In this document: positions 1-32,996 of the stretch, piece by piece | How the letters are laid out: the number at the start of each line of letters is the position of its first letter | Numbering within the stretch: the stretch's first letter is position 1 | DNA from: Octopus bimaculoides | Taxonomy: Eukaryota | Length of the DNA stretch: 32,996 nucleotides | Reading direction: 5' to 3' | Assembly (NCBI RefSeq): GCF_001194135.2 | Contig: NC_069002.1 | Span: forward strand, 15,390,981-15,423,976 | Position numbers and translations under genes: made by a program | The notes under the pieces: generated by a model | The model's input: only the letters and a program-made list of their open reading frames with translations | Database searches by the model: none | What the model was told of the DNA's origin: nothing

Positions 1-2
1 AT

Positions 3-45
<43 letters not shown>

Positions 46-135
46 CATACATACATACATATAAACATACATATATATACTTACATACATACATACATAT
101 ATACATTCATACATACATTATATGCACACACTTAC
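1..135. repeat. (TA)n/(TACA)n microsatellite
   Basis: Directly visible simple repeats. Confidence 0.95.
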
Positions 136-769
136 TCACAGCATGTTATAAATGCCCTGAAATATACATTCATTATAGAAATTGTAATACAAATACACGA
201 AAAAGAAATTTAAAATGTGAAAACAAAAAAACAAAAACAAAGGTTTTGTAAATACCTTGAGAAGACCCAAACAGCAGCCAGAGTATGAAACAAAACCACG
301 GTAGCGTGGTCAGCGTCATCGTCTCGCTGTACACCTATTTCGTCTGAACAGAAAATTCACCTGACTGTTTCTTTTATAGTCGTAACAGTTCGACCTGGAA
401 TAACACCTACCCAACAGGCGTTTCTCAAACACTGAATGGGTGCGGTTTGAATGGAAGATAATTGCCAAGCGATAGTAGACCGAGTTCATCAAGCAGGACA
501 TTAAACTGGATAGATTACATTGTGATTTTGGAGTACGATCTCTCCCCTTGTAATCCTTCTTTTCACACATTTCTTGCATGGTTGATTTAATTCAATAAGT
601 ACGATTTATATCATGTATTGAATTGAATAAGGAACAGTACTTCTCTGAATTAGAAAGTGTTATCGAGTTTGAATTAACTTGACTTTAGTTTTATCCCCTG
701 TTCTATTCTCGGGACCAGTATTTCGCTTCATTTTTCCGTGGAGGCAATGGAAACAATAATTCCTTATAG

Positions 770-960
770 GCGCACAAGACCAGACATGTTACAAGGAGAA
801 AACTGTCGACTACATGGACCCAAGAACTTGACTGGTATTTCATTTATCGACCCCGACTGGTTGAAAAATAAAGGGAACTTCAGAGGAATTTGAACTCAGA
901 ACATAAACAACAAAGATGACCAGATATTTTGTCTGATGCTATAAGGATTTTGCCAAACCA
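770..960 (-). mobile_element. tRNA-headed SINE, family B, diverged copy
   Basis: Aligns by eye to the reverse complement of the 11212-11420 copy (actggtatttcatttatcgacccc; ggaatttgaactcagaac). Confidence 0.7.
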
Positions 961-984
961 CAGCTCCGAAGTCAATACTTGTGA

Positions 985-1121
985 TTTAGGAACAAAGCCA
1001 GTAATTTTGAGGGGAGGGGGTAATTGATATTATTGAGGCCCATAGATGACTGGTGCGTTATTTTATCATCGTCAGAGAAATGAAAGGCAAAGTTGAGTTT
1101 AGTGGGATTTGAACTCAGAAT
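985..1121 (-). mobile_element. SINE family B, partial diverged copy
   Basis: gaaaggcaaagttgagtttagtgggatttgaactcagaa matches the family-B B-box region. Confidence 0.65.
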
Positions 1122-1151
1122 TTAAAGGGAATGAGGTAAACCGGAAGTATA

Positions 1152-2080
1152 GGGTCGGTGACGTCAATGGCTAAGGGTTCTTACCGGAAGAACAAGAGCG
1201 ATGAAAGTCACGTGAACGGAATCAGGACTAGTGTTGTCCTCTTTGGCTGTGTGCGGCGGTCGTCGGGGACGGACGTGTATTAGACACAGGGATTAGAGGG
1301 AATCTGCAGTTAGATCCTAGCGAGAAGTTAGGTCCTAGATAGGGTACCTACGGATACCAAACAACTGAAAACGATTGATGCTACGAGTGAAGAGGAGAGG
1401 CAGATCTTCTCACACACAACATAAAGAGCCCGGACAAATACCACAAAGCATATTGTCCGAGACATTAAGGATTCTGTTAAGCCGCTGCTCTTCCTTCTCG
1501 GAGGCTCTAAAAATGTTTATGGGCACTGGACCCAACTCCTGACCAACCCATTAAAAAGACCTTTTAATTGAGCCAGTGGCGTTGCATGATTTGCTAGCGA
1601 CCGGTGCAGGGAAGAAATTGCAGTGAGGGTGCGCGATATATATTTATCATTACAACTTCATTACTTTTCTTTTGAAGTGTTGAGCCCTTAAGAATTATGC
1701 GCTGAAGACAACCACAGGTTGAGGTCGGTAAAGAGCTTGCAAGATGCATTAAAACAATTGCCACTTTAGAGACATCAGAAACATAGAACTTGTTCAAATC
1801 TAATGACACGCAATGATTCTCCACCAATTTTTACAACTCATCCGCACGCATTTATTAGTTTCACTCAATGAAACGCACTCTCTCGCGCGCGCGCTCTTCA
1901 GTTACTTTTCATCAGTCGTACTCGGCCTTTAGTTTATACTTTTGCCTAAATTAACAAATCAACTATGGTGCTATGCGTGCAGATGAGTTGTTAAAATGGC
2001 GGACAATCATTGTGCATCATTAGATTTGAACAAGTCCTATGTTCCAGCTAAGAACCCTTAGCCGTTGACGTCACCGACCC
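1152..2080. mobile_element. MITE-like non-autonomous DNA transposon with long TIRs; left TIR interrupted
   Basis: 1152-1183 and 2049-2080 are inverted repeats matching at 31/32 nt. A second inverted pair (1782-1851 vs 1973-2041, about 70 bp) lies next to the right arm. No ORF and no clear TSD. Confidence 0.7.
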
Positions 2081-2114
2081 CCCATCAGGATTATGATGGC
2101 TTCCTTAGCAGCCA

Positions 2115-2323
2115 TACTCTTTTACTCTTTTACACTTTTACTATTTTACTTGCTTCAGTCATTTGACTGTGGCCATTCTGGAGCACCGCCTTTAGGGCAA
2201 ATCGACCCCAAGACTTATTCTTTGGATGCCTAGTACTTATTCTATCGTCTCTTTTGCCGAACCGCTAAGTTACGGGGACGTAAACACATCAGCATCGGTT
2301 GTCAAGCAATTTTGTGGGGACAA
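2115..2323 (-). mobile_element. SINE family A, 3' half
   Basis: Reverse complement of the 3' half of the 28815-29208 and 31815-32205 copies, with (TACTCTTT)n-type tail. Confidence 0.9.
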
Positions 2324-2681
2324 TGCTTTCTAATTGATGTATCAATACCAGCAAATGACAACGTTTCCCTAAAAGAAATGGAGAAACTTTCAAAATACAA
2401 AGACTTGGAAATAGAGATAACTCGAATGTGGAATCTAAAAACAGAAACAATTCCTATCATAGTAGGCGCCTTAGGTATGATAAAAATATATTCAGACAAA
2501 TACATAACAAAAACACCAGGACTTACAAATATATATAACATACAGAAAATTGCACTACTGGGCACTGCACACATTCTACGCAAAACACTTTCAATACAGT
2601 AACCATAAGAGCATCACAGCAAACCACAGCACATACCCAGGGCACACACTGAAAGCACGCTATAAAAGTAAAACTACTGAC

Positions 2682-2748
<67 letters not shown>
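2320..2748 (+). mobile_element. Dong/R4-clade LINE, 5'-truncated 3' end with (TAA)n tail
   Basis: CFLIDVSIP...EKLSKYKDL...PIIVGALG...ALLGTAHILRK is a restriction-like endonuclease (RLE) C-terminus. Same 3'UTR as 9508-10400. (TAA)n at 2682-2748. Confidence 0.88.
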
Positions 2749-2749
2749 T

Positions 2750-3740
2750 ACCGAATAACCGAATAGAGATTTGATTAAGCAAATTGAAACGGAAGGATAC
2801 AAGTACCTTCTTGTACTAGAGTTCAACGAGATAATGGAAAAGGAAATGAAAGAGCAACTGAAGATGGAGAGTTTCCGAAGACTGAGGTCGGTGTTGCGCT
2901 CAAACTTAACTGGATGGAATACAATCTAAGCAGTTAATACGTGGGCGATAGCATCACTTCGGTATGGAGCGGGAATTGTAAAATGGCAAAAGTGAGAAAT
3001 GAAGAAAAAGGTTGACAATACACGGAACCATTAACCCTAAGAGTGACACCGATACGCTGTACTTGTCCAGAAGAAAGGGCGAGAGAGGTTTGATCAGTTG
3101 CCAGGACTGCATCGAAGCAGAGGAAGACAGTTTAGGGTGGTATATAAAAAAATGCTGTGGAACCACTATTGAAATATATGGGGGAGAGGAGACCGGTGTT
3201 ATCAAAACTAAAAATTGTGTAAGTAAAGAAAAATTTAAATAAGAAACGAACAAAAAGAAAGAAAAATGTGGAAGGAAAAGAAAATGTACGGTGAGTTTGC
3301 AAGAGATGTGGACGCCAAGACAGATACAGAGGACCGGTAGCTATGAATGAGGAGGAGTGACCTGAAGATAGAGACAGAAGTACTCATATGCGCAGCTCAG
3401 GAACAAGCATTAAGGATCAATTATATGAAGTGCAGAATAAACAACACTACCGATAGCGACAAATTCAGAATGTGTGGTGAGAGGGGTGAAACGGTATGGC
3501 ACATCGTTAGCGAATGCCCGTAAATGGGAATACAAAATACGTCGTGACAATGTTGCAAGAATGATCCATTGGCAGCTCTGTGGAAACTACAGCCTACAAA
3601 GAGCAAAGACGTAGTATCGGCAAACTTCAGAAGGAGTCACCGAAAATGAGAATTGCAAAATCCTATTGGATGCAATAGTCCGGTGCGATCATCCAACCAG
3701 ACATCAGAAACCAGACATTTTTGTTCCAACAAAGCTTGTG
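2750..3740 (+). pseudogene. Dong/R4-clade LINE fragment (RT C-terminus, CCHC, start of RLE), second subfamily
   Basis: Recognisable blocks with stops and frameshifts: GYKYL, AVNTWA..LRYGAG, SDTDTLYLSRRKGERGL, AAQEQAL, RMCGERGETVWHIVSEC, KPDI. Confidence 0.85.
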
Positions 3741-3760
3741 ATAAAAAGAAATGATAATAA

Positions 3761-4181
3761 TGCAGTGATACAATGCCAGGAACTGGTTCTCATGACTTCT
3801 GATCTTAACTGATTAGAAGTGTTATCATGTACATGTTTTGTTTTGGTGTAAAATATTATGCTCAATACCACAGATTTGCTTGTCAGTTGTTTGACTGTAA
3901 CTAGTTGAGCATGTCCCTTGGTGGCTGACAACATGTGCATCTTTGATCACGAGCAGGAGTAGTGGGGGAGCATCATAGCCATGTGTTGAAAGGAATTCTT
4001 TGGGGTTTGAATAATTCACCCCTGGAAACATGGGCGTTTCGCTCAACATCCTTAAACAACCCTTATTCAGGGACTTTTGAGTGAGATAGGCTACTCGATC
4101 TGAAGAAAATTCTAACTGGGCCCCACCTGCAAGGTCATGCGCTGCTTATCTTGATATGAAATCACCATGTCGCACATATAT
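3761..4181 (+). repeat. Family X non-coding interspersed repeat; 3' end interrupted by a SINE
   Basis: Overlaps 9232-9465 in sequence and is the reverse complement of 5667-6051. Begins right after taataa. Confidence 0.85.
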
Positions 4182-4183
4182 GA

Positions 4184-4365
4184 CCTGAAATTTGGGAGAG
4201 GGTATAGTCGATTATATCGACCCCCGTACTCAACTGGTACTTATTTTATCCACCCCAAAAGGATAAAAGGTATAGTTGACCTCGGCGGAATTTGAACTCA
4301 GAACATAGCGACGGGCGAAATACCGCTAGGCATTACGTCTAGTGTGCTAAGGATTCTGCCAACTT
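4184..4365 (-). mobile_element. SINE family B
   Basis: gttgacctcggcggaatttgaactcagaac...ggcgaaataccgctaggcatt matches family B. Confidence 0.85.
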
Positions 4366-4449
4366 GTAACCTTAAATAATAATAATAATAACAACAACAA
4401 CAACAATTTCAAACCAACAAATATATGAAAATTTAAGAAAAAGTATAAT

Positions 4450-4600
4450 ATGAAATCTATGCTTGGCATTACTGAAACTATCAAGCAAAAGGTATTTGCT
4501 GAAGCTGCCCGCATAGCATGGTATGAAAAACGCGCTAGGTTCTCCAAGGACAACAGCATGTTTAGAAATAGTCCAAAAAATTTTCAGGAATCCAAAACTG
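4450..4600 (+). pseudogene. Dong/R4 LINE fragment from the region N-terminal to RT
   Basis: ETIKQKVFAEAARIAWYEKR..FSKDNSMFRNSPKNF resembles the R4/Dong pre-RT block. Follows a (TAA)/(CAA) run. Confidence 0.6.
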
Positions 4601-4753
4601 GAAGAAATTCAAAAAATAATGCTCATGGGAACTGCTCATATCCTAAGAAAAATATTGTCTATGTAACTCCAAAAACATTTCAATATGTAAACATTATCAA
4701 AGGTACTTTTAAAGGAACATAATAGCAAACACCTTTCTTACGATTACACTAAA

Positions 4754-4838
4754 ATCCAATTACTTTTAAAACATATCAAATTACTTTTATTATCAAATTA
4801 CTTTTATTATCAAATTACTTTTGAACCATCAAATTACA
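4754..4838. repeat. Short minisatellite, 17-bp unit ATCAAATTACTTTTATT
   Basis: About 4-5 imperfect tandem units. Confidence 0.8.
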
Positions 4839-4849
4839 TTCCTTCTGTC

Positions 4850-5667
4850 TCTATTTTGTTTTTGTTTTGACTTACAAAATCCATCAATTTACTGTTGCAC
4901 TTATTCACAACAGTGAAGTTGATGGATACATTTCGTCTGATGAGTATTCTCGATTTTGAAGTTCTGTAATTGTTTGTTTCTGTGTTCCTGTGATATCATG
5001 CTGTTGTTGATGATGTTGCTGTTGTTGTTGTTGTTGTTCGTGTTCTTGTTGATTTTATTGGAGTGGTTGTAAATTGTGTTTCAGTTGAGGTTCCTGTATA
5101 TCCTTTTCTTGATTTCTTGGAGTAGGGCTATGTACTCTCTTTCTCTTTCACTGCCCCCTTTTGTCACTGTGATCAATTGATCATTCAGATCTTCTTTCTC
5201 CATGTCATTGCAATTGATGTTGGTTTGGGAGGTAGGAGAAACTTGCTTTACTGTGGCAACCGAGGGCAGACGTCTTCTTTGTCTTGGTTTGGAAGTGGGT
5301 GTATGCGTGTGTGAGGGTGTAGGAGTCTTGAGCACTTTTCGTATCAAATTACATGAGTTTGCGTTTGTGGTGTTTCTGATGTTGACAACAGTAGGAGTTT
5401 AGCTTTTCTCGTTTCAGGGCAGAAAGCCTTTAAATGAGTTACAGATCCACATATGTGACATCTTGGTTTTCTACCCTCTGCAAGCACTGACTGGTGTATA
5501 CCATCCAGGAGATAAATTAAATCGGGTAGCAGGTCGATATGGTCCTGCTTACATTGTAAGGTTAGTTCCATTCCTATACCTGACAAGTTTTGCTTAGGTA
5601 TTTTCTTGACATCCAATATTGTAACTTCACCTTCTTTTAAACCTGCCAAGACAGCCGCCACTAACCA
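4850..5667 (-). pseudogene. Gag-like zinc-knuckle ORF1 fragment, probably L1/Tx1-type LINE
   Basis: ORF 5344-5697 contains VLAEGRKPRCHICGSVTHLKAFC (CX2CX4HX4C), followed by a low-complexity P/T/Q-rich tail. Confidence 0.6.
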
Positions 5668-6051
5668 GGAGACCTTATACCAAGATAAGCAGCACATGAC
5701 TTTGCAGGAGGGGCCCAGTCAGAATGCTCTTCAGGTTGAGTAGCCCATCCTGCTCAAACGGTCCCTGATTGAGGGTTGTTTAGGGATGTTGAATGAAACA
5801 ACCATGTTTCCAGAGGCGAAATATTTAAATCCCGAAGAATTCCTCTCAACACATGGCTATGATGCTCCACCACTACTCCTGCACATGATCAGAGATGCAC
5901 ATATCGTCAGCCACTATGGCTCAACTGGTTATGGTCAACCATCTGACAAGCAAAACTGTGGTATTGAGAAGAATATTTGCTGTAGCCCATCTTTTACACC
6001 CAGACAAAACATGTATATGATAATACTTCCAATCAGTTAAGATCAGAAGTT
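5667..6051 (-). repeat. Family X repeat, inverted and more diverged copy
   Basis: Reverse complement of about 3790-4170. Its 5' side abuts an (ATT)-rich run at 6053-6075. Confidence 0.85.
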
Positions 6052-6174
6052 GTATTATTATTCTGTTAATAATACCTGTAAGGAGATGCTTTATGTCGTC
6101 AGATAGTATCCTCCGTTGGTGGGTCAGCAGAGGTGGCCAAGTCACTGCTCCTTATCTCCTCCTGTCTTCCAACT

Positions 6175-6950
6175 TATTAAAGAATCTAACTCTTTTTCAT
6201 TCTTACTAAAAAGCTTCAGACCATCCATGTAGAACAAATTGTTAATTTTTCCCTTACTATTTCTGAACTGACACCCTGCCTTTGTCTTTCTTAATACTAA
6301 ACTGAGGGGGTTCAAATATAAAACAAATGTTAAAGGGACAACGAGTCCCCTGGAAAATTCCTCTTTTGATATTAAGAATATGTGAGTGTGTCACCCGAGT
6401 AGAGATTTACTTTCCATTTCTTCATGCTAAAGTTAATTAATTCTCTTATGTTGTCTGCTATACTGAACATACTCAAACATTCACTTATCCCTGAGTGTGG
6501 GATCGTGTCATAGGTCTTCCTATAATCTATCCATGCTATTGTTAGATTTTTCTTTCTAGCTTTTACTTCATTTAGAACTGCTTTGTCTATGCATAATAAA
6601 TAGAACTAGCCGTCTTCTGCAACACTTCTGTTTTTCTGTCATGTCAATGTCCTTGTAAATACTTTCTGAAAGCATACCTGTTAACAGCTTCCACAATAAT
6701 GTCAAGCAAGTGATTGGTCTATAATTGCTAGTTGTTTGACGCTTGCTTATATTTTTCATAAGAAGTATTGTTTTCCCCTCTAGCAATTCAATCTGGCATT
6801 ATTCCTCCATTCAGGCGATCCTCCTGTGTAAACTAATAAATTTCTTTACCCAGTCCCCTTGAACTGAATCTGAGCCCTTCCACTTCAGCATTTTTCCAAA
6901 CACTTTACTCATTCATGTACTAGTTAGTCTTAGATCTGGCTGCTTCTCAC
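6175..6950 (-). pseudogene. Dong/R4 LINE reverse transcriptase fragment
   Basis: WKGSDSVQGDW, NYRPITCL..LWKLLTG, AWIDYRKTYDTIPH, GDSLSP, LFYMDGLKL. Flanked by (ATT)n at about 6985-7021. Confidence 0.88.
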
Positions 6951-7074
6951 TTATTATTGCTGTTGTTGATATTGTTGTTGTCGCTGATGTAATTATTATT
7001 ATTATTAATATTATTATTATTTCAAAATTCCACAGAGATTGACTGTAATCGACTTACAGCGTTCCTTAAACTAG

Positions 7075-7170
7075 CTGGCCTTGTACCAAAATTTGAAATA
7101 ATAATTCCTTGTATATGTACAAGGCTTGAAGTTTGCAGAGAGGAGTTGATTTAATCAGTCCAAGTATAAG
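7075..7170. mobile_element. Two family-B SINE 3' tails, tail-to-tail
   Basis: ggccttgtaccaaaatttgaaat (+) followed closely by gtacaaggcttgaagttt...agttgatttaatc (-). Confidence 0.5.
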
Positions 7171-7749
7171 TATTTTTTTCTGCGTGTTATAAACCACTGC
7201 TGTAATTTCCATCAGCATTCCGTCGTCCGCCTGTTTCTTATTAAATACTTCTCATCTAACACCATCCCCTTGTACTTATAAGTCGGAGGTGCCTAGATTG
7301 CCATCGCGTTTTCGCTTTTCTGCCACACGACTACATCGTCTCGTACTGGTGATCTCTCGTCACCTTTTCTAGTTGTCTTTCAATGCGGTTCCTTCTTTTG
7401 GAGGACGTTTTCAACTTTTGTCTTTCATACTGATCTTTTAAAGTTTAGAAGCCTTTTTCAGTTTCTGTCTTCTACTTCCTGTGACAAAACGAAAGTACGA
7501 CGCAGCTGGCATTGCTTATGATTCAGGGTATCTGCTCGCTATTTTCTGAAACTGGGTAGGAGTTAACTCGCTCCACAGACACCGGAACTGTGATCTATTA
7601 TATTCTGGAAACTAGGGTCTGCTTCTGTCGTTGCTAATTCTGCTGCTTTGCACCACCTTGTGATTCTTCGATTTCACATATGTAGCAATTAGGCATTTTA
7701 TCCTACAACACAAGTCTCATGCCTTTTGTTTCTGCACCCATAACGGCAT

Positions 7750-7886
7750 GCAGCTTGGTCGGAGAAGAGCAAACGTGCGCAATCCCGAGCAGGTCTATCC
7801 ACGACAACCTCCACTTTATGCGACTCAACATAGAGAGGGCTGGGACTAAAGCTGGCTTCGGGGTTGCTTTGATCAATTTGGATCAA
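7750..7886 (+). pseudogene. L1/Tx1-type RT fragment
   Basis: LVGEEQTCAIPSRSIHDNLHFMR...ALINLDQ matches the Tx1/L1 RT pattern QT..PGRSI.DN...LDQ.KAFD and stops before KAFD. Confidence 0.7.
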
Positions 7887-8647
7887 CTGCAGCTCCAGTA
7901 TGATATTATGGATCCTGGAAGTCATTCGGACTTGCTAGTCCATTCTGCCTCCTCCTACGCATATCACCACGTTAATCACGTCACTATACTGTAATACAAA
8001 AGTGATAAAACAGGAGTTGCTGTCGTTTTTCAAATACTACTGCACAAATGTATGCACGGATGTGTGTCTTACAATTTTGACCAGCTTGGGGATGTATTTT
8101 TTACTCACCCTCCACAGAAGCAATACAGACACTTCAATAAACGCCATCGTACCTAACCGAGAAAACATCGACATGTAACGTCATGAAATGCTCCTCTTGG
8201 TTACTCTTTTGGGGGCACCTGAAAGCCTCAACCAGTTTTTTTTAATACAAACAAATGAGAATGCTATGACAGTTGTTGTACATATTGTTTAGTTAAACAG
8301 GCTTTTTAATATGACGTAATCCTGCCAAAGAGCCGTAATTTAAGTAAGTTCCCTATAAGCATAACCTACATTCACCTTGTCATGAGAGTGAAAATCATGC
8401 TATCTGTAATATTGACTTCTTGCTTGTTAAGCTGTTTTTTACATTTGATAAGAAAAGAATTTGTGTGTTTATATTGTTGTTGTTGTTGGTTTTTTTCTGT
8501 TACTGTCAAAAATGTCGACCAAGTAGAGTGACAGTATTAATAATGGCCATAAAAATATCGTGTTATTTTCTTTTTTTTCTTTTGTTAAACTGTGCGTGCT
8601 TACCCATTTGAAAACGTCAATTTTCTTTTGTTTGGCAAAAGTAATGC

Positions 8648-8685
<38 letters not shown>

Positions 8686-8944
8686 GGTGGGCGTTTCAGC
8701 TTGCTGTTGCTCTGTCATTGCTTAAATTATTTGAATAAGAAATACAATAAAGAACATAACGCCTGCAAATAGTAGCAAAAAAAAAAAATCTGCTTGTTCG
8801 AAAATCCCATGGAAAAAAAAATCACTTTGAAATCGGCAAAATGTCCGAATCATTGAATCTCTCAAGATCACACCTAAGGGTCATCTTGCCACAACATCAA
8901 GCAACAACAACAATGACAACAAAAACAATTGCTTCTAAAATAAG

Positions 8945-9158
8945 CACAAGCCAAGATGTTTGAATCATCGAAGGGGCCCATCGATCAAATCGGCATTAGC
9001 AATTGACCAATATTCAATTTTATAGACTTCCCCTTTCGAGTTGGTAGTGGATAAGAAGCGAAGCAAATCTTGACATGATTTGAACTCAGAGCGGAAAGAA
9101 CTGTAACGATACTGCAAGACATTTTGTCTGATTCTTAAACGATTCTTCGAATTCACCG
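8945..9158 (-). mobile_element. SINE family B, highly diverged
   Basis: gatttgaactcagagc...cattttgtctga...aacgattct matches the family-B head. Confidence 0.55.
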
Positions 9159-9192
9159 TCTTTATAATAATAGTAATAATAATAATAATAAC

Positions 9193-9231
<39 letters not shown>

Positions 9232-9232
<1 letters not shown>

Positions 9233-9465
9233 TTCAGGGATCTTTTGAGCGGAATGGGCTACTCGACCTGAAAAAAATTCTAACTGGGCCCCACCTGCGA
9301 GGTCATGCGCTGCTTATCTTGATATGAGATCACCATGTCACCCACACATGGTTGTGATGCATGTGTCTGGTGTACCCTTATCAGACGGGTAGTCATGATG
9401 CGTACACTGAGCTTTGTATATTTTACCCCAGTGTCACTTTGATGGTATGCACTGCTCTCTCACTC

Positions 9466-9507
<42 letters not shown>
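9232..9507 (+). repeat. Family X 3' end with (AAT)n tail
   Basis: Shares about 110 bp with 4066-4175, continues to gcactgctctctcactc then (AAT)n at 9466-9507. Preceded by (AAT)n at 9165-9231. Confidence 0.85.
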
Positions 9508-9508
<1 letters not shown>

Positions 9509-10400
9509 GGCTAAACTAAATGCAAAAGAAATAGACAGAGAAAAGTCCCAGCAATGGTTGAGAAGCTCAAGACTCAAAGCAGAGACTGAAGGATTTTTAA
9601 TTGCAGCTCAAGACCAAAGCCTTCCAACCAGAAATTAGCAAAAATATATAATGAAAAGAAACATAACAAGTAACTGCAGAATATGTGGCGATGGACAACA
9701 AACAACAAATCATATTATTTCTGGCTGCCCAGTCCTGGCTAAGAAGGAATATATTCACAGACACGACACAGCTGGGACCTACATACACTGGAAGCTATGC
9801 CATCACTATGGAATAACAACAGAAAAAAGATGGTATAGGCACACGCCAGAAAAGGTCACAGAAAACGAGAAAGCAACCATACTCTGGGATATGCCAATAC
9901 ACACAGATAGAGAAATTAAGGCCAATAGGCCAGATATAGTTGTGAGAGATCATGAAGAAAAAACAATGCTTTCTAATTGATGTATCAATACCAGCAGATG
10001 ACAACGTTTCCTGTAAAAGAAATGGAGAAACTTTCAAAATACAAAGACCTGGAAATAGAGGTAACTCGAATGTAGAATCTAAAAACAGAAACAATTCCTA
10101 TGATAGTAGGCGCATTAGGAATGATAAAAAAATATTCAGACAAATACATAACAAAAACTTCAGGACTTACAAATATATATAACATACAGAAAATTGCACT
10201 ACTGGGCACTGCACACATCCTACGCAAAACACTTTCAATACAGTAACCATAAGAGCATCACAACAAACCACAGCACATACCCAAGGCACACAGAGCTGCG
10301 CTCGGTAGTGAAGTGAAAGCACGCTATAAAAATAAAACTACTGAATACTACTACTACTACTATTACTACTACTACTACTACTAATAATAATAATAATAAC
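9508..10400 (+). mobile_element. Dong/R4 LINE, 5'-truncated, with 3'UTR and (TAC)n(TAA)n tail
   Basis: LKAETEGFLIAAQDQSL, CRICGDGQQTTNHIISGC (CCHC), EYIHRHD, RPDIV, LIDVSIP (PD-D/E-xK RLE). 3' end is near-identical to 2324-2680. Confidence 0.92.
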
Positions 10401-10409
10401 GACAATAAA

Positions 10410-11205
10410 GGAGATGGGCAGAAAGTCAAGAAAGCTCCTGACGATGCATGGAGCTCATCATTCACGTGCAGATACTGATCGCCTATACATGAAGAGAGCA
10501 AATGGAGGAAAGAGGCTGATAAGTGTGGAAGACTGCGTGCATATCGAACTCGAAAGCTTAATGAGATACCTAGCCCAAGTAAGGAAGCCTTGCTAGTGAC
10601 ATTTAGGATAGAAGCGGAGAAAAAAAAAAGGAAAAACAAAGGAAAAAGTACAAAAGGAACATGAAGAAGAATTACGCAGCAAGGGACTACACAATCGATT
10701 CCATGTAGCCACAACAGAAATTGCTGGAAAACATAGGTTAGATTGACTGAAGAAAAGGGACATTCAAAAATGAGACTGACAGCACTATACTGGCAGTGCA
10801 AGACCAAGCTTTGGCCACGAACTGGAGGATCAACCTTAGGAATGATCAAATGCCTCCGATGTGCCTCATCTGTAATAGAGTGGATGAAACCATTGCCTAT
10901 GTCACAAATGTATGTCGTAGACTTGCCCCAAACCACTACAATTTGTGGTAATACGATCAGGTAGCGAAAGTGCTATACTGGAAACTGTGGGAGCTAGAGA
11001 GAGGCAAGACGTGGTATGAGCACAAACTGCAGCGAGTGCCAGAGTCGGAGACTCGCAAAATCCTCCGGGATTTCCCAATACAAACAGATCAGGTGCTACA
11101 GCATAACAGATAGGACCTAGTAATAGTCGACAAGCTGCACCACGTGTGCTATATAGTTGACGTTGCATGCCCCTTTGACCCACGAATAGAAAGAAGGATG
11201 GCAAA
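10410..11205 (+). pseudogene. Dong/R4 LINE fragment, third subfamily
   Basis: LLTMHGAHHSRADTDRLYMKR..GG, AVQDQAL, WYEHK, DFPIQTD, DLVIVDK..IVDVACPFD. Ends where a family-B SINE begins. Confidence 0.82.
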
Positions 11206-11211
11206 AAATTA

Positions 11212-11420
11212 GAGCTGGCAGAAACGTTAGCACGACGGGCGAAATGCTTAGCGGTATTTCGTCTGTCTTTACGTTCTGAGTTCAAATTCCGCTGAGGTCG
11301 ACTTTGCCTTTCATTCTTTCAGGATCGATTAAATAAGTACCAGCTGCGTACTGGAGATCGATCTAATCGACTGGCACCCTCTCCCAAAATTTCGGGCCTT
11401 GTGCCTAAAGTAGAAAAGAT
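11212..11420 (+). mobile_element. tRNA-headed SINE family B, near full length
   Basis: A-box-like gagctggcagaaacg and B-box gagttcaaattcc, body, and A-rich tail. At least 8 related copies in the window. Confidence 0.92.
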
Positions 11421-11621
11421 TATTAGTTAATTGGTTAAATATCCAACTAGCTAATCGATTGTTTGTTTAACTTGGCTAAACAGTAATTCGTTTGTTTTGT
11501 TTTTGTTGCTTTGGGTTTTTTTTTAATTCTTATCAAAGCTCGTTGCTATCTGTAACATTTTCAATGACTTTTCTCTTGATATAACAGATAGATAGATAGA
11601 GAAAATACATATAAATGAACA

Positions 11622-11831
11622 GTCTTTTCTTCTCTAGGCACAAGGCCCGAAATTATGGGGGAGGGGGCCGGTCCATTAGGTCGAATCCAGTACGCAACTG
11701 GTACTTAATTTATTGACCCCGAAATGCAAAGTCGACCTCGGTAGAATTTGAACTCAAGAACGTAAAGACAGACAAAATACTGCTAAGCATTTCGCCCAGC
11801 CTGCTAACATTTCCTGCTAACTCGCCGCCTT
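11622..11831 (-). mobile_element. SINE family B, full length with TSD
   Basis: Reverse complement of 11212-11420. Flanking direct repeat atataaa(t/c)gaaca at 11609-11621 and 11832-11844. Confidence 0.92.
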
Positions 11832-13269
11832 ATATAAACGAACATTAAGTTAACAATGATATTCTTTAAGATTATCCTTGCTTTTGATAGGGTTTTCATG
11901 AGAACTCTTCAAGAAATTTGCATTTAGTCAGCTGTAAAAATTGGTTCATAAACCAATAATTAACACAAGGAAGACTCATTAATCATATTGACTAATGACT
12001 TATATTGCTAATTTGGTTTCTTTTACTTTAGTGTCAATCATCACTAATCTACTACTCATATAGCAGATATTTCACTGAACATTTTGTGTGGGTTTACGTA
12101 GAAAATTTGGGTTAGGTGTTATTTTTATTGTCTTCAAACTGAAAACTGGGTTGATCTAAATACAGATTATTCTCGAAAATCTTTAAGGTTAAATGAAGGT
12201 TGGTCAATATACACACGTGACATTGAATTACAGTCTGTGCATTGAATTACTGTGGTGTGCTGACAACCCTATCATGTGTTGCTCTAAAACTATTATACAC
12301 AATTTAAGCAACTTTAAGAAATTTTATGCACTTTATGACTTCGGTCTAGCTTAATTATTGTTTCATACTGTATACTATTATCTTTGAAAAACAAATTATG
12401 ACCAGATTATATCATGATAATGAAATAGGATTATCATAAAGACAATTAGTTTCAGTAAATGCATTTTGAACGAATTTCCTACATACGTCTTGTTACCATT
12501 TAAGCCAACATAGGACGGTTGCTATTAGAATGTCTCTCAACCATCAGTTCTTATTGCTATCCCCTCCCAGTGGTGTAACTCTTGGATTGAAATCCCTTCC
12601 TTAACCGTAATATGCCTTCGACAGCGGCAAACACTCATGTATAAAGTAGCCGGCCTGTGCAGTCTGTACGTGTGGCACAGCCCAGGCTACGCCAGTGTCA
12701 CTTTCCTATTAGTCAGTTATCCGTCGAGTGCCATATCATCATACAATTAGTTGTAGGAGAGTGCAGTACAGTCTCAGAACGAATACCACAAGATTTCATA
12801 ACAGGAAATGGAAGAAAATTAGTTTTCCAATAAAATTATACTATAGACAGTATAATGATGAGTTTAGCTACATTGCTGGACGTACAGTACACCACCCACC
12901 ATATACGCCAGATAAGCACCCGTGAAGAAAACAGAGACAAACAGTATCATTTAATTAACTATCGTAAAAATAAGGCTATCGTAAACTATCGTAAAAAAAA
13001 AAATATTTGAAGTAATTGGAGAGAAAAGCGTCTGTTGTAATTTTATGGTGGCCTGATAAGATAAAGTCAGATCTGAAAGGATTTGAACTTAGAACGCAAA
13101 GGAACGTAATTAAATTCATAAACCATTTTATTTGTCGCTCTAACGATTCTACCTTTAACACTTTATTTTTCCCAATGCTACAAAGATATGGTTCCATAGA
13201 GGTATGTTGAAGATGTCCTATACAGACAGAGTAACAATTTCTTGTGATTTCTGCTCCACACAAGGAGAA

Positions 13270-13515
13270 AAATTCCGAATAGGATAAAGAAGGAAACTAA
13301 ATTTATTGGATATCATATAAGAAGACTAAAGTTTTAACACTTAGAGACAACTGGTAAAATGAAAGGAAGAATATGCTAGGGATGATTGAAAGAGAAAATA
13401 CTCAATGACATTACCAGTTAACTGCGGAAAGGCCGACCTACTAAACTGTTGTGCAAGGAGACAAAGATAGTTGAAGGTCTATAATCGCTGTCGCCCGTTG
13501 ATATGGCATACAAAG
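13270..13515 (+). pseudogene. Decayed RTE-clade LINE 3' end
   Basis: TKFIGYHIRR...TTGKMKGR.., which fits the RTE C-terminal pattern FLGH..R...GK..G.R.RGR. Confidence 0.5.
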
Positions 13516-13871
13516 AAAAGGAAATAATATAGCTTTAAAAGTTTTAAACATAATTATAGTGGGGAGTAGGCAAAATTAGTAATTTCTGATTTCTCTTTTT
13601 TCTCTCTCTACTTGTTTGGAATCACGACATTGTAAATATGGCATCACCATTTTATACTGTTGCATCATCTTTAGGCGTAAAATTTGGTCAGCATAGTTGT
13701 TGTTGAAGTTAAGAGACTTTGGAACAGAGCCAGGTGACAGGTACTTTCTTTTCAAGAAATTTTTCCTCAACTTTGACCCGATTGTAGTTGAGGTAGCTAA
13801 TAAAATATCTGGATAGTTGTTGGTGTTTAACAGTCAATATTCTTTTCTCTGTTGGATTCCAAGTTAAAATT

Positions 13872-14061
13872 TGGCACAAGGCCGTCAATTTCGAGGGAGA
13901 GCGTCATTCGATTACATCGAACTCAGTATTCAAGTGATATTTATCTTATCAACCCAAAAAGAATGAAAGGCAAATTCGACCTAGGTGGAATTTGAACGTA
14001 AAGACGGATGAAATGCAGTTAAGCAATTTTGTCCGCCGCGGTAACGGTTCCGCCAGTTCGC
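13872..14061 (-). mobile_element. SINE family B
   Basis: ggcacaaggcc...gaaaggcaaattcgacctaggtggaatttgaac...gccagttcgccg. Confidence 0.85.
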
Positions 14062-14284
14062 CGTTTTGCTGATGTGGAAAAGGTGAGGAAAAAAACGACG
14101 GAGGCGTTAGAAGGTGTCATTTCGCAACAGTTCCTGGACTACTTCGAACAGTGGGAAATGTTCCTGGATCGATTCATTACTTCAAATGGAAAAAAAAACT
14201 TTCAAAGCGATAAGAGTGTAACATAAAAATAAGTGAATAAAATAATATTGCAAAATTCCGGTTTCCTTTGGGTATCCCCTCGTA
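14062..14284 (+). mobile_element. mariner transposon 3' end with right TIR
   Basis: RFADVEKVRKKTTEAL...FEQW..LDRFI.SNG matches the mariner C-terminus. Ends ggtatcccctcg plus TA (TACGAGGG-type terminus). Confidence 0.8.
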
Positions 14285-14312
14285 TTTACAAGTACTCGTA
14301 TATTACAAATAT

Positions 14313-15009
14313 GTGAAAGCGCAATGGCTCAGTGGTTAGGGCAACGGACTCGCAGTCATCTGGACTACTTCCTTGAAAATCATAAAGCAATAAGTGACGA
14401 GCAGGGACACCGAGAACATGAAGACTAGGTATGAAGGCAGGAGGAACACCAGCATGATACTCTCTACTGTTGGTCACTGCAAAGAGACTGTCACGGGGCA
14501 ATTTATTCACATAAAGCAACAAAGAGAATGTTCATTCCTTGAGCAGCTGAAACGCCAGTTTGACAGAAATATCTATTCTAAGATGTGTAATTAAGCATTT
14601 TGTGTAATATATCTGTTAAACAGTGGAGGCGCAATGGCCCAGTGTTTAGGGCAGCGTACTCGCGGTCATAAGATCGCGGTTTCGATTCCCAGACCGGACG
14701 TTGTGAGTGTTTATTGAGCGAAAACACCTAAAGCTCCACGAGGCTCCGGCAGGGGATGGTGGCGAACCCTGTTGTACTCTTTCACCACAAATTTCTCTCA
14801 CTCTTACTTCCTGTTTCTGTTGTGCCTGTAATTCAAAGGGTCAGCCTTGTCACACTGTGTCATGCTGAATATCCCCGAGAACTACGCTAATGGTACACGT
14901 GTCTGTGGAGTGCTCAGCCACTCGCCCGTTAATTTCACGAGTAGGCTGTTCCGTTGATCGGATCAACTGGAACCCTCGACATCGTAAGCGACGGAGTGCC
15001 AAAAAAAAA
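14313..15009 (+). mobile_element. Chimeric SINE-C insertion: SINE head + Chapaev3 fragment + full SINE-C, with 11-bp TSD
   Basis: attacaaatat at 14302-14312 and 15010-15020. 14352 to about 15000 is a near-identical copy of 19194 to about 19842. Confidence 0.85.
14623..15009 (+). mobile_element. tRNA-headed SINE family C, about 390 bp
   Basis: A box tggcccagtg, B box gtttcgattcc. Paralogous to 19465-19852. Poly-A tail. Confidence 0.9.
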
Positions 15010-15111
15010 ATTACAAATATATATGAAAACATATGTATGACTTTCATGTTCTTGACTTGAATAGTGAAACACACACGCACAATGCATGTATGTATGTATG
15101 TATGTATGTAT

Positions 15112-15222
15112 GTTGTTATTCAGTTTATTTCAAGATTTCTTGCCAATAGAGAAAGAACCGGTTTCTAACCTAGATCCAAGGCTCCTTCATTGGAATTTCA
15201 ACATCAACAACACGGTATTTTT
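15112..15222 (-). repeat. Short element embedded in (TATG)n with a decayed hammerhead-like motif
   Basis: (TATG)n on both sides. Minus strand reads ccaatga ag g agcct tggatct aggtt a GAAA ccggt. Confidence 0.45.
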
Positions 15223-18200
15223 GTATGTATGTATGTATGTATGTGTAGTTTTGTATGCTATACGTATGTATTCTCATGCATGTACTTACATATCTAGATA
15301 TGCTCATATATATTTAAATGGTAAATTTATGGAAAGTTTTACAGATTTTTACAGTTCCAGTGATGAATTGGATCTATAGTCTTCGAATTACCTTTCTCCT
15401 TTCTGGCTTTGAGAAGTCTAATTTCTCAAGATTGGTATTTAGGCAGTGCATTACATATCCCAAGTGGAAGAGGGCCAGTCGATTATGTCTCATATTGTTT
15501 AATTTTTCTTTTCTATTGAAAAGCTTAGCTCCCTATCCGGCGGGAAATCTTTCTCTCATCTACTTAACTCAATATGAAAAAAGTGATTATATTCTATTTT
15601 CTTGATTCTCTATGACAATTCTGGAATCTGTTTTAATAAGGCTATACTGACGAGAGGTAAAGAAGCGCGAGAAAGGAGTATAATTATTGGGGATTTTCTC
15701 TGCCCACTCACGGCCATTTGTTATATTTCGTACGACTAAACATATATTTTGTTTGTCACGCAAACATTTGTAAATAGAATGTTAAAATTTCTGCGTGAAT
15801 GATTCGACAAAATATTTTTATACTCGCACTTGTTTGTCCCTGCCTACTCATAAATCGTAAAAAAAAACATTCGTTTCATTTTCAATAAAATTTCTATACA
15901 ACTGCGTTTAGCTGTAGGGTAATTAAAAAAATACGCATGTATATATTTACAAAAACGAAATTCACAGTAATTCGCAAGTGTTCTTATATATAGCTTAGTT
16001 GTGTATGTGCATACTCACAATGTCTTCTGTAGGCGTAGATTATTGTAAAACCTGTTGAATTCGATTGTTCTCTTATCTGTCATGTGTCATGGTAATCCTC
16101 TCTCACCGAAGATATTCATGGGTTCGAAACATAGTACTGCTAACTACGAAAATATTCGCAAATAACATACATACAAACATGTATATAATATGTATTATTT
16201 ATATATAAATATATTTATGAATATATATTGGCCTTCTCGCCTAGTCAGTGGAGTGGCGCCATTCGAAAGCTAAAACAAGGCAAAGTGCACTGTGACCAGC
16301 AATAAGAGCCGATAGTGTGGTCGATGTCGGGATATATTCTTACAAATACACACAGAGATAGATACATACATAGATAAATACATACATACGTACATACATA
16401 CACGCACATATATATTATAATGGAGAAAGCTGCTTGTTAATTAAATATATAACAGTTAATAAAAGAAATCAATTATTAAAGGCTTGACCGCCTGGAAATC
16501 TTTTTTTTATAAATTCATGTTCCAAGATTTTTCCTGTAATTTCGATTTCTGAAGTTTATTGAATATTTGAACTACAAGTTTTTCACAACGTATTTTTCTG
16601 CAATGTATGGATAATTTATCCTGATCACGCTATTTATTAGCATTATCACGCATTTGAGATTTAAAAAAAAAATTATTTCTGTCTATTTCAATACATCTCA
16701 ACGCTTCTAAAACAAACTTTGTTTGTTTACTTTCATCGTAAGTTTAATGTTTAATATTAATTCGTTGAAGGCGAAAATTTCCGATTTTATTTGCAGCAGT
16801 CTCTCAATCTCTCACTGGCTTCTATTTTCATTAATGATAATTTAATATATATTCATTTCAGTTTTCTCATTTCAAGTTATAATTCGGTATTTGCAAAACC
16901 TACAATTTATTCTACTTACGTAATTTTAAAAGATCATTTATTAAATGAATGAATGTTATTGGACGAAATAGCTGTACAACTTTGATATGAGGTACGATTT
17001 CAACAATAATGTTTCCGGAGTTTCTTAAATGAATATTTTTGATAAAATGAAAATCTTTTGATATAACAGTATAATTAAAAACAAATACGTATTGATTTTG
17101 TTGGTATGGCTGTCTGGAACTCTATAAGCCTTACTATAATAACTGTGTGATCGCTGCTATGTCTTGCACGCTAAACGTAGTTGGGTTGCCTTGAAGTTTG
17201 TTTAAATTAGAGATATATTACAACTACGATAAATTACTGAAAGAAATATTTATTAAGCGAGTGAGAATTTTTATAAATAGAAGTTTTCAGTAAAGCTTAC
17301 TTTCTGAACTTCCTTTTATTATTGAATATTTCAAGTCACAAACTTAAATATTAGGTACAAGATAGTTTTTAACGAGCTTTTAACTACGTTCTCTATCACT
17401 CTCTCTCTCTCTCTCTCTCTGTGTTTCTCGCACACACACATGACTTATTTCCTTTTCATCGTTATCTAAGAATTATCAAGTAAATTTGTCGCTATGGCTA
17501 TTTGATATGCTATAGTATTCAAATATCTCTATTAGATCGCTGCTATTTTTTATGCAGGCCACCTTTCGGTTGTTGTCTCAGATATGTGAAGATAAAGAGT
17601 TAATTTCTCTAAACAGTTTTAATTGATTTACTTTTGTTTTAAAGTGAAGACACTTGAACCGAACCCTAATCCATATGGTTGGTAAGTGAGCTTCTTACCA
17701 CACAGTCACGACTGCGCACATATTTGATTATTATTCATGACATAGATACAAGGTGTCAGATCTACCTGGATATTTTTTCGATTCGGAAGAATTAGAGAGA
17801 AAATTGACCTCAGCGAGTTTTGAACTCAGAATGTAATGATTCAGACTAAATGATGTCTTTTAGACATTTTATATTTTATTTTCTGCTCATTCTTAAATTG
17901 CTTGTTTCATACCACATCTATTACACTGGAGAACAGGGTCTTTGTTGCAGGATGCTGGAGACATGTTTCTTACTAATTCTGGTGGGCTGATTTCAAAAAT
18001 GAAATCCATTTTGCTCTATCACGTCAAGATTTTTCACAAACTCAGATGTCCATTTTTCAACATTTCTGGTATTGTCACAATTTTTAATGACAGATTTGAT
18101 TTCATGAAATTCGAACCCATGTATGGAGCTTGACATAACTTTAAAAACTTAGTTTTTCAATATCATTTCAAATAAATACAACTACAAAAGTGAAAAAAAA

Positions 18201-18712
18201 AATCATGATTCAAGTATCTTCAGTAAATAAAAAGTATCAAACTTGAGCAACTATCACTATTTTAAACCTAACTAGTTTCAAATGTCACAACGATGACAAA
18301 AATGTGCTTTGTAGAATTAAATGTTAAGAAACAACACATTTTTGTCGTCCTTGACACTATACGTATCTCATATTTGCGGAATTTGTCTGCAGATGTACCC
18401 ACGCTCTTGTTAATTTAGAGTGACTATCATTGCAAATTAGATGAGATATGTTTTGTTGAACTTTTTACTGTTTCTCATGAAAATTGGTATTTTGAATGTG
18501 CCCTTAATGTTTTGATTGTGAGATCCCATGGGTTAAGGTCACTTTTCATCAAGCATGGTCAAAGAATTGTAAAAATAACTTCATGGTATGCTTGTTCTTT
18601 ATGGAACTTTGCCAACACAAATTTGCATTTGTTTACTTTATAGCTGTTGACTATTCTGAAAATGCTTTTCCCAGGTAACAACCGGCTTGAGCATGTTTTG
18701 TCTTTCAGAAAT

Positions 18713-19384
18713 ATAGCCAGTTGCGAGAGAAGAGAATGTAAAAACAGCCACGATGTCTTCTGTTTATTTCTAGATCAGGCAGTGAAATAAAATCACAGAT
18801 TTTGTGAAAAAAGCTGACCTTACTTATTTACTTACCTTAGTATGAAACTGGGGGACAAGACAAAGCTTGGGCACCCCATATAGTGTTCAAAACATGTGTT
18901 GAAACACTGAGACAGTGACTGCTTCAAATATTTAAGCAGAAAGTTTCTAGTTTTGTCTTATAAGAAAATAAAGTTGGTATGTTTGATGGGCTGCATATTT
19001 AGTGGCTATTACAAGACGAGCTATTTTTGGAGACCATGTCTGGCATTAAAAAAGAATCACGGGATGATTTTTCTGCAGTTGTATCAGTTTTCCTGAGAAA
19101 CGGGAAACCATTAAATTATGAAGATCTTGTGCGGACCCTGTTTACCAGTTTTGGAGCACTGGACTGTAACATAAATGTAAATGTGCATTTCCTGCAGTCA
19201 TCTGGACTACTTCCTTGAAAATCATAAAGCAATAAGTCACGAGCAGGGACACCGAGAACATGGAGACTAGGTATGAAGGCAGGTGGAACACCAACATGAT
19301 ACTGTCTACTGCTGGTCACTGCAAAGAGACTGTCACGGGGCAATTTATTCACATAAAGCAACAAAGAGAATGTTCATTCCTTGA
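18713..19384 (+). pseudogene. Chapaev3 transposase remnant
   Basis: N-terminal RRECKNSHDVFC and QDKAWAPHIV.KTCVETLRQ. After an internal deletion: KIKVGMFDG, NYEDLV, VHFLQS, LDYF.EN...EQG, METRYEGRW, YCWSLQRD. Confidence 0.85.
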
Positions 19385-19464
19385 GCAGCTGAAACGCCAG
19401 TTTGACAGAAATATCTATTCTAAGATGTGTAATTAAGCATTTTGTGTAATATATCTGTTAAACA

Positions 19465-19852
19465 TTGGAGGCGCAATGGCCCAGTATTTAGGGCAGCGGA
19501 CTCGCGGTCATAGGATCGAGGTTTCGATTTCAAGACCAGGCGTTGTGAGTGTTTATTGAGCAAAAACACCTAAAGCTCCACGAGGCTCCGGCAGGGGATG
19601 GTGGCGAACCCTGTTGTACTCTTTCACCACAACTTTCTCTCACTCTTACTTCCTGTTTCTGTTGTGCCTGTAATTCAAAGGGTCAGCCTTGTCACACTGT
19701 TTCACGCTGAATATCCCCGAGAACTACGTTAAGGGTACACGTGTCTGTGGAGTGCTCAGCCACTCGCACGTTAATTTCACGAGCAGGCTGTTCCGTTGAT
19801 CGGATCAACTGGAACCCTCGACGTCGTAAGCGACGGTGTGCCAACAACAACA
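19465..19852 (+). mobile_element. SINE family C inserted into Chapaev3, with 12-bp TSD
   Basis: atctgttaaaca at 19453-19464 and 19853-19864. (AAC)n tail. Confidence 0.92.
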
Positions 19853-20198
19853 ATCTGTTAAACAATAAAAAGTACTACTTGGTTTGTGTTAGTTTCTTAT
19901 TTCAGTATGGCATTTAATGGCTAAATTAACATTTTTTTGTTAAAAACAATTAATTCCTTTTTAATAAAAACGGTGACGTGATAGAAAATTTCTGAGACCA
20001 TTTCTGAACCCAGCACCATCAAATTAGAAGGTAGGACTAATTGTAAAAAGCAACACAGCTAAAAAGTTTTTCAAAAATGTTCCCCACTGTTACTTTTTAA
20101 GGTCTAAATTTTAGACCTTATTTTAGACTCTAAAAAAATATATTCGGTTATAGGAACATCTGGAGTGAAATATAATGCGAGGCTCAATTATGTCAGTG

Positions 20199-20704
20199 TA
20201 CTCTTTTACTCTTTTACTTGTTTCAGTCTTTTGACTGTAGCCATGCTGGAGCACCGCCTTTAGTCGAGCAAATCAACCCTAAGACTTATTCTTTGGAAGC
20301 CTAGTACTTATTCTATCGGTCTCTTTTGCCGAACTGCTAAGTTNNNNNNNNNNNNNNNNNNNNNNNNNNNNNNNNNNNNNNNNNNNNNNNNNNNNNNNNN
20401 NNNNNNNNNNNNNNNNNNNNNNNNNNNNNNNNNNNNNNNNNNNNNNNNNNNNNNNNNNNNNNNNNNNNNNNNNNNNNNNNNNNNNNNNNNNNNNNNNNNN
20501 NNNNNNNNNNNNNNNNNNNNNNNNNNNNNNNNNNNNNNNNNNNNNNNNNNNNNNNNNNNNNNNNNNNNNNNNNNNNNNNNNNNNNNNNNNNNNNNNNNNN
20601 NNNNNNNNNNNNNNNNNNNNNNNNNNNNNNNNNNNNNNNNNNNNNNNNNNNNNNNNNNNNNNNNNNNTGGGGGGGGGGGCAAACACAGACACACAAACAC
20701 ATAC

Positions 20705-20737
<33 letters not shown>

Positions 20738-20899
20738 CGACGGGCTTCTTTCAGTTTCCGTCTACCAAATCCACTCACAAGGCTTTGGTCGACCCGAGGC
20801 TATAGCAGAAGACACTCGCCCAAGATGCCACGCAGTGGGACTGAACCCGGAACCATGTGGTTGGTATGCAAGCTACTTACCACACAGCCACTCCTGCGC
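20199..20899 (-). mobile_element. SINE family A spanning an assembly gap
   Basis: 3' part at 20199-20343 and 5' part at 20668-20899 match the 28815 and 31815 copies. Confidence 0.88.
20344..20667. other. Assembly gap (324 N)
   Basis: Run of N. Confidence 1.
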
Positions 20900-20904
20900 C
20901 TGTG

Positions 20905-22199
20905 TAGCAGAGAATCTAGTGAAAAGTATCAAGAGTAAAATAAATGAAAAAATAGGGAAAACAGTGGAAAAGATTTTTGGTTTTACACTGCAAGGAGAAA
21001 ATTGAAAGAACGTGTGTATTTGACGTTTTGGCGAGTGGTCCTTCTATGATAAATGGGAGAGCAAAAGAGAAAAGGTTTTGGAAGGAGAGGAGATATGTAT
21101 CTTTCGTGAGTAGTGTGGTGGCAGTGATTAAAGATGTTGAGGCTATTGTCATAATAGAGATAAACGAGATGTAAGCGAACGGAGATTATTGACTGATATT
21201 TTGAGTGAGGATAGGAATTGAATGTGGATGTGTGTGAAAATGTGTTGTTCAGGGGAGGTAAGTTGGTCGTTCAAACTAAAGTCGTTGTTCTCATTATAAC
21301 CAGGATCAGGAGAACCGTGGCGTAAGACAACAACTGCAGACAGCGGGGAGGAGAGAAGTGTGTTTGAGTAAGTTGAAATGCCAAAGACGATAAGCGTTGT
21401 TTCGTCAGATGTCCAGACGCTGTTTTCTAAATCGATCCGCTAGTCTCGAACCAGTCTCACTTATATCCAACTGGCCGCATACTCGGAATGCTATATAATA
21501 GACAATGACCCTTGTGGTGCAGGTGAGCCGGTCGGTGATATGGCAGGCAAGCGTTGTATTCGTTAGGGTGTTTGTTGTTAAGTATGTAGCTGTAGCATAG
21601 ATAAGAACAAAGGATCCGGGTTTAATGTGTGGAGTAGATTTATTGACCAACAAGTCGTGAAGATCGTGGTTGGATCTGAAGAACAGAGTAGGGTATTCAA
21701 GGAAGAAGTGGAAAGTTCTAGTAAGCAGATTGTCGGGGATTGGAATACTGTAGGATGGTCCACTGGAAACAGGCTGGTAGGTGAGAAGAAAAGGAAAACG
21801 GTCGGTAGTTACGATGTGTGAGGATTGAGACAGTGTTGTAACCAGAGAAGGAAGCGGATGGTCTCTATTTCTGGTTTGAAGTAACCGCGCCATGTGAAGT
21901 TGTAGTGCAGACACTGAGATTAGGACTCAGAGTCAGGGGAATAGCTACAAGTTTGTTTGGCAGTGAAGGAATTGGGAGTAGTAGATAGTAGATTTAGTTT
22001 ATTAAGTAGGAATGAGAAGCGGCGGATTTGTGAAGGAACGAGGTAGAGATGATGAAATTGCGAAGGTCAGTGAAAATCGAGATGTTCCTAAAGTTGATAG
22101 ATGCGATGCTATAGTGGAAAGATTTGACGGAAGTGGTTGAGAAACTAACCTGTTTTCTAGTAGTGCCGATATAAAGTTAAAAAGTAAAGTAATTTTCTC
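20905..22199 (-). mobile_element. Penelope-like element (RT C-terminus, linker, GIY-YIG, 3' pLTR), decayed
   Basis: ORF 21405-21914: RFPFLLTYQP, FFRSNHDLHDLLV, ITDRLTCTT, VIVYYIAFRVCGQLDISETG (degenerate VIY..YIGETG), RLADRF. Possibly extends beyond the SINE to about 22860. Confidence 0.75.
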
Positions 22200-22428
22200 G
22201 AGTCATACCGACTCATAAGGGCTGGTTTCTCGGTTTCCATGGCGTATAAATTATCCACCTGAACGGGACGCCGGCCCGTAGTAGGATTACTCATTTTTGT
22301 TAGCTGGGGGGAACTGGGACAACATGAAATGAAGTGTTTTGCTCAAGAACACAATGTGTCACCCGGGCCAGGAATCGAAACTACAATCTTACGATCGTGA
22401 GTCCATCGCTCTAACCTCTAAGCCACGC
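22200..22428 (-). mobile_element. tRNA-headed SINE family D
   Basis: Reverse complement of the 26483-26700 family. B box gtttcgattcc. Confidence 0.85.
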
Positions 22429-22989
22429 TATAGTACCGATACAGTGATAAATGTATGGGTTACAGAGTGAGGCAGCGAGTCTCAACATGATCTACAGACA
22501 GGTCAGCGTGGTTAGTGGGTGAGGAACTATCCTGAGTCATTTCGCACCTGTTAGTGACCACAATACTGTATGGACAAAGGAAAACAGCACAAGAGATTTG
22601 AATGTTTCTGTAAGATTAGGCGCGTCACTGCGTGTAGCTGAAGGTGGTAAACAGGCCCGAGAGGGAGAGAGGGAGAGGGAGACAGAGATTAAATTGGGTC
22701 AAATGTCCAGTGAGATGAATGTCCGCCGATTTAACTGAAGGAATCAGTATTGATGGACGCAAATGAATTGTTACGGGGAAAAGGTAGACAGATTTGTGCA
22801 TTGCAATAATCGATGGATGTTGTTCTGTCTGAAACTCGTCATTAGACGGAGTGAGTAGCATGAAACGGAAATCCTACCAAGGAGAGAACATTTGGCTTTG
22901 GAGTATTGTAAGTGGAGGAGTAAAGTAACAATGTCGTGTGAGATGCAACATTTTAATGTGATATTTGTATAATGTCGAAATCAAACCTG

Positions 22990-22991
<2 letters not shown>

Positions 22992-23040
<49 letters not shown>
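22992..23040. repeat. (GT)n microsatellite
   Basis: Visible. Confidence 0.97.
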
Positions 23041-23045
<5 letters not shown>

Positions 23046-23492
23046 GAGTGAAAGAAAGAGAAAGCGAGTGAGAGAAACAGAATATTGCAAACAATGAATG
23101 CGATAAACATGGAATGAAAAAGTATAAATAAAAGCACATTAAAAACTATCTTGTACCGAATATTTGTGAAAATTTGTGAACTTAGTAAATATTTCTTTCA
23201 GTAATTTATCATAGTCCACGGCGGTGCATCAGCATGGCCGCAGCTCTAACCTGAAACTATATAAAAGATATAAAAGATAGTTGTTTACAAATAGCGAATT
23301 AAAACTTGAAATGAAAACATTTAAATAGAGAGTGAGAGACTTCGCCGTTTTACGTCAATACTGAAAGATGACATTGAGAAACATTTTTAAAGAAGTGAAT
23401 CATAAATATAAAGCAATATTTTTTATTTTTAATAAAAAGATCAAATGAAGAGCATAATATCATCAGAAAAAAGGTAATTAAAATTCATTAAA

Positions 23493-24575
23493 ATTACAGA
23501 TCTATCGGACTTTCAAAGAGGTCAAATTGTTGGTGCTCGTATGACAGGTGCTAGCATATCGAAAACAGCCGAAATGTTTGGTGTATCAAGAAGTACAGTC
23601 TCGAAATTAATAACAGCCTTTGAAAAAGAGGGAAAAACCTCCTCGTCGAAACAAAACTCCGGAAGAAAACCAAAACTTTCAGATAGGGATCGTCGAACTC
23701 TTACACGAATTGTTAGAAAGGATCACAAAAGAACAACTCCCAAAATTATTGCAGAGTTAAATGACCTCCTCGAGAACTCAGTTTCCACAAAACTGTTCAC
23801 CGGGAGCTGCACAAAGCCGGATTTCACGGGAGTGCTGCAATCAAAACAACCACTACTTTCAAAAACAAACGTTGCAAAGCGTTTAGAGTGGAGTAAAGAC
23901 CTACAGAATTGGTCCCTAGAGCAGTGGAAGAATGTTATTTTCTCGGATGAGTCATCCTTTACCGTATTTCCGACCACCGGCCAATCACGTGTGGAGACAG
24001 CCAAAACAAGCATTTAACCCAGACTGTCTTCTTCCAACTTTTAAACATGGAGGAGGATCTGTGATGATGTTGGGGGACTATATCTCAGAAATCCGCCGGC
24101 CTAATGGTTTCCCTTCATGGCAGAATTAATAGTCAAAACTATTTAAGCATTTTATCTGATCAAATTCATCCTGTGGTTGCGGAACTGTTTCCGGAGGGAA
24201 ACACAATCTTTCGGAATGATAATGCACCAATTCATACAGTTAAAGTTGTTACTGAATGATATGAGGAACATTCTAGTGAAGTTGAACATCTTATCTGGTT
24301 ACCACAGTCCTCAGATCTCAATATTATCGAACATTTATGGTGCATTTTAGAAAAACAATTAAGGATCCGTTATCTTCCACCATCATCACTACAAGAACTG
24401 GAGACTGTTTTAGCTGAAGAATAGACAAAAATTCCTTTGGAAACAATTCAAACTTTGTACGAGTCCATACCTTGTAGAATTCAAGTGGTAATTACTACCA
24501 AAGGTGGTCCTTCTCCATATTAAAATTAATTTGTTTGAAATTTTAAGGTGTTTCCATTATTTTGTCCAAACCCTG
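23493..24575 (+). mobile_element. Tc1-like transposon: decayed transposase (23493-24523, DD36E spacing) and right TIR
   Basis: DLSDFQRGQIVG paired-like HTH, GRKPKLSDRDRR, VIFSDES, KHGGGSVM, NDNAPIH, SDLNIIEHLW. Ends gtttccattattttgtccaaaccctg plus TA. Frameshifts and stops present; left TIR not recognisable. Confidence 0.92.
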
Positions 24576-24689
24576 TACTTCTGTGTGATGATAGAGAAGG
24601 ATACGAAATGGAGTTGGTGAGGGCCTCGCTACAAATGTTCTGACTTGCAGAGCAGGTACAGTTGTCATTGTTGTTGTTCTTGTTTAGTT

Positions 24690-25250
24690 CCAGCTTAAAC
24701 TGAATCCAGCAAAATCTATAGTGAGAGGCAATGGTAACCTGGTGAATCCTTGGTGTAAATTAAACTATATTGCTGGATATCTTATTCATTTCTTAAGACG
24801 TCTGCATATAATTTGAGTGTCTCGCCTGCTATTTCTCGGATAAAGTGAATAGTCTGGTTGAATGGGGATTTAGCTGCTATTTATATGAAATCGACTTTAT
24901 AGAGCAACCCTAACCTAAAAAAAGTAAGGTATTCAATTTGTGAGCAGCCAATGTATTTGCAAGCATAATGTATCTTGAACCACATTATCCAATGTGTTCA
25001 TTTTCCCCTTTTCGAGACAATTATTTGTAGCAGGTCACGCGACTGCATAGAAAAGACGCTGTTTTTTTTGGGTTTTTTTACAGTCGTTGATCAACCCTGA
25101 TCGAACTGACCAGTGATCAAAGTCGTGATTCAAGCCTATTTCTACCTCTACTAAAGGAGTCTCTTCATTTTTTTTAAAAGACAGTTGAGTGTGGTTTTAA
25201 GGCGAACTCGTTTTTTGTTTCTAGCAAATCATGCGACTGGTTCGTGGACA
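24690..25250. repeat. Several heavily decayed fragments of an old interspersed repeat
   Basis: Recurrent gctgctattt / tttgtagcaggtc / ctgatc motifs, echoed at 27230-27400. Confidence 0.3.
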
Positions 25251-25746
25251 TGTGTCGTTGCCTGTCAGCTCTGGTTAAACAGAGCGAGAAAAAAAAAAAC
25301 CATTCCTTGTTGAAGGACTTGTTTCTTTGGTGCATTGAGACTTGTGAGTCATTTTAATTGCAAATACGTTTTGTTGGTTTCACTTCGTCGACTATCAAGT
25401 GCACCACACTCATAATTTCACACACACACATGTCGTAGGCGTGTGGTGGATTCACTGTGCCTTAATGCGAACAGTACTTAAGAATTTGTATTTTATTGAT
25501 CAAATTGTAACAGTTCAGTCGTATTGTTTATATAATATTTATATAATATTATTGGTTCGTGATTCATCAAATAGCTCTCAGAACTGAATGTTCAGGTGTT
25601 AGATTTATGTAATCACTTCTTCGCTAGCAACAGGTATGATAAAGTCTTGTGTGGGCTAAGATATAGAGCTGACATATTCCTATCTTATTTGTTCATTTGT
25701 TTGGGTTTCCCAATCTTTTATTATTCTGTGCATGTCTAGAACTGCA

Positions 25747-25747
<1 letters not shown>

Positions 25748-25782
<35 letters not shown>

Positions 25783-25933
25783 CGAGGGGGAGGGGAGAGA
25801 GAGAGAAGTGTTGAGTAAAGGAGAGAAAAAGTAAAAGAATGCATGTGTGAATGAGGGAGAAGGCGAAGTGGGAGAACGGAGAGATAAAATATTTGACGAA
25901 AGTGGATGGAAAGAACGCGCGTTGATGTGTGGG

Positions 25934-25976
<43 letters not shown>

Positions 25977-26020
25977 GAAAGAAAGAAGAAAAGAAAAAAA
26001 GAACAAGCAAACAAACAAAC
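25748..26020. repeat. (GT)/(GA)/(GAAA)n compound microsatellite
   Basis: Visible. Accounts for the F/S/L-rich ORFs on the minus strand. Confidence 0.92.
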
Positions 26021-26482
26021 GATCAAAGGACAGAGTATGGACGTGGTAAAGAAAATTAGAGTAAGTGCTCAGAAACAGAAATTGTAAGTGGACCAAGACT
26101 GTTGTCACCTGACTTCTTTTCATAGGGTAGAGCCCTGACGTTTTTCTTTCTTTATAGTAAGCAAAGACCCTTTCAGATATGCATTGCGTCCGAAACAATG
26201 TGCCGGCTGAGTCCCACCACCACCACCACCACCAGCTATAGGCCTCTTATGTCGAGTGTGGTGGGGTAGGCAAAGAGCTGGAAAAGTTACCACAAAGCGC
26301 TCTATCAAAAACATTACACTCTTTCTTCCCTCTCTGTCTCTGTCTCTGTCTGTCTCTTTCAGACAAACCGACAGACAGAGAGACTGGTGGGGGAGAAAGA
26401 AAGCTAACTTGTTAGATAGAATGTCTTGTAGTATTTATTTTGGTTCTCAGCGCTCTGTGTTCGAATCCGGCTGAGATTATAT

Positions 26483-26700
26483 TTAGGGTGTCAGCATCAT
26501 GATCGTAGGATTGTGGTTTCGATTCCTGGACCGGGCGACGCGTTGTGTTCTTGAGCAAAACACTTCATTTCACGTTACTCCAGTTCACTCAGCTGGCAAA
26601 AATGAGTAACGCTGCGATGGACTGGCGTCTCGTCCAGCTGGGGAACACATACGCCATTGAAATCGGGCCCATGAGTCTGGATAGGCTTTATAAGGGCGCA
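26483..26700 (+). mobile_element. SINE family D, head eroded
   Basis: gtttcgattcctggaccgggcgacgcgttgtgttcttgagcaaaacacttcatttcacg matches 22200-22428. Confidence 0.85.
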
Positions 26701-26738
26701 TTTATTTATTTTTTTTAATATTAATTAGAGCATGATCG

Positions 26739-26815
26739 GAAGAGAGAGAGGGAGAGAGAGAGAGAGAGGGAGAGAGAGAGAGAGCGAGAGAAAGAGAGAG
26801 AGAAAGAGAGAGAAA
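26739..26815. repeat. (GA)n microsatellite
   Basis: Visible. Confidence 0.92.
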
Positions 26816-27439
26816 TTTAAAGGAAGAGACAGGTTGAAAGACAGAAAGAGAAGAATCAACTTTTGAGGGGTACTTTATCGACCTCAAGTAAACCTTGTTA
26901 TGATTTGAACTCAGTACGTAGATGCTCGGAACAAACACAGAATAGCATAATCCCTTCTTTTCTTTTTAAAGACAGTATGTAGTTTCGTCTAAATTTGAGT
27001 GGATTCACTATACAGTCAGTTCCGAGGAACAGGCGTTGTCATAGTAAAGGTACATACAAGACTGAAGGGAAACGCTGCTGCTGACCAGAGGTAGGTGTGG
27101 CCTAGCTAGACTGAAAGTATTTAATTTAATCAAATATTGAAACCAACGAGCGGTTTCGCTTATCCGAAAGTTTGCTTCTTGAGTCACAGCATTCGCCACA
27201 CATGACTACCTATTTATGTTAATACAAGGCCAGTCAGCTCTGATCAAGTAGACCAATGATTACAGGTATTCCAATTGTGACTCTTCAGTCATTTTATTTT
27301 CAGAAAACACGTTATCCAATGTGTCCGTTATCTAAGATGTGATTTGAGATTTGGCGGCTACTTCTATTAGACGAAGCAGTTGTACAGGGTTTCCTTCATT
27401 GCCTGGCATTAAGTGGAGGATGAAGATGATGGGTTAACA

Positions 27440-27607
27440 AAATCGTTCGTTTCGGCTTGTTTTGTTCTGAGTTCAAATCCCGTTGAGGCCAACTGTAACG
27501 CTTTATTCCTCCGGGTTCGATAAAAAGAAGTACTACTCAAGTATTGGCGTCGGTTTAATCAACTTCTCTCGCCGTCAAATTTCTAGTCTTATGCCTATGT
27601 TACAAAC
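27440..27607 (+). mobile_element. SINE family B, diverged
   Basis: gttctgagttcaaatcccgttgaggcc...aaatttctagtcttatgcc. Confidence 0.65.
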
Positions 27608-27789
27608 AGACACCAGCATAACCACCACTCACAAGCTGAAACAGACAAAAGAGCAAAAGAGACAAAGGATTGTGGCAATTCCCTTCTGGAGTAGACTTCG
27701 TTGGGACAAAGTGATTTCTGCTTTGGATTCAGTTATTTTTCTTGCTGGAAGACTAAGAAACTAACGCCTTGGTTCGAAAATATTGGTTT

Positions 27790-28001
27790 CAAACTTTGGT
27801 ACAAGACCAGCAATTTCAAGGGAGGAGTTAAGACAACTACACTGACCCCACCCCAGTGCTCAACTGACACTTATTTCATCGACCCCGAAAGGATGAAAAG
27901 CAAAGTAGACCATGGCGGAATTTGGACTCAGAATGTAAAGAGGGACGAAATGCAGCTAAGCATTTTTCCAGACGTACTAACGATTCTGCCAGCTCACCGC
28001 C
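27790..28001 (-). mobile_element. SINE family B
   Basis: atcgaccccgaaaggatgaaaagcaaag...ggaatttggactcagaa...ctgccagctcaccgcc. Confidence 0.88.
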
Positions 28002-28814
28002 TTGTCTTGGCTCAAAGATATTGATATGACTTTCGATACCAAGATTTGATATCAAGATTTTGTTTCACAGCATTGCGATTTTATATTAAGTCACTATTTT
28101 TTATTGTATAGGAGTATGTAGTTGTAGATTAAGTTGCTATTTTTTAAATTGCATTTTTACTGACGATAGGATTAAGATACTATGGGTTTACTCAAGTCAC
28201 TTTTTCCATTGCTGTAGAATGTATTAAAAGCTAAGTACAATGATAAGAAACTTTTAAATTAGAGACCCGAGTTTTACCACCAAAGCTTATGAAGCTGAGA
28301 TGAGTCAACAGCGATGGGCGCCATTACAAGCTTTAACACTTTTGTCAGACGAGGTACCAAAGGAGTCAGAAATTTCGTGGTTGGTAGCCTACTTCCTATA
28401 AACACCACACATGTCATCAGTGGAAAATATTGATGTATTAATATTTACAAATGATGGCACTTAAACTTTGTGACTTTAGATTAAGTTATTAATCCTATAT
28501 TGTTGTAATTTAAAATTCGAAGTGAGGAGCCTGTGGCCTACTGAAAGAAATCAATCGAGGGAAAATTCATTGTATTGGAATGTATTTTTTGTTTGCTTAG
28601 TTGTATTTAAAACCTATTTTCCCCCAATTAATTATTAATTTCATAATCAACCAATTATATTTATCTACATATACAATTTTTTTTCGGATAATGTAAACTG
28701 TAGACTAATACACACACATTGGTACATTTGCTTTCCACTAATGAAAATTTGCTGGTAGCGAAGACGTTAAAAAGATGGTAAAATATAAATACACTATTTT
28801 GTTATAATATTTTA

Positions 28815-29208
28815 GCAGGAGTGGCTGTATCGTAAGTAGCTTGCTTACCGACCACATGGTTCCGGGTTCAGTCCCACTGCATGGCACCTTGGGCAAGTGT
28901 CTTCTGCTATAGCCTCGGGCCGTGAGTGGATTTGGTAGACGGAAACTGAAAGAAGCCTGTCGTATATATATGTATATATGTATGTGTGTATGTGTTTGTG
29001 TGTCTGTGTTTGTCCCCCCCCCCATCGCTTGACAACCGATGCTGGTGTGTTTACGTCCCCGTAACTTAGTGGTTCGGCAAAAAGAGACCGATAGAATAAG
29101 TACTAGGTTTACAAAGAATAAGTCCTGGGGTCGATTTGCTCGACTAAAGGCGGTGCTCCAGCATGGCCGCAGTCAAATGACTGAAACAAGTAATAGAGTA
29201 AAAGAGTA
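28815..29208 (+). mobile_element. SINE family A, full length, with internal (TA)/(GT) microsatellite
   Basis: tRNA-like head (B box gggttcagtccc), CORE-like ccttgggcaagtgtctt, internal TA/GT repeat, tail gagtaaaagagta. Confidence 0.92.
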
Positions 29209-29659
29209 TATTATTCACCATTTCACTGTAGTTTTCACGTCTATGATCCCCAGGAAACTTTATATCAGTTTCAATGAATGCTCTTTTTTATTTTCAAGTT
29301 CCACCTCAGTTTACTGGGAAATGAGGAGACACAAATGGCACCAAAACTCCAGCTACAGTGAAAATTTTGCTTCTAACTTTAGATCTGTCAGTAAAATTTA
29401 CCTTTTAAATATTGAAAATCACTAATCACAGCCTTCACAAATTTTTTCCCGAGGCCAAAATGAATGTGGAGTGGTGGAAGATATATTTTCAGAGGATAAA
29501 CTTGTATTGGTTGTTACACAATATTTTCAGAAACACATTCTGTTTTAGACATCCTGCCAGTTTGTTTTTGTATCTTTTCTCATCGACTATTCTATTAGCA
29601 TAGAAAAAGCACATATACTTTGTGGGATGAAACTTAAACAAGAGTCAGTGATATAAATT

Positions 29660-30600
29660 TAAGTTTACGTATTTAGGTAGTAAGATAACATTCTCAGGCG
29701 ACACCGACGAAGATATTAAGATGAGAATAAGTAAGGCAAGGACTGCTTTCCACCAGTTAAAAAAAGTATGGAGCGCAAGTGTAATTTCAATAAAGAACAA
29801 AATAAGAATTTTTAACACTAACGTAAAAGCGGTGTTATTGTATGGGGCTGAGACATGGAGAACAACAGTTAAGTCAAATAAGCAAATACAATCATTCATC
29901 AACAGGTGCTTGCGTAGTATACTTAAAATCAGATGGCCCGAACACATAAGCAATATGGAGCTATGGCAAAGAACGAATCAAGTTTCGAGTAGGGAGCAAA
30001 TATTTAAGAAAAAGTGGAAGTGGCTTGGTAGCACAATTAGAAAGGACACACCAAATGCAGCGAAAAGTGCTTTACAGTGGAATCCGGATNNNNNNNNNNT
30101 GGAGCGCAAGTGTAATTTCAATAAAGAACAAAATAAGAATTTTTAACACTAACGTAAAAGCGGTGTTATTGTATGGGGCTGAGACATGGAGAACAACAGT
30201 TAAGTCAAATAAGCAAATACAATCATTCATCAACAGGTGCTTGCGTAGTATACTTAAAATCAGATGGCCCGAACACATAAGCAATATGGAGCTATGGCAA
30301 AGAACGAATCAAGTTTCGAGTAGGGAGCAAATATTTAAGAAAAAGTGGAAGTGGCTTGGTAGCACAATTAGAAAGGACACACCAAATGCAGCGAAAAGTG
30401 CTTTACAGTGGAATCCGGATGGATATAGAAAGACGGGTAAGCCTAAGAACTCGTGACGTAGATCAACACAAAAGGAACTAGGGAAAGGGGGACATTCATG
30501 GTAGAGTATAAGTACAAAAGCGAGAAATTATGCGACATGGAATTCAATTATAAGTGGCCTATACTCCGCGTTGGAGGGTTAAAGGCAAGAAAGAAAAAAA
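29660..30600 (+). pseudogene. RTE-clade LINE 3' end, with an artefactual 321-bp duplication
   Basis: FTYLGS, RISKARTAF..L..VW, VKAVLLYGAETW, FINRCLRSILKIRWP, KWKWLG, ALQWNPDG.RK.G.PK. (AAGA)-rich tail. Confidence 0.92.
30090..30099. other. 10-N gap between two identical 321-bp segments
   Basis: 29769-30089 equals 30100-30420 as far as can be read. Confidence 0.95.
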
Positions 30601-30914
30601 GTATTTCAGGTGTGTGTCCTAGCAATGTCTCCATGGATTCGTAAGAATCATTAAGACAAGTGGCAAGCATTGCACGCGTTAACGGTTTCTCGTTGACATT
30701 GAACAGTAAGACTGATCTAATTAGAGTAATTTTAAGACTCATTTTACTAGAGTCAATGAAACATCATCACTCTTCGGCATCGTTGTCACAAGCATATCTT
30801 TTACACCAGACCATTTATGCCATTACAGAAACAACTGCTTTTTCTCTTAGATGTAAAATTATGAATATTTCATATGACGATGGCTAAAGTATGGCATTTG
30901 ACTGAAGAAGATTC

Positions 30915-31161
30915 CATTATTTCCATTTGACGGATATTTGTCCTCATCTTGTTTGTTGTTAACACAACGTTTCAGCTGATAGACCTTCCAGCTTTCATCA
31001 GGTGTCTTGGGGAAATTTCGAACCTGGGTTCTCATTCCTAAGGTATTTTTCGATGTTGTTATTATTATTATTATCATTCAGGTCACTGCCTAGAATCGAA
31101 CTCGGAATCTTGGGGTTAGTAGCCCGCGCTCTTAACCACTACGCCATATGCCCGTGGGCAT
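30915..31161 (-). mobile_element. tRNA-headed SINE-like element: tRNA head, (TAA)n spacer, hammerhead-containing 3' part
   Basis: Head gggcatatggcgtagtggttaagagcgcgggctactaaccccaagattccgagttcgattc (A box TGGCGTAGTGG, B box GAGTTCGATTC), then (TAA)n and the HHR motif. Confidence 0.8.
30961..31006 (-). ncRNA. Minimal type I hammerhead ribozyme motif, Penelope-like
   Basis: GACAC-CUGAUGA-A-AGCUG-gaaggucuau-CAGCU-GAAA-C-GU-U-GUGUU: intact core, 5-bp stem II, 5-bp stem I with one G-U pair, palindromic ACGU stem III. Confidence 0.75.
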
Positions 31162-31814
31162 GAATAATAATAATAACAATAGGTGGTTCATTTTTATAGC
31201 AGATAACTCAAAAAACATGTAATCGATTTATTTCCATTCTCGATGCTGCTGGCCTTGTGCCAAAATTTGAAGCCAATATTTATCATTGCTAGCGTACAGT
31301 ATTCTTATTATACAATAAAAATGGTTGTGCATATCACGACAGTATATATGTTAGAGTTTATTTTAATATTTCATTATATTTGAAAGGTAACTGTGAGCTT
31401 GCTTGTAGCCTGATTCATCTAAAAAATAGTTATAAAAAATACTTTTATTATAGCTTATTTGCATAGAAATTCAAAACCATGAATAATGCCAGTTATAGTT
31501 ACTATACAATCCACAGCTCTTTTCTGTTTTAATGAAGTATCTGTACACTCCTATGCCCTGAATTGTCGTGATTCGCCCTTCTAGCATGTGTCTGTGTGGG
31601 AAGTGTATGCGTGTGAGTGTATGTGTGTGTGTGCGCGCGCGCGGACGTGTGTGAGTATACTAGGTTTTATATAATCATCTGAAGTCAGTATATTTTGTAT
31701 AAATGACCTCAAAAATGCTGACAGTCTTCAGGTGATCTGGAAACGTTGACTCAGGATTGTTCCATTTAAATTATTCACAAGATAATGCATAAGAATTAAT
31801 TAAAATTAAACAAC

Positions 31815-32205
31815 GCAGGAGTGGCTGTGTGGTAAGTAGCTTGCTTGCCAACGACATAGTTCCGGGTTCAGTCCCACTGCGTGGCATCTTGGGCAAGTGT
31901 CTTCTACTATAGCCTCGGGCCGACCAAAGCCTTGTGAGTGGATTTGGTACACGGAAACTGAAAGAAGCCCGTCGTATATATGTATATATATGTGTGTGTG
32001 TGTGTATGTGTGTCTGTCTTTGTCCCCCTAGCATTGCTTGACAACCGATGCTGGTGTGTTTATGTCCCCGTAACTTAGCGGTTCGGCAAAAGAGACTGAT
32101 AGAATAAGTACTAGGCTTCCAAAGAATAAGTCCCGGGGTCGAATTGTTCGACTAAAGGCGGTGCTCCAGCATGGCCGCAGTCAAATGATTGAAACGAGTA
32201 AAGAG
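31815..32205 (+). mobile_element. SINE family A, full length
   Basis: Same architecture as 28815-29208. Confidence 0.92.
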
Positions 32206-32339
32206 CAACTACAAAACCGAAAATTAATATTTTATTTTTCACTTATAATTTCTAGAAAGATCTCATTTTCGTTATTATTTTTAAATCCTCTATTTATTTC
32301 CATGCGTCTACAATGGATAGGTCGCCTTAATTATACTTA

Positions 32340-32660
32340 CACTGGGTTTCTCATGAGGAATCAGTTCACATAACGGCGTGAACACAAGAACAAAGAGAGT
32401 ATTGATGGGTACATTTCACCCATCACGACTCTTATTGCGCATTTAACAGCAAGGTTTGCTGGTTGTCACTATCGTCCTGAACAGCATGCCATATCAGGCG
32501 TTATATTTGGGAAACTCCCGCACACTAATGAAGGAGAAGACCTTTCAACTACATTGATATTATTACCAGAGACATTCAATATAACATTGAGGATCTATCT
32601 GTAAAAATTAATGGGGAACAGAGGTGCTTGGCGGGCGTAATGAAGTGTATCACGTTTGCA
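32340..32660 (+). pseudogene. Decayed RTE/RTE-X-like LINE 3' end
   Basis: EHKNKESIDG.ISPI...RFAG..YR.E..ISGVIF...MGNRGAW fits the RTE C-terminal pattern. Confidence 0.5.
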
Positions 32661-32887
32661 ACCTCTTTGCTTTTCTTATATCATTTTTCTAATTAATCGA
32701 TTTTTCCAGCGTATACTGAAGTGCCTGAGAGGACCTGGAATAGTCTTAAATATTTTGCCAGGAACTAAAAAAAAAAATGGAAATTTAAGAAAGAGTTACA
32801 CCGCCTATAACAATCTCAAACAAAGTATGCCTCCTTACGCAACATTTCAGTTATGGCGCTTCAGAATTCTAGCCTGCGGTTCCATAT

Positions 32888-32902
32888 GCATACATACATA
32901 CG

Positions 32903-32940
<38 letters not shown>
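32888..32940. repeat. (TA)n/(TACA)n microsatellite
   Basis: Visible. Confidence 0.92.
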
Positions 32941-32942
<2 letters not shown>

Positions 32943-32996
32943 AGGGCATTATTACAAAATAGTGCCACACAACAGGCCCTTATATAAATATAAACG

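Follow-up and report, generated by a model that had tools for sequence, protein, structure and literature searches.

At positions 14302–15020 of the 32,996-nt stretch of DNA that we analyzed (the window), a chimeric unit lies on the forward strand between two exact copies of an 11-bp target-site duplication, ATTACAAATAT, the left one at 14302–14312 and the right one at 15010–15020. The unit between the duplications is 697 bp long. It opens with an outer SINE head (14313–14359), which comprises SINE positions 1–47 as determined by a box scan and by alignment to two related heads, and which ends in a junction microhomology, GCAGTCAT (14352–14359). The head is followed by a piece of a decayed DNA transposon (14360–14610), a copy of 19202–19452, which contains a remnant of the C-terminal coding region of a transposase and a 3′ untranslated part, as delimited by gapless alignment, tblastn and comparison of its translations with those of relatives. 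A TTTT Pol III termination signal (14598–14601) is located near the end of this piece, between the outer head and the inner SINE. There follow a 12-bp copy of the donor SINE’s left duplication, ATCTGTTAAACA (14611–14622), a full-length inner SINE (14623–15000) and an A9 tail (15001–15009), all in the same orientation. The 11-bp repeat does not occur a third time in the window, and its two copies directly flank the unit, abutting SINE position 1 on the left and the A9 tail on the right. Given the base composition, the probability that 11 nt would match by chance at two fixed boundaries is about 5e-7. The preliminary description had proposed this bracketing duplication and the succession of SINE head, transposon 3′ end and full SINE, and the exact repeat, the aligned 47-nt head and the gapless copy described below bear out both. 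We also considered that a truncated second transposon copy might abut a SINE head by chance, and rejected this candidate, since it would make the flanking 11-bp repeat a coincidence of that same size.

The source of most of the unit lies 4,842 bp (~4.8 kb) away on the same gap-free stretch. A decayed and frameshifted transposase-like element (18934–19452, forward strand), detected by tblastn, contains GCAGTCAT at 19194–19201, where alignment and a pattern search place the start of the copied tract. The element is followed by the donor SINE (19465–19852), which ends in a CAACAACAACA tail and is enclosed by an exact 12-bp repeat, ATCTGTTAAACA, with its left copy at 19453–19464 and its right copy at 19853–19864. 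Positions 14352–15002 align with 19194–19844 over 651 bp without a gap, with 25 mismatches (96.2% identity). Of these, the 271 bp of transposon contain six and the 380 bp of SINE the other 19. The anatomy of the unit and its relationship to the donor are directly observed, and here the preliminary description was accurate: it had the insert copying the region from 19194 onward, counted the same six substitutions, and noted that only the donor’s left duplication is kept, its right copy being absent from the chimera. It was equally right that the tails differ, A9 (15001–15009) in the chimera vs (AAC)n in the donor. An AATAAA at 19864–19869 overlaps the last base of the donor’s right duplication and is missing from the chimera; it was probably the poly(A) signal of the transposon’s 3′ end, with the SINE having landed just upstream. 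Because the chimera has A9 rather than (AAC)n, and lacks both the donor’s right duplication and the AATAAA, its 3′ end does not derive from donor DNA past the SINE. A candidate polyadenylated Pol II retrocopy was rejected on similar grounds, as there is no AATAAA near the chimera’s tail and the donor’s own signal, past the right duplication, is not in the chimera.

The direction of copying follows from the context at each locus. At the donor, the transposase remnant continues unbroken upstream of the copied part, to at least 18934, and the SINE sits between two exact duplications; the donor is therefore the original context and the chimera its derivative. Upstream of the chimera, tblastn found no transposase-like sequence, and so the transposon fragment is not native there. 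We sought a paralogous empty site for the chimera, and found its insertion site to lie outside every repeat that is represented elsewhere in the window. Some 240 bp to the left of that site lies one copy of another short repeat family, which contains GGAATTTGAACTCAGAA and whose five copies are 68–78% alike (805–961, 4194–4367, 11212–11408, 13866–14063 and 27791–27999).

The outer, inner and donor heads begin at the identical nucleotide, each directly after a duplication. The outer head is 85% identical to the start of the inner SINE (14623–14669) over 47 nt, and 88% identical to the donor SINE over 41 nt. In the window, the SINE is represented by two full copies and one head, and the chimera has no second copy. 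A G-to-T change in the head had been put forward as common to both inner-type SINEs, and it is present: they carry T (gtgTttaggg and gtaTttaggg) where the outer head carries G (gtgGttaggg). The change is not private to these two copies, however, because the T variant also occurs in a different tRNA-headed SINE at about 26455–26580. That SINE has in common with the studied one the T-arm/B-box region GGTTTCGATTCC as well as the ...TTTAGGG variant.

The transposon piece encodes, with frameshifts and stops, ...HFLQS-HLDYFLENHKAIS(D/H)EQG...ME(T)RYEGRWN.... A full HMMER pass over a library of 1.8 billion representative proteins recovered 22 relatives. The nearest are short frames from assembly contigs, one of which has the same frameshifted end, and longer ones come from an arachnid genome; the match is to the C-terminal region, ...HFLHSHLDFFP.N.G..S.E.GERFHQ...RYQG.W, of unnamed proteins. 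By these alignments, the fragment is the C-terminal part of a transposase-like protein family that is widespread in animals. Pfam has no family over the fragment or its relatives, and a protein search with a read-through of the transposase remnant gave no match. The name Chapaev3 for the fragment is a putative label given in the preliminary description, and SINE-C is that description’s own label. A candidate terminal inverted pair (18015–18034 and 19966–19985) matches over 20 nt at 85%, with ends that are not sharp. Elsewhere in the window, a second fragment of the same transposase-like family lies on the minus strand at 29394–29579 (tblastn with an arachnid relative, 41.5% over 65 residues), and a 158-residue frame at 23541–24017 with the Tc1/Tc3-type DNA-binding domains PF01498 and PF13384 represents a truncated Tc1-like element.

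The SINE has the characteristics of a tRNA-derived family: internal A and B boxes, exact 11-bp or 12-bp duplications, and A-rich or simple-repeat tails. The inner SINE has an A box at 14635–14645 and a B-box-like site at 14679–14689, each with one mismatch and with a tRNA-like spacing, and the donor SINE has both boxes with two mismatches each. Neither ARAGORN nor Rfam called a tRNA in the SINE head, and the head is consequently no more than tRNA-like. Further searches with the SINE and its surroundings returned little. DNA scans of metagenome, viral and prokaryote collections with two SINE-core patterns yielded nothing real; an exact 22-nt match in a Rhizobium oryzicola contig (5712–5733) was rejected as chance, with no extension past 22 nt and about 0.07 such matches expected by our own estimate. 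A read-through of the SINE frame found no match in a protein collection, none of 20 reading frames from the window, including those that flank the chimera, was present there by exact look-up, and a full-text literature search for words of the SINE sequence found nothing relevant.

The promoter boxes determine whether the unit could be mobilized as a whole. Type-2 Pol III promoters combine an A box and a B box, and their transcripts terminate at T-runs. The box scan gave the outer head a perfect A box (14325–14335) and no B box. A single B-box-like site exists in the entire unit, that of the inner SINE; it is 344 bp from the outer A box, and the TTTT at 14598–14601 lies between them. Therefore, the outer head is unable to drive a transcript to the SINE’s tail. 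It had been suggested that a Pol III promoter now lies upstream of transposon DNA within a retroposable unit. This suggestion is not supported: as a whole, the unit is no retroposable element driven by Pol III. What the outer head retains is an orphan A box, and we see no function for the chimera. The inner SINE retains its promoter boxes and, from their sequence, can presumably still act as an ordinary SINE.

Before interpreting the chimera as a biological product, one may ask whether a short-read assembler or gap closer created its junction, or the entire insert, in a repeat-rich draft scaffold. The scaffold does contain N gaps and one obvious artefact, in which a 10-N gap has identical 300-nt copies on its two sides (29769–30399), and the longest identical run between donor and chimera, 152 bp between the mismatches at 14470 and 14623, could confuse short reads. 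Yet the two copies differ at 25 positions, and so they were not built from the same reads used twice. The junction of head and transposon shares only 8 bp, which is far below an assembler’s overlap or k-mer length, and it must consequently exist in the reads. The unit also has a perfect duplication and a tail, and positions 1–20343 contain no N run; the window’s only N runs are at 20344–20667 and 30090–30099, which places both loci on one gap-free stretch. We consider an assembly artefact very improbable. The copies around the 10-N gap (29769–30068 and 30100–30399) are 100% identical and in direct orientation, lie within a LINE ORF2 C-terminal fragment (Pfam DUF6451), and look like an unmerged overlap from scaffolding or gap closing. 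The 324-N gap, some 480 bp rightward of the donor SINE, falls inside a further repeat family, with copies at 2131–2323, 20199–20343, 29015–29208 and 32020–32202.

We now turn to how the chimera arose. The preliminary description had proposed two mechanisms, a microhomology-mediated templated repair of a broken SINE and a template switch during reverse transcription, and these are the right candidates; the evidence ranks them, with DNA-level repair or template switching favoured, and does not decide between them. Our preferred reading, which we hold to be somewhat probable, is an in-place microhomology-mediated template switch or an aborted strand-annealing repair of a resident SINE that used the paralogue 4.8 kb away as its template. 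This assessment includes the use of the neighbouring locus’s nascent RNA in cis as the repair template, which has the same product. We infer both the break and the order of events from the anatomy, as follows. An ordinary full-length SINE would first have inserted at 14313 by target-primed reverse transcription, which left the 11-bp duplication and the A9 tail. Near its position 47, this resident SINE would then have suffered a break or stalled a fork, and the template would have been the paralogous SINE 4.8 kb downstream, seated in the 3′ end of the decayed DNA transposon.

Two routes lead from this break to an identical product. In the first, the nascent ...GC(A/G)GTCAT end would pair, out of register, with GCAGTCAT at 19194 and not with the homologous GCGGTCAT, which lies 310 bp further downstream at 19504; copying would then take in the transposon tail, the donor’s left duplication and the donor SINE, in part or entirely, and synthesis would return through SINE homology. 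In the second, the right-hand broken end would invade the donor SINE, and leftward synthesis would pass its 5′ end into the transposon, whereupon the displaced strand would be joined to the left end at the same microhomology. Either route would yield a templated insertion of about 310 bp (14360–14669) together with a conversion tract in the SINE’s body.

The junctions have the form that such a repair would leave. GCAGTCAT is found at 14352 and 19194, and GCGGTCAT at 14662 and 19504; the junction consequently matches the transposon (19194–19201) at eight of eight positions and SINE positions 40–47 at seven of eight, as had been claimed. A 3′ end reading ...GC(A/G)GTCAT pairs 8/8 with 19194 and only 7/8 with the homologous 19504, so that the microhomology is 8/8 to the template and 7/8 or 8/8 to the recipient. 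In the 14–20 kb stretch that we searched, 19194 is the sole GC[AG]GTCAT upstream of the donor SINE. This junction thus consists of a microhomology of 8 bp, the second one is concealed within SINE homology, and the insert (14360–14669) is bounded by these alone, with neither a duplication nor a tail of its own.

The distance between the two loci is the strongest discriminator between the DNA and RNA models. Presuming that retroposition has no local bias, a random retrocopy would land within 4842 bp of its source with a probability of 2 × 4842/G, or 4e-6 to 2e-5 for a genome size G of 0.5–2.7 Gb. Ectopic repair, in contrast, reportedly favours nearby templates in cis, a finding attributed to Engels and colleagues (Science 263:1623, 1994). 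Repair synthesis in yeast jumps between templates at microhomologies of about 7.5 bp, extends for a few hundred bases on the new template and comes back by way of extended homeology (PMC12891019). Recombination and template switching by reverse transcriptase are both accepted routes for the exchange of SINE modules (PMC4758252).

The alternative is a one-step retroposition with a template switch by reverse transcriptase. Within a Pol II read-through RNA, the A-rich tail of the donor SINE would have served as the priming site of a LINE enzyme, which would then have copied the SINE together with its left duplication and 271 nt of transposon RNA. At GCAGTCAT, it would have jumped to positions 40–47 of a separate SINE RNA and run to that RNA’s 5′ end, after which the entire cDNA would have integrated at 14302–14312. 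The product would be a 5′ transduction that is capped by a second SINE head. This model accounts directly for the enclosure of the entire unit by one exact duplication and an A tail, although a modified resident SINE would show the same, and for an outer head that begins at SINE position 1, as expected from a run to the RNA’s 5′ end. The mechanism also has precedent, as template switching by reverse transcriptase is a textbook route for SINE module exchange (PMC4758252) and LINE-mediated chimeras with a single duplication are well documented, including 113 human Alu/L1 examples (10.1101/2025.02.02.635956).

Several features nevertheless weigh against it. Under random insertion, a source only 4.8 kb away has a probability of about 1e-5. 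The 5′ partner of known chimeras is usually a full-length small RNA that is joined at its 3′ end (10.1101/2025.02.02.635956), whereas here it is a 47-nt piece of about 388 nt with an internal join. A Pol III template is excluded by the TTTT at 19440 and by the SINE promoter, which is internal and downstream of the transposon part; a Pol II read-through transcript is consequently required, and no poly(A) signal accounts for an RNA end at the SINE’s tail. Finally, the chimera’s A9 tail is at odds with the donor’s (AAC)n. We regard the retroposition model as possible and rather unlikely.

How the mismatches between chimera and donor are distributed bears on both models. The 25 differences, a small number on which to base statistics, fall into successive tracts of 0/44, 6/75, 0/152, 10/98, 1/138 and 8/144 (permutation p = 0.02–0.05). 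They form clusters at 14396–14470, 14623–14720 and 14859–14995, and the intervening 152 and 138 bp hold zero and one; all six mismatches of the transposon part are confined to the first cluster. CpG sites account for five of the 25. In the transposon part, comparison with relatives assigns at least three changes within 42 bp (14421, 14442 and 14462) to the chimera’s lineage. When the cluster in the head is polarized with the SINE at about 26455–26580 as the outgroup, approximately six changes fall on the donor’s lineage and three on the chimera’s. We tried to locate a switch point within the SINE from the density of mismatches and dropped the attempt, as clusters also occur within the part that was necessarily copied. 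The patchiness is real enough to be recorded, yet it is not a marker of resident sequence or of a switch point. A mosaic of copied, resident and converted tracts predicts patchy mismatches more readily than a single uniform copy does.

One comparison counts against the DNA model. The SINE’s body differs from the donor at 16 of 333 positions (4.8%), while the outer head differs from the donor’s inferred ancestor at 6 of 47 (12.8%; Fisher p = 0.04). The body is the more donor-like of the two, and its resemblance extends along its whole length. A conversion tract would then have to cover the greater part of it, unless the SINE arrived entire with the insert; the RNA model predicts the latter, and under it the copying of the body needs nothing extra.

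A different kind of explanation holds that the head, transposon piece and SINE together form an amplified composite family whose master lies elsewhere, and that the neighbouring locus is merely a paralogue of the true source. The chimera-lineage changes in the transposon part could then be family-specific variants. However, with no outer B box and a TTTT ahead of the inner SINE, the whole unit cannot be transcribed by Pol III, and no second copy is present in 33 kb. An antisense frame that spans the junction shares three 5-residue words with no protein, which is a weak argument, as the collection holds no frames from this genome. The nearness of a donor with the exact context would moreover be a coincidence. 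We give this explanation very little credence. We think it similarly far-fetched that a template switch of the reverse transcriptase fused a SINE head, a DNA-transposon fragment and a second SINE into a new composite retroposon, of which the unit would be the founder or one of a few members. If this were the case, the locus would record the birth of a modular ‘jigsaw’ SINE beside its visible source, one that could spread by way of read-through transcripts. Most likely, the chimera is a one-off product of known processes and no new mobile unit was created.

Composite SINEs are common, and the exchange of their modules is attributed to recombination or to template switching during reverse transcription. 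The intermediates of this exchange seldom come to light, since product and source are, as a rule, old and widely separated. At this locus, the two share a single 5-kb stretch at about 4% divergence, and every junction can be read. The rearrangement is a single and probably neutral one, and its value is that of a clean worked example, not of a discovery.

The chimera resembles several known systems, and differs from each. As in the 5′ transductions of L1 and SVA, the source element’s upstream flank, including its left duplication, has been carried 5′ of the copy. However, classical 5′ transductions begin at an upstream promoter and have no second element’s head as a cap, whereas the SINE’s Pol III promoter is internal and the carried flank contains TTTT. 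Partial gene conversion is said to have been described for young Alu elements by Kass and colleagues in 1995 and by Roy and colleagues in 2000. The likeness is that one SINE copy is partly overwritten by a paralogue, with patchy differences as a result; ordinary conversions, though, occur in register and without flank, while here a slip of 310 bp inserted the flank and a second head. Chimeric retrocopies that LINEs produce by switching of the reverse transcriptase or by RNA ligation (U6/L1, Alu/L1 and tripartite forms) likewise join two RNA-derived parts in the same orientation, with one duplication and an A tail. Their 5′ partners are mostly full-length (Alu), whereas here only SINE positions 1–47 are present and the join is at an internal microhomology, and their sources are unlinked, unlike one that is 4.8 kb from the insertion (10.1101/2025.02.02.635956).

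Templated sequence insertion polymorphisms of classes 1 and 2 similarly contain a stretch that is templated from elsewhere, and those of class 2 have microhomology without a duplication, as does the inner insert (PMC5110952). Their templates, in contrast, are distant and RNA-derived, and class 1 needs a poly(A) signal 10–30 nt before the tail, of which the chimera has none (PMC5110952). SDSA with a template switch, the interchromosomal switches of yeast and FoSTeS/MMBIR differ in that, at this locus, the recipient and the return homology are two SINE copies, so that the product resembles a retroposon with a transduction, and in that the event is read back from one fixed sequence. In their main features, these processes are nevertheless alike: a nearby paralogous template is entered at a microhomology of about 8 bp, copied over a few hundred bases and left through extended homology, and the insert has no duplication of its own (PMC12891019).
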